DNA from: Candidatus Spongiisociaceae bacterium
Lineage (GTDB): Bacteria; Actinomycetota; Acidimicrobiia; Spongiisociales; Spongiisociaceae
DNA: 64,000 nucleotides
Direction: 5' to 3'
Assembly (NCBI GenBank): GCA_965219685.1
Contig: CBDCOH010000002.1
Location: 4,326,482 to 4,390,481 of the forward strand
The first letter of the stretch is position 1. Every line of letters begins with the position of its first letter. This document shows positions 1 through 64,000 of the stretch, piece by piece. The notes below the pieces were generated by a model. The model ran no database searches and had not been told where the DNA came from. It saw only the letters and a program-made list of their open reading frames with translations. The position numbers and the translations under genes are program-made.

Positions 1-1294
1 GGAACCGGATCTCGATCTCCTCCACGCTGCCGCGCTGGATCGAGCCGAGGCCGGACATCCCCATTGCCCCCTCGAACCCGTCGTAGCCCCAGACCGCTCC
101 GGAGCCCCCGTCGGCGTCGGTGGTGGTCTGCACGTAGCGTTCGCCGGTGCGGGGGTCGATACCCGCGATGTAGTGACCCCGCCGCCGTCCCCATCCGGCG
201 ATTGCCTTATCCGGCATGGCCTTCGACAGGGCATTCACGGTCGCCTCCAGCACCTGGGTCCCCACGTTCACCGGCGAGCCGCCCACCGTGGCCGGGTACT
301 GGGCGTTGCAGACCGAGCCCTCGGGGGCGACCACCGTGATGGGGCGCATGCTGCCCTCGTTGTGGAACTCGGAGAAGGCCGGATCGAAGTACAGGAAGCT
401 TCCCGCCACCGCCCGGCTGTAGGTGGACGAGTAGACGCAGTTCACGAAACCGCGTCGCTGGGCGTCGCTCTCTGAGAAGTCGAGGATCAGCTCGTCGCCC
501 TTGATCGTGGCCGCGCACCGGACCCACACCAGCTCGTCGAGCACGGTGCCGTCGTCGTCGGTGGCCGACTCGCCGTAATAGGTGCCGTCGGGAACCTCGG
601 CAAGCTGGGCGCGCACGTTGGCCTCCATCCGGTCCAGCATCTCCTCCACGGCATCCTTGACCGTCGGAACCCCGTACTTGTCGAGCAGGGTGACGATCCG
701 GTTGTCGCACACCTGCAGGGCGGCCATCAGCGCGTAGTTGTCGATCTTGACGCCGTCCGGCCAGCGGACGTTGTTCCAGATGAGCTCCAGCACGTCGGTG
801 CGCTCCCGGCCCCGGTCGTAGATCTTGGTGGGGGGGATCATCAACCCTTCGGCGTGGATGTCGTAGCCGTTGGGGAAGTAGCCGCCGGGGAAGGACCCTC
901 CGGTGTCCATCTGGTGCCCCCGGGTCAGGGCGACGAACACCAACTCGTCCTCGTAGAAGATCGGCCTGAAGAAGCCCCAGTCCGGGAGGTGGTTGCAGTA
1001 GCCCTTGTACGGGTCGTTGCAGATGATCACATCCCCCGGATGGAGGTCGTCGCCGAACTTGTCGAGGATGTACTCCACCGAGAACTGCTGCGACAGGAAC
1101 ATGGAAGTGGGTCCCTCGGGCACCGCGATGGTGCGGGCCTGCGCGTCCCAGATACCGGCCGCCATGTCGTGGAGCTGCGCGATCAGGTAGTTCTGGGCCG
1201 TGCGGTCGATGACGTAGCGCATCTCGCGGCCCATGCTCTGGAACGAGTTCCAGATAGTCGACAGGGTGATCGGGTCGATGGTCCCGGGTTTCAT
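1..1294 (-). CDS. Hydantoinase B/oxoprolinase family protein (3' end runs off the window)
   Basis: Manual translation from ATG 1294 (ATGA overlap with the hydantoinase A stop): MKPGTIDPITLSTIWNSF...NDPYKGYCNHLPD...GHQMDTGGSFPG...AEGLMIPP. Open to the left edge; absent from the ORF track. Confidence 0.9.
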   Translation of the reverse strand, partial: MKPGTIDPITLSTIWNSFQSMGREMRYVIDRTAQNYLIAQLHDMAAGIWDAQARTIAVPEGPTSMFLSQQFSVEYILDKFGDDLHPGDVIICNDPYKGYCNHLPDWGFFRPIFYEDELVFVALTRGHQMDTGGSFPGGYFPNGYDIHAEGLMIPPTKIYDRGRERTDVLELIWNNVRWPDGVKIDNYALMAALQVCDNRIVTLLDKYGVPTVKDAVEEMLDRMEANVRAQLAEVPDGTYYGESATDDDGTVLDELVWVRCAATIKGDELILDFSESDAQRRGFVNCVYSSTYSRAVAGSFLYFDPAFSEFHNEGSMRPITVVAPEGSVCNAQYPATVGGSPVNVGTQVLEATVNALSKAMPDKAIAGWGRRRGHYIAGIDPRTGERYVQTTTDADGGSGAVWGYDGFEGAMGMSGLGSIQRGSVEEIEIRF

Positions 1295-3462
1295 CTCGCG
1301 CCTCCTCGAGGTTCTGCAACCGCTCCGTTGCGGGTCAGGTGGTAGCTGCGCTGGGCGTCGACCGTGGCGACGAACGAGCCGGGGATGACCACCGTGGTCG
1401 TTGGTTCCTCGATGATGGCCGGCCCGGCGATTCGGTTGCCGGCCTGCAGGCGGCCACCGTCGAAAACGGGGGTGGACACCCGCCCGCCCCCGAACCAGCA
1501 GTCACGATGGGATTTGAGCGCTGCCGACGGATCCGGGCCCCCCCGCGGAATGCGGTGCAGCTCGAAGGGGGCCTTCGGCACGGTGGCCCGCAGCCGGAAG
1601 GTCAGCAACTCCACGCCCTGCCATGGCATGTTGAACGTGTACAGGTCGTAGTGCTTGGCGTGGAAGTTGTCGATGGCCTCCTCGACCGCGTCCAGCATCC
1701 GCATCCCGCCCGCGTCCCGGAAGACGCTCGCCCGGAAGGTCCTCTCCGCGGTGTCGGAGAGGTCCTGGCCGGGATCCATCGGCATCTCCACCTCCACCTC
1801 GTGGAACTGCCCTATGTACCGGAGATCGGCGGTGCGGTGGAAGCTCACATCCTCGGCCCGGTATCCCATTTCTTCGAAGCCGGCGACGGCTTCCTGCTCC
1901 ATCTCCCCGTAGAGTTCCTGTACCCGGTCGGCGTCGAGGTCGACGAAACGGGTGATGTAGGAGCGGGCGTAGTTCCGGCCCACATCCATCGCGAACATCC
2001 CGAAGGCCGAGTAGGTGGAGGCCACAGACGGTACGATCACGTTCGGGAGACCGAGTATGTCGGCGATGAACGCGGCATGCACCGGACCGGCCCCGCCCCC
2101 GGCCACCAGGGTCAGGTCCCGCACGTCTATTCCCCGCCGGGTCGAGACCTCGTTGATCTCATCGGCGGTGAACGAACTGACCGCGGTCATGATCGCCTGC
2201 GCAGCCTCCTCGAGGCTCATCCCGAGGGGTCCGGCCACCCGCTCCATGATCGCCACTTCTGCCAGATCTGAGTCGAGTTCGATCTCGCCTCCCAGGAAGA
2301 ACCCCGGATCTATGTACCCGAGGGCCAGATCGGCGTCGGTTACGGTGGGATCCTTCCCGCCCTTCGCGTAGCAGGCGGGCCCCGGATCGCTCCCGGCCGA
2401 ACTCGGGCCCACCCGCAGCAGCCCCAGCGAGTCGACCCACGCGATGGACCCGCCCCCGGCGCCGGCCGAGACGATGTCCACCATCTTGATGGCTACGCGC
2501 TCGTCCTGGACCCATCCCTCGGTCGTGGTGGGAATCTCGCCCCGCATCACCACCCCGATGTCGATGGAAGTTCCTCCCATGTCAAAGCTGAGCAGGTTCC
2601 CGTGGCCGGTCTCGGCACCCAGATGGACAGCTCCGGCAGGTGCTGCGGCCGGTCCGGATCCGATCAGATAGACCGCGCGGGGAATGCAGTTCTCGACCGT
2701 CTCCACCAGACCGTCGGAGAGCATCATCATCAGGCTGCCCGAGAAGCCGTTATCGCCCAGCCGTTCCTCCAGTGCCAGCAGGTAGCGCTTCACGGCCGGT
2801 CCGGTGTACGCGGACACGGCCATCGTGGAGAAGCGCTCCCATTCCCGCCACACGGGGAGGATCTGGGATGAGGTGGTCACGTAGACGCCCTCGCCGAGTT
2901 CCTCCTCGACGATCGCAGCGGCGCGCTGCTCGTGGGCGGGGTTGGCGTAGGAGTGCAGGAAACCGACCGCCACCGACTCGACGCCCTCCCGGTCGAGCCG
3001 GCGGGCCGCCTCGCGTACTTCGTCCTCGTCGAGAGGGGTGAGGACCTCGCCCGTGTACAGCACCCGTTCCTCGGCCTCGAGCCGGCGACGCCTCGGGATC
3101 AGCGGCTTGTAGGGGGGCACGAAGACGTTGTACATGGAGGTCCGCACGTTCTTGTAGCCGCGCCTTATCTCGAGCATGTCCCGGAAGTGTTTGGTCGTGA
3201 TCATCCCGGTCCGGGCGCCGTCCTCGTTTATCAGGGTGTTGGTGGCGAGAGTCGTCCCGTGAATGAGGAGATCGACCTGTCCGAGGAAGTCGGCCAGTCC
3301 AAGACCGTAGGCCGTTGCCGCCTTGGAGAGGGCGTCTACGCAGCCGACCGAAGGATCAGGTGGGGTGGTGGGCGCCTTGAACTGCCGCAGGTCACCTCTC
3401 TGCTCGTCAAGGACGAGGCAATCGGTGAAGGTTCCTCCGACATCGATGGCTACCCGATACAT
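1291..3462 (-). CDS. Hydantoinase A/oxoprolinase family ATP-binding subunit
   Basis: DVGGTFTD, HGTTLATN, SGPAA, DMGGTS, GAGGGSIA and GPAIIEE motifs. Confidence 0.93.
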   Translation of the reverse strand: MYRVAIDVGGTFTDCLVLDEQRGDLRQFKAPTTPPDPSVGCVDALSKAATAYGLGLADFLGQVDLLIHGTTLATNTLINEDGARTGMITTKHFRDMLEIRRGYKNVRTSMYNVFVPPYKPLIPRRRRLEAEERVLYTGEVLTPLDEDEVREAARRLDREGVESVAVGFLHSYANPAHEQRAAAIVEEELGEGVYVTTSSQILPVWREWERFSTMAVSAYTGPAVKRYLLALEERLGDNGFSGSLMMMLSDGLVETVENCIPRAVYLIGSGPAAAPAGAVHLGAETGHGNLLSFDMGGTSIDIGVVMRGEIPTTTEGWVQDERVAIKMVDIVSAGAGGGSIAWVDSLGLLRVGPSSAGSDPGPACYAKGGKDPTVTDADLALGYIDPGFFLGGEIELDSDLAEVAIMERVAGPLGMSLEEAAQAIMTAVSSFTADEINEVSTRRGIDVRDLTLVAGGGAGPVHAAFIADILGLPNVIVPSVASTYSAFGMFAMDVGRNYARSYITRFVDLDADRVQELYGEMEQEAVAGFEEMGYRAEDVSFHRTADLRYIGQFHEVEVEMPMDPGQDLSDTAERTFRASVFRDAGGMRMLDAVEEAIDNFHAKHYDLYTFNMPWQGVELLTFRLRATVPKAPFELHRIPRGGPDPSAALKSHRDCWFGGGRVSTPVFDGGRLQAGNRIAGPAIIEEPTTTVVIPGSFVATVDAQRSYHLTRNGAVAEPRGGAR

Positions 3463-3517
3463 GGTGCCTCGCGCCTGCCGGACTGTTGAGGGAGGTTCGT
3501 CTGGTCCATGACGGGAT

Positions 3518-3532
3518 TGTATACCTTATGCA
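3518..3532. promoter_or_regulatory. Probable GntR operator overlapping a minus-strand -10 (TACAAT) upstream of the hydantoinase operon
   Basis: TGTATA-CCT-TATGCA imperfect palindrome; a second copy lies at 4317-4331. Confidence 0.6.
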
Positions 3533-3612
3533 GAAGACGACCGTCCATCCTCCTTCCCTTGCGAAAACCCGCTTTAGACGGGAACAGGCTCTGTTCCCGT
3601 CTCGCGATGCCC

Positions 3613-4272
3613 CTACGGGGTCTCCTCCGACATGGTCGCCAGCAGGTCGTCCCGGGCTTCCTCAAGATGTGCCGCGACCGCGAGGGCGGCTCCGTCGGCG
3701 TCCCCGTTCTTGATGCAGTTGCGCACCTGCGAGTGAGCGGCGTGTGCCAGATCGGTATCCTGCAGGATGTGGTAGCGGCCGACGTTGTCCCGGAGTTGCA
3801 TGATGAGGCGATGCATCCGGGGTCGCCCCGCGTGAGAGTAGAGCACGTCGTAGAACCTGCGCCGGGCGCTCCGTCCCTCGGACGCGTTCCGGTGCGAAGT
3901 GTCCATGTGCTTCGACAACTCCACCACGTCCGCCATTTCCCGGCTTCCCGCGAGGTTCTGGACTGCGTACCGGATGCAGCAACCCTCGAGCATGATCCTC
4001 AACTCGTAGATCTCCGCTATGTCGCGGGTGGACAGAGCCGTCACCCAGGCCCCCCGCCGTCCGTCGATCCTCACCAGTGCCTCCTCGCCGAGGCGGCGCA
4101 GCGCATCACGCAAGGGGATACGGCTGACTCCCAGTTGCCGGGCCAGTTCCGCCTGGGCGAGTCGTTCGCCGGGCATGAGCCGGCCGCTGAGAATGGCGTC
4201 TCGGAGGGCGGATGTCACCGCATCCTCGGCGCTGAGCGGTTCGACGACGGGTAGCAACTTGGTTCCGCTCAT
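3613..4272 (-). CDS. GntR family (FCD) transcriptional regulator
   Basis: wHTH LRDAILSGRLMPGERLAQAELARQLGVSRIPLRDAL followed by an FCD-like domain. Confidence 0.92.
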   Translation of the reverse strand: MSGTKLLPVVEPLSAEDAVTSALRDAILSGRLMPGERLAQAELARQLGVSRIPLRDALRRLGEEALVRIDGRRGAWVTALSTRDIAEIYELRIMLEGCCIRYAVQNLAGSREMADVVELSKHMDTSHRNASEGRSARRRFYDVLYSHAGRPRMHRLIMQLRDNVGRYHILQDTDLAHAAHSQVRNCIKNGDADGAALAVAAHLEEARDDLLATMSEETP

Positions 4273-4316
4273 GGTGGCGGGAGCGTCGGTGGTCCGGGAC
4301 TCGACGGATTCATCAC

Positions 4317-4331
4317 GGCATATTGTATGCA
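4317..4331. promoter_or_regulatory. Probable GntR operator in the divergent gntR/amidohydrolase promoter region
   Basis: GGCATA-TTG-TATGCA palindrome containing a minus-strand TACAAT. Confidence 0.6.
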
Positions 4332-4533
4332 GGGGTCGCCCGGGCGGCCCTGACTGATCGGGGTCTTCCGTAGAATGTAGCTCGAATACTCGCTAGGGAG
4401 GGTGGAGTGAAACTCCTGCACGGGCCGCCGACTCGTGACATTATGCCTGGTCAGAGGAAGACAGGCCGTTGCTCACCACGGTCTTAGACCACCCTCCGGG
4501 GCCATCCCGCCACGACTGTCGAGGACACAGGGA

Positions 4534-5940
4534 GTGATTGTCGCAGACCTACCCCGCCGGGGGAGCTACGTGATCCGCAACACCACCGCGCTGACCATGG
4601 ATCCGGCCCTGGGAGAACTCAGGGGTATTGATCTCCGGATCGAAGACGGGGTCCTGGTAGCGGTGGGCCGGCGGTTGGCCGCAGATGGGTCCGAGGCCAT
4701 CGACGGAAGCAACTGCATCACCTTGCCCGGCTTCGTCGATTCGCACTGGCACGTCTGGGGCACACTTCTCAGAGGGGTGGTCGGCGACGGGAAGCAGCAC
4801 GGATGGTTCGCCACCAAGGGCAGGCTCGGGGGTTTCTTCACGTCCGAGGATGTGGCGGCCGGGGTGATGCTCGGCATGGCCGAGGGCATTGCCGCCGGGG
4901 TTACCACGGTCCACGACTGGTCACACAACATCATGCGGTACAGCGACGCCGAGGCAAACCTCGATGTGCATCGGCGGCTGGGAACCAGGGTGCACTTTTC
5001 GTACTCCGCGCCCTCGGCGCATCCCTCGATGCCGATGGAGAAGATGCGCGCGATCCTGGAGAAAGGCGGGGTCCTGCCCGACGAGGTCATGGACTTCGGG
5101 AACATCGGGAGGATCGCCCAGGAGTGGGTGCCGCATTCGGAGGGGCTCCTCACCCTCGGTGTGGGGGTTCGCGGGCCTGCCCGGTCGACGCCCCAGGTCT
5201 ACCGCAAGGAATGGGCGCTGGCGAGGGAGCAGGGATTGACGATCTCGATGCACTGCGCCGGGACACGGGCGGAGGTGCGGCGCATCCACCAGGTCCAGAT
5301 CCTGCATGACGACGGTCTCCTGGGACCCGACATGCTCCTGGCGCACTGCCTCTACATTTCCCCGGCCGAACGGGAGCATCTGGCCGTCAACCGGATCCCG
5401 GTGAGCATGAGCCCCATGTCCTCGCTGAGGTTGGGCATGGGTGCGCCCCCGGTCGGCGGGCACCTCGCCGCAGGGATCTCCGTCAGCCTTTCGCTGGACA
5501 CCACGGCGATCTCGGCCTGCGCCGATGTCTTCGCAGCCATGCGAGTGGCGGTAGGGCTGGAGGCGATCGCCAACCAGGACGCCGAGGCGCTGAGCCCCCG
5601 GCGGGCCTTGGAGTTGGCGACGATCGAGGGGGCTAGAGCCCTGGGTCTCGACCATCTGGTGGGATCGTTGTCGGTGGGCAAGCGCGCCGACCTGATCATG
5701 GTGAGGACCGACGCCCTGAACATGGCGCCCGTCCATTACCCGGCGGTGGCAGTAGTCCATTCCGCTCAGCCGGCGAACGTCGACCTGGTGATGGTCGACG
5801 GACGGATCCTCAAGCGCGACGGACGACTGACCGCGGTCGACGCCGCAGCAGCCGTCGACAACGCCTCCGGTCGCCTGAGGGATCTGTGCGCTCGGGCCGG
5901 ATACCGGCCTCCCGACGGCCGGCAGGGGAGCGCGGGATGA
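4534..5940 (+). CDS. Amidohydrolase family protein (SsnA/MTA-SAH deaminase-like)
   Basis: PGFVDSHWH metal motif, MHCAG, LSLD, GSLSVGKRADL; start estimated at GTG 4534. Confidence 0.85.
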   Translation: MIVADLPRRGSYVIRNTTALTMDPALGELRGIDLRIEDGVLVAVGRRLAADGSEAIDGSNCITLPGFVDSHWHVWGTLLRGVVGDGKQHGWFATKGRLGGFFTSEDVAAGVMLGMAEGIAAGVTTVHDWSHNIMRYSDAEANLDVHRRLGTRVHFSYSAPSAHPSMPMEKMRAILEKGGVLPDEVMDFGNIGRIAQEWVPHSEGLLTLGVGVRGPARSTPQVYRKEWALAREQGLTISMHCAGTRAEVRRIHQVQILHDDGLLGPDMLLAHCLYISPAEREHLAVNRIPVSMSPMSSLRLGMGAPPVGGHLAAGISVSLSLDTTAISACADVFAAMRVAVGLEAIANQDAEALSPRRALELATIEGARALGLDHLVGSLSVGKRADLIMVRTDALNMAPVHYPAVAVVHSAQPANVDLVMVDGRILKRDGRLTAVDAAAAVDNASGRLRDLCARAGYRPPDGRQGSAG

Positions 5941-6791
5941 AGACGACCATCCGGGTCGGTGATGTCGAGGTCACGGCCATACAGGACAAGGCCCACGCCT
6001 TCGACCGGGCGTGGCACTACCCGGGCGTTCCCGAAGAGGCTTGGGCCCCGTACGTGGACCTCTTGGAGAGCGAGCCGGGGAGCGCAATGGTCAACTTCCA
6101 TTGCTTCGTGGTTCGTGGCGACGACCGTGTGGTGCTGGTCGACACCGGCTGGGGACCCGAGTTGGGTCCTCCCGGGGCACCTAGGTCGCGGGGAGCCCTG
6201 CCGGAACGGCTGGCGGAGATGGGGTTGCAGCCGGAGGATGTCGATCTGGTGGCCTTCACCCACCTCCACGCCGATCATGTGGGCTGGAACCTGGTGTACG
6301 ACGGGGAGGCGATCGCTCCCCGCTTCGCTAACGCCCGCTACCTGGTCTCCGAGAACGACTGGACCTTCTTCAGCGCCCGTGAGGAGAACCACCCGAACAT
6401 CGCCCGCCAGGCTCTGCCCCTGGAAAGCACCGGGGTCCTCGACACCTTCTCGGACGGTCACCGGGTCACCCCCTCGGTCACGGCGGTGGCCACCCCGGGA
6501 CACACCCCCGGGCACACCAGCTTCGTGATCCACTCCGGCAGCGAGCGGTTGTTCATCCTCGGCGACCTGATCCACCATCCCGTTGTGGCAACCGAGACGG
6601 GCTGGGTTCACCGGTTCGACGCGGATCCCCGGGAAGCGGTCGTGACGAGGAAACGGGAACTCCGCCGGCTCGAAAAGGACCGTACCCTCGTGGCGGCCGG
6701 CCACCTGAACCACCCCAGCTTCGGCAGGTTCGAGCGCCGGGACGGACAGAGGAAGTGGCTACCTTGGCCGAGCGCGCGGGACGGCGCCTGA
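5937..6791 (+). CDS. MBL-fold metallo-hydrolase
   Basis: THLHADHVG, TPGHTPGH, GDLIH; ATGA overlap with the upstream gene. Confidence 0.9.
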   Translation: MKTTIRVGDVEVTAIQDKAHAFDRAWHYPGVPEEAWAPYVDLLESEPGSAMVNFHCFVVRGDDRVVLVDTGWGPELGPPGAPRSRGALPERLAEMGLQPEDVDLVAFTHLHADHVGWNLVYDGEAIAPRFANARYLVSENDWTFFSAREENHPNIARQALPLESTGVLDTFSDGHRVTPSVTAVATPGHTPGHTSFVIHSGSERLFILGDLIHHPVVATETGWVHRFDADPREAVVTRKRELRRLEKDRTLVAAGHLNHPSFGRFERRDGQRKWLPWPSARDGA

Positions 6792-6794
6792 ACC

Positions 6795-7259
6795 GTGGAT
6801 CTCTTCGGTGTCCTGCTGTTCCTGCATCTGTTCGGTGCGATGGCCGGGATCGGTCCCACCTTCGTGTTCGGAAGGATCAGCAGGCAGGGCGCACGAACCG
6901 AACACAGCCTCTTCGCCACCCGGGTAGTCCGTCTCCTTACCAGCACCACCGCGATTCCACTCTCGGCACTGGTTCTGCTGTCCGGGATAGGGCTCATGGT
7001 GGTACAGGGCTACGGCTTGTTCGACCGGATGTGGCTGCTCGCCTCCATAGTCCTCTTCGCGGGCAGCTTCACCTATTCGGTGACGGTTCAGAACCCCACC
7101 CTGGCACGGGTAATCGAAGCCACCCGGGACGACGGGGAGCCCTCTCCGGAACGCATGGCGGAGATAACGCGGCTGCGTGCCCGGATTCGCCGGGGCGGAA
7201 TCTACCTGCGCTCGACCGCGACCGTGATCCTGGCTCTGATGATCTTCAAACCCTTCTGA
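6795..7259 (+). CDS. DUF2269-like four-TM membrane protein
   Basis: LFLHLFGA N-terminus, four hydrophobic segments, LMIFKPF C-terminus. Confidence 0.7.
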   Translation: MDLFGVLLFLHLFGAMAGIGPTFVFGRISRQGARTEHSLFATRVVRLLTSTTAIPLSALVLLSGIGLMVVQGYGLFDRMWLLASIVLFAGSFTYSVTVQNPTLARVIEATRDDGEPSPERMAEITRLRARIRRGGIYLRSTATVILALMIFKPF

Positions 7260-7305
7260 AGGAGGACCATGTGCACATTCACCCCTGAATCGGAGGTCTC
7301 AACCG

Positions 7306-8160
7306 ATGGTTGAAGCGATCACCCCCCTCGTCTCGGGCGACTGGCTCGAAGCACGCCTCGACGATCCGACCGTACGGGTCATCGAGATCCAATACGAGGC
7401 GGACAGCAGCGAGTACGACGACGGCCATATCCCCGGCGCTGTCAACTGGTATTGGAAGGACGTGCTCTGGCACCCCATGGAACGGCAGTTCCCCACCCCT
7501 CAACTGATGGCCGAGCGTCTAGGTGCCTGGGGTATCTCACCGGATACGACCCTCGTCTTCTACAGCGGGCGCAACCAGTATGCGATCTTCGCCTACTGGG
7601 TGACCTCGGTCATGAACGGCCATCCCGATGCCCGCGTTCTCGACGGGTCACAGAAGCGCTGGCAGATCGACGGGAGGCGGCTGACGACGGAGATCCCGGC
7701 CTTCGATCCGGTGCACTACGAGCCGCAGCGGGCCGAACGCGACGACTCGACGCGGGTGTACTGCCGCCAGTTGCTGGCAGACCTGGGGAAACCGGGGCTG
7801 GTGGTGCTGGACGGACGGTACGAGTCGGAGTATTCGGGAGAGCGGGTCAAGCCCGGCACCGGGTTCGATTACGGGGCCGAGCGCCACGGCCGCATCCCCG
7901 GCGCCAGGCACCTGATGTTCCGCCGCCTGTTCAACGACGACAACACACTCAGGACGCCAGGAGAACTGGAGGAGGTCTTCCGGTCGGTGGGCGCGGCGCC
8001 CGACCAAGCCGACGAAGTGGTCGCCTACTGCCGCCTGAGTCACAGGGCGTCCTTGCTCTGGTTCACCGCCACCCGGATACTCGGTTGGGATCATGTCCGG
8101 GTGTATGACGGATCGTGGACCGAGTGGGGTTCGTCGGTCGGGCTTCCGGTCGAGCGGTAG
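7306..8160 (+). CDS. Tandem-rhodanese sulfurtransferase
   Basis: GHIPGA, active-site YCRLSHRA, YDGSWTEW. Confidence 0.92.
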   Translation: MVEAITPLVSGDWLEARLDDPTVRVIEIQYEADSSEYDDGHIPGAVNWYWKDVLWHPMERQFPTPQLMAERLGAWGISPDTTLVFYSGRNQYAIFAYWVTSVMNGHPDARVLDGSQKRWQIDGRRLTTEIPAFDPVHYEPQRAERDDSTRVYCRQLLADLGKPGLVVLDGRYESEYSGERVKPGTGFDYGAERHGRIPGARHLMFRRLFNDDNTLRTPGELEEVFRSVGAAPDQADEVVAYCRLSHRASLLWFTATRILGWDHVRVYDGSWTEWGSSVGLPVER

Positions 8161-8226
8161 CCGGGTCCCTTGGGAGGAACCGCCTGACAACCGGTCGATC
8201 AGCACCGCCGACCGGCGGCGGTTCGC

Positions 8227-9375
8227 CTACCCGGCAAGCAACTCTGCGGTCAGGTCCGTGTCCGCAGCCGCGTCGATCGCGGTCCAGGCCAGGGCCACCG
8301 CACCGTCGACGACCGCCTGGTCTGCGGCGGGGAGGGCGGCCGCGTCGGTGAAGCCGGGCTGGTGGTTCACCGCCGGGAGGGAGTCGATCCCGATGAAGGG
8401 ATGGATGGTCGGAACCTCGAGCGAGACGTTCCCCATGTCGGTCGAGACGGGTGGGACGGGCCCGTCGTAGAAGGACCTTCCCAGCTGTTCCGCGTTGTAC
8501 CTGTACCGTTTCGCCAGCGCTGGGTGGTGCTCCAGGTGACTGTACGGGGGGTTCGGCCTGTTCAGGGTCAGTTCCGCCCCTGTGGCCAGCGCGCCGGCCT
8601 CGAAGCATGCCTCCACCCGCCTGCGCAGGGCGTCGAGTTGGTCGACATGCGGGGTCCGGACCATGTAGGAGGCCGTCCCCAGAGCCGGAATGATGTTGGC
8701 GGCGGTGCCCGCCTCGGTCACGATCCCGTGCACGCGGTCGGTGGCGTTCAAATGCTGGCGGAGCAGCCCGATCGCCACCTGAGCGACCACCAGCGCGTCG
8801 GCTGCGTTGACTCCCTGCTCGGGGAAGGCCGACGCATGCGCTTCCTTGCCCGTGTAGGAGACCTCCAGCCACTCGATCGCCACCACCGGAGGCGCCGCAA
8901 CGTCGAAGGGGGCGGGATGAACCATCATGGCCGCGTGGGCGGCGTCGAAGGCACCCGCCTCCAGCAGCAGGACCTTGCCGCCACCGGCCTCCTCGGCCGG
9001 GGTGCCCAGGATCGTGACTTCGAGGCCGATGTCGCCCGCCACCTCGACCAGTCCCAAACCGGCGCCGACCGCAGCAGCCGAGATGACGTTGTGTCCGCAC
9101 GCGTGCCCGATCCCTGGGAGAGCGTCGTATTCGGCGCAGATGACGACCCGGAGCGGTCCGTTCCCCGCCACTGCTCGGACCGCGGTCGGGATCCCGCCGT
9201 AACCGGTCTCGACGGAGAACCCCGCACGGTCCAGGGCGTCCGCCACGGAAGCCGCCGACCGCACCTCCTCGAAAGCGGTCTCGGCGTAGCCATGGATTCC
9301 GTGGCTCAAGGCAAGCAACTCACCCCTGGCCTGTTCGATTACCCCCTGAACCACCGCCTTGGCGTCCGTTCCCAC
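8227..9375 (-). CDS. M20 family amidohydrolase (ACY1L2-like)
   Basis: EYDALPGIGHACGHN, GTPAEE, STDMGNVS. Confidence 0.9.
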   Translation of the reverse strand: MGTDAKAVVQGVIEQARGELLALSHGIHGYAETAFEEVRSAASVADALDRAGFSVETGYGGIPTAVRAVAGNGPLRVVICAEYDALPGIGHACGHNVISAAAVGAGLGLVEVAGDIGLEVTILGTPAEEAGGGKVLLLEAGAFDAAHAAMMVHPAPFDVAAPPVVAIEWLEVSYTGKEAHASAFPEQGVNAADALVVAQVAIGLLRQHLNATDRVHGIVTEAGTAANIIPALGTASYMVRTPHVDQLDALRRRVEACFEAGALATGAELTLNRPNPPYSHLEHHPALAKRYRYNAEQLGRSFYDGPVPPVSTDMGNVSLEVPTIHPFIGIDSLPAVNHQPGFTDAAALPAADQAVVDGAVALAWTAIDAAADTDLTAELLAG

Positions 9376-9704
9376 CTCGATCTCCTCGTTCTTGCCGGAC
9401 CTGGTCTGTCAAGAGACTACCGGGAGGGGTTCCGCGCCCCGTCCGGGAACTCGCTACAAGGGGGTTGTACCTGTCACACCCGGACGGCATAGTGATAGGC
9501 AGTCGCAAGCACCACCGGTCCGTTCCGGCGCCGACATCGGACCGTGCCAGGGATCATGCACTCGAAGCCCGCCGACCGAGGGCAAGCGGGGCGCGCTTCG
9601 GACCCAGGAAAGGTGGCGGCGGGGGAGGGTCCGCCGGATCGGAGTCCAGTGGCGGTTTTCGCGACCTGGGCGTGCCGGACCCTGTGCCGAGCCCGAATGC
9701 AGCG

Positions 9705-9847
9705 CTAGACGAGTAGTCCCGAGCGATCTACCGGAAGCGACCGTACTCCACGATGCACCACCCAAACCGCGATATGGTAAGTAATCCGATCTAACGGAAA
9801 CTGCCAATTACCTACTACAGGCTACAGACTAGGAACCAATCATCTAG
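9705..9847. mobile_element. CTAG-bounded miniature inverted-repeat element, copy A (143 bp)
   Basis: Ends CTAGACGAGTAGT...AACCAATCATCTAG; homologous, in the opposite orientation, to 14747-15007. Confidence 0.65.
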
Positions 9848-10287
9848 CGGGTTTCTTCCAGTTGCGCGATCTTGGCGATTCGGCGGACGTGCCGGAGCTC
9901 TCCCGAGAAGGTTGCTTGCAGGAAGGTCCTGACCAGTTCGATCGCCACGTCCTCGCCGATCACGCGGCCTCCCAGGCAGAGTACGTTGGCGTCGTCGTGC
10001 TCGACAGCCTGATGGGCGGTGTAGTGGTCATGGGCGAGGGCGGCGCGGATGCCGGTCAGCTTGTTGGCGGTGATCGCTGCTCCGGCCCCCGATCCGCAGA
10101 CCACGATGCCACGGTCGGCCCCGCCGGTGCGAACCGTCTCACCCACGGCCGCGGCGAAGTCCGGATAGTCGACCGACTTCGTGGAGTAAGTACCCAGGTC
10201 CAAGAGCTCGTGGTCATCCTCCAAGCATCGGAGCAGGTACTCCTTCAGCGGGTATCCGGCGTGATCGGAGCCGATTGCAACTCTCGT
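9844..10287 (-). CDS. rpiB: Ribose-5-phosphate isomerase B (apparent ACG start)
   Basis: xRVAIGSDHAG...VDYPDFA...CGSGAG..ANK..GIRAAL..HDDANVLCLGGR; RBS GAGGAGGA just before an in-frame ACG. Confidence 0.88.
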   Translation of the reverse strand, partial: TRVAIGSDHAGYPLKEYLLRCLEDDHELLDLGTYSTKSVDYPDFAAAVGETVRTGGADRGIVVCGSGAGAAITANKLTGIRAALAHDHYTAHQAVEHDDANVLCLGGRVIGEDVAIELVRTFLQATFSGELRHVRRIAKIAQLEETR

Positions 10288-10399
10288 ATGATCCTCCTCG
10301 GTGAGGGCGAGAATAGTCCACCCGGAGGGCGAAACGGCCGTGGAGACGCCAGGGGTTTCGCCTGGATGCAGGGCACCCGGACCCTCCTAGGATGGAGCC

Positions 10400-11188
10400 A
10401 TGGCTCAGCTCCAACTCCGCCCGATGGGCGTGGGCGAGATAATCACAGCATCACTGACGGTCTACGCGAGGCGCTGGAGAACCCTCTTCGCGGTGGCCGG
10501 GGTGCTGATCCTCCCCTACGCGGTCCTCTATCTCGCCCTGGCGGAGCCACCCCCGGCCATTCCTCTCGATCCGACGAACGACGAGGCGCGCGAGTTCCTG
10601 TCCACGATGGGGCCCTGGCTCCTCATCCGTCTCTTCATCCTGACCATCATGCTGGCGGCTGTCGTCAGGACGACGTTGGAGACATACGTCGGCATCGAGT
10701 CCCCGTGGCGGCAACCGGCGGCTGCGGCGATCAGCAAGATGGTCGCCCTGACGGTGGTCGCGGTTCTCTTCTGGTCCGCTGCCGTCCTGGGGTTCACCCT
10801 GTTCGTGCTACCCGGCGTCTTCCTGATCGTGTGCCTCAGCGCCTCCGTGCCGGTCGTGATGGCCGAGGGGGTGGATCCCATCGCGGCCCTGGGCCGTTCG
10901 TGGCGGATGACCTCCGGCCGGCGATGGCACGTGCTGGGGGTGCTGCTCCTGTCGTCGGCCCTGGTCGTGATCGGGAGCCTGGTCGTCTACCTCGTTCTGG
11001 GGTCGGTGCTGTACAGGTTCTGGGGGAGCTTCGGTCTGTCGTTGGCCTCTGAGCTGGTCTGGATCGCCCTCCAGCCGTTTCTCGGGGTGGCGCTGGCCGT
11101 CATGTACCTGGATCTGCGGGTGCGCAAGGAGGATCTGGACACCGAATGGCTCTCCCTGCAGCTCTCGGCCACGTCCTTCGATCGGTAG
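10400..11188 (+). CDS. Integral membrane protein (GDPD membrane-domain-like); paralog of 45289-46056
   Basis: MAQLQLRP N-terminus, ALGRSWRMT and YLDLRVRKEDLD C-terminal motif. Confidence 0.75.
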   Translation: MAQLQLRPMGVGEIITASLTVYARRWRTLFAVAGVLILPYAVLYLALAEPPPAIPLDPTNDEAREFLSTMGPWLLIRLFILTIMLAAVVRTTLETYVGIESPWRQPAAAAISKMVALTVVAVLFWSAAVLGFTLFVLPGVFLIVCLSASVPVVMAEGVDPIAALGRSWRMTSGRRWHVLGVLLLSSALVVIGSLVVYLVLGSVLYRFWGSFGLSLASELVWIALQPFLGVALAVMYLDLRVRKEDLDTEWLSLQLSATSFDR

Positions 11189-11272
11189 GTGGCGGCCCCG
11201 CCTACAATGGGAACGGTCGGAGCAGGCCCCTGAGCGTCGCGCTGCTCCGGTTCCTGAGGGAGCGACCCACCG

Positions 11273-11560
11273 ATGAGCATCACCGAGACCGCGGTAATCC
11301 TTAACCCCCCGGGCCACCAGCCGGAACCCGGGTCGGTTGACGCCGACCTGCTGAACGAGACCCTCGAGTACATCCGGCCCGCCCTCCAGTACGACGGCGG
11401 CGACCTCATCCTCGAGGGGGTCGACGACGACGGGACCGTGAACCTCAACCTGGTCGGAGCCTGTAGCGGGTGCCCCATGTCCATGATGACCCTCACCGCC
11501 GGGATCGAGCGTATCCTCATCGATCGGGTCCCGGGGGTCACAGCCGTCAACGCAACTTGA
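11273..11560 (+). CDS. NifU/NfuA-like Fe-S cluster protein
   Basis: IRPALQYDGGD...GACSGCPMS (CxxC). Confidence 0.9.
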   Translation: MSITETAVILNPPGHQPEPGSVDADLLNETLEYIRPALQYDGGDLILEGVDDDGTVNLNLVGACSGCPMSMMTLTAGIERILIDRVPGVTAVNAT

Positions 11561-11629
11561 ACCCCCGGCATCCCGGGTCGGAGCCCGCCGGTCGGGTCCG
11601 GGCATGACGGGTAGGAGGTCGGCTTCCTC

Positions 11630-12421
11630 TTGGATACGAGAACGCTGATAGGAGAGGTGAGGGCCGGGGATCGCCGTGCCCTGGCCAGGGTGATCAGCGC
11701 GATCGAGGAGAGCACGCCTGAAGCCGCGGCACTGATCCAAGGGTTCTCGACGCTGGCCGGTGATGGACGGAGGATCGGGATCACCGGGGCGCCCGGCGTG
11801 GGCAAGAGCACCCTCGTGGCCGGTCTCGTGTCGAGCATACGCCGGGAGGCCGAGACCGTGGCGGTTATCGCCGTCGATCCGTCCAGTCCCCTGACCGGAG
11901 GGGCGATCCTCGGCGACCGTATTCGCATGCAGGAGCACATCGGGGATCCCGGTGTCTACGTGCGCTCCATGGCGGGCCGGGGCCATCTGGGGGGCCTGTC
12001 GGCTGCCGCGCCCCGCGTGGCGGATGTCCTCGACGGGGCGGGTTTCGGGGTTGTCTTGATCGAGACCGTCGGGGTGGGGCAATCGGAGGTCGAAGTCATG
12101 CACCACGTCCAGTCGACGGTGGTGGTGGTCACCCCGGGCTGGGGGGACAGCGTCCAGGTCGGGAAGGCGGGTCTGATGGAGATCGGAGATGTGTTCGTGA
12201 TCAACAAGGCCGACCTTCCGGGCGCGGCCCGGACCCGGCGGGACCTCGAGACCATGCTCGCTATGGGCCCCGGCCGTGGTTGGCGGCCGCCGGTGGTCGA
12301 AACGGTCGCCACCGAGGGAGGGGGCTTGGACGAACTGTGGGAGCACCTGCAGGCCCACGCCGCCCATCTCGGTCGGAGCGCGAATACGGCCGCGGATCCG
12401 GCCACCCCCGACCGCATCTAA
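11630..12421 (+). CDS. meaB: MeaB/ArgK GTPase (methylmalonyl-CoA mutase chaperone)
   Basis: GITGAPGVGKST, DPSSPLTGGAILGDRIRM, ETVGVGQSE, NKAD. Confidence 0.9.
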   Translation: MDTRTLIGEVRAGDRRALARVISAIEESTPEAAALIQGFSTLAGDGRRIGITGAPGVGKSTLVAGLVSSIRREAETVAVIAVDPSSPLTGGAILGDRIRMQEHIGDPGVYVRSMAGRGHLGGLSAAAPRVADVLDGAGFGVVLIETVGVGQSEVEVMHHVQSTVVVVTPGWGDSVQVGKAGLMEIGDVFVINKADLPGAARTRRDLETMLAMGPGRGWRPPVVETVATEGGGLDELWEHLQAHAAHLGRSANTAADPATPDRI

Positions 12422-12450
12422 CCTGTCGACCGGCACACGGAGGAGAAGAC

Positions 12451-13218
12451 GTGGACCTGGTCTCCTATACAACTGAGGGAGCGGTCGGAGTGATCGAACT
12501 CAACCGGCCGCCTGTCAACGCGCTCTCGGAGCAGTTGGTGGAGGATATCGACGAGGCCGTCGACCACGCCTCCGACCCTGCTGTCCGGGCGGTGGTTATC
12601 ACGGGGCGTCCCCACTTCGCGGCGGGAGCGGACATAAAACGATTCAAGGTGGCTCACGACACCGCCGCCAAGGCGCTGGAGGGACTGCGGCTGGGCGCGG
12701 TCGCCCGGCGGTTGGAGCAACTACCCAAGCCGGTGATCGCCGCGGTGTTCGGCTACGCGCTGGGAGGTGGGTTGGAGCTGGCGATGGGCGCAGACTTCCG
12801 CTACCTGGCCGAGGACGCCAAGGTGGGGCAGCCGGAGATACTCCTGGGCATCATCCCCGGCGCGGGCGGAACGCGCCGACTGCTGCGGCTGGTCGGTTTC
12901 AACCGCGGGCGCGAACTTGTCTACTCCGGTCGGCATGTGGGAGCCGAGGAGGCGCTGGCCATCGGGCTGGCCGACAAGGTGTTCGCGGCCGATGAGTTGC
13001 TCGATGCGGCGGTGAAGGATGCCGCCACCTACGCCGCCGGCCCGACCGTGGCCCTCGCCATGGCGAAGCGCTCGATCAACGAAGGCTGGGGGCGGCCCAT
13101 CGACGAGGCTCTGGCGGTCGAAGCCGAGGCGTTCGACGAGGCGTTCGCCACCGACGACGCGAGGGAGGGGGTTTCCGCCTTTCTCGAGAAGCGGAAGGCG
13201 CGGTTCACCGGCACGTGA
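12451..13218 (+). CDS. Enoyl-CoA hydratase/isomerase
   Basis: FAAGADI, ALGGGLELA, PEILLGIIPGAGGT; RBS GGAGGAG before GTG. Confidence 0.92.
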   Translation: MDLVSYTTEGAVGVIELNRPPVNALSEQLVEDIDEAVDHASDPAVRAVVITGRPHFAAGADIKRFKVAHDTAAKALEGLRLGAVARRLEQLPKPVIAAVFGYALGGGLELAMGADFRYLAEDAKVGQPEILLGIIPGAGGTRRLLRLVGFNRGRELVYSGRHVGAEEALAIGLADKVFAADELLDAAVKDAATYAAGPTVALAMAKRSINEGWGRPIDEALAVEAEAFDEAFATDDAREGVSAFLEKRKARFTGT

Positions 13219-13583
13219 GCCCGTACCGGACCGCGCTCTTGGCCACGGTCCTCGTCTTGGGCATGGCCGGTTGTGGATCGGACGAGAGTCCCGAGGGGTT
13301 CGACGGGTCCATCGACTGCGGCGAGCCGGCCTGGTCGCTGACGCTGGACTACGAGCGGGACCACGAGGGGGAGAGGACCCCGTTCGACGCAATGGTCGAA
13401 TGGTCCGGCGTTTACGAGGACCGCGGGCATCGTATCCATGTGGAGAGTTCCCGCACCGGCACGGTGGTGATCGACGGATCCGAGGTCGCTTTCATGCGCG
13501 TCGTGGAACTCCCGACCGAGACATTCGAGGTGGTCGAGGCCGAAGGCTGTTCGGGCTTCGAACCGCCTTCGGGCAACGGGTAG
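13215..13583 (+). CDS. Hypothetical lipoprotein
   Basis: Signal peptide with a lipobox-like MAGC; GTGA overlap. Confidence 0.6.
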   Translation: MSPYRTALLATVLVLGMAGCGSDESPEGFDGSIDCGEPAWSLTLDYERDHEGERTPFDAMVEWSGVYEDRGHRIHVESSRTGTVVIDGSEVAFMRVVELPTETFEVVEAEGCSGFEPPSGNG

Positions 13584-13640
13584 CGGCTCCCGACAGCCGC
13601 CCCGAGTGCGGCACTGCTGAATGCTTGTATAGTGATAGCA

Positions 13641-13871
13641 ATGCCACACGTCCTAGTTCGTGATCTCCCGGAAGATGTGCACCGTCGCCTTGTCGATCGC
13701 GCTCAGACCCAAGGCCGGTCTTTGCAGCGATACCTCGTCGCCGAACTGACTCGGCTTGCCCGCGGTGTGACAATCGAGGAATTCGTCGCCCGGATCGAAA
13801 CCAACGAGGGAGGAAGGGTCGGCCTGACACAAGCAGTTGAAGACCTGGATGAACTGCGCAACAGCGGGTGA
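13641..13871 (+). CDS. FitA/VapB-like ribbon-helix-helix antitoxin
   Basis: MPHVLVRDLPEDVHRRL...GRSLQRYL; leaderless, TATAGT -10; overlaps the PIN gene. Confidence 0.85.
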   Translation: MPHVLVRDLPEDVHRRLVDRAQTQGRSLQRYLVAELTRLARGVTIEEFVARIETNEGGRVGLTQAVEDLDELRNSG

Positions 13872-14263
13872 TCGTCGTCGACGCCTCTGTGCTCGCCAAC
13901 GTGGTGGCGGACGATGGTCCCGAAGGTGAGCGTGCGCGTGGTCTCATCGTCGATACGGGGCCGGTGGCCATCCCTGACCTGGCCGATGTCGAGACGATGG
14001 CTGTGCTGCGCAAGCGGTGGATCTCCAAGACGATCACCGGGCACCGGCTAGCCAAGGCGGCAACCGACCTGGCTGCCTTACCTTTCCAGCGGTATCCGGC
14101 GAGGCCGTTGCTGTATCGGGTCTACGAACTCCGCTCCAACGTCACGCCCTACGACGCGGTGTACGTTGCCCTTGCCGAAGCTCTGGGATACGACCTGCTG
14201 ACAGCCGATGCTCGGTTGGCGCGGGCCTTCGGTCCTCGCTGCACGATCCGGGTCGTGAGTTGA
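13868..14263 (+). CDS. vapC: VapC PIN-domain toxin
   Basis: MIVVDAS...YDAVYVALAE...TADARL. Confidence 0.9.
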   Translation: MIVVDASVLANVVADDGPEGERARGLIVDTGPVAIPDLADVETMAVLRKRWISKTITGHRLAKAATDLAALPFQRYPARPLLYRVYELRSNVTPYDAVYVALAEALGYDLLTADARLARAFGPRCTIRVVS

Positions 14264-14264
14264 G

Positions 14265-14705
14265 CTAAGGGCTCTGCTCGATCCGGCGCTTGAATTCCGC
14301 CAGGTTGGATCGCCATATGCGGGACAGGATGGGTCTCGCCACCCACGCCACCACCGGGCCTCCGAAGTACCAGGGGAAACGGATCCGCTCCCGCCAGGCG
14401 AAGCGGGTGCGGCCGGGCTCCGGCGAGGACAGTTCGAACCGTCCCTCACCTGTGAAGATCCCCCGATGTCGCCCGGTGATCAGTCTCATCGGGCTGACCT
14501 CGGTGATCTCGAAGCGGTCGACAGTCCGGAACGGGCCTACCCGTGTCTCGATGAGCAGAACCGTCCCCGGGCCTTCTTCCTGATCGCCCTCGAACTGGAT
14601 GGCGAGGGCGTCCTTCATCCACTCGGCATGAGAGGCGAAGTCGACCGCCTCCGCCCACACCCGCTCCAGCGGAGCGTCGATGTCGATCGAGATGAGGCTC
14701 TCCAT
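14265..14705 (-). CDS. SRPBCC/START-like family protein
   Basis: IDIDAPLERVWA...W and a C-terminal helix typical of the fold. Confidence 0.8.
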   Translation of the reverse strand: MESLISIDIDAPLERVWAEAVDFASHAEWMKDALAIQFEGDQEEGPGTVLLIETRVGPFRTVDRFEITEVSPMRLITGRHRGIFTGEGRFELSSPEPGRTRFAWRERIRFPWYFGGPVVAWVARPILSRIWRSNLAEFKRRIEQSP

Positions 14706-14746
14706 GTGGGTGAGTATGCCCACTCGGCCGGCCTATACGTTCACGG

Positions 14747-15007
14747 CTAGATGATCAGTTCCTAGTCGGTAGTCTCTAGTTGCTAGTTGGTGATCAGTAG
14801 TTAACGTTAAATTGGGTCATTTCCCATCCTCCGTAGCACTGTTTGGGTCTCGCGTTTACGCCGCGGGTGGCTCTTCACCAAAAGGCAGCCCCTGGGGTCC
14901 GAGTCCAGGAACAGGGGCATACGAGTTACGGATGTATTGTACAGCGTTGTGTAGCGATCGTAGAGTTCCGTCGCTTCTGGTCAGATCCCTTGGAACTATT
15001 CGCCTAG
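14747..15007. mobile_element. CTAG-bounded miniature inverted-repeat element, copy B (261 bp)
   Basis: Ends CTAGATGATCAGTT...AACTATTCGCCTAG; degenerate heptamer array in the left arm. Confidence 0.65.
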
Positions 15008-15134
15008 GTCCCTTCCGACGGAATGGGACACCGCGATCGCTCTCCCATACGGAAGGTGGAGGCAGGGAGCAGCCCTGTCATACGGATGCTCCTCCTTGCC
15101 TGCGTACCAGGGCGCGCGTGCGACAATCCAAGCC

Positions 15135-16264
15135 ATGCTGTACCTCGACCACGCTGCCTCCTCTCCGCTGCGGCCTCAGGCCTGGGAGGCGATGGCGCCG
15201 TTCCGCGATGAGGACTACGGGAACCCTTCAGGGGGCCATGCGGTGTCGCGCCGCGCCAAGAACGCCTTGGAGGACGCCCGGGACCTGATAGCCGACCTGC
15301 TGAATGCCAATCCGCTCGAGATCGTGTTCACCGGGGGCGGTACCGAGGCCGACAACCTGGCGATCAAGGGAGCGGCCCTGGCGGGAGGAGCCAAGGGCGG
15401 TGCGGTCACGTCCACGGTCGAGCATGACGCGGTCCTGGCCAGCGCGGGTTTCGTGGAGGACGTCGGGTGCCCACTGGCTCTGGTGAAGGTGGACGCCGAC
15501 GGGATGGTCGACCCGGCCGAGGTGGCGTCCCATGTGACTCCGGAGACAGCCGTCGTGTCGGTCATGATGGGGAACAACGAGACCGGAGTCCGCCAGCCCA
15601 TCGAGCAGGTGGCCGAAGCGATCCTAGGCCTCCACCGGTCGACCGTGTTTCACACGGACGCGGTGCAAGGGTACGTCTCCGAGCGGGTCGATGTGGAGTC
15701 GCTGGGCGTTGACCTGCTGTCGCTGGCGGCCCACAAGTTCGGCGGTCCGAAGGGGGTGGGGCTGCTCTTCGTCCGGTCGGGCACGAGGCTCGAGCCGCTC
15801 ATTCACGGGGGAGGCCAGGAACTGGGGCGGCGGTCGGGTACCCACAACGTGATGGCGGTGGTGGGAATGGCCGCAGCCATGGCGGCCCTGGAGTCCGAGC
15901 GCGAGAACTTCAGGACCCGGGTGGCGACGGAGCGGGACACGTTCGAGACGACGCTGGCGCGCCTGGTTCCCGACGTGGTGTTCACGGCCGCCGACGCTCC
16001 GAGAATGGTCCAGACCAGCCATGTGCGAATACCCGGGGTCCGCAACGAGGTGCTGCTGGTCCGGCTCGACGCGGCCGGCGTGGCCGCTTCCGCCGCTTCG
16101 GCCTGCCAGTCGGGCGCCGCTACCGTCTCCCACGTGCTGGAAGCGATGGGTATGACACCGGCCGAGGCCAGGGAGTGCCTCCGGTTCTCCTTCGGATGGC
16201 CCACGCGCGAGGGCGAGGGAAAAGCCGCTGCCCGGCTGGTCGCCCGGGAAGTCGAGGCGCTCCG

Positions 16265-16268
<4 letters not shown>
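15135..16268 (+). CDS. iscS: Cysteine desulfurase (IscS-like), linked to mnmA
   Basis: YLDHAA, FTGGGTEADN, HTDAVQ, AHKFGGPKG, SAASAC. Confidence 0.88.
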
Positions 16269-19431
<3,163 letters not shown>

Positions 19432-19482
19432 CTGTCAGGTGACGGGTGGACTGTAGTAATGGATAATAGTGTGTTATAATTG

Positions 19483-19577
19483 TCACCATTCACCATTCAC
19501 CATTCACCATTCACCATTCACCTTTCACCTTTCACCTTTCACCTTTCACCTTTCACCATTCACCATTCACCATTCAC
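19483..19577. repeat. Heptamer tandem repeat (TCACCAT)5(TCACCTT)5(TCACCAT)3
   Basis: Counted directly; lies between convergent genes and abuts CTAG at 19577-19580. Confidence 0.95.
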
Positions 19578-19978
19578 TAGAAGACTCGGAAGTCCCAGCT
19601 GTGCTGCCCTTCGTCGGGGAGGCCGGTCACCTTTCGCCACCGCAGCGACACGGTGTGGAGACCGGGACTCCACACGATGGTCGATGACCTTGCCGGCGCC
19701 CAGGAGTGGACACCGGTGCCCTCGACGAACCGCACCTCCGAGTCGGGCACCCTGAAGCCGTCGACCCAGATCTCCACCCGGTAGCCGACCGGCATGTCGA
19801 CCTCGATGGGGGTCTGGAGGGGAACCTGGCTCCCGGGCAGCGGACTGATCTCCTCGAGGACGGTCGGCAGGGGCTCCCGCCCTGTCTCCGGCGATCCGAA
19901 CAGGAAGGCCACCACCACCACCCCGACTGCTAACAGCCCGAGAGCCATGAAGATCAGAAGGTATCGCCGGTCGCTCAT
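19577..19978 (-). CDS. Hypothetical membrane-anchored protein
   Basis: N-terminal TM helix followed by a beta-rich domain; host-like codon usage. Confidence 0.65.
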   Translation of the reverse strand: MSDRRYLLIFMALGLLAVGVVVVAFLFGSPETGREPLPTVLEEISPLPGSQVPLQTPIEVDMPVGYRVEIWVDGFRVPDSEVRFVEGTGVHSWAPARSSTIVWSPGLHTVSLRWRKVTGLPDEGQHSWDFRVF

Positions 19979-20083
19979 GCCTCGGTCTCCACAGCGAGGA
20001 TTCTACGGCAGCCCCGGCTCGCCGTGCGCAATGTGAACATCCCCCGTCCCACTGTCCACGCGCGTGCACTGTGTGCGATTTCG

Positions 20084-20125
20084 AACCGGCAACCGGCAAC
20101 CGGCAACCGGCAACTGGCAACCGAC
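20084..20125. repeat. Heptamer tandem repeat (AACCGGC)4 AACTGGC AACCGAC
   Basis: Directly visible, immediately upstream of the dapC -10 (TACGCT). Confidence 0.9.
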
Positions 20126-20140
20126 CGCTACGCTCGCTGT

Positions 20141-21280
20141 GTGCGAGTCAACCCGATACTCAGCCGGATCGGTTCCCATTCCATCACGGCTATCCAGGAC
20201 CGGGCACGCCACCTGCGGGACACCGGACGGCCGCTGGTCGACTTCTCGATCGGGGACCCGCGCGAGCCCACCGCTCCCTTCATCCCGGCCGCCTTGAAGG
20301 ATGCGGTCCCGGTGATCTCCCAGTATCCGACGGTCGCAGGCCTCCCGCGGCTGCGGCAGGCCATAGCCGGCTATGTCGATAGGCGGTTCGGGGTTGCGGT
20401 CGATCCCGAAACCGAGGTGCTCCCGACGACCGGTTCGAAGGAGTCGATCTTCTCCACTCCCCTCGCGTTTGTCGACCGCGGCGCCGGCGACGGAGTCATC
20501 TGGCCCACTCCCGGTTACCCGATCTACGAGCGTGGAGGGCGCCTGGCCGGGGCGGCGCCGATTCCCGTCGCCCTCTCGGGGGACTTCGTGTTCCGGGCGG
20601 GCGACATACCCGCCGAGGCCTGGGAACGGGCCCGGATCGTCTGGGTTTGCAGTCCCCACAATCCCTCGGGGGCGGTGATGCCTCTCGACGAACTGGCCAC
20701 CTTCCGGGAGCGTGCCGCTCTCCACGACGTGCTGGTGTGCTCGGACGAGTGCTACGTCGATCTGTATGACGGTGAGCCGCCGCGTTCGCTGCTCGAGACC
20801 GGAGGCACCGAGGGCGTCATCGTCTACTTCAGCCTCTCGAAGCGGAGCGGAATGACCGGCTACCGGAGCGGGGCGATGGTGGGGGACGCCCGCGCCATCT
20901 CCGCCCTGCGGGCCCTCAGAACCGGCACCGGTACAGCCCCGCCCGAGTTCACCCAGGCGGCGGCGATCGCAGCATGGAGCGACGACGCGCATGTGGCCGA
21001 ACGGCGGGAACTGTTCAGGCGCAAGCGGGAGATCCTGACCAGGGCGTTCGCCGACCTCGGATACCCCACCGTGGCTTCCGAAGCCGGCCTGTACGTGTGG
21101 TTGAAGGTGCCCGACGACGTGGAGATGACCGAGCGCCTGCTCGAGGAGGGAGTGGTGGTGTCGCCCGGTCGGGTGTTCGGCCCCGGCGGGGAGGGCTATA
21201 TTCGCCTGGCGTTGGTACCGACACTGGACCAATGCGAGGAAGCAGTGGAGGTGGTGACCAATTGTCTGAACAGTCCCTGA
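20141..21280 (+). CDS. dapC: Class I/II aminotransferase, probable succinyldiaminopimelate transaminase
   Basis: PHNPSG, DECY, SLSKRSGMTGYRSG; first gene before dapD and dapE. Confidence 0.85.
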   Translation: MRVNPILSRIGSHSITAIQDRARHLRDTGRPLVDFSIGDPREPTAPFIPAALKDAVPVISQYPTVAGLPRLRQAIAGYVDRRFGVAVDPETEVLPTTGSKESIFSTPLAFVDRGAGDGVIWPTPGYPIYERGGRLAGAAPIPVALSGDFVFRAGDIPAEAWERARIVWVCSPHNPSGAVMPLDELATFRERAALHDVLVCSDECYVDLYDGEPPRSLLETGGTEGVIVYFSLSKRSGMTGYRSGAMVGDARAISALRALRTGTGTAPPEFTQAAAIAAWSDDAHVAERRELFRRKREILTRAFADLGYPTVASEAGLYVWLKVPDDVEMTERLLEEGVVVSPGRVFGPGGEGYIRLALVPTLDQCEEAVEVVTNCLNSP

Positions 21281-22068
21281 TCGAAGCCGCATATCGCGAC
21301 CGGTCGGCCTTGGGCGACGCGAGAGATGCGGTACTGGACACGATCGCCCGGCTGGACGCCGGCGAGATTCGCGTCGCCGAGAAGATCGACGGCGCCTGGG
21401 TGGTCAACGAATGGATCAAGCAGGCCATCCTGCTCTACTTCGGGGTGACCGACATGGAGGTCATGCAGTCGGGGCCGTTGCAGTTCCACGACAAGATCCC
21501 CCCGAAGCAGAACCTGGCCGAAGCCGGGGTCAGGGTGGTGCCGCCGGGAGCCGTCCGCTACGGGGCGTTCTGCGAGCCCGGTGTGATCGTCATGCCCGGA
21601 TACGTCAACATCGGCGCCTACGTGGCCACAGGAACGATGGTGGACACCTGGGCCACCGTCGGGTCCTGCGCCCAGATCGGATCCGGGGTCCATCTGTCGG
21701 GTGGCGTCGGGATCGGCGGGGTGCTCGAACCCCCCAACGCCCGTCCTGTGATAGTCGAGGACGGGGCCTTCGTGGGGAGCCGGTGCATCGTGACGGAAGG
21801 CGCCCTCGTTGAAGAGGGTGCGGTGCTGGCCGCCAACGTGACCATCACCGCCTCGACGCCGATCATCGACCTGACCGGGGAGGAACGGGTGGAGCACCGG
21901 GGCCGGGTGCCGGCCCGTTCGGTGGTCGTGCCCGGCACCCGCCCGAGGGAGTTCGCGGGAGGAACGGCCCATCTCGCCTGCGCCTACATCATCGGCCAGC
22001 GGTCGGCCCGCACCGACGACCGAACATCGCTGAACGAGGCCCTGCGCGCCTTCGAACTCTCGGTTTGA
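21262..22068 (+). CDS. dapD: Tetrahydrodipicolinate N-succinyltransferase
   Basis: WVVNEWIKQAILLYF, VDTWATVGSCAQIG, GIGGVLEP, TSLNEALR. Confidence 0.95.
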   Translation: MSEQSLIEAAYRDRSALGDARDAVLDTIARLDAGEIRVAEKIDGAWVVNEWIKQAILLYFGVTDMEVMQSGPLQFHDKIPPKQNLAEAGVRVVPPGAVRYGAFCEPGVIVMPGYVNIGAYVATGTMVDTWATVGSCAQIGSGVHLSGGVGIGGVLEPPNARPVIVEDGAFVGSRCIVTEGALVEEGAVLAANVTITASTPIIDLTGEERVEHRGRVPARSVVVPGTRPREFAGGTAHLACAYIIGQRSARTDDRTSLNEALRAFELSV

Positions 22069-23117
22069 CGCTGCTCGACACCCTCTCCTGGCTGGTCGAC
22101 ATCTCCTCGGTCACCGGGGAGGAGGGACCCATTTGCGAGGCCTTGGCCACCCGGTTGGGCGAGACCTACCGGGATCGGGACATCCGCGGGATCGGTAACA
22201 GCCTGGTGGTGGGAACGCCTACGGACCGCCCGCTGGTACTGCTGGTCGGCCACATAGACACGGTCCCGCCGCAGGGCCAGGGCCCGGCGCGCGTGGAGGG
22301 GGACAGGCTCTTCGGACTCGGTACGTCCGACATGAAATCCGGGGTGGCGGTGATGGTCCACCTCCTCGAAGAGCGGTCGGTCAGGGAAGGCCCCTATGAC
22401 GTGGTGGGGGTCTTCTACGACGCCGAGGAGGGTCCCCACGCCCTGAACGGCCTGGAGCCGGTGCTGCAAGGTCTCCCATGGCTGGCGGAGGCGGCCTTCG
22501 CGGTGGTCACCGAGCCGACCGACCTCGAGCTGCAACTCGGCTGCCAGGGACTGGTCAACGCCACCGTCCGCTTCGAGGGCAAGGCTGCCCACAGCGCGCG
22601 GCCCTGGTTGGGCGTGAACGCGGTTACCAAGGCAGGCAACTGGCTCGCCGCGCTCCACGAGCGGGCGCCCGAGCCGTACGAGGTGGGCGGACTGACCTTC
22701 TACGAGGTCTTCTCGGTCACCAGGGCGTCCGGGGGAATAGCGAACAACGTCATTCCCGCGACATTCGACCTGAACCTCAACTACCGTTTCGCTCCCCACC
22801 GTACCGGAGCGGATGCCCTCGAGAGGCTGGCGGAGATCACCGCAGGGGCCGACTCGGTGGATGTGCAGGAGTGCGTCGACGGGGCGCCGGTCCCGGCGGG
22901 GAACCCGTACCTCGACCGGCTCATCGCGATCGCCGAGGCGCCTGTCACTCCCAAGCAGGCCTGGACCGACGTGGCGCGCCTCGCCAGATACGGGATCCCG
23001 GCGGTCAACTACGGTCCCGGGGAGGTCGCCCAGGCCCACAAGGCGACCGAGAGCGTCCCCATCGCCAACCTCGAGCCGGCCTACCGGGCGCTGCACTCCT
23101 TCCTGACCGACGAGTGA
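22065..23117 (+). CDS. dapE: Succinyl-diaminopimelate desuccinylase
   Basis: GHIDTVP, DMKSG, EE, EPT, AHSARPWLG, WTDVAR, AH. Confidence 0.92.
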   Translation: MTLLDTLSWLVDISSVTGEEGPICEALATRLGETYRDRDIRGIGNSLVVGTPTDRPLVLLVGHIDTVPPQGQGPARVEGDRLFGLGTSDMKSGVAVMVHLLEERSVREGPYDVVGVFYDAEEGPHALNGLEPVLQGLPWLAEAAFAVVTEPTDLELQLGCQGLVNATVRFEGKAAHSARPWLGVNAVTKAGNWLAALHERAPEPYEVGGLTFYEVFSVTRASGGIANNVIPATFDLNLNYRFAPHRTGADALERLAEITAGADSVDVQECVDGAPVPAGNPYLDRLIAIAEAPVTPKQAWTDVARLARYGIPAVNYGPGEVAQAHKATESVPIANLEPAYRALHSFLTDE

Positions 23118-23120
23118 TGG

Positions 23121-23558
23121 TTGGGGATGAACCTCTACCAACGGACCCAGTACGCGAACACGGCGTTGACGGCGCTGCTCACCCTCGGGTGGCTGCCAGT
23201 CGTCCTCGTGCTCGGATTGAGGGGGGGTGCAGGGTCACTACGGTTCCTGGTGCTGCCCTTGGCTCTGGCGTCGGTTGCCTTCTTCGGGTTCCGGAGCCTC
23301 ATGGTGACAGTGACCCCGGCCGAGGTGGAGTTGGCCTACTCGCTCGGATGGCCTCGCAGGACCATCGAGCGGGCGAGCATCGTGTCGGCCGAACCGCTCC
23401 GGATACCCTGGTGGTGCGGGGTGGGCATCCGCCGCACCCCCGAGGGTTGGATGTGGAGCGTATGGGGGTTCGACACGGTGTTGTTGCACCTCTCGGACGG
23501 TAAGCGGTTCCTGATCGGAACCGACGACCCGGAAGGTCTGGCCGCCGCTCTCCGCTGA
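23121..23558 (+). CDS. Hypothetical membrane protein (PH-like C-terminal domain)
   Basis: Two TM segments; GIR..W..G and IGTDDPEGL. Confidence 0.65.
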   Translation: MGMNLYQRTQYANTALTALLTLGWLPVVLVLGLRGGAGSLRFLVLPLALASVAFFGFRSLMVTVTPAEVELAYSLGWPRRTIERASIVSAEPLRIPWWCGVGIRRTPEGWMWSVWGFDTVLLHLSDGKRFLIGTDDPEGLAAALR

Positions 23559-23574
23559 GGCGGAGTCAGGAGCC

Positions 23575-24070
23575 GACGACCGAAGGCCCCCACCAAGCTG
23601 GCCGTTTCGGCGAGTCGGCCGAGAATCGGGTACAGGGCGTTGTGCACCGTGAACACCGTCGGGACGGGGGAGTGGAGGGCGGCAGGTCCGGTATGGGCGT
23701 CGTGCAGGTGCAAAAGGTCGTAGCCCCTCGCCAGATCCCGCACGGTGGCTGGGAACCGACCGAACCGGCGCCACTGGTCCTCGTAACCCGAACCGGGACC
23801 TGGTCCGTAGATCCCGGGCCGTTCGAACGAAGGCGGGTCGTCGACGAGGAGCGTGGAAAGCCGTCGTGTTCGAACCGGGCCACGGCCTGAGCGGCCCTGG
23901 GGGCCTCCTTCTCGACACCGAGCCCGCCAAGGTGACGGTACCGGCGTATCGCGACGGTGGCATAGACTCCGTTCCTGCCAAGTGCCCCGGCCCAGGCCCA
24001 CTACCGCCTCTCCCGGACCGCCGGTCCGGGCCAGTGGCGAGCATTCGGATGCAGCAATTAGCACCCTCAT
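23575..24070 (-). pseudogene. Truncated, frameshifted duplicate of the 5' third of glgA
   Basis: MRVLIAASECSPLARTGG...VDDPPSFERPGIYG..YEDQWRRFGRF..HLHDAH..TVHNALYP matches glgA 27199-28566; compensating frameshifts; 3' part missing. Confidence 0.88.
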
Positions 24071-24150
24071 CCGGTCTACTCCTTGGATGTCGGGCGTTGA
24101 ACGACTCTACAGTCTTGTGTAATGCCAGAACTTCGTTACACTTTACTGGC

Positions 24151-24768
24151 ATGAAGGGTTCTGTATCCCAGAAGGTCACGGATCACATTGCAGCTCTACC
24201 GGAACAGTCGTTCGTTCGCGTGAGAGACATCGAAGGCTCCCGCACCGCGGTCGAGTCAGCCTTCTCCCGTCTGGCAGCCACCGGAACGATCACTCGTGTT
24301 CGCAAGGGTCTGTATTGGAAAGGAACCCTGACAGCGATGGGCATGTCGAGTCCGCGTATCGAAGAGGTGGCACTGGAACTCGGAGGCCCGGGCGCCGGTC
24401 CGTCGGGCGTCGCGGCGGCGCATTGGCTTGGTCTGACCTCGCAAGTGCCTGCCACCTATCTGAGTTCAGTTCCTAGACGTGTTCCAAAGCCCTGGGGACG
24501 GATCCGGTTCACTCAGCGCCCTGTCGAAAGACTGCTTCGCTCTCTGACTCCATCGGAGGTGGCTGTCTTGGAGGTATTGCGCGACGGGCCGAGGGTGGTC
24601 GAGTTCGGATGGGTTCGGTTCACCGAGGTGGTCGAGAAGTTGGCGACCGCGGGGACGATAAGAGTGGATGTACTGGACCGTCAGGTGTGGGATGAGCCCC
24701 ACCGCGCTGCTAGAGCACGCTGGGCGGACATCCGTGAAGCCCTCTTTGAGGACGTGTCGGCAGCGTGA
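24151..24768 (+). CDS. AbiEi-like (DUF6088-like) type IV antitoxin
   Basis: wHTH AFSRLAATGTITRVRKGLY and AAHWLGLTSQVP; overlaps the AbiEii gene. Confidence 0.8.
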   Translation: MKGSVSQKVTDHIAALPEQSFVRVRDIEGSRTAVESAFSRLAATGTITRVRKGLYWKGTLTAMGMSSPRIEEVALELGGPGAGPSGVAAAHWLGLTSQVPATYLSSVPRRVPKPWGRIRFTQRPVERLLRSLTPSEVAVLEVLRDGPRVVEFGWVRFTEVVEKLATAGTIRVDVLDRQVWDEPHRAARARWADIREALFEDVSAA

Positions 24769-25715
24769 GTTGGTCCCTCCGCGAGTCGCCCGATGCGGTG
24801 GCTGTGGCCGCCTCCCGCGTCGAGGGCGTGACCGGGATTCCCATGGCACATGTGGAGAAGGACTTCTGGGTGACCGAGGTTCTCCGTGGTGTCGCTCGTT
24901 GCAGCGCTTCCACGGGAGTCAGTGCTGTATTCAAGGGTGGGACCAGTCTGTCGAAGGCATTCGGGCTGATCCAGCGATTCTCCGAGGATGTGGACATCAT
25001 CGTCATAGTCCCCGGCCAGAGCACGGGCGGGGACAATCGTATGCTGAAGCAGTTTGTATCCGCTGCGGAGAAGTCGACCGGGCTCGATTCAGAGCTTGAT
25101 ACTCGTACTGCCACCAAAGGCGTCAAGCGCACGGTAACGCTAGCCTATCCAACTGATTCGGCGCCGAGCCCACTGCGTTCCGGTGTGCTTCTGGAACTCG
25201 GCACCAGGGGTGGTGCGATGCCCACTTCCCAACGACACGTAACCAGCCTTTTGGTCGAGCATGGACCACGCGCCGGGATTGACCTCGACTTTGTCGAAGC
25301 GGAACCGGTGGCGACGCACGTTCTCGCTCCAGTGCGCACTCTCGTCGAGAAGCTGATGATCGTCCATCACGCCGCCTCGACAGGTGATGCCGTGGAACAG
25401 CAACGTCTAGCTCGCCACTACTACGACATATGGTGTCTCCTCACCGACCACGACACAGTCGGAGCTCTTGCAGAATCACCAGCCGATGTCTTAGCCCGCG
25501 AGGTGTCGACGTTTACGGGCGCGGCCGGATTAGACGGAACAACTCGACCACCCAATGGCTTTGCTGCATCGCCGGCTTTCGAACTCACAGCCACCCGATC
25601 TGCAAGAGATGCGTTCGAGTCCGTGGTCTTGGATCAGTTGGTGTGGCCCCGAGCCCCGCGACCCTCGTTCGAAGACTGTCTGCGCGTAGTGAGACTCTAT
25701 GCGGATTACCTCTAG
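24765..25715 (+). CDS. AbiEii/AbiGii nucleotidyltransferase toxin
   Basis: VEKDFWV, FKGGTSLSK, RFSEDVD, RTLVEK, RHYYD. Confidence 0.9.
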   Translation: MSWSLRESPDAVAVAASRVEGVTGIPMAHVEKDFWVTEVLRGVARCSASTGVSAVFKGGTSLSKAFGLIQRFSEDVDIIVIVPGQSTGGDNRMLKQFVSAAEKSTGLDSELDTRTATKGVKRTVTLAYPTDSAPSPLRSGVLLELGTRGGAMPTSQRHVTSLLVEHGPRAGIDLDFVEAEPVATHVLAPVRTLVEKLMIVHHAASTGDAVEQQRLARHYYDIWCLLTDHDTVGALAESPADVLAREVSTFTGAAGLDGTTRPPNGFAASPAFELTATRSARDAFESVVLDQLVWPRAPRPSFEDCLRVVRLYADYL

Positions 25716-25818
25716 GGGGCGTTTTGGCGGGGTTGGTGTAGTTACAGGGGTGTAGTTCGGGCGTGTGGCTGTGAGTTTGGGTGTGTCATGAACCGCCCCG
25801 GGTTTGCCGGAGAGTGTT

Positions 25819-27059
<1,241 letters not shown>

Positions 27060-27198
27060 GACTCCATTATCTCCCAACTAATCGAGTCTCCGGGGTAACC
27101 GGGGCGGTTCAGTGGCGGCGTTTGAGTTTGATGTGCGGTGGAAGTGATCATCGTATCAATCGTATGGGCACCTGTGAAGGGGTCTGTCTCAGGATGCT

Positions 27199-28566
27199 TC
27201 ACCTTGCAGCCGTGGACCGGTAGAGATCCGAGTACCGAGCAGCGGGGGAAGACCACGAGAAGTCGGTTGACATGGCGTTGGTTTGCAGCCGTGTCCAGTC
27301 AGCGGTGTGGTGGCTGAACACCCTCCCGGCGCGGCGGATGGTCTTGAGGAGGCTCTCCGGCGTGAACGATCTGAACCCGAACCCGGTAGCTCGCTGCGGA
27401 TCCTCGTCAAGGTCGACGACGGTGTCGGCCAGCCCCCCGGTGAGACGCACGATGGGAACCGCTCCGTAGCGCATCGCGTACATCTGTCCCAGCCCGCACG
27501 GCTCGAAACGGGACGGCATGAGGAACGCGTCGACCCCGGCGGAGACGAGCCGGGCCAGGTTCTCGGTGTACGGGGCGTGCCAAACCGCCTCCGGGTTGCG
27601 GGAAACCCAGCGGTCCACCATGCCGTCCAGGTCCCCGTTCCCCACCACGAGCAGGCGGAATCCCTCCCCCAACAAGCGGTCGATCCAAGGGTCGAGCAGG
27701 CCGATCCCCTTCTGGTCCGCCAGACGGGTGACCATCCCCAGCAACATCCTTCCAGGATCGAGACCGGACCGCTGGAGGATCACCCGTCTGGCATCGCTGC
27801 GGCCCCGCAGGTCCGTGGGCGCGAAGGGCGCCGGAAGGGTGCGATCGTTGCCCGGATCCCAGGAGGCCGTGTCGATCCCGTTGAGGATGCCGACCACGGG
27901 GCGCGACAAGGTGTTGATCACCCCGTTGAGGCCCCCGGACAGGGAAGGATCGGTGGCGAGTTCACGGGCGAACGTGGGGCTGACCGTTGTCACCGAGTCG
28001 GCGCCCGCCAATCCCGCCTTGAGGAAGTGGGCCTGTCCGTACCATTCGATCGGCCCACCCGGACCCCGGTCGTCGACTGTTGCACCCACGAGATCGGCCG
28101 CCTCCCGGAGCGGCCCGAGAATCGGGTACAGGGCGTTGTGGATCGTGAAGACCGTCGGGACGGGGGAGTGGAGGGCGGCGGGCCCGGCGTGCGCGTCGTG
28201 CAGGTGCAGCAGGTCGTAGGATCTCGCCAACTCCCGCACTGTCGCCGAGAAGCGTCCGAATCGCCGCCACTGGTCCTCGTAGCCGGAACCGGGATCGGGT
28301 CCGTAGATGCCCGCACGGTCGAACGAAGGCGGGTCGTCGACGAGCAGCACCGGAAGGCCGTCGCTCGCAAACCTTGCGATGGCCCGGACCGGCCCGGGAG
28401 CTTCCTCTTCCATACCGAGTCCGGCAAGGTGGCGGTAGCGGGGTATCGCGACGGTGACATCCACCCCCTTCCGGCGAAGCGCACCGGCGAGCCCAGCCAC
28501 CGCTTCTCCGAGACCGCCGGTCCGGGCCAGCGGCGAGAACTCGGCGGCCGCAAGCAGTACCTCCAT
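27199..28566 (-). CDS. glgA: Glycogen synthase (GT5)
   Basis: RTGGL (KTGGL variant), FTIHN, RLADQKG, PSRFEPCGLGQMYAMRYG. Confidence 0.88.
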   Translation of the reverse strand: MEVLLAAAEFSPLARTGGLGEAVAGLAGALRRKGVDVTVAIPRYRHLAGLGMEEEAPGPVRAIARFASDGLPVLLVDDPPSFDRAGIYGPDPGSGYEDQWRRFGRFSATVRELARSYDLLHLHDAHAGPAALHSPVPTVFTIHNALYPILGPLREAADLVGATVDDRGPGGPIEWYGQAHFLKAGLAGADSVTTVSPTFARELATDPSLSGGLNGVINTLSRPVVGILNGIDTASWDPGNDRTLPAPFAPTDLRGRSDARRVILQRSGLDPGRMLLGMVTRLADQKGIGLLDPWIDRLLGEGFRLLVVGNGDLDGMVDRWVSRNPEAVWHAPYTENLARLVSAGVDAFLMPSRFEPCGLGQMYAMRYGAVPIVRLTGGLADTVVDLDEDPQRATGFGFRSFTPESLLKTIRRAGRVFSHHTADWTRLQTNAMSTDFSWSSPAARYSDLYRSTAAR

Positions 28567-28686
28567 AAGCTCCCTTTCGCCCTAGCCGCCGGTTTCGATC
28601 CTGTGGCCACGCTTGCCGACTCCCGGCGTGCAGGGAATACGCGACCTTCCGTCTAGTGACCTAGCGGACGTTATTATGGTGCCACA

Positions 28687-28947
28687 ATGATGGTACGCAC
28701 CCAGATCACCATGGACAGCGAGCATCATGCCCGTGCCAAGGCCCGAGCCGCCGAACTCGGGATCTCATTCGCCGCATACGTGCGCCGGCTGGTCGACAGA
28801 GACCTGTCGGAGTCACGTACCAACACCGATCCCACCCTCGTCTTCGATCTCGGTGCCTCACGCGGTGCTGATGTCGCAGCGCACAAAGATCGAATGCTCG
28901 GGGAGGCCATGGCAGCATCGAGGCTCTCTCGTCCTTCCCGCCCGTGA
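28687..28947 (+). CDS. RHH antitoxin (VapB-like)
   Basis: MVRTQITM...GISFAAYVRRLVDR; overlaps the PIN gene. Confidence 0.8.
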   Translation: MMVRTQITMDSEHHARAKARAAELGISFAAYVRRLVDRDLSESRTNTDPTLVFDLGASRGADVAAHKDRMLGEAMAASRLSRPSRP

Positions 28948-29360
28948 GCATCTTTGTAGACACCTCGGCCTGGTACGCGGCCGCGGATCGCCGTGACCGG
29001 CACAATGAACGTGCCAAGCTGTTGCTCGCCACCGCCGGAGAGCCGCTCGTAACGAGCGACCACGTGCTGGTGGAGAGTTGGAGACTCATCCACCATCTCC
29101 TGTCGGCACGGGCAGCTGAGACCTTCTGGGACGGGCTTCGCAAGGGCGTAGCGTCCATCGAACAGACGCGTGCAGCGGACCTCGAAACTGCCTGGGCCAT
29201 AGGCCGGCGCTTTCCCGACCAGGACTTCTCGCTTGTCGATCGGACGTCCTTCTCCTTGATGCAGCGCCTCGGGATCTCGAGAGTCATCACGTTCGACGAC
29301 GACTTCGCCGTGTTCCGCTACGGACGCGACCTCAGAACAGCGTTCGACGTTCTTAGGTGA
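28944..29360 (+). CDS. vapC: VapC PIN-domain toxin
   Basis: IFVDTSAW, E, SLVDRTSF, TFDDDF. Confidence 0.9.
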   Translation: MSIFVDTSAWYAAADRRDRHNERAKLLLATAGEPLVTSDHVLVESWRLIHHLLSARAAETFWDGLRKGVASIEQTRAADLETAWAIGRRFPDQDFSLVDRTSFSLMQRLGISRVITFDDDFAVFRYGRDLRTAFDVLR

Positions 29361-29406
29361 AGCTGCTCCGGGCGGCGTACGGCAGTATTCGTTCGGCCAC
29401 GTGAGG

Positions 29407-29625
29407 TCAGGAGGGTACTCGGCTATGGATGGCCTTCAAGAGGCGTTCCTCGGCCCGGTCGATGCGCTCGCCTAGCCTGGTTTCTACCCTGTCGATGCGT
29501 TTCCCGAGGTCTCTTTTCGCTCCGTCCGTCTGTTGGCGTTGGCGGGTTTCGGACCGGGCGATCCGGGCCGATATTGCTGCGTATAGGGCAGTCCCGACTG
29601 CCACGGTCGTGAGTATCTCGGTCAT
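29407..29625 (-). CDS. Small TM + coiled-coil protein
   Basis: MTEILTTVAVGTALYAAI followed by RIDRVETRL/RIDRAEERL repeats. Confidence 0.6.
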   Translation of the reverse strand: MTEILTTVAVGTALYAAISARIARSETRQRQQTDGAKRDLGKRIDRVETRLGERIDRAEERLLKAIHSRVPS

Positions 29626-29875
29626 GAAGCGACCATACCAGAACTTGTGGCCTACGAGTTTCGAGGTTGTGTAGCGTCTGTACACGATTGACAGCCGCTT
29701 TGAGTTCTCGGCGTTCGAGGTGGTCGGTGCCGGCAATACCCGGCTATCTCCGATGAGTCGAGTGACAGCCCGGCTCCGTAATGGCACATTGCCGGCTGTC
29801 GGTTGTCGGAGTGATGGCCTTCCACTGTCCACTGGCCCCGCCACTGTCCACGGACCACTGAGTATGCTTCCCGGC

Positions 29876-30172
29876 ATGCCCGTCGACATCGATATCGCCC
29901 ATGTGGCGCGCCTGGCGAGGCTTCGCCTGTCCCCCGAGGAGCTGGAATCCTACGGGCGGCAGTGCCGGGAGCTGCTGGAGCATGTGGCCCGGATCCAGTC
30001 TGTGGACACTCGCGGGGTAGAGCCCACGTCGCATCCCCTGCCGATGACCAACCGCTTCCGGGAGGATCGCGTCACTCCCGACACCGTCCTCGACCGCGAC
30101 GAGGTTCTCGGTCAGGCCCCCAGCTCCGAAGGGGAGTACTTCCGGGTGCCGCCGGCGATCGAGGACGCTTGA
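29876..30172 (+). CDS. gatC: Asp/Glu-tRNA amidotransferase subunit C
   Basis: VARLARL, VEPTSHP, YFRVP. Confidence 0.93.
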   Translation: MPVDIDIAHVARLARLRLSPEELESYGRQCRELLEHVARIQSVDTRGVEPTSHPLPMTNRFREDRVTPDTVLDRDEVLGQAPSSEGEYFRVPPAIEDA

Positions 30173-31656
30173 TGGAGCCGTTCTCCATCAGCGGGGCCGC
30201 CCGGGCCCTGCGTGACGGGTCGACCACTTCGGCGCAGCTGGCCGAATGGGTTCTGGCGAGGTCCTCCATGGTCGAGGCCCAGGTCCACGCCTACCTGACG
30301 CTCGACTCCGATGGCCTCCTGCGGTCGGCGCACGAGGCTGACGAGGCTCTGGCCGCGGGCGAGGACCGAGGTCCATTGCACGGGATCCCGATCGCCCTGA
30401 AGGACAACATGACCACACGGGGGATGGAGACCACCGCCGGTTCCAGGATCCTGGCCGGCTACCGCCCTCCCTACGACGCCACCGCGGTCGTGCGCCTCCG
30501 GAAGGCGGGAGCTCTGATAACCGGCAAGGCCAACCTCGACGAGTTCGCCATGGGATCGTCTACGGAGAACTCGGCCTACGGGCCCACGCGTAACCCGTGG
30601 AACACCGACCGGGTTCCCGGAGGGTCGTCGGGCGGCAGCGCCGCGGCGGTGGCCGCCCGCATGGCGTTCGGGGCTCTGGGCTCCGATACGGGGGGGTCGA
30701 TCCGCCAGCCCGCCTCCCTCTGCGGCATCGTCGGGGCCAAGCCGACCTACGGTGCGGTGAGCCGCTACGGCCTCATCGCCTTCGCCTCCTCCCTCGACCA
30801 GATCGGTCCGCTGGCCCACACGGTCGCGGATGCCGCCCTGCTGCTCGACACGGTGAGCGGGCACGACCCGCTCGACGCCACCTCCTATCCCGGTGAGGTG
30901 CCCCGCGCGAGCGAGGGGATCGGTAGGGGTCTCGAGGGGGTACGGGTCGGCGTCGTCAGCGAGATGGGAGGCGGCGAAGCCGTCGAACCGGATGTCGAGG
31001 CCACCTGCTCGGCGATGGTGGCGGCGATGGAGGGCGCAGGAGCGCGGATCGTCGAGGTCTCCCTACCCTCCACCATGGAGGCATTGTCGGCCTACTACCT
31101 GATAGCCCCCGCCGAGTGCTCCGCCAACCTCGCCCGCTTCGACGGGGTCCGCTACGGCCTCCGGGTCGAGGGCTCGACGACCGAGGAGATGATGTCGCGT
31201 ACCAGGGCCGACGGTTTCGGGCCGGAGGTCACCCGCCGGGTGCTGCTGGGAACCTTCGCCCTGTCGGCCGGGTACCACGAGGCCTTCTACGGCCAGGCCC
31301 AGAAGGTGCGCACCCTCGTACGCAGGGACTTCGCCCGCGCCTACGAGCGATGCGACGTGCTGGTGTCGCCCACCAGCCCGACCACGGCCTTCCGCCTGGG
31401 CGACCGCACGGAGGATCCCATGTCCATGTACGTGAGCGACGTGTTCACGATCCCCTCCAACCTGGCCGGTGATCCCGCCATCAGCGTGCCCATCGGCCTC
31501 GACCACCGCCGGCTGCCCATCGGGTTCCAGGTGATGGCCCCCGCTCTCGGGGAAGAGATCATGTTCCAGGTGGCCGACGCCGTCGAGTCCTTGGCCGGTT
31601 TCGACACCACCGTTCCCTACGATCCGGACTTCGGTCTCCGGGGTGGTGTGCGATGA
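30172..31656 (+). CDS. gatA: Asp/Glu-tRNA amidotransferase subunit A
   Basis: Amidase signature [28 protein letters not shown]. Confidence 0.96.
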
Positions 31657-33101
31657 GTTGGGAAGCGGTGATCGGCCTCGAGACCCACGTGGAGCTCTCC
31701 ACGCACTCGAAGATGTTCTGCGGGTGCCCGGCCCGGTTCGACGCTTCTCCCAACACCAACGTGTGCCCGGTCTGCCTTGGGTTGCCGGGCGCTCTTCCCG
31801 TACCCAACCGGGAGGCGATCAACCGCATAATGCAGATCGGCCTCGCTCTCAACTGTTCGGTGCGCCGCAGACCGGTCTTCCACCGCAAGAACTACTTCTA
31901 CGCCGACCTACCCAAGAACTATCAGATCTCCCAGTTCGACCTGCCCGTCTGCATCGACGGCTACCTGGATGTGGGCGGCGACCACGGAGGACGGGTCCGC
32001 ATCGAACGGGTCCACCAGGAGGAGGACACCGGCAAGAGCACCCATGTAGGGGGTGACGGCCGGATAACTGCTGCGGAGTACTCGCTCCTGGACTTCAACC
32101 GCTCCGGTGTGCCGCTGGTCGAGATAGTCACCCGGCCGGACATCCGGTCAGCGGCCCAGGCCCGCGCCTACGGCCAGGAGCTGCGCCTGCTGGTCGAGGC
32201 ACTCGGGGTGTCCGACGCCCGGCTTGAGGAGGGCTCGATCCGTTTCGACGCCAACGTCTCGGTCCGTCCTGGCTCCGATGCGCCGCTGGGAACGAAGGTC
32301 GAGATCAAGAACATGAACTCGTTCCGGTCGCTGGAACGGGCGGTCGCCTACGAGATCCAGCGCCAGACCGCCCGCCTGGCAATGGGCGAGTCGATCGTCA
32401 TGGAGACGCGGCACTGGGACGAGGAGGCGGGCGTAACCCGTGGCGGCCGGACCAAGGAGGGAAGCTCGGACTACCGGTACTTCCCGGATCCCGACCTGGT
32501 GCCGATGGAGGTAGATCGGTCTTGGGAGGAGGAGATGGCCGCGCTTCTCCCGGAGTTGCCCGCCCAGCGCCGATCCCGCTACGAGAGCATGGGGATAGAC
32601 ACCGACCAGGCGGGAACGCTGGCGGTGGCGGACCACAGCCTGCGGGAGTTGTTCGAGGAAGCGGTGGAGGCGGGAGCGGAAGCGGTCCAGTCCGGCATCT
32701 GGGTCACAGGCGAGGTGGTGGCCGAACTGCGACGGTCCGGTCAGTCCTCGGTGGAGGGCGCGCACCTGCGCGGCCCGGATCTGGCCCGGCTGCTGAAGAT
32801 GGTCGAGGGCGGGGAACTGTCGCGATCGGCCGCCCGCGAAGTGCTCGCCGGGGTGATGGCCGGTGAAGGTTCCCCCAAGGAGGTAGCCACCGCCCGGGAT
32901 CTCCTGCAGATCTCCGACACGAGCGTGCTCGAAGGGTCGGTAGATGCCGTGCTGGCCAGCCATCCGGCCGAGTTCGACCGCCTGGCGGCGGGAGAACGCA
33001 AGCTGATCGGCTTCTTCGTAGGCCAGGTGATGCGCACGACCCGCGGCAAGGCAGACCCCAAGCTGGCCAGCAGCCTGATCAGGGATCGCGCCGGGCTCTG
33101 A
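31653..33101 (+). CDS. gatB: Asp/Glu-tRNA amidotransferase subunit B
   Basis: IGLETHVEL, RKNYFYADLPKNYQISQ, DYRYFPDPDL. Confidence 0.97.
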   Translation: MSWEAVIGLETHVELSTHSKMFCGCPARFDASPNTNVCPVCLGLPGALPVPNREAINRIMQIGLALNCSVRRRPVFHRKNYFYADLPKNYQISQFDLPVCIDGYLDVGGDHGGRVRIERVHQEEDTGKSTHVGGDGRITAAEYSLLDFNRSGVPLVEIVTRPDIRSAAQARAYGQELRLLVEALGVSDARLEEGSIRFDANVSVRPGSDAPLGTKVEIKNMNSFRSLERAVAYEIQRQTARLAMGESIVMETRHWDEEAGVTRGGRTKEGSSDYRYFPDPDLVPMEVDRSWEEEMAALLPELPAQRRSRYESMGIDTDQAGTLAVADHSLRELFEEAVEAGAEAVQSGIWVTGEVVAELRRSGQSSVEGAHLRGPDLARLLKMVEGGELSRSAAREVLAGVMAGEGSPKEVATARDLLQISDTSVLEGSVDAVLASHPAEFDRLAAGERKLIGFFVGQVMRTTRGKADPKLASSLIRDRAGL

Positions 33102-33160
33102 TCCCGGTCCCTGCCGTGGAAAGTCGCTGGGACTCCGGCAGGGTTCCTTAAGCTGGACGG

Positions 33161-33394
33161 ATGCCCGACTCCTGGGACTCGAGCCAGAGCGGTATCGGAG
33201 GGATCGTCGATCGGATGGGTTCGATCTTCGAGCCGCTGAGTGTCTATGTCCCTCTAGAGGTCGTGTTGGTGGTGGCGGTCGGCGCCAGCGCGATGGTCGT
33301 CTGGTGGCTTGCCCGCAAGCTTATGAAACTGGCGCTCTACGCCGCGATCGTGGGCGGCGCCGCGTGGGTCTGGTACTTCGGCGTACCCACCTGA
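33161..33394 (+). CDS. Small hypothetical membrane protein
   Basis: Two hydrophobic helices; start may be ATG 33215. Confidence 0.55.
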   Translation: MPDSWDSSQSGIGGIVDRMGSIFEPLSVYVPLEVVLVVAVGASAMVVWWLARKLMKLALYAAIVGGAAWVWYFGVPT

Positions 33395-33412
33395 GCAGGG
33401 ATTCAGCCAACC

Positions 33413-33868
33413 TCAGCCCAGGCCGATAGCGCCCTGGACGATCCAGGCCGCCGCGAGTCCCCACAGGCCCGCCACCACGTCATCAGCCGTGATCCCCAAT
33501 CCACCGGGAAGCGACTCCGCCTTCCTCACGAGCGGGAACCGCTTGGTGATGTCGGCGATCCGGAAGACCGCGAACCCGACCAGCGCAGGCCCGACCGACA
33601 CTCCGATGGTGGCCAGGAAGGTCCCGGCCGCCTCGTCGATCACCACCCAGCCCGGGTCGCCCTCGCCGGAGAACCGCCCGCTCGCCCAGATCGAGACGGC
33701 GGTCACCACCACCGCGGCCACCAGCTGAGCGGTCCAGCCCACCCTGGCCAGCAGTAGAGCCGGAACCAGCGCCACCAGGCCGCCTACTGTTCCGGATCCG
33801 GCGTCGACCCCGCGGAGCCGCCGCAGAATCAGGCCGCATCCGAACCATGAAGCGAGAAGTCTGGCCAT
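33413..33868 (-). CDS. pgpA: Phosphatidylglycerophosphatase A
   Basis: DPGWVVIDE, FRIADITK, GITADDVVAG. Confidence 0.9.
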   Translation of the reverse strand: MARLLASWFGCGLILRRLRGVDAGSGTVGGLVALVPALLLARVGWTAQLVAAVVVTAVSIWASGRFSGEGDPGWVVIDEAAGTFLATIGVSVGPALVGFAVFRIADITKRFPLVRKAESLPGGLGITADDVVAGLWGLAAAWIVQGAIGLG

Positions 33869-33878
33869 CCCGGCGAGG

Positions 33879-34091
33879 CTAGACGATTAGTTGACAGTCT
33901 GTAGTTGATGAGTAGCGGTTAGCGTTGGAGTGAGGGAGTTTCCGGCCTCCTTGGCGCGGTTCGGACTGCGCGGTCACCTCGAGGGGGACGCTCACGAGTA
34001 GAAGCGACACTGATCCGAACGAGCGTTAACTATCAACTATCAACTATCAACTATCAACTATCAACTATCAACTATGAAACTAATCACCTAG
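33879..34091. mobile_element. CTAG-bounded miniature inverted-repeat element, copy C (213 bp), with (AACTATC)6
   Basis: Ends CTAGACGATTAGTT...AACTAATCACCTAG; perfect heptamer array at 34028-34069. Confidence 0.7.
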
Positions 34092-34160
34092 TTCGGCGCC
34101 GCGTCCCGCACATGCCGCGGCGGACTTTGGAGCACACCGTTGTCGCTACCCTCGCCTGCC

Positions 34161-36080
34161 ATGAAACCTGCCGACCTCGCCCTCATCACTTCCGTCAGCG
34201 ATCCGCAGATCCACCCGGACGGCCAACGGATCGCCTTCACCGTCACGACTATCGACCTCGAAAAGGACCGGTACCACTCGTCGATTTGGCTTTGGGACGG
34301 CGAGGCTCGGCAACTCACCTACGGGTCCGCCGATTCGTCGCCACGGTGGTCGCCCGACGGCGGAACCCTGGCCTTCGTGAGGAAGGGTAAGGAGGAGAAG
34401 GATCCTACCCAGTTGGCGATCATGCCCGCCGACGGCGGGGAAGCCCGCGTGATCACCGAGTTCGAACTCGGCGCAAGAGCGCCGGCATGGTCGCCAGACG
34501 GCGGCTCGATCCTCGTCCTGGCCACCGGGTGGCACGGCGAGTGGGCCGGTCTCGACGAGGACGAGCGGTCACGCAAGCCCCGGCGGATCACCGGTTTCGA
34601 CGTCCGGATGGACGATCAGGGCTGGCGCCACGACCGCCGCACATATGCCTACCTGGTGGACGCTCATGGCGAGACCTCTCCCCGACGGGTGGGTTCCTCC
34701 GACGAGGACGAGTCCGAGCCGGCCTGGTCGCCGGACGGCGCCAGGGTGGCCATGGTGACCAGCCGGGACAACCCGAGGTCTATCGAGAGCGGCGCAGAGG
34801 TGGTCGAGGTCGAAGTGGACGGGGGTCTGGAGACACTGCGGGCCCGGCGTTCCGGCTACTTCTCGGTCGACTACGACCCGGCGGGAAATCTGTACGGGAT
34901 CGGCGACCCATCCCCGGACTACCCCTACGTTTGCTCCCTGTGGCGACTCGACGATCCCCCCACCGACATCACCGGACATCTCGACCGGAGCCTCAACGAC
35001 CTGCTGACATCCGGCGCTCTGGAGAAGCCGATCTGGCTGGAGAAGGGTTTCCTCGCCGGGATATCGGACCGTGGGAGAGCTTCCGTGATCGCCTTCGACC
35101 CGGGTGGAGGCGTGCGGACGGTGCTCGGCGGCGACAGGTTTATCACGGGACTCTCGAGGGCGGCTTCCGGGAGGCTGGCCTTCACCGCCACCGATCCCAC
35201 CTGCCCCGGCGAACTCTACGAGCTGACCCCCGGCGGTGAGGAACGGCGCCTGACGGACTTCAACCGGGAGATCCGTTCCTCGGGGGGGCTGGTAGGACCG
35301 GACTCGTTCCAGGTCGAGAGCGCTCCGGGTGTCGAGGTGGACGCCTGGCTCTTCATGCCGGACGGCGACGGTCCGTTCCCGGTGCTCCTCAACATCCACG
35401 GCGGCCCGGCTTCGGAGTACGGCTTCTACTTCTTCGACGAGTTCCAGGTCTACGTCTCGGCCGGTTACGCGGTGGTCGCCTGCAACCCGCGCGGTTCGGA
35501 AGGACGCGGCCGCGACTGGCTACGGGCGGTGACCGGCGACGGCTGGGGCACGGTGGACGTGGACGACATCACCGCCGTGGTCGACCACGCCCTGGCCGGT
35601 GACGCTCGTCTCGATCGCAACCGTGTCGGGATCATGGGAGGCTCGTACGGAGGCTTCCTCACCGCGTGGACCATCTCCCGCGACCACCGGTACCGCTCGG
35701 CGGTCGTCGAGCGCGCCCTGATCGACTGGGAGTCGTTCGGGGGCACGTCCGACATCAACCGTGACTTCGCCGGCCTGTACCTCCATCCCGCCACCCCCGA
35801 GGACCATGACGCCCTCTGGGCGGCCAGCCCGCTCGCCACCGCCGCCCGGGTCGAGACCCCCACGCTCATCATCCACTCGGAGAACGACCTGCGCTGCCCG
35901 ATCGGCCAGGCCGAGCAGTTCTTCACGGCCCTGCTCCGGAAGGGGGTCGAGGTGGAGATGATCCGCTTTCCCGACGAGGGACACGAGTTGAGCCGCAGTG
36001 GAGCGCCCCGCCACCGGGTGGAGCGTTTCGAGCGCATCCTCGGCTGGCACAGCCGCCACCTCGGGTTGGGATCTGAATGA
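34161..36080 (+). CDS. S9 family peptidase
   Basis: PD40 repeats, IHGGP, GGSYGG, ENDLRC, EGH. Confidence 0.93.
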   Translation: MKPADLALITSVSDPQIHPDGQRIAFTVTTIDLEKDRYHSSIWLWDGEARQLTYGSADSSPRWSPDGGTLAFVRKGKEEKDPTQLAIMPADGGEARVITEFELGARAPAWSPDGGSILVLATGWHGEWAGLDEDERSRKPRRITGFDVRMDDQGWRHDRRTYAYLVDAHGETSPRRVGSSDEDESEPAWSPDGARVAMVTSRDNPRSIESGAEVVEVEVDGGLETLRARRSGYFSVDYDPAGNLYGIGDPSPDYPYVCSLWRLDDPPTDITGHLDRSLNDLLTSGALEKPIWLEKGFLAGISDRGRASVIAFDPGGGVRTVLGGDRFITGLSRAASGRLAFTATDPTCPGELYELTPGGEERRLTDFNREIRSSGGLVGPDSFQVESAPGVEVDAWLFMPDGDGPFPVLLNIHGGPASEYGFYFFDEFQVYVSAGYAVVACNPRGSEGRGRDWLRAVTGDGWGTVDVDDITAVVDHALAGDARLDRNRVGIMGGSYGGFLTAWTISRDHRYRSAVVERALIDWESFGGTSDINRDFAGLYLHPATPEDHDALWAASPLATAARVETPTLIIHSENDLRCPIGQAEQFFTALLRKGVEVEMIRFPDEGHELSRSGAPRHRVERFERILGWHSRHLGLGSE

Positions 36081-36081
36081 G

Positions 36082-36924
36082 CTAGAACGTCACTACCTGC
36101 GAGGCGGTGCGGCTCTCGTAGATGAGGGTCCGCCCCTTCATAAGTGTGAAGTACTTTGTCCAGAGCCGCCAAACCATGTTCCATTGCTCCTCGGTTGGGT
36201 TCCTTACGGGTAGACCTGCATCAGCGGCTTCTTGGGCACCCAACATCGCGCCATGCACCTTGGGGCCTGTTATGAACGGTCCCTTTAGTTTCTCAACCAA
36301 CTGCTTTACGCTCTCCGAAGAACGGTCGGCATTACTCGAGAGGGCAGCCTCCACCAACTCGTCTGTACGCTGGATGGCCGATTGGGCTTGCTGGTATCTC
36401 AGGTAGGTCACGTCGCTCAGGAGGGATGCCAGTAGGGCGAAGGTCTCGGGTTGTCTCTGTACGTGCTCCAAGGCGCTATCGACTGCGGCGATGAGGTCCT
36501 TGGCGGACACGAGAGGCTGGTCGGCCTTCTCGACGTAGAGTTGGGGGTCAACCGGTCCGAGATCGCTAGTCGGCCCCATGAGGATACCGTGTGCGCCCAT
36601 CGCTAGGAGCGTACCGGCACTTTTAGCCTGATTAGGAACGATTACCGTTAGGTTGCGACACCGAGCCTGAGCTGATCGAGCCATGCGGACCGCTGCCTCG
36701 CCATCCCCGCCGGGAGTGTCCAGCATAAGGTGGAGTTCGTTGTCGGGACAGGCGTCATAGAGTAGTTCCTCGAGGTAGGTGATGCTCCAGGGGCCGATGA
36801 TGTCAACAACCGCAACGAAACGTGCCTGAGTGAGTTCCTCGTATCGCTCGATGAGGGCCTGACGAGCGTATCTGTCAGAGTGCTGAGCATGGAAGAGGGG
36901 GCTCTGGGCGGGGAGTTCACTCAC
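36082..36924 (-). CDS. SDH-family ClpP-fold serine protease
   Basis: LDTPGG, AKSAGTLLAMGA, LGPVDPQ and a His near the C-terminus; lower GC than flanks. Confidence 0.85.
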   Translation of the reverse strand: MSELPAQSPLFHAQHSDRYARQALIERYEELTQARFVAVVDIIGPWSITYLEELLYDACPDNELHLMLDTPGGDGEAAVRMARSAQARCRNLTVIVPNQAKSAGTLLAMGAHGILMGPTSDLGPVDPQLYVEKADQPLVSAKDLIAAVDSALEHVQRQPETFALLASLLSDVTYLRYQQAQSAIQRTDELVEAALSSNADRSSESVKQLVEKLKGPFITGPKVHGAMLGAQEAADAGLPVRNPTEEQWNMVWRLWTKYFTLMKGRTLIYESRTASQVVTF

Positions 36925-37103
36925 TGAGCAATGCGAGGGAAGCTCGAGACGGATGGTCGCCCTTTGCGAATCTGCTTGCCCTGCTCTCGAGCCTCGCGGG
37001 CGCGCTCAACCCGCGTAGCCCAGTCACGCTCGGAAGTGAGCAAATCGCGGGCAGGGTCTACAGCGTCCTGATTCGCTTTGGAGGCAGTTGTAGTCGATGT
37101 CAT
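36921..37103 (-). CDS. Small hypothetical protein coupled to the ClpP-fold protease
   Basis: RBS GAGAGGAG; stop overlaps the protease start (GTGA). Confidence 0.6.
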   Translation of the reverse strand: MTSTTTASKANQDAVDPARDLLTSERDWATRVERAREAREQGKQIRKGRPSVSSFPRIAQ

Positions 37104-37312
37104 CCTCAAGCTCCTCTCTCCGGTCTTACCCTAGTTATAGGCCCGGCCTACGACACAGCTTCCGACCTACCGCGGGAGCAGATGTCGGTCGTCGCGTGGG
37201 TGCGCCCACAACTAATCCGCGTCTGGCACGACCGCCGCCACCTCGGCAGTGATACGGCAACCACCTGAGAGCGGCATCTTCAGTGGTCCGGGACCGTTCT
37301 AAGATGGCGGCT

Positions 37313-38224
37313 ATGGATACGGCGAAATACATCTGGATGGACGGTCGGCTGGTCGACTTCGAGGATGCCACCGTCCATGTACTCACCCATGCGTTACACT
37401 ACGGGACCGGGGTCTTCGAGGGCATCCGGGCCTACGAGGCCGCGGGGGGCACGGCCGTATTCCGCCTCCGGGAGCACATCGATCGCATGATCCGCTCCGC
37501 CAAGGCGTACCAGATGGACATCGGTTACACCTCCGACGAGTTGGTCGAGGCCTCCAAGGAGGTGGTCCGAGCCAACGAGTTCAGGTCCGCCTACATACGC
37601 CCGATCGTCTTCCTCGGGCTCGGCGCTCTCGGCCTGGACCCGCGCAACGCCAAGGTCCAGGCCGCCATCATCACCTGGCAGTGGGGCGCCTACCTGGGCG
37701 AGGAGGGGATCCGCAACGGTATCCGGGTCAAGGTCTCGTCCTGGCGACGTTTCTCCCACGACGCCTTCCCCAACGCCAAGGCGACCGGGACCTACATCAA
37801 CTCAATCCTGGCCAAGCGGGATGCCGTGATCGACGGCTACGACGAGGCGTTGATGCTCAACAGCGACGGGGGGATCTCGGAGGGGTCCGGAGAGAACCTG
37901 TTCCTCATCCGGGACAGTGTCGTCTACACCCCGCCCCTGTCGGCGGGCTGTCTCGACGGCGTGACCCGTAACTCGGTTATGACCCTCCTCTCCGACGACG
38001 GCTACGAAGTAAGGGAGAAGGTGATCCACCGCTCGGACCTGTACTACTGCGACGAGCTGTTCATGACCGGGACCGCCGCCGAGGTGACGCCCGTCCGTGA
38101 GGTGGACAACCGGCCGGTCGGACCCGGACATCCCGGTCCTGTCACCCGCCGCGCCCAGCAGATATACGCCGACGCCTACACCGGCAAGCTCGATGCCTAC
38201 ACGCACTGGCTCGACTACGTCTGA
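37313..38224 (+). CDS. ilvE: Branched-chain amino acid aminotransferase
   Basis: LHYGTGVFEG, AKATGTY, EGSGENLF, GTAAEVTP. Confidence 0.95.
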   Translation: MDTAKYIWMDGRLVDFEDATVHVLTHALHYGTGVFEGIRAYEAAGGTAVFRLREHIDRMIRSAKAYQMDIGYTSDELVEASKEVVRANEFRSAYIRPIVFLGLGALGLDPRNAKVQAAIITWQWGAYLGEEGIRNGIRVKVSSWRRFSHDAFPNAKATGTYINSILAKRDAVIDGYDEALMLNSDGGISEGSGENLFLIRDSVVYTPPLSAGCLDGVTRNSVMTLLSDDGYEVREKVIHRSDLYYCDELFMTGTAAEVTPVREVDNRPVGPGHPGPVTRRAQQIYADAYTGKLDAYTHWLDYV

Positions 38225-38275
38225 GGCGCTGTCCCGGGTGCTCCCTCGGGATCCCTGTATCGGCGGGTCCATCTG

Positions 38276-38791
38276 ATGGGGCAGCAGCCCAACATCGAGC
38301 TTCTGGCTGCCGACCGGCCCATCGAGGAACTCGATCGAGGGGCCGAGCGGCGCTGGACCCCGCGGCGCCCGGGTGAGATCACGTCGCCGGCCGACATGCC
38401 GTCGGGCGGTTCGTTCGGGCGGCCAGGCCCGGATGCCGGGTGGGGCCTCCGGATGATCCGGGCGGCTTCCTTCGACCGGGGCCGGCGCCCTACGGGCCTG
38501 GAGAGCCTGCTGTCCGCTTTGGTCGGCGCCCGCGCTTCGCGCGCCCGCAGGGGACCCACACGGGAGGATGTCGAGGTTGCGCTGTCCCTGTTAGGCCTGC
38601 ACGAGGATTACGACGCGTCCGGTGAACCGAGGCGCCGGTTGCGCCGGTTACGGGAGCGGTGGCTGGACGCGCTGGCGCACGATCCGTGGCCGGGGAGGTC
38701 GGCGCTGGCGGCCATTCCCGTCGATCTCCTTGCTGACAAGCCGGAGCGGGTCCGGGCGCGCCTGCTCGCCGAGCCTGCCCTGCTGGGCTGA
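38276..38791 (+). CDS. Hypothetical protein
   Basis: Fills the gap between ilvE and the FAH gene on the same strand; FGRPGPDAGW motif. Confidence 0.6.
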   Translation: MGQQPNIELLAADRPIEELDRGAERRWTPRRPGEITSPADMPSGGSFGRPGPDAGWGLRMIRAASFDRGRRPTGLESLLSALVGARASRARRGPTREDVEVALSLLGLHEDYDASGEPRRRLRRLRERWLDALAHDPWPGRSALAAIPVDLLADKPERVRARLLAEPALLG

Positions 38792-38816
38792 TCCCCACGC
38801 TCCGGAGCGCCCATCC

Positions 38817-39578
38817 ATGAAGATCGTCCGCATGCAGACCCCGGAGGGGATTCGCTATGGAGGCGTCGAGCCCGAGGGGATCCGGATCCACGACGGGACG
38901 CCGTTCGTCGCCTGGCAACCGACCGAGGTGGTCATCTCATTCGAGCAGGCCCGGCTCCTAGCACCGGTCTTCCCGACCAAGGTGGTGGGGGTCGGAGCCA
39001 ACTACGTTCTCCATGCCGAGGAGATGGGACGCCGCCTTCCCGACACGCCCAGCATCTTCATCAAACCGTCCACCGCGGTGATCGGACCCAGCCAACCGAT
39101 CGTGCTCCCCGCCCTGTCGAACGAGGTGCATCACGAAGCCGAACTCGCGGTGGTGATAGGCAAGGTCGCCCGCAAGGTGGCGGTCGAGGACGCTTCCTCG
39201 GTGGTGCTCGGATACACCGCGGGCAACGACGTGACCGCCCGGGATCTCCAGCGGGAGGACGGTCACCCCAGCAGGGCCAAGGGCTTCGACACCTTCTGCC
39301 CGCTGGGCCCGGCCATCGAAACCGAATACGACCCGCTCGAGGACTTCTCGCTCGAGTGCCGGGTCAACGGCGCCATCAGGCAGGGCTCCTCGATCAACGA
39401 CATGATCTTCGGCGTGGCCGAGCTGATCTCCTTCATAACGTCGGTCATGACGCTGCTGCCCGGCGATGTGATCATGACGGGAACGCCTTCCGGGGTAGGG
39501 CCGCTGAGGAGCGGCGACCTGGTCGAGGTCACCCTGGAAGGGGTCGGTACTCTCTCCAACCCGGTGGTGGCCGAATGA
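38817..39578 (+). CDS. Fumarylacetoacetate hydrolase family protein
   Basis: HEAELAVVIG, NDVTARD, KGFDTFCPLGP, TGTPSGVG; usual neighbour of gltX. Confidence 0.93.
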   Translation: MKIVRMQTPEGIRYGGVEPEGIRIHDGTPFVAWQPTEVVISFEQARLLAPVFPTKVVGVGANYVLHAEEMGRRLPDTPSIFIKPSTAVIGPSQPIVLPALSNEVHHEAELAVVIGKVARKVAVEDASSVVLGYTAGNDVTARDLQREDGHPSRAKGFDTFCPLGPAIETEYDPLEDFSLECRVNGAIRQGSSINDMIFGVAELISFITSVMTLLPGDVIMTGTPSGVGPLRSGDLVEVTLEGVGTLSNPVVAE

Positions 39579-41041
39579 GCGCCGAGCAGGTGCGCCTGCG
39601 CATCGCCCCGTCGCCCACCGGCTACCTGCACATCGGGAACGTGAGGGCGGCCCTGTTCAACTGGCTGTACGCCAGGCGCCACGGCGGGGTGTTCATCATC
39701 CGCATCGACGACACCGACCAGGCCCGGTCCGACGATCGCTACATCGATGACGTGGTGGAAGGGTTCCGATGGCTCGATCTGGACTGGGACGAGGGGGTCG
39801 CGGTGGGGGGGCCGCACGGGACCTACCGCCAGTCCGACCGCTTCGCACGCTACCGCGACGTGGCGGAGCAGTTCCTCGATGCGGGCCGGGCCTATCACGA
39901 CTTCCGGCCGGCGGGGGAACTGGACGAACTCCGGGCGCGGGCCCGCCGGGAGAAAAAGCCGCCCGGCTACTACATCCGCCGCCCCGCCGCCAGCGATCCC
40001 GAGGAAGGGAGGCGCCGGATCGAGGCGGGAGAGCCGGGGGTCGTCCGCTTCTCGACGGCGGGCCAGGCGGTGGAGTTCACCGATCTCGTACGGGGTGAGA
40101 TCCGGTTCGAGCCGGATGCCATCGACGATTTCGTGATCCTGCGGTCGGACGGGTCGCCCACCTACCACCTGGCCTCGACGGTGGACGACATCGACTACCG
40201 GATCACCCATGTCGCGAGGGGTGAGGATCTCCTGTCGTCGACCCCCAAGCACATCCTGATGACCGAGGCCCTGGGAGGGGAACGTCCCGTATACGCCCAC
40301 CTGCCCTTGCTGTTCGGGCCGGACGGACGGAAGCTCTCCAAGCGCCACGGCGACACCGCGCTGCGCGCCTACCGGGAGGGCGGCTACCTGCCCCAGGCGG
40401 TGTTCAACTACCTGGGCCTGCTGGGGTGGTCCCTCGACCCGGACAACGAGATCTTCGGACGGCAGGAGGCGATCGAGGCCTTCGAGCTGACCGACGTCCA
40501 GAAGAGCCCGGCGGTGTTCAACCCCGAGAAGCTGGGCTGGATGAACGGCGTCTACATGCGGGCCATGCCTCCCGAGGACTTCGCGGATCTCGCCGTCGGT
40601 GCCGTCGAGGAGGACCTAGGCCGCGTCTTGGACGATGACGAGAGAGGACGGCTGGCCGGACTGGCGCCGCTCTTACAAGAGAGGACCAAGCTGACCACCG
40701 ACATCCCTCCCGCGGCCCGTTTCCTGTTCGCCGGGATCTCCTACGACGAGAAGGCCTGGCGCAAGGTGATGAAGGTGGACGCCCCGCGAGCCCTCGCCGC
40801 GGTCCGGTCGATGCTCGAAGCTCTCGAGGATTGGAATGCGGAGGAGATAGAGAAGGCCCTCCGGGCGATGCTGTCCGCCGAGAGCCTGAACCCCCGCAAG
40901 GGCTGGCAACCGATCCGGGTGGCGATCACCGGCTCCAACATCTCGCCACCCCTGTTCGAGAGCCTGGAGGCACTCCCCAAGGAGGTCGCCCTAGCCAGGA
41001 TCACTGCTGCCTTGGAGCGCCTGGGCGCGGCGGGCAGTTGA
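39575..41041 (+). CDS. gltX: Glutamate--tRNA ligase
   Basis: APSPTGYLHIGN, RGEDL, KLSKR. Confidence 0.96.
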   Translation: MSAEQVRLRIAPSPTGYLHIGNVRAALFNWLYARRHGGVFIIRIDDTDQARSDDRYIDDVVEGFRWLDLDWDEGVAVGGPHGTYRQSDRFARYRDVAEQFLDAGRAYHDFRPAGELDELRARARREKKPPGYYIRRPAASDPEEGRRRIEAGEPGVVRFSTAGQAVEFTDLVRGEIRFEPDAIDDFVILRSDGSPTYHLASTVDDIDYRITHVARGEDLLSSTPKHILMTEALGGERPVYAHLPLLFGPDGRKLSKRHGDTALRAYREGGYLPQAVFNYLGLLGWSLDPDNEIFGRQEAIEAFELTDVQKSPAVFNPEKLGWMNGVYMRAMPPEDFADLAVGAVEEDLGRVLDDDERGRLAGLAPLLQERTKLTTDIPPAARFLFAGISYDEKAWRKVMKVDAPRALAAVRSMLEALEDWNAEEIEKALRAMLSAESLNPRKGWQPIRVAITGSNISPPLFESLEALPKEVALARITAALERLGAAGS

Positions 41042-41077
41042 CCCACGACATCTCCGCGGGGACGCCGCAGGCGGGGC

Positions 41078-41148
41078 CGAAACGCAGAGGCTCGCCACCA
41101 AGGGCGAGCCTCGCACCCAGCCACCGAAGCGAACTGGGGGGATTACTT
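41078..41148 (-). ncRNA. Candidate structured small RNA divergent from the NYN nuclease gene
   Basis: Minus-strand promoter TTGTAT-17-GATACT, a C(UUCG)G-capped hairpin, then a 10-bp perfect hairpin with a short U-rich tail. Confidence 0.55.
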
Positions 41149-41222
41149 ACGCAGAAGTATCGCACAAGTGTGACACAGATACAAATGTGTTTGTACGATA
41201 GCTAACGTACAATTGCAGCTCT

Positions 41223-41849
41223 ATGGCGACGATCGTCTACATAGACGGGCTCAACTTTTACTACGGTGCCGTTAGGGGGACCCCCTACAAGTGGCTGGAC
41301 TACCAGGCACTTTGCGCTCGGTTGCTCCCGCGCGACCAGATAGCGAAAATACGCTACTTTACGGCGCGGGTCACCCCTCTACCCCATGACGCGAGCGCGC
41401 CGGCTCGCCAGGGCACTTACCTACGCGCCCTCGAAACCCTTCCGCTTGTCGAGATTCACTACGGCCACATTGTCACCAGAACCCGGAGACTGCCGTTGGC
41501 CACGCCGAACCCTGGTAGCCCTCGGACAGTGGAAGTGCTAGCGACCGAGGAGAAGCGAACCGACGTGAACATCGCTAGCTACCTGCTCCTCGACGCTTTC
41601 ACCGGTGCATGTGATACGGCGGTCGTTGTCTCGAATGACTCGGACCTTGCTGAGGCTATTGACATCGCCAGGAATGTTGCCGGAATCAAAGTGGGGGTGG
41701 TGAATCCACACCCTGCCCGACACCGCTCACGACACATGTCGGCCACCTTTTTCAAGCAATTGCGCCACGGGATTCTTCGCCAGTGCCAACTCCCCCATGT
41801 GGTCCACGACGCTGCGGGAAGGGCAATCCGGAAACCGGCCACGTGGTAG
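41223..41849 (+). CDS. NYN domain (LabA/DUF88, PIN-like) nuclease
   Basis: VYIDGLNFYYG, IRYFTA, EEKRTDVNIA, VSNDSDL. Confidence 0.9.
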   Translation: MATIVYIDGLNFYYGAVRGTPYKWLDYQALCARLLPRDQIAKIRYFTARVTPLPHDASAPARQGTYLRALETLPLVEIHYGHIVTRTRRLPLATPNPGSPRTVEVLATEEKRTDVNIASYLLLDAFTGACDTAVVVSNDSDLAEAIDIARNVAGIKVGVVNPHPARHRSRHMSATFFKQLRHGILRQCQLPHVVHDAAGRAIRKPATW

Positions 41850-41873
41850 CACCCCGGTACCGATGTCCGTCGG

Positions 41874-43106
41874 TCAGCCGAGAGCGAAGTCGAGGGCCTC
41901 GATCAGCCGGTCGATCTCCTCCTCCGTCGTGTAGTGGATGAACGACATCCGTAGCACACCCGGGGAGGTGGGTATGCCCATATCATCCAGCAGGCGGGGC
42001 GCATAGAAGTCGCCAGTCCCGACCATCATCCCCTCGGCGACGAGAGACTTCGCCAGGTCCGGCACCGGCCGCTTCAACGGGACGATCGACACGGTGGGTG
42101 CTCGACGGTCGGCGTCGATGGGGCCGACAACCCGCACGTCGTCGCGGCCGGCCACGTACGCAAGCAGCCGACGGAGCAACCGGGTCTCGTGGGTCCGGAA
42201 CATGTCGTGGACCATCCGACCCCGCTCCACCGGCGAGGCATCCATGCCCCCGTGGTGGGTGTACAGGTCGTCCAGATAGTCGACGATACCCGCGCACGCG
42301 GCTACCTGGGCATGGTCGGGTCCGGCGGGAACCAGCTTTGACCGGGGCTCGTCCGCCACGAAGTAGTGACCCTCGTTCCCGAGGCGGTCGGCCAGGTCGC
42401 GGCGGACGAACATCACTCCCTGGTGCGGTCCCCACGTCTTGTAGGCGGAGAACAGGTAGACGTCCACCCCGAGCGCCCCGATGTCGGGCAGGCCGTGCGG
42501 TGCGTAGGAGACCCCGTCCACAACGACCCGGGCGCCGACCGCGGAGGCTCGGGCGATGACCTCCCTGACCGGGTTGACGGCCGCCACCACGTTGGAGGCA
42601 TGGGGGAAGGCCACCAGCCGGGTGCGTCCGGTGATCAACCGGTCGAGATCGGCCAGGTCCAGCGTTCCCTTCTCCGGGTGGACGCGCCACTCCCGGACCG
42701 TGATCCCCGTAGCCTCCAGTCGCCTCCACACGCCTGCGTTGGCCTCGTGGTCCTGGGTGGAGGCGACGATCTCGTCCCCGTCTCGCCACATCGAGCGGAA
42801 CGCCCTCGCCAGCACGTAGGTGTTCTGCGAGGTCGACGGGCCGAAGTGGATCTCGTCGGTTCCCACACCCATCCAGGCCGCCAGGCTCCGGTAGGAGCGT
42901 TCCATCGCCTCGGCGGCCCGCATCGAAAGAGGGAAGGGATGGTCGGGCTGGACCTTGGTGTGGCGGTAGAAGTGGGTGAGACGGTCGATCACCTGTCGGC
43001 ACACGTAGGACCCGCCGGCGTTCTCGAAGTGTGCCCATCCCCGGAGACGAGGATCGGAGAAAGCGGGAAACTGGCTGCGGGCGTAGTCGGTGTCGAGGGG
43101 CCCCAG
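41874..43106 (-). CDS. Class V aminotransferase / cysteine desulfurase-like protein (apparent CTG start)
   Basis: LDTDYARSQFPAF...FENAGGS N-terminus, DHEAN, VDGVS, SAYKTWGPH; RBS GGAGG 5 nt before CTG. Confidence 0.88.
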   Translation of the reverse strand: MGPLDTDYARSQFPAFSDPRLRGWAHFENAGGSYVCRQVIDRLTHFYRHTKVQPDHPFPLSMRAAEAMERSYRSLAAWMGVGTDEIHFGPSTSQNTYVLARAFRSMWRDGDEIVASTQDHEANAGVWRRLEATGITVREWRVHPEKGTLDLADLDRLITGRTRLVAFPHASNVVAAVNPVREVIARASAVGARVVVDGVSYAPHGLPDIGALGVDVYLFSAYKTWGPHQGVMFVRRDLADRLGNEGHYFVADEPRSKLVPAGPDHAQVAACAGIVDYLDDLYTHHGGMDASPVERGRMVHDMFRTHETRLLRRLLAYVAGRDDVRVVGPIDADRRAPTVSIVPLKRPVPDLAKSLVAEGMMVGTGDFYAPRLLDDMGIPTSPGVLRMSFIHYTTEEEIDRLIEALDFALG

Positions 43107-43232
43107 GGATGCCTCCGTTGATGGCTGAGATGCCCGAGTTTGCCAGATCGGGATGGTTCTAGACGGAAGCGGCCGGCGATATGCCGGACTCTGCTGTTCG
43201 GGGTCGCTCGCCTCCGATCCGAGCGCGCGGAT

Positions 43233-43646
43233 TCAGGAGCGTTCCAGCACGACGACCGGGATGACCCTCAGAGTCTTGGACTCATAGTCCTCGAACTGGG
43301 GATAGTCGCTCTTCTGCCGGGTCCAGATCCGGTCCCGCTCCTCGCCCTGGGCGACACGAACCTGCACGGGAACCGTCTCGGTGCCGACCTCCACCTCCGT
43401 CCGGGGATTGGCCACCAGGTTGTGGTACCAGTCGGGATTGTTGTCGGCCCCGCCCTTGGAGGCGAAGATCGCATAGCCGGTAGGCACCTCTTGGTACATG
43501 AGCGGGCTGACCCGACCGATGCCCGTTCGGGCGCCGACATGGTGGAGGAGCAGGAGGGGACTCCCTTCGAACATGCCGCCCACCCGGCCGCCGTTGGCGC
43601 GGAACTCCTCTATTACGGTCTGATTCCAGTCATTCCATTTGCTCAC
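43233..43646 (-). CDS. F420H2-dependent nitroreductase-family (Ddn-like) oxidoreductase
   Basis: IEEFRANGG, ASKGG..NPDWYHNL.ANP, IPVVVLER. Confidence 0.92.
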   Translation of the reverse strand: MSKWNDWNQTVIEEFRANGGRVGGMFEGSPLLLLHHVGARTGIGRVSPLMYQEVPTGYAIFASKGGADNNPDWYHNLVANPRTEVEVGTETVPVQVRVAQGEERDRIWTRQKSDYPQFEDYESKTLRVIPVVVLERS

Positions 43647-43777
43647 GCGTCACTCCCGTCTTCGTCTCGCCGCAAGGGCGGGTTCACGTTCTCGCCGATG
43701 ATGGCACGGTCCCGCAACAACCGAATGCACTACCGGGGACTGCCCTCCAAGGCACGAGAGCATGGAGCTGCGGGGAC

Positions 43778-44014
43778 CTACTCGACGGTGGCCATATCGC
43801 GATGGTGGCCTCCGTGGCGTCCCTCGATGTGAGCGATGCTCCTGCCATTGGCGGCGACTTCACGGGTCAGGTCGCGCAACTGCTTGCGCATGTCGCGAAA
43901 CTGAGCGTTGATCTGTTCGAATTGTCTGTCGATCCGTTCGAATCGTTTGTCGATCTGGTCGAATCTCCGGACCTGAGACCGCCATAGCATCGTACCGATG
44001 GCGACCAGGATCAC
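43778..44014 (-). CDS. Small TM + coiled-coil protein, possibly a decaying gene
   Basis: RFDQIDKRFERIDRQFEQI heptads; in-frame TGA four codons upstream of the GTG. Confidence 0.55.
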   Translation of the reverse strand: MILVAIGTMLWRSQVRRFDQIDKRFERIDRQFEQINAQFRDMRKQLRDLTREVAANGRSIAHIEGRHGGHHRDMATVE

Positions 44015-44147
44015 AGAGTTGATTCAGAACGAACTTAAAGAGTCTATATCGATATAGTACATCATCACCGGAGTAGAGCACCCCCCTCTCGTTGCAGCCC
44101 GGCTCGAAACTGGAGGAGTAGGGTGTCGTCGATCCAGCGGGAGGCTC

Positions 44148-45065
44148 ATGGTTGATGTAGCGGACCGGATAGGCGGTGGACTGCTGGGGGTCGCAGCGGG
44201 TGATGCGCTCGGCGCGACGCTGGAGTTCATGACCGCGTCGGAGATCCGGAGTCGGTTCGGAGTCCACCGGGAGATCACCGGAGGAGGACCCTTCCGGTGG
44301 CGGCCGGGACAAGGAACCGATGACACCGACCTCACCTGGGCGGTTCTCGCCGCCTATCTCGACGGGCCGTACGATCTCGAACGAGTGGCGGACAACATGC
44401 TCGACTGGTTCCATGCGGGACCCCGCGACATCGGCGGCGCCACCGCCCGGGCCCTGGGACGCCTCGACAGGACGGGCGATCCCCGTACCAGCGGGAACAC
44501 CGGAGAGCGCTCGTGCGGAAACGGGTCCCTGATGCGCTGCATCCCCACCGCCCTCGCCCGCCCCGACCCGGTTCGCCGCCGCATGGAACTTGCCGAGATA
44601 TCCGCGGTCACCCACGCCCACATCCAGTGCACCGACAGTTGCATCGCCTACGGCGAAGTAGTCAACGCCCTGCTCGAAGGCGCCGAGGTTCCGGATGCCC
44701 TGGCCGCGGCCCGGGCCCTGGACCTACACCCGGAGGTCCGAGCGGCGCTGGACATCGATCCCGCACTGCCGGTGGACTGCCTCCAGACCTCCGGTTACGT
44801 GATCGACTCCCTCCGCTGTGCCGTCTGGGCCATCCAGCAGGACGGCACCTTCGAGGAAGTGATAGTCGCCCTGGTCAACCGTGGCCGGGACACCGACACC
44901 ACAGGAGCGATAGCTGGCGGTCTGATGGGTGTGCTGGTCGGCGCCGAAGCCATCCCCGCCCGCTGGCGAGAGAAACTCGAATACCACGAGCGCTTGCTTG
45001 CCGCGGTTCCCAGGTTGGTGGCTCGTCGGGGGCCGACTCCTCGGATCGTGCGCCTGTCACCCTAA
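44148..45065 (+). CDS. ADP-ribosylglycohydrolase family protein
   Basis: GDALGA, TDDT, GNGSLMR, DTDTTGAIAG. Confidence 0.92.
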   Translation: MVDVADRIGGGLLGVAAGDALGATLEFMTASEIRSRFGVHREITGGGPFRWRPGQGTDDTDLTWAVLAAYLDGPYDLERVADNMLDWFHAGPRDIGGATARALGRLDRTGDPRTSGNTGERSCGNGSLMRCIPTALARPDPVRRRMELAEISAVTHAHIQCTDSCIAYGEVVNALLEGAEVPDALAAARALDLHPEVRAALDIDPALPVDCLQTSGYVIDSLRCAVWAIQQDGTFEEVIVALVNRGRDTDTTGAIAGGLMGVLVGAEAIPARWREKLEYHERLLAAVPRLVARRGPTPRIVRLSP

Positions 45066-45288
45066 GACACCGGTTCGATTCGCCCATCCGTGACGGCTTT
45101 GCCAGGGTAAACGGATCTGGCACGTCGCCGGACCATGGATCGCTGAGGCACACCGTCCAGCCACGCGTTCTAGTGGTTGACCGACTGGATTGCCACACGG
45201 TCGGAACCAGTCCGCGATCTTCGCCGGTCGACGGCTATGCGGACGCCTGGTGAAGCGGGACCCGGGCCGGTACCGCTAGCATCATCAC

Positions 45289-46056
45289 ATGGCTCAACTA
45301 CAACTACGCCCGCACAGCGTCGGTGACATTATCGACGCCTCGTTCACTGTCTACCGCAAGCGCTTCGGTCCGATGATCGCTGTGTGCCTGCTACTGGTGT
45401 TCATCCCGTTCGTCGTCAGTCTCATCGGAGGGTGCACGACGGCGAACGCCGCGACATCATGTGACACGGCCATAGGCTGGATCGGCAGTATCGCGTCCCA
45501 GGTCGGAGTGGTCGTAGCGTCTGCGGCCGCCATCCTGGTGGCGGCCGAGGCCTATGCCGGAGTACCCTCCGACTGGCGGGAGTCCGCTGCGGCCGGGCTC
45601 CGCAGGATCGTCCCGATCATCGTCCTCACCGTGGTAGCCGCGGTGCTCATGACGATCGGATTCGTGATCATTCTGGTTCCCGGGATCTTCCTGGCGGTTT
45701 CGTTCGCCGTGGCTACGCCGGCCCTGATGATCGAAAGGGTCGGACCCATCGAGAGCCTCAAGCGATCCTGGCGGCTGGCCACCGGCGAACGATGGAGGCT
45801 GTTCGGCGCCGGTCTTTCGATGGTCATCATCGGGGCTATCGGGTTCGGGATCCTTGCGGTGATCGCCTACTTCGTGCTGTCGGGACTGGCCGGGCTGAGC
45901 GAAGGGGATGCGGCGTACTACGTCCAGCAGGTTGTGACATTGCTTAGCATCCCGCTGACCGCCGCTGTGGGGGCAGTCCTGTATGTCGACCTGAGGGTGC
46001 GCAAAGAGGACTTGGACTCCGCCGAACTCGGCGCGCTCCTGTCCCGGGTGGATTGA
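45289..46056 (+). CDS. Integral membrane protein; paralog of 10400-11188
   Basis: MAQLQLRP...SLKRSWRL...YVDLRVRKEDLD. Confidence 0.75.
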   Translation: MAQLQLRPHSVGDIIDASFTVYRKRFGPMIAVCLLLVFIPFVVSLIGGCTTANAATSCDTAIGWIGSIASQVGVVVASAAAILVAAEAYAGVPSDWRESAAAGLRRIVPIIVLTVVAAVLMTIGFVIILVPGIFLAVSFAVATPALMIERVGPIESLKRSWRLATGERWRLFGAGLSMVIIGAIGFGILAVIAYFVLSGLAGLSEGDAAYYVQQVVTLLSIPLTAAVGAVLYVDLRVRKEDLDSAELGALLSRVD

Positions 46057-46235
46057 CCGGCGAACCGACCACTCCGATCGACGATCCTCGAGTCGGCAGT
46101 GAAGATCGTGCAGGTTTCCTGCCGCGATCCCGACTGTTCCGACAAATGGTGTTTTCGTTGGATCGACGGGTCGCGCATTCATCGGGTCCCATGGCGGCAT
46201 CCGCCGGCAAAGGGCGTAGAATGCTCTGTATCGCA

Positions 46236-46309
46236 GGCCCCGTCGTCCAGCCGGCCTAGGACGCCGGCCTTTCAAGCCGGAAACGCGGGTTCGAATCCCG
46301 TCGGGGCCA
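46236..46309 (+). tRNA. tRNA-Glu (TTC)
   Basis: GGCCCCG/CGGGGCC acceptor stem, CCGGC-CT TTC AA-GCCGG anticodon arm, GGTTCGAATCC; TAGAAT -10 upstream. Confidence 0.95.
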
Positions 46310-46654
46310 CAGCTACAGCGGGATGTTCGCCACTAATTGGCTGTGATGTTCGCCACTTAGCCGCTGAGGGGGTTGCAGGCGCCGGTCTTGGGGTGTTCGG
46401 GCGGTGCCGGGTGGTGGTTCAGCTGGTTTCGCGGTGGGGTGGGATGGTTTTGCCGGCCCGGGGTGGGCGATGTTCGGGACGTGGCGGGTCGGACCCTTCC
46501 GGGTTGCCGCGTCGTGGGGTTAGGCAGCCTGGGGTGGTGCCCTGCTGTGCTGGTTCGGGTTGTGTTCCGCTGGTAGCGGCGAATGTTCGACGGTTGCCTC
46601 GGTGATGTGTGGGGTGTGTTCGAGTGTACTGGTGGGTCGGGTCGAGTGTGGGTG

Positions 46655-46996
46655 TCAGGCTATTCCCAACCGTTCACGGGCCAACGGTCCGAGGGAAGTG
46701 TGCTGGGCGGGAAGCCCACGGGCGGCAGCCTGTTCGCAGGCGGCCATCGCAGCCTCAGCCGTCGCGTGCTTGTCGCGGCTGGGACCGTCGGACCCGTGGC
46801 AGTGAAGGAATACCTCGATGCCCGGATCGTTGGGGTAGGGGAGGGTGTGACGGCAATGAAACGCGTACCGCCACCCGTCGGCGTCGCGGGCGAGCCACAC
46901 TTCCCCGAACCAGCCCGCTTCCGCTTCGGTGCGGGTCTATATGTTCTTGTCGTAGTCGAACGTTCCCCGGGTCCAGCCCGTGGTCTGCCAGCTCAT
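46655..46996 (-). pseudogene. Small hypothetical gene with an internal TAG
   Basis: MSWQTTGWTRGTFDYDKNI*TRTEAEAGWFGEVWLARDADGWRY...ATAEAAMAACE; stop at 46937-46939. Confidence 0.45.
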
Positions 46997-47293
46997 CGTT
47001 CACACGTCCGCACGCACAAAGTGGTAAATGGGCGTTCGTGGTCCCTTAGCGCTTCGGACGCTTGTCCCAGGGCTGCGGTGTCGAACTGCCAGTCACGAGC
47101 GGCGCATGCGGCTTGGGTTGAATCCGTCCTGCTACCGGAAGACGGGAACCCCGCATGGGCCGGAGGGACAAAGCACTGCCCGCCGCGGTGAGCAACCAGC
47201 CCCGATACTCACGCATCAGAGCCACAAACCCAGGATGGTTGGGGACGGGTAGGGCGCGGCCCTTTTGTCTGGCTTCTGTGCCTAGGTCCCCGC

Positions 47294-47656
47294 TCAGCTT
47301 TTGTCGTAGCGTTCGAAGCGGGCGTTCAGCCGTGACATGTCGCCGTGGTCGGTGGTGACGATGAAGGTGCCGAGTTGCTCCGCGACCACGGCAAGGTGGG
47401 CATCGACGACATCGGCGGTGCCGGTCGCTGCCAGCCGCCGGCCGACAGCGACGGACTCGTCTAGCGCATGCACGTCGAAATGGCGTACGGCTCGGCTCAG
47501 GTTGGACTGCCGGGCGGGGTCGTGCCAGACCTGCGCCAGCACAGGATGTGTCGTGTGGAGTTGCTCGCCCCGTTCGGCTGCGCGCTTGACCAGTGCCCAG
47601 AGACGAGAGTTCAGGCGCTCACTGTCGGAGATGAACGGGCCTGCGTCGATGATCAA
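47294..47656 (-). CDS. PIN-domain toxin (VapC-like)
   Basis: MIIDAG, VLAQVW, DVVDAHL, TTDHGDM. Confidence 0.8.
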   Translation of the reverse strand: MIIDAGPFISDSERLNSRLWALVKRAAERGEQLHTTHPVLAQVWHDPARQSNLSRAVRHFDVHALDESVAVGRRLAATGTADVVDAHLAVVAEQLGTFIVTTDHGDMSRLNARFERYDKS

Positions 47657-47898
47657 CGCTCGACTCCTTGACGGTCGAGCACGGTGTCAGCCCAGTCGAG
47701 ATGGGCAGTGTCTATCGGCCCTTCACAGGCTTCCCAGCTGCTGATTAGGTCGAGCAGTGCCCGGCTCCGCCGGCGGCGCTTAACCTCCCCGAGCAGCGAT
47801 CGCTTGATGGCCAGCCGCTTCGTGCCGTCCAGAACCGTCAACTCCGCAAGAGCGGCTTCCATCTCATCGTCGAAGACAATAGTCGTCTTAGATGCCAT
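47653..47898 (-). CDS. Antitoxin (RHH-like)
   Basis: MASKTTIVFDDE...WEACEGP; overlaps the PIN gene. Confidence 0.7.
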   Translation of the reverse strand: MASKTTIVFDDEMEAALAELTVLDGTKRLAIKRSLLGEVKRRRRSRALLDLISSWEACEGPIDTAHLDWADTVLDRQGVER

Positions 47899-48325
47899 AC
47901 GAATATGGTACCACCACCATACAAGTACGGCCACCCCGCGGTTCGGGGAGTCCGAGCACCCGCTGTCGCTCGGTTCGGCGGAGACGCTCGGCGGCGGTGG
48001 CTACGGCCAGTAGGTGATCCCTCACGGCGCTCGCCCGTCAGATGCCCTGTACGGCCTGGCGGCGGAACGTGGGCATGTCTTGTGTCGGACAGTGTCCGCT
48101 GTCTTGGATACGAACTCGGGTGGATGGCGCAGGCCCCTGCGGGAGTGTAGAAGTCCCCGTGGGAATGGTCTTATCACCGCAGGTCAGGGCTGGTGGCGAA
48201 CATCCCACAGCACAGCACAGCACACGCACAATTCCACGGGGTCTTCGCGCGCTTTGGGGTGTTGAGTTCGCGGGTTAGGCGGTTCGGTCGGGGTTTTGCC
48301 GGTTTCGGGGATCTACCACACGCCC

Positions 48326-49078
48326 TTACCCCGGCATTCCTATCCCTTCCCTTCGAGCCTGGTCCGCTCGTGTCGGGGTCGAGGCCGCGCCACCCGGTTC
48401 GGATCCGTCGTGCTTGTACAGAGCCGAAGCCAGCAGGCCGGACGGCACCGCCACTACGCCGAGACCAACGAGCACAACGAAGATGCTGAGCAGCTTGCCG
48501 CCGATGCTTCCCGGCTGGTAGCCCTCCGCCCCGGCTGTCAGCGACAGAACCGCCCAGTAGAAACTGTCGAAGATGCTGACGTACAGCGTGTCGGGCTGGT
48601 CATGCTCGAGTTCATAGATACCAACCGAAGCGATGAAGAGGATCACTCCCGAGGCCGATAGATAAACGAACAGCTCATCGGCGATGTCACGGAACGCCAC
48701 CCGGAACCGGTTGAGAGCCGCGCTACCGCGCACGAGCTTGACGACTCGGAACACTCGCAGCACACGAAGCAGCCGGAACGCCACGGCAAAGGGAAAGTTC
48801 GCGAAGCCCCCGAGCACCGCTAGCAGGTCCACGATACCGAAGAAGGAAAAGATGTACCGACGCCGGGACGGCGCGAACAGGATACGCAGTAAGTACTCGA
48901 CGCTGAACAGTATCCAGGTGACGAGTTCGATCATCCAAAGCCACCGGGGAATGCTCCCGTCGCCGATCGTGTAATGACTATCGGCCACCAACGTGGCCAT
49001 AGACACCAGGATCACAAGGGTGATGAACCAGTTGACGCGTCGCCCGTGGCTGGTCTCAAGATCGAACATTCGACGCAT
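48326..49078 (-). CDS. 6TM voltage-sensor ion channel (Ion_trans family) with an atypical pore loop
   Basis: FSVEYLLR, IVDLLA, S4 FRLLRVLRVFRVVKLVR, pore helix SFYWAVLSL. Confidence 0.85.
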   Translation of the reverse strand: MRRMFDLETSHGRRVNWFITLVILVSMATLVADSHYTIGDGSIPRWLWMIELVTWILFSVEYLLRILFAPSRRRYIFSFFGIVDLLAVLGGFANFPFAVAFRLLRVLRVFRVVKLVRGSAALNRFRVAFRDIADELFVYLSASGVILFIASVGIYELEHDQPDTLYVSIFDSFYWAVLSLTAGAEGYQPGSIGGKLLSIFVVLVGLGVVAVPSGLLASALYKHDGSEPGGAASTPTRADQARREGIGMPG

Positions 49079-49531
49079 GTAGGAAACTCCCCTCGACTAC
49101 GGCCTCGGCGACACACCGCGATCGGCCACGATGATCACACGCTCTCTCACGGCGGGACAGGATAGGAACCGGGTACGACACGCCTGGTTCCGACCGGCAT
49201 GGTGGACCGGCTCGGACTCAATCGGGTTGCGGATGCCATAAACGCTCTCGGTCCGAAAGTTGCCGAATGAGATGACTAGGAGGTGACGTGGTCTCCGAGC
49301 CTCTACCGAGGTTTCGGTCACGGTGGTCGTGAGGATCCCACGACAGACCGCGGGTCTTCGTGTGTTCGTGCGTGGTGGGTTCGCGGCTAGCGGGTTCGCG
49401 GGTTCATGGGTGGTGCCGGGGGTCGTGGAGCCGGTTTGGGTTGTGTGCGGGGTGGTTGTGGTGCCGGTCCGCGCACACGCGGGGATAGCCGCGACTTGCC
49501 CACGGCCTCCCACCCCTAGGCCCATCCCGGA

Positions 49532-49864
49532 TCACGGATCGGTTCTAATTGCCCTGCCGATGAGTTCGGTCAGCCATGCATTGAGACTCTTTTGCTCCGT
49601 CCGGGCCGCGGCTGCCGCGGCCCTATGAACTTGAGACGGGAGACGGAGGGCGATCCTACCCGAGTAGGGGCGATCAGGTTCTCGGCCCCTCTCCGAACAT
49701 ATCGCGAGATACTCGTCCACCGAGTCCCTGAACGTCTGCTGCACTTCCGACACCGAACTGCCCTGAAAGGTGATCACGTCTCGGGTGTCCACCACCTCGC
49801 CGTGGAGGAGGCCTGCTTCGTCGTCGAAGATCACGATTCCGCGATATCCTCGGCACTCCATCAT
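49532..49864 (-). CDS. hicB: HicB family antitoxin
   Basis: HGEVVDTRDVITFQG..V.E....FRDSVDEYL, PYSG, SLNAW. Confidence 0.9.
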   Translation of the reverse strand: MMECRGYRGIVIFDDEAGLLHGEVVDTRDVITFQGSSVSEVQQTFRDSVDEYLAICSERGREPDRPYSGRIALRLPSQVHRAAAAAARTEQKSLNAWLTELIGRAIRTDP

Positions 49865-49880
49865 CGTTCCACTCCTTGTT

Positions 49881-49925
49881 CTACGGCCTGACACCGGCTT
49901 CCGCCAAGGAACCTCCTCGCAGAGG
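49881..49925 (-). pseudogene. 3' remnant of hicA
   Basis: RRFL/AEAGVRP* with a 1-nt frameshift, directly upstream of hicB. Confidence 0.5.
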
Positions 49926-49928
49926 CAA

Positions 49929-50138
49929 TTGATCCAACGCAGAGCAAGGATGCGGTTGCAGCGAGTTGTTGCGGCGACTGCGCTGCAGGACCTGCGGATG
50001 CCGCCGTCCCATCGGCTCAAGGCCCTCCGAGGTGACCGGGCAGGACGGTACAGCATCCGTATTAACGACCAGTGGCGTGTGTGCTTCATCTGGACCGATC
50101 AGGGTGCCGCAGAGATCGAAATCATCGATTACCACTAG
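49929..50138 (+). pseudogene. higB: 5'-truncated HigB (RelE-like) toxin
   Basis: DLRMPPSHRLKALRGDRAGRYSIRINDQWRVCF...EIIDYH; the MIKSF-type N-terminus is missing. Confidence 0.8.
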
Positions 50139-50151
50139 AAGGGACCAACTC

Positions 50152-50445
50152 ATGGCCGCACTTGCAGAGCCGATTCACCCGGGAGAGCACCTGTCGGAGA
50201 TCCTGAACGAGTTGGGCATAACTCAGTACCGTCTGGCGAAGGCCATCGGGGTGCCGCCGGTCCGTATCAACGACATTGTTCACTGTCGACGTTCCATTAC
50301 GGCGGATACGGCGTTGCGGATCGGTCAAGCGCTGGGAATGACCGCGGAGTTCTGGATGACCCTCCAGCGGATATACGACCTGGATGTGGCCCGCGCCTCT
50401 ACAGACACAAGCTGGATAGAACCCCTTGTGGAGGCCACTGGATGA
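50152..50445 (+). CDS. higA: HigA family antitoxin
   Basis: PIHPGEHL, ITADTALR, FWMTLQ..YDL. Confidence 0.92.
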   Translation: MAALAEPIHPGEHLSEILNELGITQYRLAKAIGVPPVRINDIVHCRRSITADTALRIGQALGMTAEFWMTLQRIYDLDVARASTDTSWIEPLVEATG

Positions 50446-50708
50446 GATGTTGAGGACACAGATGACGGGAGAGAGCCTGGGCGACACGCTCACTCTCGGC
50501 CGGTGAGAGAAACTTGAAGTCCCCCCGGTTCCGGCTGGAACACCTCTGTGGACCCTGTCCAAAGCACCTGTTCACGAGTGTTGGCGATGTTCCCACAGAC
50601 TTCCCTAGTCTCGACCCCAAACAACGACAGCGCCATCACAGCAGGACCTGGTTCAGTCTTCGCCTATAGGACTGTCAAGGACGGTATGAGTTCGCGGTCG
50701 GGCAAGGT

Positions 50709-51935
50709 CTAGGGAGACCAGGCCAGCCCTCCGCCATCGCCGCCTATGTTGTCGGTGATCGGGAATTCGGCTCCGGAGTCCAGGTCGATGATGTGGATTT
50801 CCCAGTCGTACAACTCTTCGTTGTCCTCGTAGCTGGAATAAGCGATGTGGTGACCGTCCGGGGACCATACCGGTTCGAAGTCCGAGCGGTCGTTGTCGGT
50901 GATTCGTTGTTCGGCTCCGGTCGCGAGGTCGATGACGTAGATTTCCCAGGTGCCGTGCCGGTTACTTGAGTATGCGAGACGACCACCTTCCGGGGACCAG
51001 TCTGGCCACGCCTCGTCGGTGCTGTTGTCGGTGATCTGTCGTGTGATGCCGGTGTGCAGGTCGTGGATATAGATCTCGGAGTCGCCGAACCGGCGCGCTT
51101 CGAATGCGATCCGGCTGCCGTCCGGGGACCAGACCGGATCCGAACCTGATCGAGGTTCGTCGGTGATGAGGTGCTTGTCGCCGGTGTCCAGGTTGTGGAC
51201 GTAGATGTCCCGATAGCCGACCTGCTGAACCTCGTACGCGATGTGGCTGCCGTCCGGTGACCACCGGGGGAGAAACCCCGAGCCGGCGTCGCCGGTGACC
51301 TCGTGTTCGACTCCGGTGTTCAGGTCGTGGATGTAGATCCCGTAGTCGCCGTCCCGGTGGCTGTGGTACGCGATGTGGATGCCGTCCGGCGACCATTCGG
51401 GCCGCCCTTCGTCGCTGGTGTTGTCGGTGACCTGGTGTTCGATACCGGTGTTCAGGTCGTGGATGTAGATCTCGTAGTCGCCTTCCCGGTAAGCGAAGTA
51501 GGCGATGCGTCCGCCCTCCGGTGACCAAGCCGGGTGACCGTCATAGTCGTTGTTGTCGGTGATCCGTTCCTCGTTGATGCCGGTCTCCAGGTCCCGGATG
51601 TAGATGTCTGTGCCGCCGTCCCCGCTGCTGTGGTAGGCGATGCGACCACGGGGACTCCGAACTGCCAGGGCGGTCGCAGGGGTGGCTTGGTTCGCGGTTG
51701 TACTTGACTCCGCGGCCGTGGCGGAGGGAGGCATGGTGGATGCGGTAGCTGCGGGTTCGGTATTTGAACTTCTCTCGATTCCAGAGGTTGTTGCGGCCGC
51801 CGTGGTCTTCGCCGGGGAAGTTGGTCCCGTGACCGTGGTCGGTGGCTCCGAGACGGCGGTGGGTCCGGACGTACACGCGTTGAGCGTGATGACTCCCATG
51901 ACGATGACAGTGCCGACTCGGGTGGTGGCGGCCAT
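50709..51935 (-). CDS. TolB-like PD40 beta-propeller lipoprotein
   Basis: Lipobox LNAC, Thr-rich linker, about seven PxWSPDGxxIAY repeats. Confidence 0.85.
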   Translation of the reverse strand: MAATTRVGTVIVMGVITLNACTSGPTAVSEPPTTVTGPTSPAKTTAAATTSGIERSSNTEPAATASTMPPSATAAESSTTANQATPATALAVRSPRGRIAYHSSGDGGTDIYIRDLETGINEERITDNNDYDGHPAWSPEGGRIAYFAYREGDYEIYIHDLNTGIEHQVTDNTSDEGRPEWSPDGIHIAYHSHRDGDYGIYIHDLNTGVEHEVTGDAGSGFLPRWSPDGSHIAYEVQQVGYRDIYVHNLDTGDKHLITDEPRSGSDPVWSPDGSRIAFEARRFGDSEIYIHDLHTGITRQITDNSTDEAWPDWSPEGGRLAYSSNRHGTWEIYVIDLATGAEQRITDNDRSDFEPVWSPDGHHIAYSSYEDNEELYDWEIHIIDLDSGAEFPITDNIGGDGGGLAWSP

Positions 51936-52183
51936 CCTTGGCGGTCCCTTCGTTCGAGGACATATGGTCGCACACGGGACTCGACGACTGTCGCATCCTC
52001 GACCGGTTCATCTGGTCGCCACCTGGACTCCCAGATTTCCCGGGCGGTACGGCACCGGTCGACACGGATCTACGAATAGCGCGCGGCATACCCATCCCTG
52101 TCCCCGGGTTCGGGGCCCGGTTGAGCTAGAACAGCTTCCGAACTGGCACTACAAGTGACAGAGGGGGGTTGCTAGCAGGTTCC

Positions 52184-52828
52184 TCACAGGTTCGTCAGCG
52201 GACCGCGCAGGATCGTCCGTCCCGAGTGACCGGCGTCGCCGTCACGGGGTTCGACACTTATGTCGACCACGAAGTAGAGGCCGGGGTCATGACTCTCGGG
52301 GACCTCCAGGCTCTCGGGATCGGTCGGGCTCACGGCGCCGAGCGACACCAGATCGGCGACGTTGCCCTCCTGGTCGGGTCGGATCAGCCAGACCTCGAGA
52401 TCGGCGTCGCCACCCGGCGAAGGAAGGTCCGCGCCGACGATGTCGATCGTCAGCCTTCCGTCGTGGGAGACCAGATTGGCCGCGCCTTCGGCCGCAGCGC
52501 CGAGGGGATCGAAAGCCGCAGGATCGTATCGGAGCGTTGCCGTGGCAAGTATCTCGCCGGCTTCATCACTGGCGGCCAGGAAGGCTGCAACTCCGATCAC
52601 CGAGACGACGAGCGCAGCGGCGATGCCGATCAGGACCCGGGTTGCGGTCCGCCGCCGGGGGCGGAGCGGGACAACGGTTGCCGAGGTGCCCTCCTCCGTG
52701 CCGATCGCCTCTTGGATGCCCTGCCAGACCTCATCCGGCGGCTCCAGCAATTCCAGATCCTCCTGTTCCATGCCACGGAGCAAGGCGTCGAGGGCGCGGT
52801 CGCCGGAATCGACGTGCTTGTCATTCAT
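52184..52828 (-). CDS. Anti-sigma factor (RskA-like)
   Basis: PPDEVW..I, a TM helix, EVWLI, VDISVEP, HSG..ILRG. Confidence 0.85.
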   Translation of the reverse strand: MNDKHVDSGDRALDALLRGMEQEDLELLEPPDEVWQGIQEAIGTEEGTSATVVPLRPRRRTATRVLIGIAAALVVSVIGVAAFLAASDEAGEILATATLRYDPAAFDPLGAAAEGAANLVSHDGRLTIDIVGADLPSPGGDADLEVWLIRPDQEGNVADLVSLGAVSPTDPESLEVPESHDPGLYFVVDISVEPRDGDAGHSGRTILRGPLTNL

Positions 52829-53387
52829 GAGCTGACTCCAGTTGGCGTCGGATCTGCAGGAGGCTCCGCCTGAGGTCGCTCTTCACCGTGCCGAGCGGCA
52901 TCGACATCCTTTCTGCTATCTGGCGATGGGTCAGGTCGTCGAAGTAGTGCAGCATCACAACCCGTCTGGCTCGGTCCGGCAGGGATCGGAGGGCATCCGC
53001 GATCATGAGCCGGTTGGCGATCAGGTCGATCCGCGAGTGGGTGGCGAGTTCGGCCGGGTCGCGGCTGTCACGACGCTCGGCGTGCCTGTTCTCGGCCCGG
53101 ATGTTGTCGATGATCCGGTTCTTCGTGATGGCGACGAGCCAGCCGACGAGGGTGCCTCTGGCCGGGTCGAACCTGTGCCGATTCCTCCAAGCGCTGATGA
53201 AGACCTCCTGCGTCACGTCCTTGGCGCGGGCCTCGTCGAGACTCCGGCGGCAGTAGGTGTATACCAACCTCCCATGCTGCAGGTAGGCCGCCCGCAGGGC
53301 GTGCTCCTCGCCTCGAGCGAAGGCCTTCTCCACGTTGTGGATCGATTCTGACTCGGGGATCGGCACGTCAGAAGTGTAGGACAGCAT
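52821..53387 (-). CDS. ECF sigma factor (SigK-like)
   Basis: DVTQEVFISAW..RHRFDPARG, PLGTVKS. Confidence 0.9.
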   Translation of the reverse strand: MLSYTSDVPIPESESIHNVEKAFARGEEHALRAAYLQHGRLVYTYCRRSLDEARAKDVTQEVFISAWRNRHRFDPARGTLVGWLVAITKNRIIDNIRAENRHAERRDSRDPAELATHSRIDLIANRLMIADALRSLPDRARRVVMLHYFDDLTHRQIAERMSMPLGTVKSDLRRSLLQIRRQLESAHE

Positions 53388-53529
53388 GTGACAGTTCTAG
53401 GCGTAGAGGTCGAGAACGGGACCTGGGGTCGGGCGAGGGCGAGAACCGTCGAGGAGGCAGGGAGTGGGCGGTGCGGTGCGGTCGGGCGAGGAGGAGGGAG
53501 GGTTGTTCCCGACCGCACCGCAATGTGGC

Positions 53530-54588
53530 CTACCCGTCGGCCGGCGGGAGTAGGACGGTGTCGATGACGTGGATGATTCCGTTGGAGGCTTGGATGTCGG
53601 TGGTGGTGACTGTGGCGTTGTTGACTTGGACGGTGTTGTTGTTGATGGTGATGGTGATGTCGGCGCCGTTGACGGTGGTGACGTTTTGGCCGTCGAGGGT
53701 TGCGACGAGGTCGGAGGGTGCTTCGAGGGCGAGGACGTGGTAGGTGAGGACGGCGGTGAGTAGTTCGGTGTCGGCTAGGAGTTGTTCGGCGGTGATGCCG
53801 AGGGTGTTGAGGGCGGTGGTGAAGGCTTCTTCGGTGGGTGCGAACACGGTGAAGGGGCCGTCGCTGTTGAGGGTGTCGACGAGTCCTGCTGCTTGGACTG
53901 CTGCGACCAGGGTGGGGAAGGCTCCCGATTGGGCTGCGACTTCGACGATGGTTCCGGGCGTCTCCTGGGCCTCCTCGGTTGGGGGGAGTAGGACGGTGTC
54001 TATGACGTGGATGATTCCGTTGGAGGCTTGGATGTCGGTGGTGGTGACTGTGGCGTTGTTGACTTGGACGGTGTTGTTGTTGATGGTGATGGTGATGTCG
54101 GCGCCGTTGACGGTGGTGACGTTTTGGCCGTCGAGGGTTGCGACGAGGTCGGAGGGTGCTTCGAGGGCGAGGACGTGGTAGGTGAGGACGGCGGTGAGTA
54201 GTTCGGTGTCGGCTAGGAGTTGTTCGGCGGTGATGCCGAGGGTGTTGAGGGCGGTGGTGAAGGCTTCTTCGGTGGGTGCGAACACGGTGAAGGGGCCGTC
54301 GCTGTTGAGGGTGTCGACGAGTCCTGCTGCTTGGACTGCTGCGACCAGGGTGGGGAAGGCTCCTGATTGGGCTGCGACTTCGACGATGGTTCCCGGCGTC
54401 TCCTGGGCCTCTTCGGAGGGTGCGGCTTGGGTCGGCGCGGTAGTCATCTGGGTTGGTGCGGTCGTCGCTTGGGTCGTCGCCTGGGTTGTGGTCGCTACGG
54501 TCTCCTCAGAAGTGTCCCCGCCGCATGCTGCTGCCACGAGTGACACGGCGACTGCTGCTGCGATGAGTCGTGAAAGGGTTCTCGACAT
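53530..54588 (-). CDS. Fasciclin (FAS1) lipoprotein with two identical domains (MPT83-like)
   Basis: Lipobox AAAC; two copies of TVFAPTEEAF...LTYHV...NGIIHVIDTVLLP; RBS AAGGAG. Confidence 0.92.
   Translation of the reverse strand: MSRTLSRLIAAAVAVSLVAAACGGDTSEETVATTTQATTQATTAPTQMTTAPTQAAPSEEAQETPGTIVEVAAQSGAFPTLVAAVQAAGLVDTLNSDGPFTVFAPTEEAFTTALNTLGITAEQLLADTELLTAVLTYHVLALEAPSDLVATLDGQNVTTVNGADITITINNNTVQVNNATVTTTDIQASNGIIHVIDTVLLPPTEEAQETPGTIVEVAAQSGAFPTLVAAVQAAGLVDTLNSDGPFTVFAPTEEAFTTALNTLGITAEQLLADTELLTAVLTYHVLALEAPSDLVATLDGQNVTTVNGADITITINNNTVQVNNATVTTTDIQASNGIIHVIDTVLLPPADG
53549..54416. repeat. Near-perfect 438-bp tandem duplication of the FAS1 domain
   Basis: Copies start at 53549 and 53987; only a few synonymous differences seen. 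Confidence 0.93.
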
Positions 54589-54619
54589 GCTGCTCTCCTT
54601 ATCCGGCGTATACCCATAG

Positions 54620-54647
54620 ATACGGAGAGAGATGCGATCCTGGATGC
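54620..54647 (-). promoter_or_regulatory. Putative SigK-type ECF promoter for the fasciclin gene
   Basis: GCATCC-N16-CCGTAT, resembling the mycobacterial SigK CCATCC...CCGAA consensus. Confidence 0.55.
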
Positions 54648-54799
54648 AGGTTTCTTCGGGAATCTCGTTCGCAGCCGCGCTCGAGCCTGTAGATGGCGGC
54701 TCGGGATCCCTCCGGCGGCGTCGACGGTTCGCCGAGGCGATGGTCCTGCGAGGTTCCAATCGGCTCGGTTCGCGCTTGCATGGTATGTTGTGGCCTCCA

Positions 54800-54871
54800 T
54801 CGGGAGTGGTGTAATCGGCAGCACGACAGGTTCTGGCCCTGTTAGTAGGGGTTCGAGTCCTCTCTCCCGAG
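54800..54871 (+). tRNA. tRNA-Gln (CTG)
   Basis: TCGGGAG/CTCCCGA stem, ACAGG-TT CTG GC-CCTGT, GGTTCGAGTCC. Confidence 0.95.
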
Positions 54872-54898
54872 CGGTCGGTATCATCGGCCACAAGCAGT

Positions 54899-54971
54899 GG
54901 CCCCGTCGTCTAGGGGCCTAGGACGCCGCCCTCTCAAGGCGGAAACGCCAGTTCAAATCTGGTCGGGGCTG
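54899..54971 (+). tRNA. tRNA-Glu (CTC)
   Basis: GGCCCCG/CGGGGCT stem, CCGCC-CT CTC AA-GGCGG, GTTCAAATC. Confidence 0.95.
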
Positions 54972-55077
54972 CGACAGAACGGCCCGGTTGTCGCTCATCC
55001 ACCGAGGATGGAGACGACCGGGCCGGTTCGCGTACAGCAGTCCGGTCGATCCGAGTTCACGGTTCGAGTCCCTTGAC

Positions 55078-55785
55078 TCAGGCTCTTCCGTAGACGGGAA
55101 CCGCCGCTCCGGACATGACCCTCGACTCGCCCGCCAGGATGTAATCGGCCACCGCGGCGATCTCGTCGGGCGTGGGCCACTTCACATACTCCGAGAAGGG
55201 CATGGCGGCCCTGGTCGGCGGAGTGTCGATGACCGAGGGCAGGATCACGTTGACGGTGATGTCGGCATCCTCGAGTTCGAGAGCGGCCGTCTTGGCGAGA
55301 GCCACCACGCCGGCCTTGGCGATGTTGAATGCAGCCTGCCCCGGCGGGGTGTCGACCGCGGCCCGGCTCCCGATCAGCAGGATCCGTCCGCCCCCGCCCG
55401 CTTCCATGTATGGGATGGCGGCTCGGACCGTGCAGAATGCCGAACGGAGGTTCAGGTCGATCATACGGTCGAATCGCATGTCGTCGGTGTCCGCCACGTC
55501 CCTGCCGCCTGCCCAGCCCCCCACGAGCGAGGCGACGCAGTCGATCCTCCCGAACCGGGAGGCAATCGACTCCATGAAGCCTCCGATCTCCTGGCGGTCG
55601 ACCGCATTGACCCGCCGTAGAACCAGGCGGTCCTCGTCGTAGGGGAACCGGTCTTCGTACCCGTCCGCTTCGGCGGGGATCAGGTAGGTGGCGCCTATGC
55701 GGTATCCCTTGTCGAGCAACCTGCGGGTGAGGGCGGTACCCAACCATCCGGTCGCTCCGGTCAGTACGGCTACGGGACGGCTCAT
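55078..55785 (-). CDS. SDR family oxidoreductase
   Basis: TGATGWLG; FNIAK in place of the usual YxxxK; PSVIDTP. Confidence 0.85.
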   Translation of the reverse strand: MSRPVAVLTGATGWLGTALTRRLLDKGYRIGATYLIPAEADGYEDRFPYDEDRLVLRRVNAVDRQEIGGFMESIASRFGRIDCVASLVGGWAGGRDVADTDDMRFDRMIDLNLRSAFCTVRAAIPYMEAGGGGRILLIGSRAAVDTPPGQAAFNIAKAGVVALAKTAALELEDADITVNVILPSVIDTPPTRAAMPFSEYVKWPTPDEIAAVADYILAGESRVMSGAAVPVYGRA

Positions 55786-55823
55786 GCGCACAAGGATAGA
55801 GTGACCGGCGGGGTTCGAAGTCC

Positions 55824-57092
55824 TCAGCCGGACTTGTCGACTATCCAGAGGTCGGCCACGTTCGTCCCCGTCTTCCCGGTCCGCAGCAGGCCGCGCACTC
55901 TCTCGAGGTACGGGTGGGAGTCGCAGTCGTCCAGGTGTCTCCGGGCTAGTGCGGTGTCCGTGACCGTGCCGCCATCCACGCACCCACCCGCTGCGTCGGT
56001 CGGTCCGTCGACCCCGTCTGTACCCGCGGCCAGGAAACGGTGCCGGCTGCCGGCGATCTCGATGCCCGCAGCAACGGCCGCGTGCTGGTTGCGGCCCCCT
56101 CGCCCGTTTCCCGTCACCTCGACCGTGGTCTCTCCGGCCAGGACTCGGACCTCGCCCGCGGGCGTGGACTCGAGGGCGTGTATCGCCGCGTCGCATGCAG
56201 GTCCCTGTAGGGGTTCGGGGTGGAGGGAAACCTTCAGCCCCTCGTCGGCCAGGAAGCGGGTGGCGGCGTAACCCGCGGTGAAGCAGTCGGCCAGGATCAG
56301 GGCCGGTCCGGAGGGAGGACTCGGAACCCCGGCCCGGGCTGAACGGAGTGCCCGCTCCGCGGCGGGACCCGAGATCGCGAACCTGTCGAATACCTCGGCG
56401 ATCTCGGGCGCAGGCGTGCTCGGAGCCACCGTCGGCCCGGACGCCACCACCGCCGGGTCGCTGCCGACGTCGGAGACCACCAGGGTGGCGAGCCTGCCCC
56501 GGCACCTCGCGCCCAGGCGCCCTCCCTTGACGTTCGAGACCGCCCGGCGCACATGGTTCATCACCTCGATGGGCGCGCCCGACCGGAGCAGCCGGTCGTT
56601 GAGGTCACGAACATCATCCAGGGAGAGGCCTTCGACGGGGGCTTCCAGCAGGGCCGATCCTCCTCCCGAGACGAGAACGATCAGCAGGTCGCCGGGCGCC
56701 AGGCTCTCGGCCAGGGCCACCGCGGCCCGCGCCCCCCGCACGCTCCCGCGGTCGGGGATCGGATGGCCACCCACGACCAGCTCCGCCCATCGAGGCACGT
56801 CGCCGGACTCGTCGGTGACCACCAGTCCCCGGGAGATCAAGGGTCCGATGGCCTGGTCTGCCCCCCTGACCATTCCGACGGCCGCTTTACCGAAGGCCAG
56901 CACCGCGAGCCGCCGGGCTGGCATCAACTCGCCTGCCACGTTTACTCCCGCGCCGGCGGGACTCAACGCCCGGCGCACCAACCGGGTGGGCTCGACCGCC
57001 TCGAGAGCCGCGTCGACCGCGCCGAGCAGGCGCCGGGTGGCGGGGGGATCGACGGACCTGAGGTCTTCCAGCCGGGAGACGGCCGGGCCCAT
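55824..57092 (-). CDS. Glycerate kinase (DUF4147/MOFRL)
   Basis: FGKAA, SGGGSAL, SDV, GETTV, GGRNQ, GTDGVDG, TGTNVAD. Confidence 0.9.
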   Translation of the reverse strand: MGPAVSRLEDLRSVDPPATRRLLGAVDAALEAVEPTRLVRRALSPAGAGVNVAGELMPARRLAVLAFGKAAVGMVRGADQAIGPLISRGLVVTDESGDVPRWAELVVGGHPIPDRGSVRGARAAVALAESLAPGDLLIVLVSGGGSALLEAPVEGLSLDDVRDLNDRLLRSGAPIEVMNHVRRAVSNVKGGRLGARCRGRLATLVVSDVGSDPAVVASGPTVAPSTPAPEIAEVFDRFAISGPAAERALRSARAGVPSPPSGPALILADCFTAGYAATRFLADEGLKVSLHPEPLQGPACDAAIHALESTPAGEVRVLAGETTVEVTGNGRGGRNQHAAVAAGIEIAGSRHRFLAAGTDGVDGPTDAAGGCVDGGTVTDTALARRHLDDCDSHPYLERVRGLLRTGKTGTNVADLWIVDKSG

Positions 57093-57826
57093 CAGGGGGT
57101 GATCCTCTTGAACTCCTCCGCCTCGGCGAGGCCGGCGGCCACCCCCGCCGCTCGCGCCCGGCTGCGGATCTCGGCCCGGAACGCCTTCGTGGCCTCGGCG
57201 GTGAGACCGGCGTCGTCCATCGTGGTGGTGGCCTGGCTGGAGTGTGCCAGAAGAGCCTCGACCTTGCGGTCCACGAAGCCTTCCACGTCTTCCCGGTGGT
57301 CGGGCCGGTCGGCGGCCCACAGCAGGAGAGCAGCCGGCCGGTGGTGGGTGATCCCGTCTCTCAGTTGCTCGGGGAAGAAGAGGTGGTCCCGGGCAGCCAC
57401 AACTCCGTCCACGACCGCCCAACCGGTCGCCCGGTGGTCGGGATGGAGCATGTACCGTCGCCACGGGTCGTGGGAGAGCAGGATGTCGGGACGCGTCCGG
57501 CGGATCCACGCGCAGACCTCCGCCCTCAACGCCATCGAGTACTCCAGTTCCCCGTCGACGTATCCGAGGTTGAACGTGTCGGCGACTCCCATGGCTTCAG
57601 CCGCTCTCCGCTGCTCTTCGGCCCGGGTCCGCGCCAACTCGGCGGGGGACGCGTTGGGATCCCAGGATCCCTTGGACCCGTCGGTGAGGACGAGGAGCGT
57701 TATGTGGGCGCCCCCCGCCGCCCACTTGGCCATCGTCGCGGCCGCTCCGAACTCGGCGTCGTCAGGGTGGGCCCCGACGGCCAGTACGCGGCGTGGCGGC
57801 GGGAGGTCGGTAGTGGATGGGTCCAT
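57092..57826 (-). CDS. PIG-L family deacetylase
   Basis: AHPDD, HPDH, AHSSQ. Confidence 0.9.
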   Translation of the reverse strand: MDPSTTDLPPPRRVLAVGAHPDDAEFGAAATMAKWAAGGAHITLLVLTDGSKGSWDPNASPAELARTRAEEQRRAAEAMGVADTFNLGYVDGELEYSMALRAEVCAWIRRTRPDILLSHDPWRRYMLHPDHRATGWAVVDGVVAARDHLFFPEQLRDGITHHRPAALLLWAADRPDHREDVEGFVDRKVEALLAHSSQATTTMDDAGLTAEATKAFRAEIRSRARAAGVAAGLAEAEEFKRITP

Positions 57827-58104
57827 TCCGGTGCGGTAGTCGACCACGCTTCCGAGGGTAGCGTTCCAGTCGCCGACGATGTGCCGAGTGGGCGGGCTGC
57901 CGCCGCGCACACCCGGTAGGTTCCGTCTCAATGACGTTGCCAATTCGCGCGCTTCCGTCATTCGCCGGGCTGGTCAGAAAGGGCTAGCTGACAGGCAAGG
58001 TCGCCGTCCCGGACAGATTACGAGGAGAGGAGGCCCCGCTGAATCCGATCTCCCCCGTTGCACGGTCGCGGCAAGGGTCCACGCTCGCGAACTAACATCC
58101 ACCC

Positions 58105-59172
58105 ATGCAGATCACGCTGGAGAGCCTTCGGGCTATAGCGCTCGGGTGCACAGTCATGGCTGGTGGCGGGGGTGGCGATCCAAGAATCGGCCATCTTATG
58201 GCTGAAGAGGCGATCCGCGTGCTGGGCCCGGTCGATGTGTATCAACTCGACGATCTGGAGCCCGACGACCTGCTCCTCCCGTGCGGGATGATCGGAGCTC
58301 CTACCGTGATGGTCGAGAAGTTCCCCAATGGTGGCGAGGGGCGGGCCATCCGCGATGTTTACGAGCAGATCTACGGTCGCGAGGTCAAAGCAGTCATGCC
58401 CTTTGAGATGGGGGGGATCAACGGTGTCCTTCCTATCGCGTGGGCGGCTCATGCCGGGCTCCCGATGGTCGACGGCGACTTCATGGGAAGAGCCTTCCCG
58501 GAGTTACAGATGCTCACACCTCACCTGTTCGGGATGTCCGGTTGCCCGGCTGTCATTACCGACGAGCGTCTGCAGACGATCGTTTACAGAACGATGGACA
58601 ACGAATGGTTGGAGAAGCTAGCCCGAAACTCCGTGGCAACGTTCGGGGGTTCGGCTTGTGGCGGGTTGTATCCGATGACCGCCAGAGAAGCCCGTTTGCC
58701 GATCATTCCGGGAACGGTGTCTCTTGCCGAGAAACTGGGCCGCGCCGTTCGCTCTGATCGAGACGATCCCCTCCAGGCGATCTATGAGGTCATACCGGTC
58801 TTCAGACTGGGTGTCGGCAAGGTAATCGATGTCGAACGACGTACCAGTGGAGGGTTTGTTCGGGGGTTCGCGGCGATTGAAGGCATCGATCAGGACAAGG
58901 GAGCTGTTTTCCGGCTCGAATTCCAGAACGAGAACCTTGTGGTATTGAAGGACGACGAACTGCTGGCGACAGTCCCAGATGTCATCACGCTTCTCGACTA
59001 CCACACGGCCCACGGGATAGTTACCGAGGGAATCAGATACGGACAGCGAGTCCTGATCGTGGCCTTTCCTAGTCCGGAAGCATGGACAACGCCTGAGGGG
59101 ATAGCCGTAGTTGGGCCAAGGGCATTCGGGTACGACTTTGACTATGTAGGAGTCGAGAGCCGCTATGGGTGA
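58105..59172 (+). CDS. DUF917 family protein
   Basis: AGGGGGDP, GAPTVMVEK, EMGGIN, DGDFMGRAFPELQM, FQNENL, VGPRAFG. Confidence 0.88.
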   Translation: MQITLESLRAIALGCTVMAGGGGGDPRIGHLMAEEAIRVLGPVDVYQLDDLEPDDLLLPCGMIGAPTVMVEKFPNGGEGRAIRDVYEQIYGREVKAVMPFEMGGINGVLPIAWAAHAGLPMVDGDFMGRAFPELQMLTPHLFGMSGCPAVITDERLQTIVYRTMDNEWLEKLARNSVATFGGSACGGLYPMTAREARLPIIPGTVSLAEKLGRAVRSDRDDPLQAIYEVIPVFRLGVGKVIDVERRTSGGFVRGFAAIEGIDQDKGAVFRLEFQNENLVVLKDDELLATVPDVITLLDYHTAHGIVTEGIRYGQRVLIVAFPSPEAWTTPEGIAVVGPRAFGYDFDYVGVESRYG

Positions 59173-60724
59173 TGCTGCCTGGAGGATCGGGATCGATGTC
59201 GGTGGTACCAACACCGATGCGGTCGTGCTCGACTCGGGCGATCGTTTGTTGTCCCGAGTCAAGACATCAACGACCGAGGACGTTTCAAGCGGGGTCGTTG
59301 CCGCTCTGAGACTCGTCATTCGTGGCCTCAACGGCCCCGTTTCCAATATCGGCCATGTGATGCTAGGGACCACGCACGCGACCAACGCGATCCTTCAAAG
59401 AAAGGAGCTGTATAGGGTAGCGATGGTCAGGATCGGCGGTCCTGCGACTCGGTCCATCCCGCCGCTTGCTGGCTGGCCCGAGGACATCCGAAGCACCATC
59501 ACTTGCGGCGAAGCCGTTATCGATGGTGGAGTCGAGATGACGGGGGAGCCCCTCGTACCTCTGGATGAGGGTGCCGCCCGGGCGTTTCTGGGATCGGTTG
59601 CCGGTCAGGCCGAGGCGGTGGCTATTGCCGGTGTCTTCTCTCCGGTGGTTGCGGACCAAGAGCTTCGCGTCGAACAGATCGCCCGTGAGGAGATCGGTGA
59701 GGTTCCGGTCTCGCTGAGCCACGAGATCGGATCTCTGGGGCTCCTAGAACGAGAGAACGCCTGTGTCCTCAATGCCGCGCTGACCGGAGTGGCCCGCCGT
59801 GTGGTCGATGGACTGACCTCAGCGATGGCTACTAACGGAATCACAGCCAAGGCCTACATTGCCCAGAACGACGGTACGTTGATGGGCCTTGACTATGTAC
59901 GTCGATACCCGGTGCTCACTATCGGAAGTGGCCCTACTAACAGCATGAGAGGGGCTACCTACTTGGCAGGGCTGATGGATGCCCTGGTGATCGATGTTGG
60001 CGGCACATCCACAGATATCGGAATCATCAGCAACGGGTTTCCCCGTGAGTCGGCGACGGCAGTTGAGGTCGGTGGCGTACGCACGAATTTCAGGATGCCC
60101 GACCTCGTGTCTGTCGCAATCGGCGGTGGTACGGTCATCACCGACGACTCGACAGGGCTACGCCTCGGACCGGAGAGTGTCGGCTATCGAATCCTCGACG
60201 AGGCCCTTGTCTTCGGAGGCTCGACTCCGACCCTCACAGATGCTGCCGTCGCAGGAAGTCGGGCCGACTTTCTAGGTGGACCGGACCAGCTAAAGGGGTC
60301 TGCAGATCTGCTACTTCGCGCGTTGACGAGATCTGATCTCACCGTGAGCGAGGCAGTCGACCGGGCCAAGGTTTCGAGAACGGAGCTTCCACTGATAGCG
60401 GTCGGTGGAGGGAGCATCCTCATTCCCGATCGTATCCCAGGCGTGTCCGAGGTTATTCGACCTGATCACTACGATGTCGCCAACGCCATCGGAGCTGCTA
60501 TCGCTTCTGTGTCCGGGGAGATCGATCGCGTTTACAAACTCGGCGTCGGCGGTCGAGATGAAGCGGTGTCGGATGCGTTCACAACCGCAAAATATGAAGC
60601 GGTCAAAGCAGGGGCCGACCCGAACGGTGTAGAGGTCGTCGACATCGAAGAAGTACCTCTAGCTTATCTAACGGAACCTGTGATTCGGATCCGGGTCAAA
60701 GCGGCGGGCCCCCTAAAACCCTAA
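59165..60724 (+). CDS. Hydantoinase/oxoprolinase N-terminal-like protein (DUF917-associated)
   Basis: IGIDVGGTNTDAV, GTTHATNA, SGPTNSMRGA, DVGGTSTD, VANAIGAA. Confidence 0.9.
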   Translation: MGDAAWRIGIDVGGTNTDAVVLDSGDRLLSRVKTSTTEDVSSGVVAALRLVIRGLNGPVSNIGHVMLGTTHATNAILQRKELYRVAMVRIGGPATRSIPPLAGWPEDIRSTITCGEAVIDGGVEMTGEPLVPLDEGAARAFLGSVAGQAEAVAIAGVFSPVVADQELRVEQIAREEIGEVPVSLSHEIGSLGLLERENACVLNAALTGVARRVVDGLTSAMATNGITAKAYIAQNDGTLMGLDYVRRYPVLTIGSGPTNSMRGATYLAGLMDALVIDVGGTSTDIGIISNGFPRESATAVEVGGVRTNFRMPDLVSVAIGGGTVITDDSTGLRLGPESVGYRILDEALVFGGSTPTLTDAAVAGSRADFLGGPDQLKGSADLLLRALTRSDLTVSEAVDRAKVSRTELPLIAVGGGSILIPDRIPGVSEVIRPDHYDVANAIGAAIASVSGEIDRVYKLGVGGRDEAVSDAFTTAKYEAVKAGADPNGVEVVDIEEVPLAYLTEPVIRIRVKAAGPLKP

Positions 60725-61137
60725 GAAATACCTAATATCACTCCTTGCACATCGATCGCAAACGATACGCGGCTAGTACGACACCGACTGAGGCCACGCC
60801 GGAGATAGAACCGAGGTAGGACACTTGAGCAAGGCCTCGGCAAGCCCAGGATGTGGGCAAATCAGCAAGAAGCGTCGCTGATACTGGGTGTTCCGATGAT
60901 AGGGCGACCTAATCATAAGTCGTAAGGTACCCGATGTATAGATCTAAAGCCACCCGATACGTGATGTACGAGATGCCGGCCAAAACGAGGGCTCTGTTGC
61001 AACTGCTGTCGGCGAGTCGGCTGCACTACAGGCAGGCCGTGGGGTGGTGTAGACACGTCCAGTTTTCTGGGCCTCTGCACAGCATCCCTGCTAGCCATAC
61101 CAGTAGGATCACTCTCACGTATTAAGGAGGGATTTGC

Positions 61138-63522
61138 ATGACCGCTACCGAGACGGCCTCCAGCAAGCTTGTCGGGTCATCAGTCCGACGCATAGAGGAC
61201 CATCGGCTGCTCGCCGGACATGGCCAATACCTGGATGACATCTCCGTCCCACGCATGCTCGAGGCAGCAGTTCTACGCAGTCCATTCGCGCACGCTGACA
61301 TCACCAGTATCGATGTCAGCGAAGCGCTGGCGCTGCCGGGTGTGTTCGATGTCATTACCGGCCGAGACATCATGGCAGTCGCTAACCCGCAACCTATCAT
61401 CTGGCACCCGATCCCGGACCAGCGCAAGCCACAGTTTCACGCGTTGGCGGCCGATCGAGTGCGATGGGCCGGCCAGGCCGTTGCTGCGGTGGTAGCGGTC
61501 AACCGGTACGTTGCCGAGGATGCACTCGCCCTTATTGATGTGGAGTACGAGCCCCTACCCGTGGTCGCGAGTCTCGATTCCGCCTTGGCGGAAGACGCGC
61601 CCAGGATCTATGAGGACTGGCCCGACAACATCAGCGGGTCGTTGACCTATGACTTCGGGGACACGGCGACGGCGTTCGCCGAAGCGGACTTGGTCGTCTC
61701 GGAGACGTTTGAGCATGGTCGGGCCCTGGGGTGCCCACTCGAACCCAGAGGTTGTATCGCGACGTGGGACGCTTTCGCAGGCACACTGGATGTCTGGATC
61801 TCAACTCAATCGCCCAACCTGGCCCGCGATCTGCTGTCCGAGGTGTTTGACCTTCCGGTCCACCTGATCAGGGTACGGACCCCGGATCTCGGTGGTGGGT
61901 TTGGCAACAAGTTTGACTTCTATAGCGAAGAGGTGATGGCCTCCCTGCTCTCCAGGCGTACAGGTCGTCCGGTGAAGCTGGTCGAGGACCGCCGGGACAG
62001 CTTCGTTGCAACCGTGCACTCGCGCGAGATGCGTCTCGAGTACGAGATGGCGTTCCAGAACGACGGCACGATCACCGGCTTGCGCGGTACCACTTACGGG
62101 GTGATGGGGGGTGCCCTCGGCACCGTTGGGTCCGGGCCTTCGTGGGCGTCAGTCCTCACCTGTATGGGTCCATACAAGATCCCGAACCTCAATGTGACGG
62201 TGAAACCCGTGATGACCAATCGCTCGCCGTTCGGGTCGTTCCGAGCCTGGGGGGTTCAGAACGGGAACATCGTGCATGAGCGTTTGGTCGAGCTTGGTGC
62301 CAGGCGGCTGGGAATGGACCCGCACGAGATCCGCCGGAAGAACTTTCCGACGCCCGAGGAGTTTCCGCACTTCACCGGCGTGGCATTCGCCTACGACAGC
62401 GGCCGGTACGCCGACGCCTTGGACAAGACCCTAGCCAAGGTGGAGGAACTCGGATGGCATCGGATCAGAGCCGATGCTCGTGCTGCGGGTCGGTCGGTCG
62501 GGATCGGGTGCACATTCCATGTGGAGCCGAGTGCCTACGGGCCGAGCAGGATCCTCAACCTCGTCGGGTTGCAGCACTCGGGATTCGACGAGGAAGTGGT
62601 ACGGATCGATCCGATGGGCAAGGTTACGGTGTTCAGTGGCCAGATCAATATGGGCCAAGGCACACACACGATATTCGCCCAGCTCGCAGCTGACGGGCTA
62701 GGCGTGCCGATCGAGGACGTCAAGGTCGTCACCGGTGACACGGACTCCTGTCCGTACACCGGCTACGGAACAGGTGGAAGCCGGGCCGCGCCCCTTGGCG
62801 GCGGGGCGATCATAAGGGCGACGGCCAGGCTCAAGCAGAAGGTGTTGCGAATCGCCGCCCAACTCATGGAGGCTTCCCCCGAGGACCTCGAGATCCAGAG
62901 CGGCATCATATCCGTCAAGGGTTCACCCGGTCAGAGTGTCTCCATGCAGGACGTTGGCGACGCCGCTTACAGGCGGCTCAACGGGCGCCTTCCGGAGGAC
63001 GAGGTGCCGACGCTCGAAGAGACCGATGTCTACGATCCCGAGAACATGGCGACCTCATTCGGTTGCTCAGCCTTGCTCGTCGAGGTGGACCGCGAAACTG
63101 GTGTAGTCACGCTCCTGGATTTCGTAGTGACCGACGACTGCGGCACGGTGATCAACCCGATGCTCGTGGACGGACAGTTGGCGGGCGGCTTCGCGCAGGC
63201 CTTCGGCGGCGCGCTCTACGAAGAACTCGTCTACAACGAAGATGGGCAGTTGCAGACTGCCAGCTTCATGGACTACCTGATCCCGACCGCTTCGGAGATC
63301 CCACCGATCAGGGTGGTCCACCAGGAGACTCCCTCACCGCACATTCCAGGTGGAATAAAGGGTGTTGGGGAGTCGGGAACCATCGCCGGTGTGTCGTTGG
63401 TCGGCTCCGCGATCGACGATGCGCTGTCCGACATCGGCGTCAAGGTCACGAGGTTCCCGATGACTCCCGAGCGACTCTTGGACGAGATCCGAAGAGCTGA
63501 GAACGAGGAGGTGTCGGCGTGA
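61138..63522 (+). CDS. Xanthine dehydrogenase family molybdopterin-binding large subunit
   Basis: RSPFAHA, GGGFGNK, MGQG, KGVGESG; active-site loop SFRAWG. Confidence 0.92.
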   Translation: MTATETASSKLVGSSVRRIEDHRLLAGHGQYLDDISVPRMLEAAVLRSPFAHADITSIDVSEALALPGVFDVITGRDIMAVANPQPIIWHPIPDQRKPQFHALAADRVRWAGQAVAAVVAVNRYVAEDALALIDVEYEPLPVVASLDSALAEDAPRIYEDWPDNISGSLTYDFGDTATAFAEADLVVSETFEHGRALGCPLEPRGCIATWDAFAGTLDVWISTQSPNLARDLLSEVFDLPVHLIRVRTPDLGGGFGNKFDFYSEEVMASLLSRRTGRPVKLVEDRRDSFVATVHSREMRLEYEMAFQNDGTITGLRGTTYGVMGGALGTVGSGPSWASVLTCMGPYKIPNLNVTVKPVMTNRSPFGSFRAWGVQNGNIVHERLVELGARRLGMDPHEIRRKNFPTPEEFPHFTGVAFAYDSGRYADALDKTLAKVEELGWHRIRADARAAGRSVGIGCTFHVEPSAYGPSRILNLVGLQHSGFDEEVVRIDPMGKVTVFSGQINMGQGTHTIFAQLAADGLGVPIEDVKVVTGDTDSCPYTGYGTGGSRAAPLGGGAIIRATARLKQKVLRIAAQLMEASPEDLEIQSGIISVKGSPGQSVSMQDVGDAAYRRLNGRLPEDEVPTLEETDVYDPENMATSFGCSALLVEVDRETGVVTLLDFVVTDDCGTVINPMLVDGQLAGGFAQAFGGALYEELVYNEDGQLQTASFMDYLIPTASEIPPIRVVHQETPSPHIPGGIKGVGESGTIAGVSLVGSAIDDALSDIGVKVTRFPMTPERLLDEIRRAENEEVSA

Positions 63523-64000
63523 AACCCCCTGCTGTCAAATACCAGCGGGCCGAAGGACGCGAAGAAGCCATCGCCCTCTTGGGCGAGCATGGGGACGATG
63601 CCAAGCTTCTCGCCGGAGGCCAGAGTCTCATACCGTTGATGAGCTTCCGGCTCGCGCAACCCGGAGTCCTGATTGACCTGAACCCCGCCACAGACCTCGA
63701 CCATCTGGGCGAGGACAACGGTCACGTAGTGATCGGCGCCATGACCAGGCAGCGGACCGTTGAAACCAGCCGATCCATAGCCGACAACCTGCCGCTCCTC
63801 TCGGAAGCCCTCCGCTATGTCGGTCACGTCACCCTGCGGAATCGAGGAACGATCGGCGGGAGCATCGCCCACGCCGATCCGGCAGCAGAGATCCCTGTGG
63901 CCCTGCTTGCTCTCGACGGCGAGTTGGTGGTCGAAGGATCGAGCGGGACACGAGCGGTCAGCAGTCAGGACTTCTTCATCGGTCCGTTCACCACCGTTCT
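63519..64000 (+). CDS. FAD-binding (CoxM-like) subunit, partial
   Basis: Manual translation MKPPAVKY...LAGGQSLIPLMSFRLA...RNRGTIGGSIAHADPAAE; runs off the right edge. Confidence 0.9.
   Translation, partial: MKPPAVKYQRAEGREEAIALLGEHGDDAKLLAGGQSLIPLMSFRLAQPGVLIDLNPATDLDHLGEDNGHVVIGAMTRQRTVETSRSIADNLPLLSEALRYVGHVTLRNRGTIGGSIAHADPAAEIPVALLALDGELVVEGSSGTRAVSSQDFFIGPFTTV

Follow-up and report, generated by a model that had tools for sequence, protein, structure and literature searches.

A small hairpin RNA gene accompanies stand-alone NYN nuclease genes and likely forms with them an RNA-controlled toxin or defence module

We describe a putative module that would consist of the gene for a stand-alone NYN (PIN-like) ribonuclease and an adjoining small-RNA gene of about 70 nt with its own promoter. 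The module was found in the window, the 64,000-nucleotide stretch of a Candidatus Spongiisociaceae genome analysed here. The linkage between the two genes is tight, specific and mobile, and the comparisons below establish the small RNA as an element, with its structure and its transcription signals. The pair is likely a new RNA-controlled toxin or defence module. That the RNA binds and restrains the nuclease, in the manner of type III toxin-antitoxin systems though with a toxin fold and an RNA both new to them, is in our judgement an even call; that the module is expressed, that the RNA binds and inhibits the nuclease, that the nuclease is toxic and that the pair serves in defence are inferences.

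The nuclease and small-RNA genes in the window and in close relatives

The nuclease gene (41223..41849, plus strand) encodes a single-domain protein of 208 aa. Its assignment to the NYN family by the first-pass annotation was correct: the protein matches Pfam NYN (PF01936) with an E-value of 2e-9 and 38.6 bits, the gathering cut-off being 24.2. It also matches phrog_7929 (E 7.1e-56) and, end to end, the PADLOC HEC-09 profile PDLC04163 (E 5.1e-40; residues 4-208 on positions 5-202 of 203). NCBIfam has no family for it, and a search of the PDB by sequence returned a weak match to 2qip only. An AlphaFold2 model (pLDDT 91.6) points to an NYN/PIN-like fold; in Foldseek the model has its best matches in LabA/VPA0982 (2qip) and the MARF1 NYN domains (E 5e-7 and 4e-5), yet these share only 11-17% sequence identity with the window protein. 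To our knowledge, no small RNA is associated with LabA/VPA0982 or MARF1. Among 17 sequences, D8 is nearly invariant, and E110, D114, D139 and D141 are invariant; locus L037, which has a stop codon, was left out of the protein alignment. The family counts 533 protein clusters when the threshold is E<=1e-30; relaxing it to E<=1e-10 raises the number to 2973.

Upstream of the nuclease gene, the minus strand carries a -35-like hexamer, TTGTAT (41179..41184), and after a 17-nt spacer a -10-like hexamer, GATACT (41156..41161), both found where the first-pass annotation had placed them. This promoter is weak by consensus, and a sigma-70 scan did not report it; the sole site listed was GTGACA-18-TACGAT on the plus strand. 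The predicted RNA (41079..41148, minus strand) begins with the leader AAGUAAUCCCCCC. Its C run, CCCCCC (41136..41141, minus strand), is unpaired in the 5' half and forms the base of hairpin P1 with the 3' half. P1 (41116..41138, minus strand), CCCAG-U-UCGC(UUCG)GUGG-CUGGG, is the family-specific element. Hairpin P2 (41084..41114, minus strand) has a perfect 10-bp stem (41087-41112) and two more pairs around a bulged U, and it is followed by a short U-rich tail, GUUUC (41079..41083, minus strand). A 75-nt minus-strand stretch folds into exactly P1 and P2 (-35.9 kcal/mol, z -3.24, 0/200 shuffles as good), which bears out the two hairpins proposed from the sequence.

P2 may well terminate the small RNA, perhaps acting in both directions. 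The letters that follow it, behind a strong stem, are UGCGUUUC only, and an intrinsic-terminator scan of the window called no site at P2 because the U tail is short. On the plus strand, P2 starts 43 nt past the stop codon of gltX (glutamyl-tRNA synthetase, 39356..41041, plus strand; in the ORF list and matched by Pfam tRNA-synt_1c, E 2.6e-91, and Anticodon_2; of interest here as context only). Since it is a near-perfect palindrome that folds on both strands, it may mark the end of gltX transcription too. Both its position and its symmetry would suit a reading in which the hairpins are simply the gltX terminator, lying beside an unrelated promoter-like sequence and paired with NYN by chance. 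The comparisons that follow make this reading hardly credible.

The relative G013 has the whole locus in synteny with about 80% nucleotide identity, but positions 41079-41147 (69 nt) are 100% identical, which is more than chance would leave. The self-contained minus-strand unit of about 70 nt that was first proposed is borne out, with predicted ends. Both promoter hexamers are retained in G013, with substitutions confined to the spacer. Downstream of gltX in same-genus relatives the motif was found in 0/5, which disposes of the possibility that the hairpins follow gltX in relatives lacking NYN. One of these relatives, G005, has what appears by eye to be an empty site: its gltX stop codon lies about 45 nt from the end of a convergent aminotransferase gene, and the interval lacks both RNA and NYN. 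By the same comparison, the RNA and NYN genes would form an insertion/deletion unit of about 0.8 kb (41042..41873, no strand assigned).

A covariance model of the RNA (R1), built from six copies, has only two strong matches in this genome (E 4.6e-23 and, for the window copy, 3.6e-17). This NYN subfamily has two genes in the genome, and each of them adjoins one of the strong matches; none of the five remaining PF01936 matches does. Two weak matches at 561617 and 1875083 (E 8.8e-4 and 0.017), which are GC-rich, coding-like and without promoter or tail, were treated as chance. Beyond this genome, the motif stands beside NYN genes in many phyla with no gltX nearby. Between the second genomic copy and that of the window, identity is only 44%. 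The protein of the second copy is 74-78% and its RNA 83-91% identical to those of four other loci (L131, L127, L129 and L123), three of them from Chloroflexota.

The plus strand carries TACAAT (41208..41213), likely the NYN -10 box, which is conserved in G013. It ends 9 nt before the NYN ATG (41223), so the NYN mRNA would be leaderless or nearly so. An inverted repeat, TTGTACG-N8-CGTACAA (41191..41212, plus strand), overlaps this box, as the first-pass annotation had noted; it is only in part retained in G013 and is a possible candidate operator.

Linkage, arrangement and structure of the RNA across NYN loci

R1 matches were found in 72/80 NYN loci at E<=1e-3 and in 78/80 at E<=1. Of the two loci missed, one has a diverged copy recognizable by eye and the other is cut by a contig end. 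The loci come from Acidimicrobiia, Chloroflexota, Acidobacteriota, Verrucomicrobiota, Gemmatimonadota, Alphaproteobacteria, Streptomyces and others, and these counts are to be read with many loci being metagenome bins and relatives not being independent. Antisense shadows of NYN aside, no other family of neighbouring ORFs is shared by more than 3/80 loci; the first impression that NYN has no protein partner therefore held in the homologous loci. NYN identity and RNA identity are correlated (Mantel r 0.39, 0/2000 permutations), in keeping with inheritance and transfer of the two together.

The position of the RNA gene varies. Among the 72 loci, it lies upstream on the same strand in 52, downstream and convergent in 13, and upstream and divergent, as in the window, in 6. 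The divergent order described at first is real in the window but is not the rule; a same-strand RNA directly upstream is the commonest. A TANNNT box occurs 4-9 nt before the conserved first A in 63/89 family copies, compared with 10.6% of shuffles; the GATACT of the window is itself no TANNNT match. Each of the three arrangements retains a -10 box of its own at a fixed distance, which argues that the RNA acts in trans. Five of the 80 loci have two full tandem RNA units.

With the same-strand terminator 10-30 nt upstream of the NYN start codon, the element directly before the gene in 52/72 loci might instead be a cis-acting 5' leader or attenuator of the NYN mRNA, for instance one controlled by NYN itself or by a ligand, with no separate RNA. 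We regard this as improbable. In 19-20/72 loci, the window included, the element is inverted or downstream and so outside the NYN mRNA, with promoter and structure kept; orphan copies persist; and the alignment, inspected by eye, has no conserved anti-terminator pairing. Inspection of the alignment by eye likewise showed no conserved riboswitch-like pairing of P1 with P2.

At every one of the 18 modelled base pairs, both partners change, in 264 cells altogether; the fraction of cells paired is 90.9%, a level reached by 0/500 shuffles. Slid controls gave 5-10 pairs and 15-36 cells; the count was made on a model-fitted alignment and leans towards structure. Covariation extends over 8/8 pairs of P1 and 10/10 pairs of P2, where 96% of cells are paired. 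A covarying two-hairpin motif thus accompanies NYN independently of gltX, in 72/80 loci and on plasmids and a prophage, as the first-pass annotation had anticipated. The C(UUCG)G loop to which it drew attention is present in the window P1 but is not general, occurring in 48/89 aligned copies. At least five U are found in the 12 nt after P2 in 70/89 copies, and CCCC is present in the 5' part of 82/89. The sequence of P1 co-varies with the NYN clades; variation is located in the terminator loop and at compensatory stem positions.

The C run resembles an anti-Shine-Dalgarno sequence (CCCCCC or CCUCC), and the RNA might act on RNA, blocking translation of NYN or of other mRNAs by base pairing. By eye, many same-strand loci have a G-rich ribosome-binding site past the terminator, and CCUCC occurs in several distant variants. 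Moreover, G005 keeps an orphan RNA elsewhere in its genome though a search with one query found no NYN of this subfamily there, which could mean a role independent of NYN. We nevertheless think such a base-pairing regulator quite unlikely. The NYN mRNA of the window, seemingly leaderless, has no ribosome-binding site to block, and an anti-Shine-Dalgarno seed has no need of a P1 that co-varies with NYN clades. Predicted duplexes between the RNA and the NYN start region are no better than those with the rest of the gene (median percentile 0.74, 0/63 below 0.1), though this test is blind to seeds of 5-6 nt.

Plasmids, prophages and decayed loci

Members of the NYN family occur in 432 plasmid records, many from Klebsiella, Xanthomonas and Escherichia. 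Among 5426 complete E. coli genomes, 10 have the module on ColE1-like plasmids about 4.6 kb long. The Escherichia plasmid NZ_AP025746.1 has, in order, a promoter, four tandem P1-like units (period 33/29), one terminator, a Shine-Dalgarno sequence and an NYN gene with a TTG start; judged by these predicted elements, this is the classic type III toxin-antitoxin layout. In a Mycobacterium abscessus prophage, NYN is gene 6, located beside the immunity repressor region, and the RNA is matched at E 1.8e-12. Distant NYN genes (28-45% identity) in viral contigs have the same layout: where R1 found no match in such loci, a same-strand hairpin with a T-run lies <=130 nt upstream in 39/52, and one on the opposite strand in 7/52. 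Only two short tandem arrays were found upstream of NYN in the viral loci, so arrays are the exception. The proposal of a mobile cassette fits the insertion or deletion relative to G005, the patchy distribution, and the cross-phylum relatives that RNA and protein share.

Some loci have lost or are losing the nuclease. Six relatives have an intact RNA (E 1e-15 to 1e-21), adjoined in 4/6 by remnants of the NYN N-terminus; and four further loci retain the RNA beside NYN fragments. Retention of the RNA with loss of NYN is the decay pattern that would be expected of an antitoxin. Against restraint of NYN by the RNA speak two strong RNA matches (L041 and L042) that have no NYN within 1.5 kb.

The linkage data would fit any obligatory RNA-protein pair, including one in which the RNA is a cofactor, guide or substrate, that is, needed for the activity or specificity of NYN in a ribonucleoprotein, or matured or degraded by it. 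The conservation of the 5' C run, though partly unpaired, in the 82/89 copies would agree with such a role. Other bacterial small RNAs are known to pair with G-rich ribosome-binding sites through C-rich seeds, which provides a precedent. We rate this explanation as unlikely: the RNA contains no variable guide-like segment, it outlasts decayed NYN genes, behaviour that suits an antidote better than a cofactor, and the tandem units and terminator of the E. coli plasmids mirror antitoxin arrays. A more specific form of the ribonucleoprotein idea, which we consider a long shot, is that the RNA would have a role beyond switching NYN off: its conserved, exposed C-rich 5' end (CCCCCC or CCUCC) would serve as a seed that brings NYN to G-rich ribosome-binding sites, or would mimic such a site. 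The pair would then be a minimal RNA-directed RNase in >10 phyla, plasmids and prophages, and would add to the RNA-protein toxin or defence systems a fourth class without structural relation to the others.

Proposed restraint of the nuclease and relation to known systems

Under the reading that we prefer, in which the RNA restrains the nuclease, an abundant small RNA, running from a C-rich single-stranded 5' end into P1 and then into the GC-rich terminator P2 and a U-rich tail, would hold NYN inactive through contacts made by P1 and the C run. If transcription of the RNA stopped, or the RNA decayed, as upon phage infection or plasmid loss, the more stable nuclease would be freed and would cut RNA of the cell and of the invader. 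In the commonest arrangement, one promoter would lead into RNA, terminator and NYN; as NYN would be made solely from read-through transcripts, the RNA would always be in excess. For the window, with its inverted RNA gene, action in trans would follow, and NYN would have its own -10 box.

The antitoxins of known type III systems are tandem repeats that the toxin processes. As in those systems (ToxIN, CptIN and TenpIN), a small structured RNA is the sole conserved partner of the ribonuclease gene, and the usual order of promoter, RNA, intrinsic terminator and nuclease gene is that of 52/72 NYN loci, the RNA of the window being divergent. Likewise, some members of the NYN family have tandem RNA units (four in the E. 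coli plasmids), and the loci occupy plasmid and prophage sites, in several copies per genome and with a patchy distribution. Unlike type III systems, however, the nuclease has an NYN/PIN-like and not a ToxN/AbiQ fold, one RNA unit that has a terminator of its own, and is often inverted, is all that most loci contain, the window included, and a simple hairpin flanked on its 5' side by C-rich sequence takes the place of a known pseudoknot repeat. Only three type III families are named in the available text of reviews and of a 2026 paper.

The first-pass annotation had recognized no named system in this locus. This stands for the RNA, which has no match in Rfam 15 and had thus no prior description there (none at the element at E<=10 in a scan of window positions 39000-44000, none at E<=1 in 20 NYN loci), but not for the protein, whose family is the PADLOC candidate HEC-09. 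Window NYN and HEC-09 agree along the whole profile and in a MARF1-like NYN fold with conserved aspartates. In the available text, HEC-09 is described as a single protein embedded in Hma systems, and a representative cloned together with the native promoter region failed to protect against any of the phages used (Payne et al., bioRxiv 10.1101/2024.01.29.577857). In contrast, the window copy is located in a housekeeping region, its neighbours being gltX, a class-V aminotransferase gene, an FAA hydrolase gene, gatA/gatB and tRNA genes; judged by these genes, it is embedded in neither an Hma nor another defence system. The terms 'ncRNA' and 'non-coding' are absent from the HEC-09 main text (bioRxiv 10.1101/2024.01.29.577857), the part within the scope of the search. 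We found no literature in which an NYN protein is connected to type III systems or to a small RNA encoded beside it, though the bioRxiv supplements, outside that scope, might list such a motif. The available text of a genome-language-model preprint (10.64898/2026.09.22.753630) does not mention NYN or PIN.

Two further kinds of system resemble the pair. VapBC and other PIN-domain type II pairs share a small PIN-like nuclease as presumed toxin, multiple copies, mobility and presence on plasmids; however, VapC is neutralized by a protein antitoxin encoded upstream, whereas the NYN family has no conserved protein partner and its upstream gene is an RNA. AbiF-type abortive infection also has a nuclease-type effector that depends on an adjacent non-coding RNA, as described in the available text of PMC12373285, but the protein families are unrelated, and no sequence or Rfam relation between the RNAs was found.

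If the RNA restrains the nuclease, the pair would represent a family of RNA-protein toxin-antitoxin or abortive-infection systems that is both new and very widespread, and in which a PIN-like NYN toxin is combined with a simple hairpin RNA. This would explain the absence of a protein antidote for these stand-alone NYN nucleases. The RNA would also be an overlooked second component of the defence candidate HEC-09 and may bear on its lack of activity. An RNA family that was missing from Rfam is now supplied, and the version on E. coli ColE1-like plasmids opens the idea to direct tests in laboratory strains.

The gltX-NYN intergenic region and its predicted RNA

The gltX gene (39356-41041, plus strand; ORF list and Pfam) is followed, after a spacer of 181 nt, by a stand-alone NYN-domain gene encoding 208 aa (41223-41849, plus strand; PF01936, E 2e-9), and a class-V aminotransferase gene (41874-43004, minus strand) is convergent to NYN. 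Housekeeping genes make up the wider neighbourhood, with gatA, gatB, an FAA-hydrolase gene, tRNA-Glu, and tRNA-Gln. The first-pass annotation proposed NYN and a divergent structured small RNA as a candidate RNA-antitoxin or RNA-regulated nuclease system, and all the sequence features it listed were found. The predicted RNA of ~70 nt (41148-41079, minus strand) has a predicted promoter, TTGTAT-17-GATACT (41184-41156), a first hairpin capped by a C(UUCG)G loop (P1, 41138-41116), and a perfect 10-bp hairpin (P2, 41112-41087, extendable to 41114-41084), its putative terminator, followed by the tail UGCGUUUC. The fold of a 75-nt minus-strand stretch consisted of just P1 and P2 (-35.9 kcal/mol, z -3.24). 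Because simple consensus scans listed neither the RNA promoter nor the terminator, the case was weak from sequence alone. An inverted repeat on the plus strand, TTGTACG-N8-CGTACAA (41191-41212), overlaps TACAAT, the likely -10 box of NYN, whose end is 9 nt from the ATG. This repeat is only partly retained in the related genome G013; a regulator of NYN might use it as an operator. Directly after tRNA-Glu (46236-46310), a G+T-rich stretch (46311-46640) has a GC skew up to 0.36, an AT skew down to -0.65 and a recurring ATGTTCG(C/G) motif; it may mark one boundary of an element inserted at this tRNA gene.

The AlphaFold2 model of the NYN protein was confident (pLDDT 91.6), with the LabA-like protein 2qip and the MARF1 NYN domains as best fold matches. 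An alignment of 17 family members shows conservation of the acidic residues D8, E110, D114, D139, and D141. Among 1.84 billion representatives, the family comprises 533 clusters at E<=1e-30, 2973 at E<=1e-10, and 5966 at E<=1e-3; of the 150 best, almost all are 200-240 aa in length. The protein matches the PADLOC profile of the candidate defence protein HEC-09 end to end (E 5.1e-40). The main text of its description presents HEC-09 as a MARF1-like NYN protein that occurs embedded within Hma systems and protected against none of the phages tested, and mentions no RNA (Payne et al., bioRxiv 10.1101/2024.01.29.577857).

Association of the RNA with NYN genes

G013 shares the gltX-NYN-aminotransferase locus at ~80% nucleotide identity throughout, and the 69 nt at 41079-41147 are 100% identical between the two. 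This block extends from 9 nt past the -10 box into the U-rich tail, and therefore coincides with the predicted transcript; both promoter hexamers are retained, with substitutions confined to the spacer. Of 41 related genomes, 15 contain relatives of the NYN protein, often more than one, and these are flanked, in both orientations, by a C run, a hairpin with a UUCG-type loop, a GC-rich hairpin, and (C/U)GUUU. R1, a covariance model built from six RNA copies, had two strong matches in the source genome (E 4.6e-23 and 3.6e-17), adjoining the two NYN-subfamily genes; the other five PF01936 matches there were without a strong R1 match. Across the order, 28 of 151 genomes had a match.

Public genomes yielded a set of 80 NYN loci (Acidimicrobiia, Solirubrobacterales, Pseudonocardiaceae, Streptomyces, Chloroflexota/Dehalococcoidia, Acidobacteriota, Verrucomicrobiota, Gemmatimonadota, Planctomycetota, Saccharibacteria, Erythrobacter, Caulobacteraceae, and others). 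As the first-pass annotation had anticipated, the motif accompanies NYN homologues: R1 matched 72/80 loci at E<=1e-3, 67/80 at E<=1e-5, and 78/80 at E<=1. The two misses are a diverged copy visible by eye (L121) and a locus with only 48 nt of upstream sequence (L110). The Rfam search it had suggested revealed no prior family, as Rfam 15 did not match the RNA in the window (E<=10) or in 20 of the 80 loci (E<=1). Its view that NYN lacks a protein partner was borne out by clustering of ORFs of at least 60 aa: NYN was present in 80/80 loci, joined by two antisense shadow ORF clusters inside NYN, and no other cluster was common to more than three loci. Among the 72 loci, the RNA lies directly upstream on the same strand in 52, convergent directly downstream in 13, and divergent upstream, as in the window, in six; the coordinates used placed it inside the NYN gene end in one. 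The inverted loci contradict a purely cis-acting leader, which we consider quite unlikely. Five of the 80 loci have two tandem upstream units. T-box leaders lie just downstream of NYN in two Dehalococcoidia loci (L116 2195-2459 and L069 2200-2465; 89.6 and 85.6 bits, slightly below the Rfam gathering score of 93 bits), a tRNA gene follows the module in L089, and the window module follows gltX; a recurrent neighbourhood with tRNA-related genes is possible.

A second module in the source genome, outside the window (G000:C2:3841961-3842640, loci L017/L021), has its own RNA directly upstream of NYN on the same strand. Its NYN is only 44% identical to the window NYN; its nearest relatives for both protein (74-78% identity) and RNA (83-91%) are L131, L127, L129, and L123, that is, three Chloroflexota loci and one from Candidatus Aldehydirespirator. 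NYN and RNA identities are correlated (Mantel r 0.39, 0/2000 permutations). Together, the correlation and these shared relatives indicate that RNA and protein move and diverge together. More distant NYN genes in related genomes (31-37% identity) are accompanied by a divergent small-RNA gene that shares the promoter-hairpin-terminator design and differs in P1 sequence. Among 80 viral-contig loci (73 with upstream sequence long enough to examine), R1 matched 21 at E<=0.01; within 130 nt upstream of NYN, the 52 R1-negative loci had a hairpin and T-run on the same strand in 39 and on the opposite strand in seven. In these upstream sequences the order is again promoter, C-rich start, hairpin, and terminator.

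RNA anatomy, gene loss and mobile elements

In an 89-row alignment fitted to R1, a TANNNT-type -10 box ends 4-9 nt ahead of a conserved A in 63 copies (10.6% of shuffled controls), 44 of which also have TTG at -35 distance. UCCCCCC follows the A, with CCCC in 82/89 copies. A base-pairing regulator acting via this C run is quite unlikely: the NYN start region was not preferred in a duplex test that is blind to short seeds (median percentile 0.74, 0/63 below 0.1). The P1 loop is C(UUCG)G in 48/89 copies, a 2-nt linker joins P1 to P2, the base of P2 has a conserved GAG...CUC, and a U-rich tail follows in 70/89. All 18 modelled pairs changed on both sides (264 cells; 90.9% of cells paired), 0/500 column shuffles reached any of five measures, and sliding the partners by 1-3 columns lowered the score from 0.529 to 0.045-0.087; the model-fitted alignment leans towards structure, but the margin is large nonetheless. 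Same-strand loci have only ~10-30 nt between the end of the terminator stem and the start codon, often TTG, so that NYN would have to be made from read-through transcripts.

Twenty strong RNA matches in related genomes had an examinable locus. Twelve adjoin a NYN-profile match, eight of full or nearly full length and four fragments (L028, L035, L040, L055); two (L041, L042) have no NYN within 1.5 kb. The remaining six are orphans (L030, L031, L033, L034, L036, L054) between an IclR-family regulator gene and an FAA-hydrolase gene, with high scores and retained promoters. Remnants of the first NYN codons lie beside four of them (L034 and L036 by profile, L031 and L033 by eye), which points to loss of the nuclease gene while the RNA stays, the order expected if the RNA is an antidote. 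The FAA-hydrolase gene is the one that precedes gltX in the window; within this bacterial family, the RNA thus flanks the FAA-hydrolase/gltX pair at one end or the other. The first-pass annotation had also raised the possibility of a plain gltX terminator, with the hairpins following gltX in relatives lacking NYN. The motif was absent downstream of gltX in 5/5 same-genus relatives, and this reading is scarcely credible. In one relative (G005) the gltX stop is ~45 nt from the aminotransferase gene end; both observations argue that RNA and NYN form a single insertion/deletion unit of ~0.8 kb.

NYN relatives were found in 432 of 72,556 plasmid records (Klebsiella 203, Xanthomonas 56, Escherichia 38, and others), in 3 of 50,697 phage records, and in 150 viral-contig stretches; the window protein matches phrog_7929. 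Four plasmid records (OW970225.1, OW969806.1, NZ_KY362371.1, CP030179.1) annotate NYN relatives as 6-hydroxy-3-succinoylpyridine monooxygenase/hydroxylase (HspA/nicB), which looks like a carried-over misannotation. In Mycobacterium phage prophiGD43A-1, NYN is gene 6 and has helix-turn-helix genes on one side and the immunity repressor on the other, with the RNA convergent downstream (R1 E 1.8e-12); a Paenarthrobacter plasmid also contains the RNA (R1 E 1e-11). The ColE1-like Escherichia sp. plasmid NZ_AP025746.1 (4,612 bp, with Rop and Mbe genes) has, upstream of NYN and in this order, a promoter, four tandem units of ~33 nt, one strong terminator, a ribosome-binding site, and a TTG start. Each unit comprises a C run and a P1-like hairpin, CCUGUGGC-GUG-CCGCAGG. 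Type III (ToxIN-type) toxin-antitoxin systems share this layout of promoter, tandem units, terminator, and toxin gene, and by analogy it is the strongest functional hint. Ten of 5,426 complete E. coli genomes include a ~4.6 kb plasmid with the module. In Klebsiella, an IncFIA/IncR plasmid has a single unit and a terminator, and a small plasmid has two units with a common GCGAUUAAGUU loop motif. From these patterns, the functional unit appears to be P1 together with its C run, with P2 serving as a terminator. The GCGAUUAAGUU loop is shared by the enterobacterial variants L142 1270-1500 and L141 1388-1488 and absent from the window RNA; similar loops, AUUAAGUU, occur in several viral-contig loci (L194, L195, L197).

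Function and novelty of the module

We give an even chance to the RNA being a type III-like antitoxin of NYN. Produced in excess, it would bind NYN by way of P1 and the C run, and the nuclease would be freed once this short-lived RNA is lost. We favour this reading because the RNA is the exclusive partner of NYN, the layout is promoter-RNA-terminator-toxin, enterobacterial plasmids contain tandem units, the inverted arrangements are trans-capable, RNA and protein co-diverge, the RNA is kept after NYN loss, start codons are weak, and the habitats are multi-copy, plasmid, and prophage. The absence of protection in the one published test of HEC-09 counts against it, as do the single units in most loci and an orphan RNA in a genome without NYN of this subfamily. 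That the RNA instead activates or guides NYN, or is its substrate, is unlikely.

Previous work covers the NYN family both as a domain and as candidate HEC-09. Neither the RNA partner nor the two-component make-up of the module seems to have been described so far: a full-text literature search found no paper on either, and bioRxiv supplements could hold such a motif. On the antitoxin reading, the module would be an RNA-protein, toxin-antitoxin-like system in which both the toxin fold and the RNA are new.
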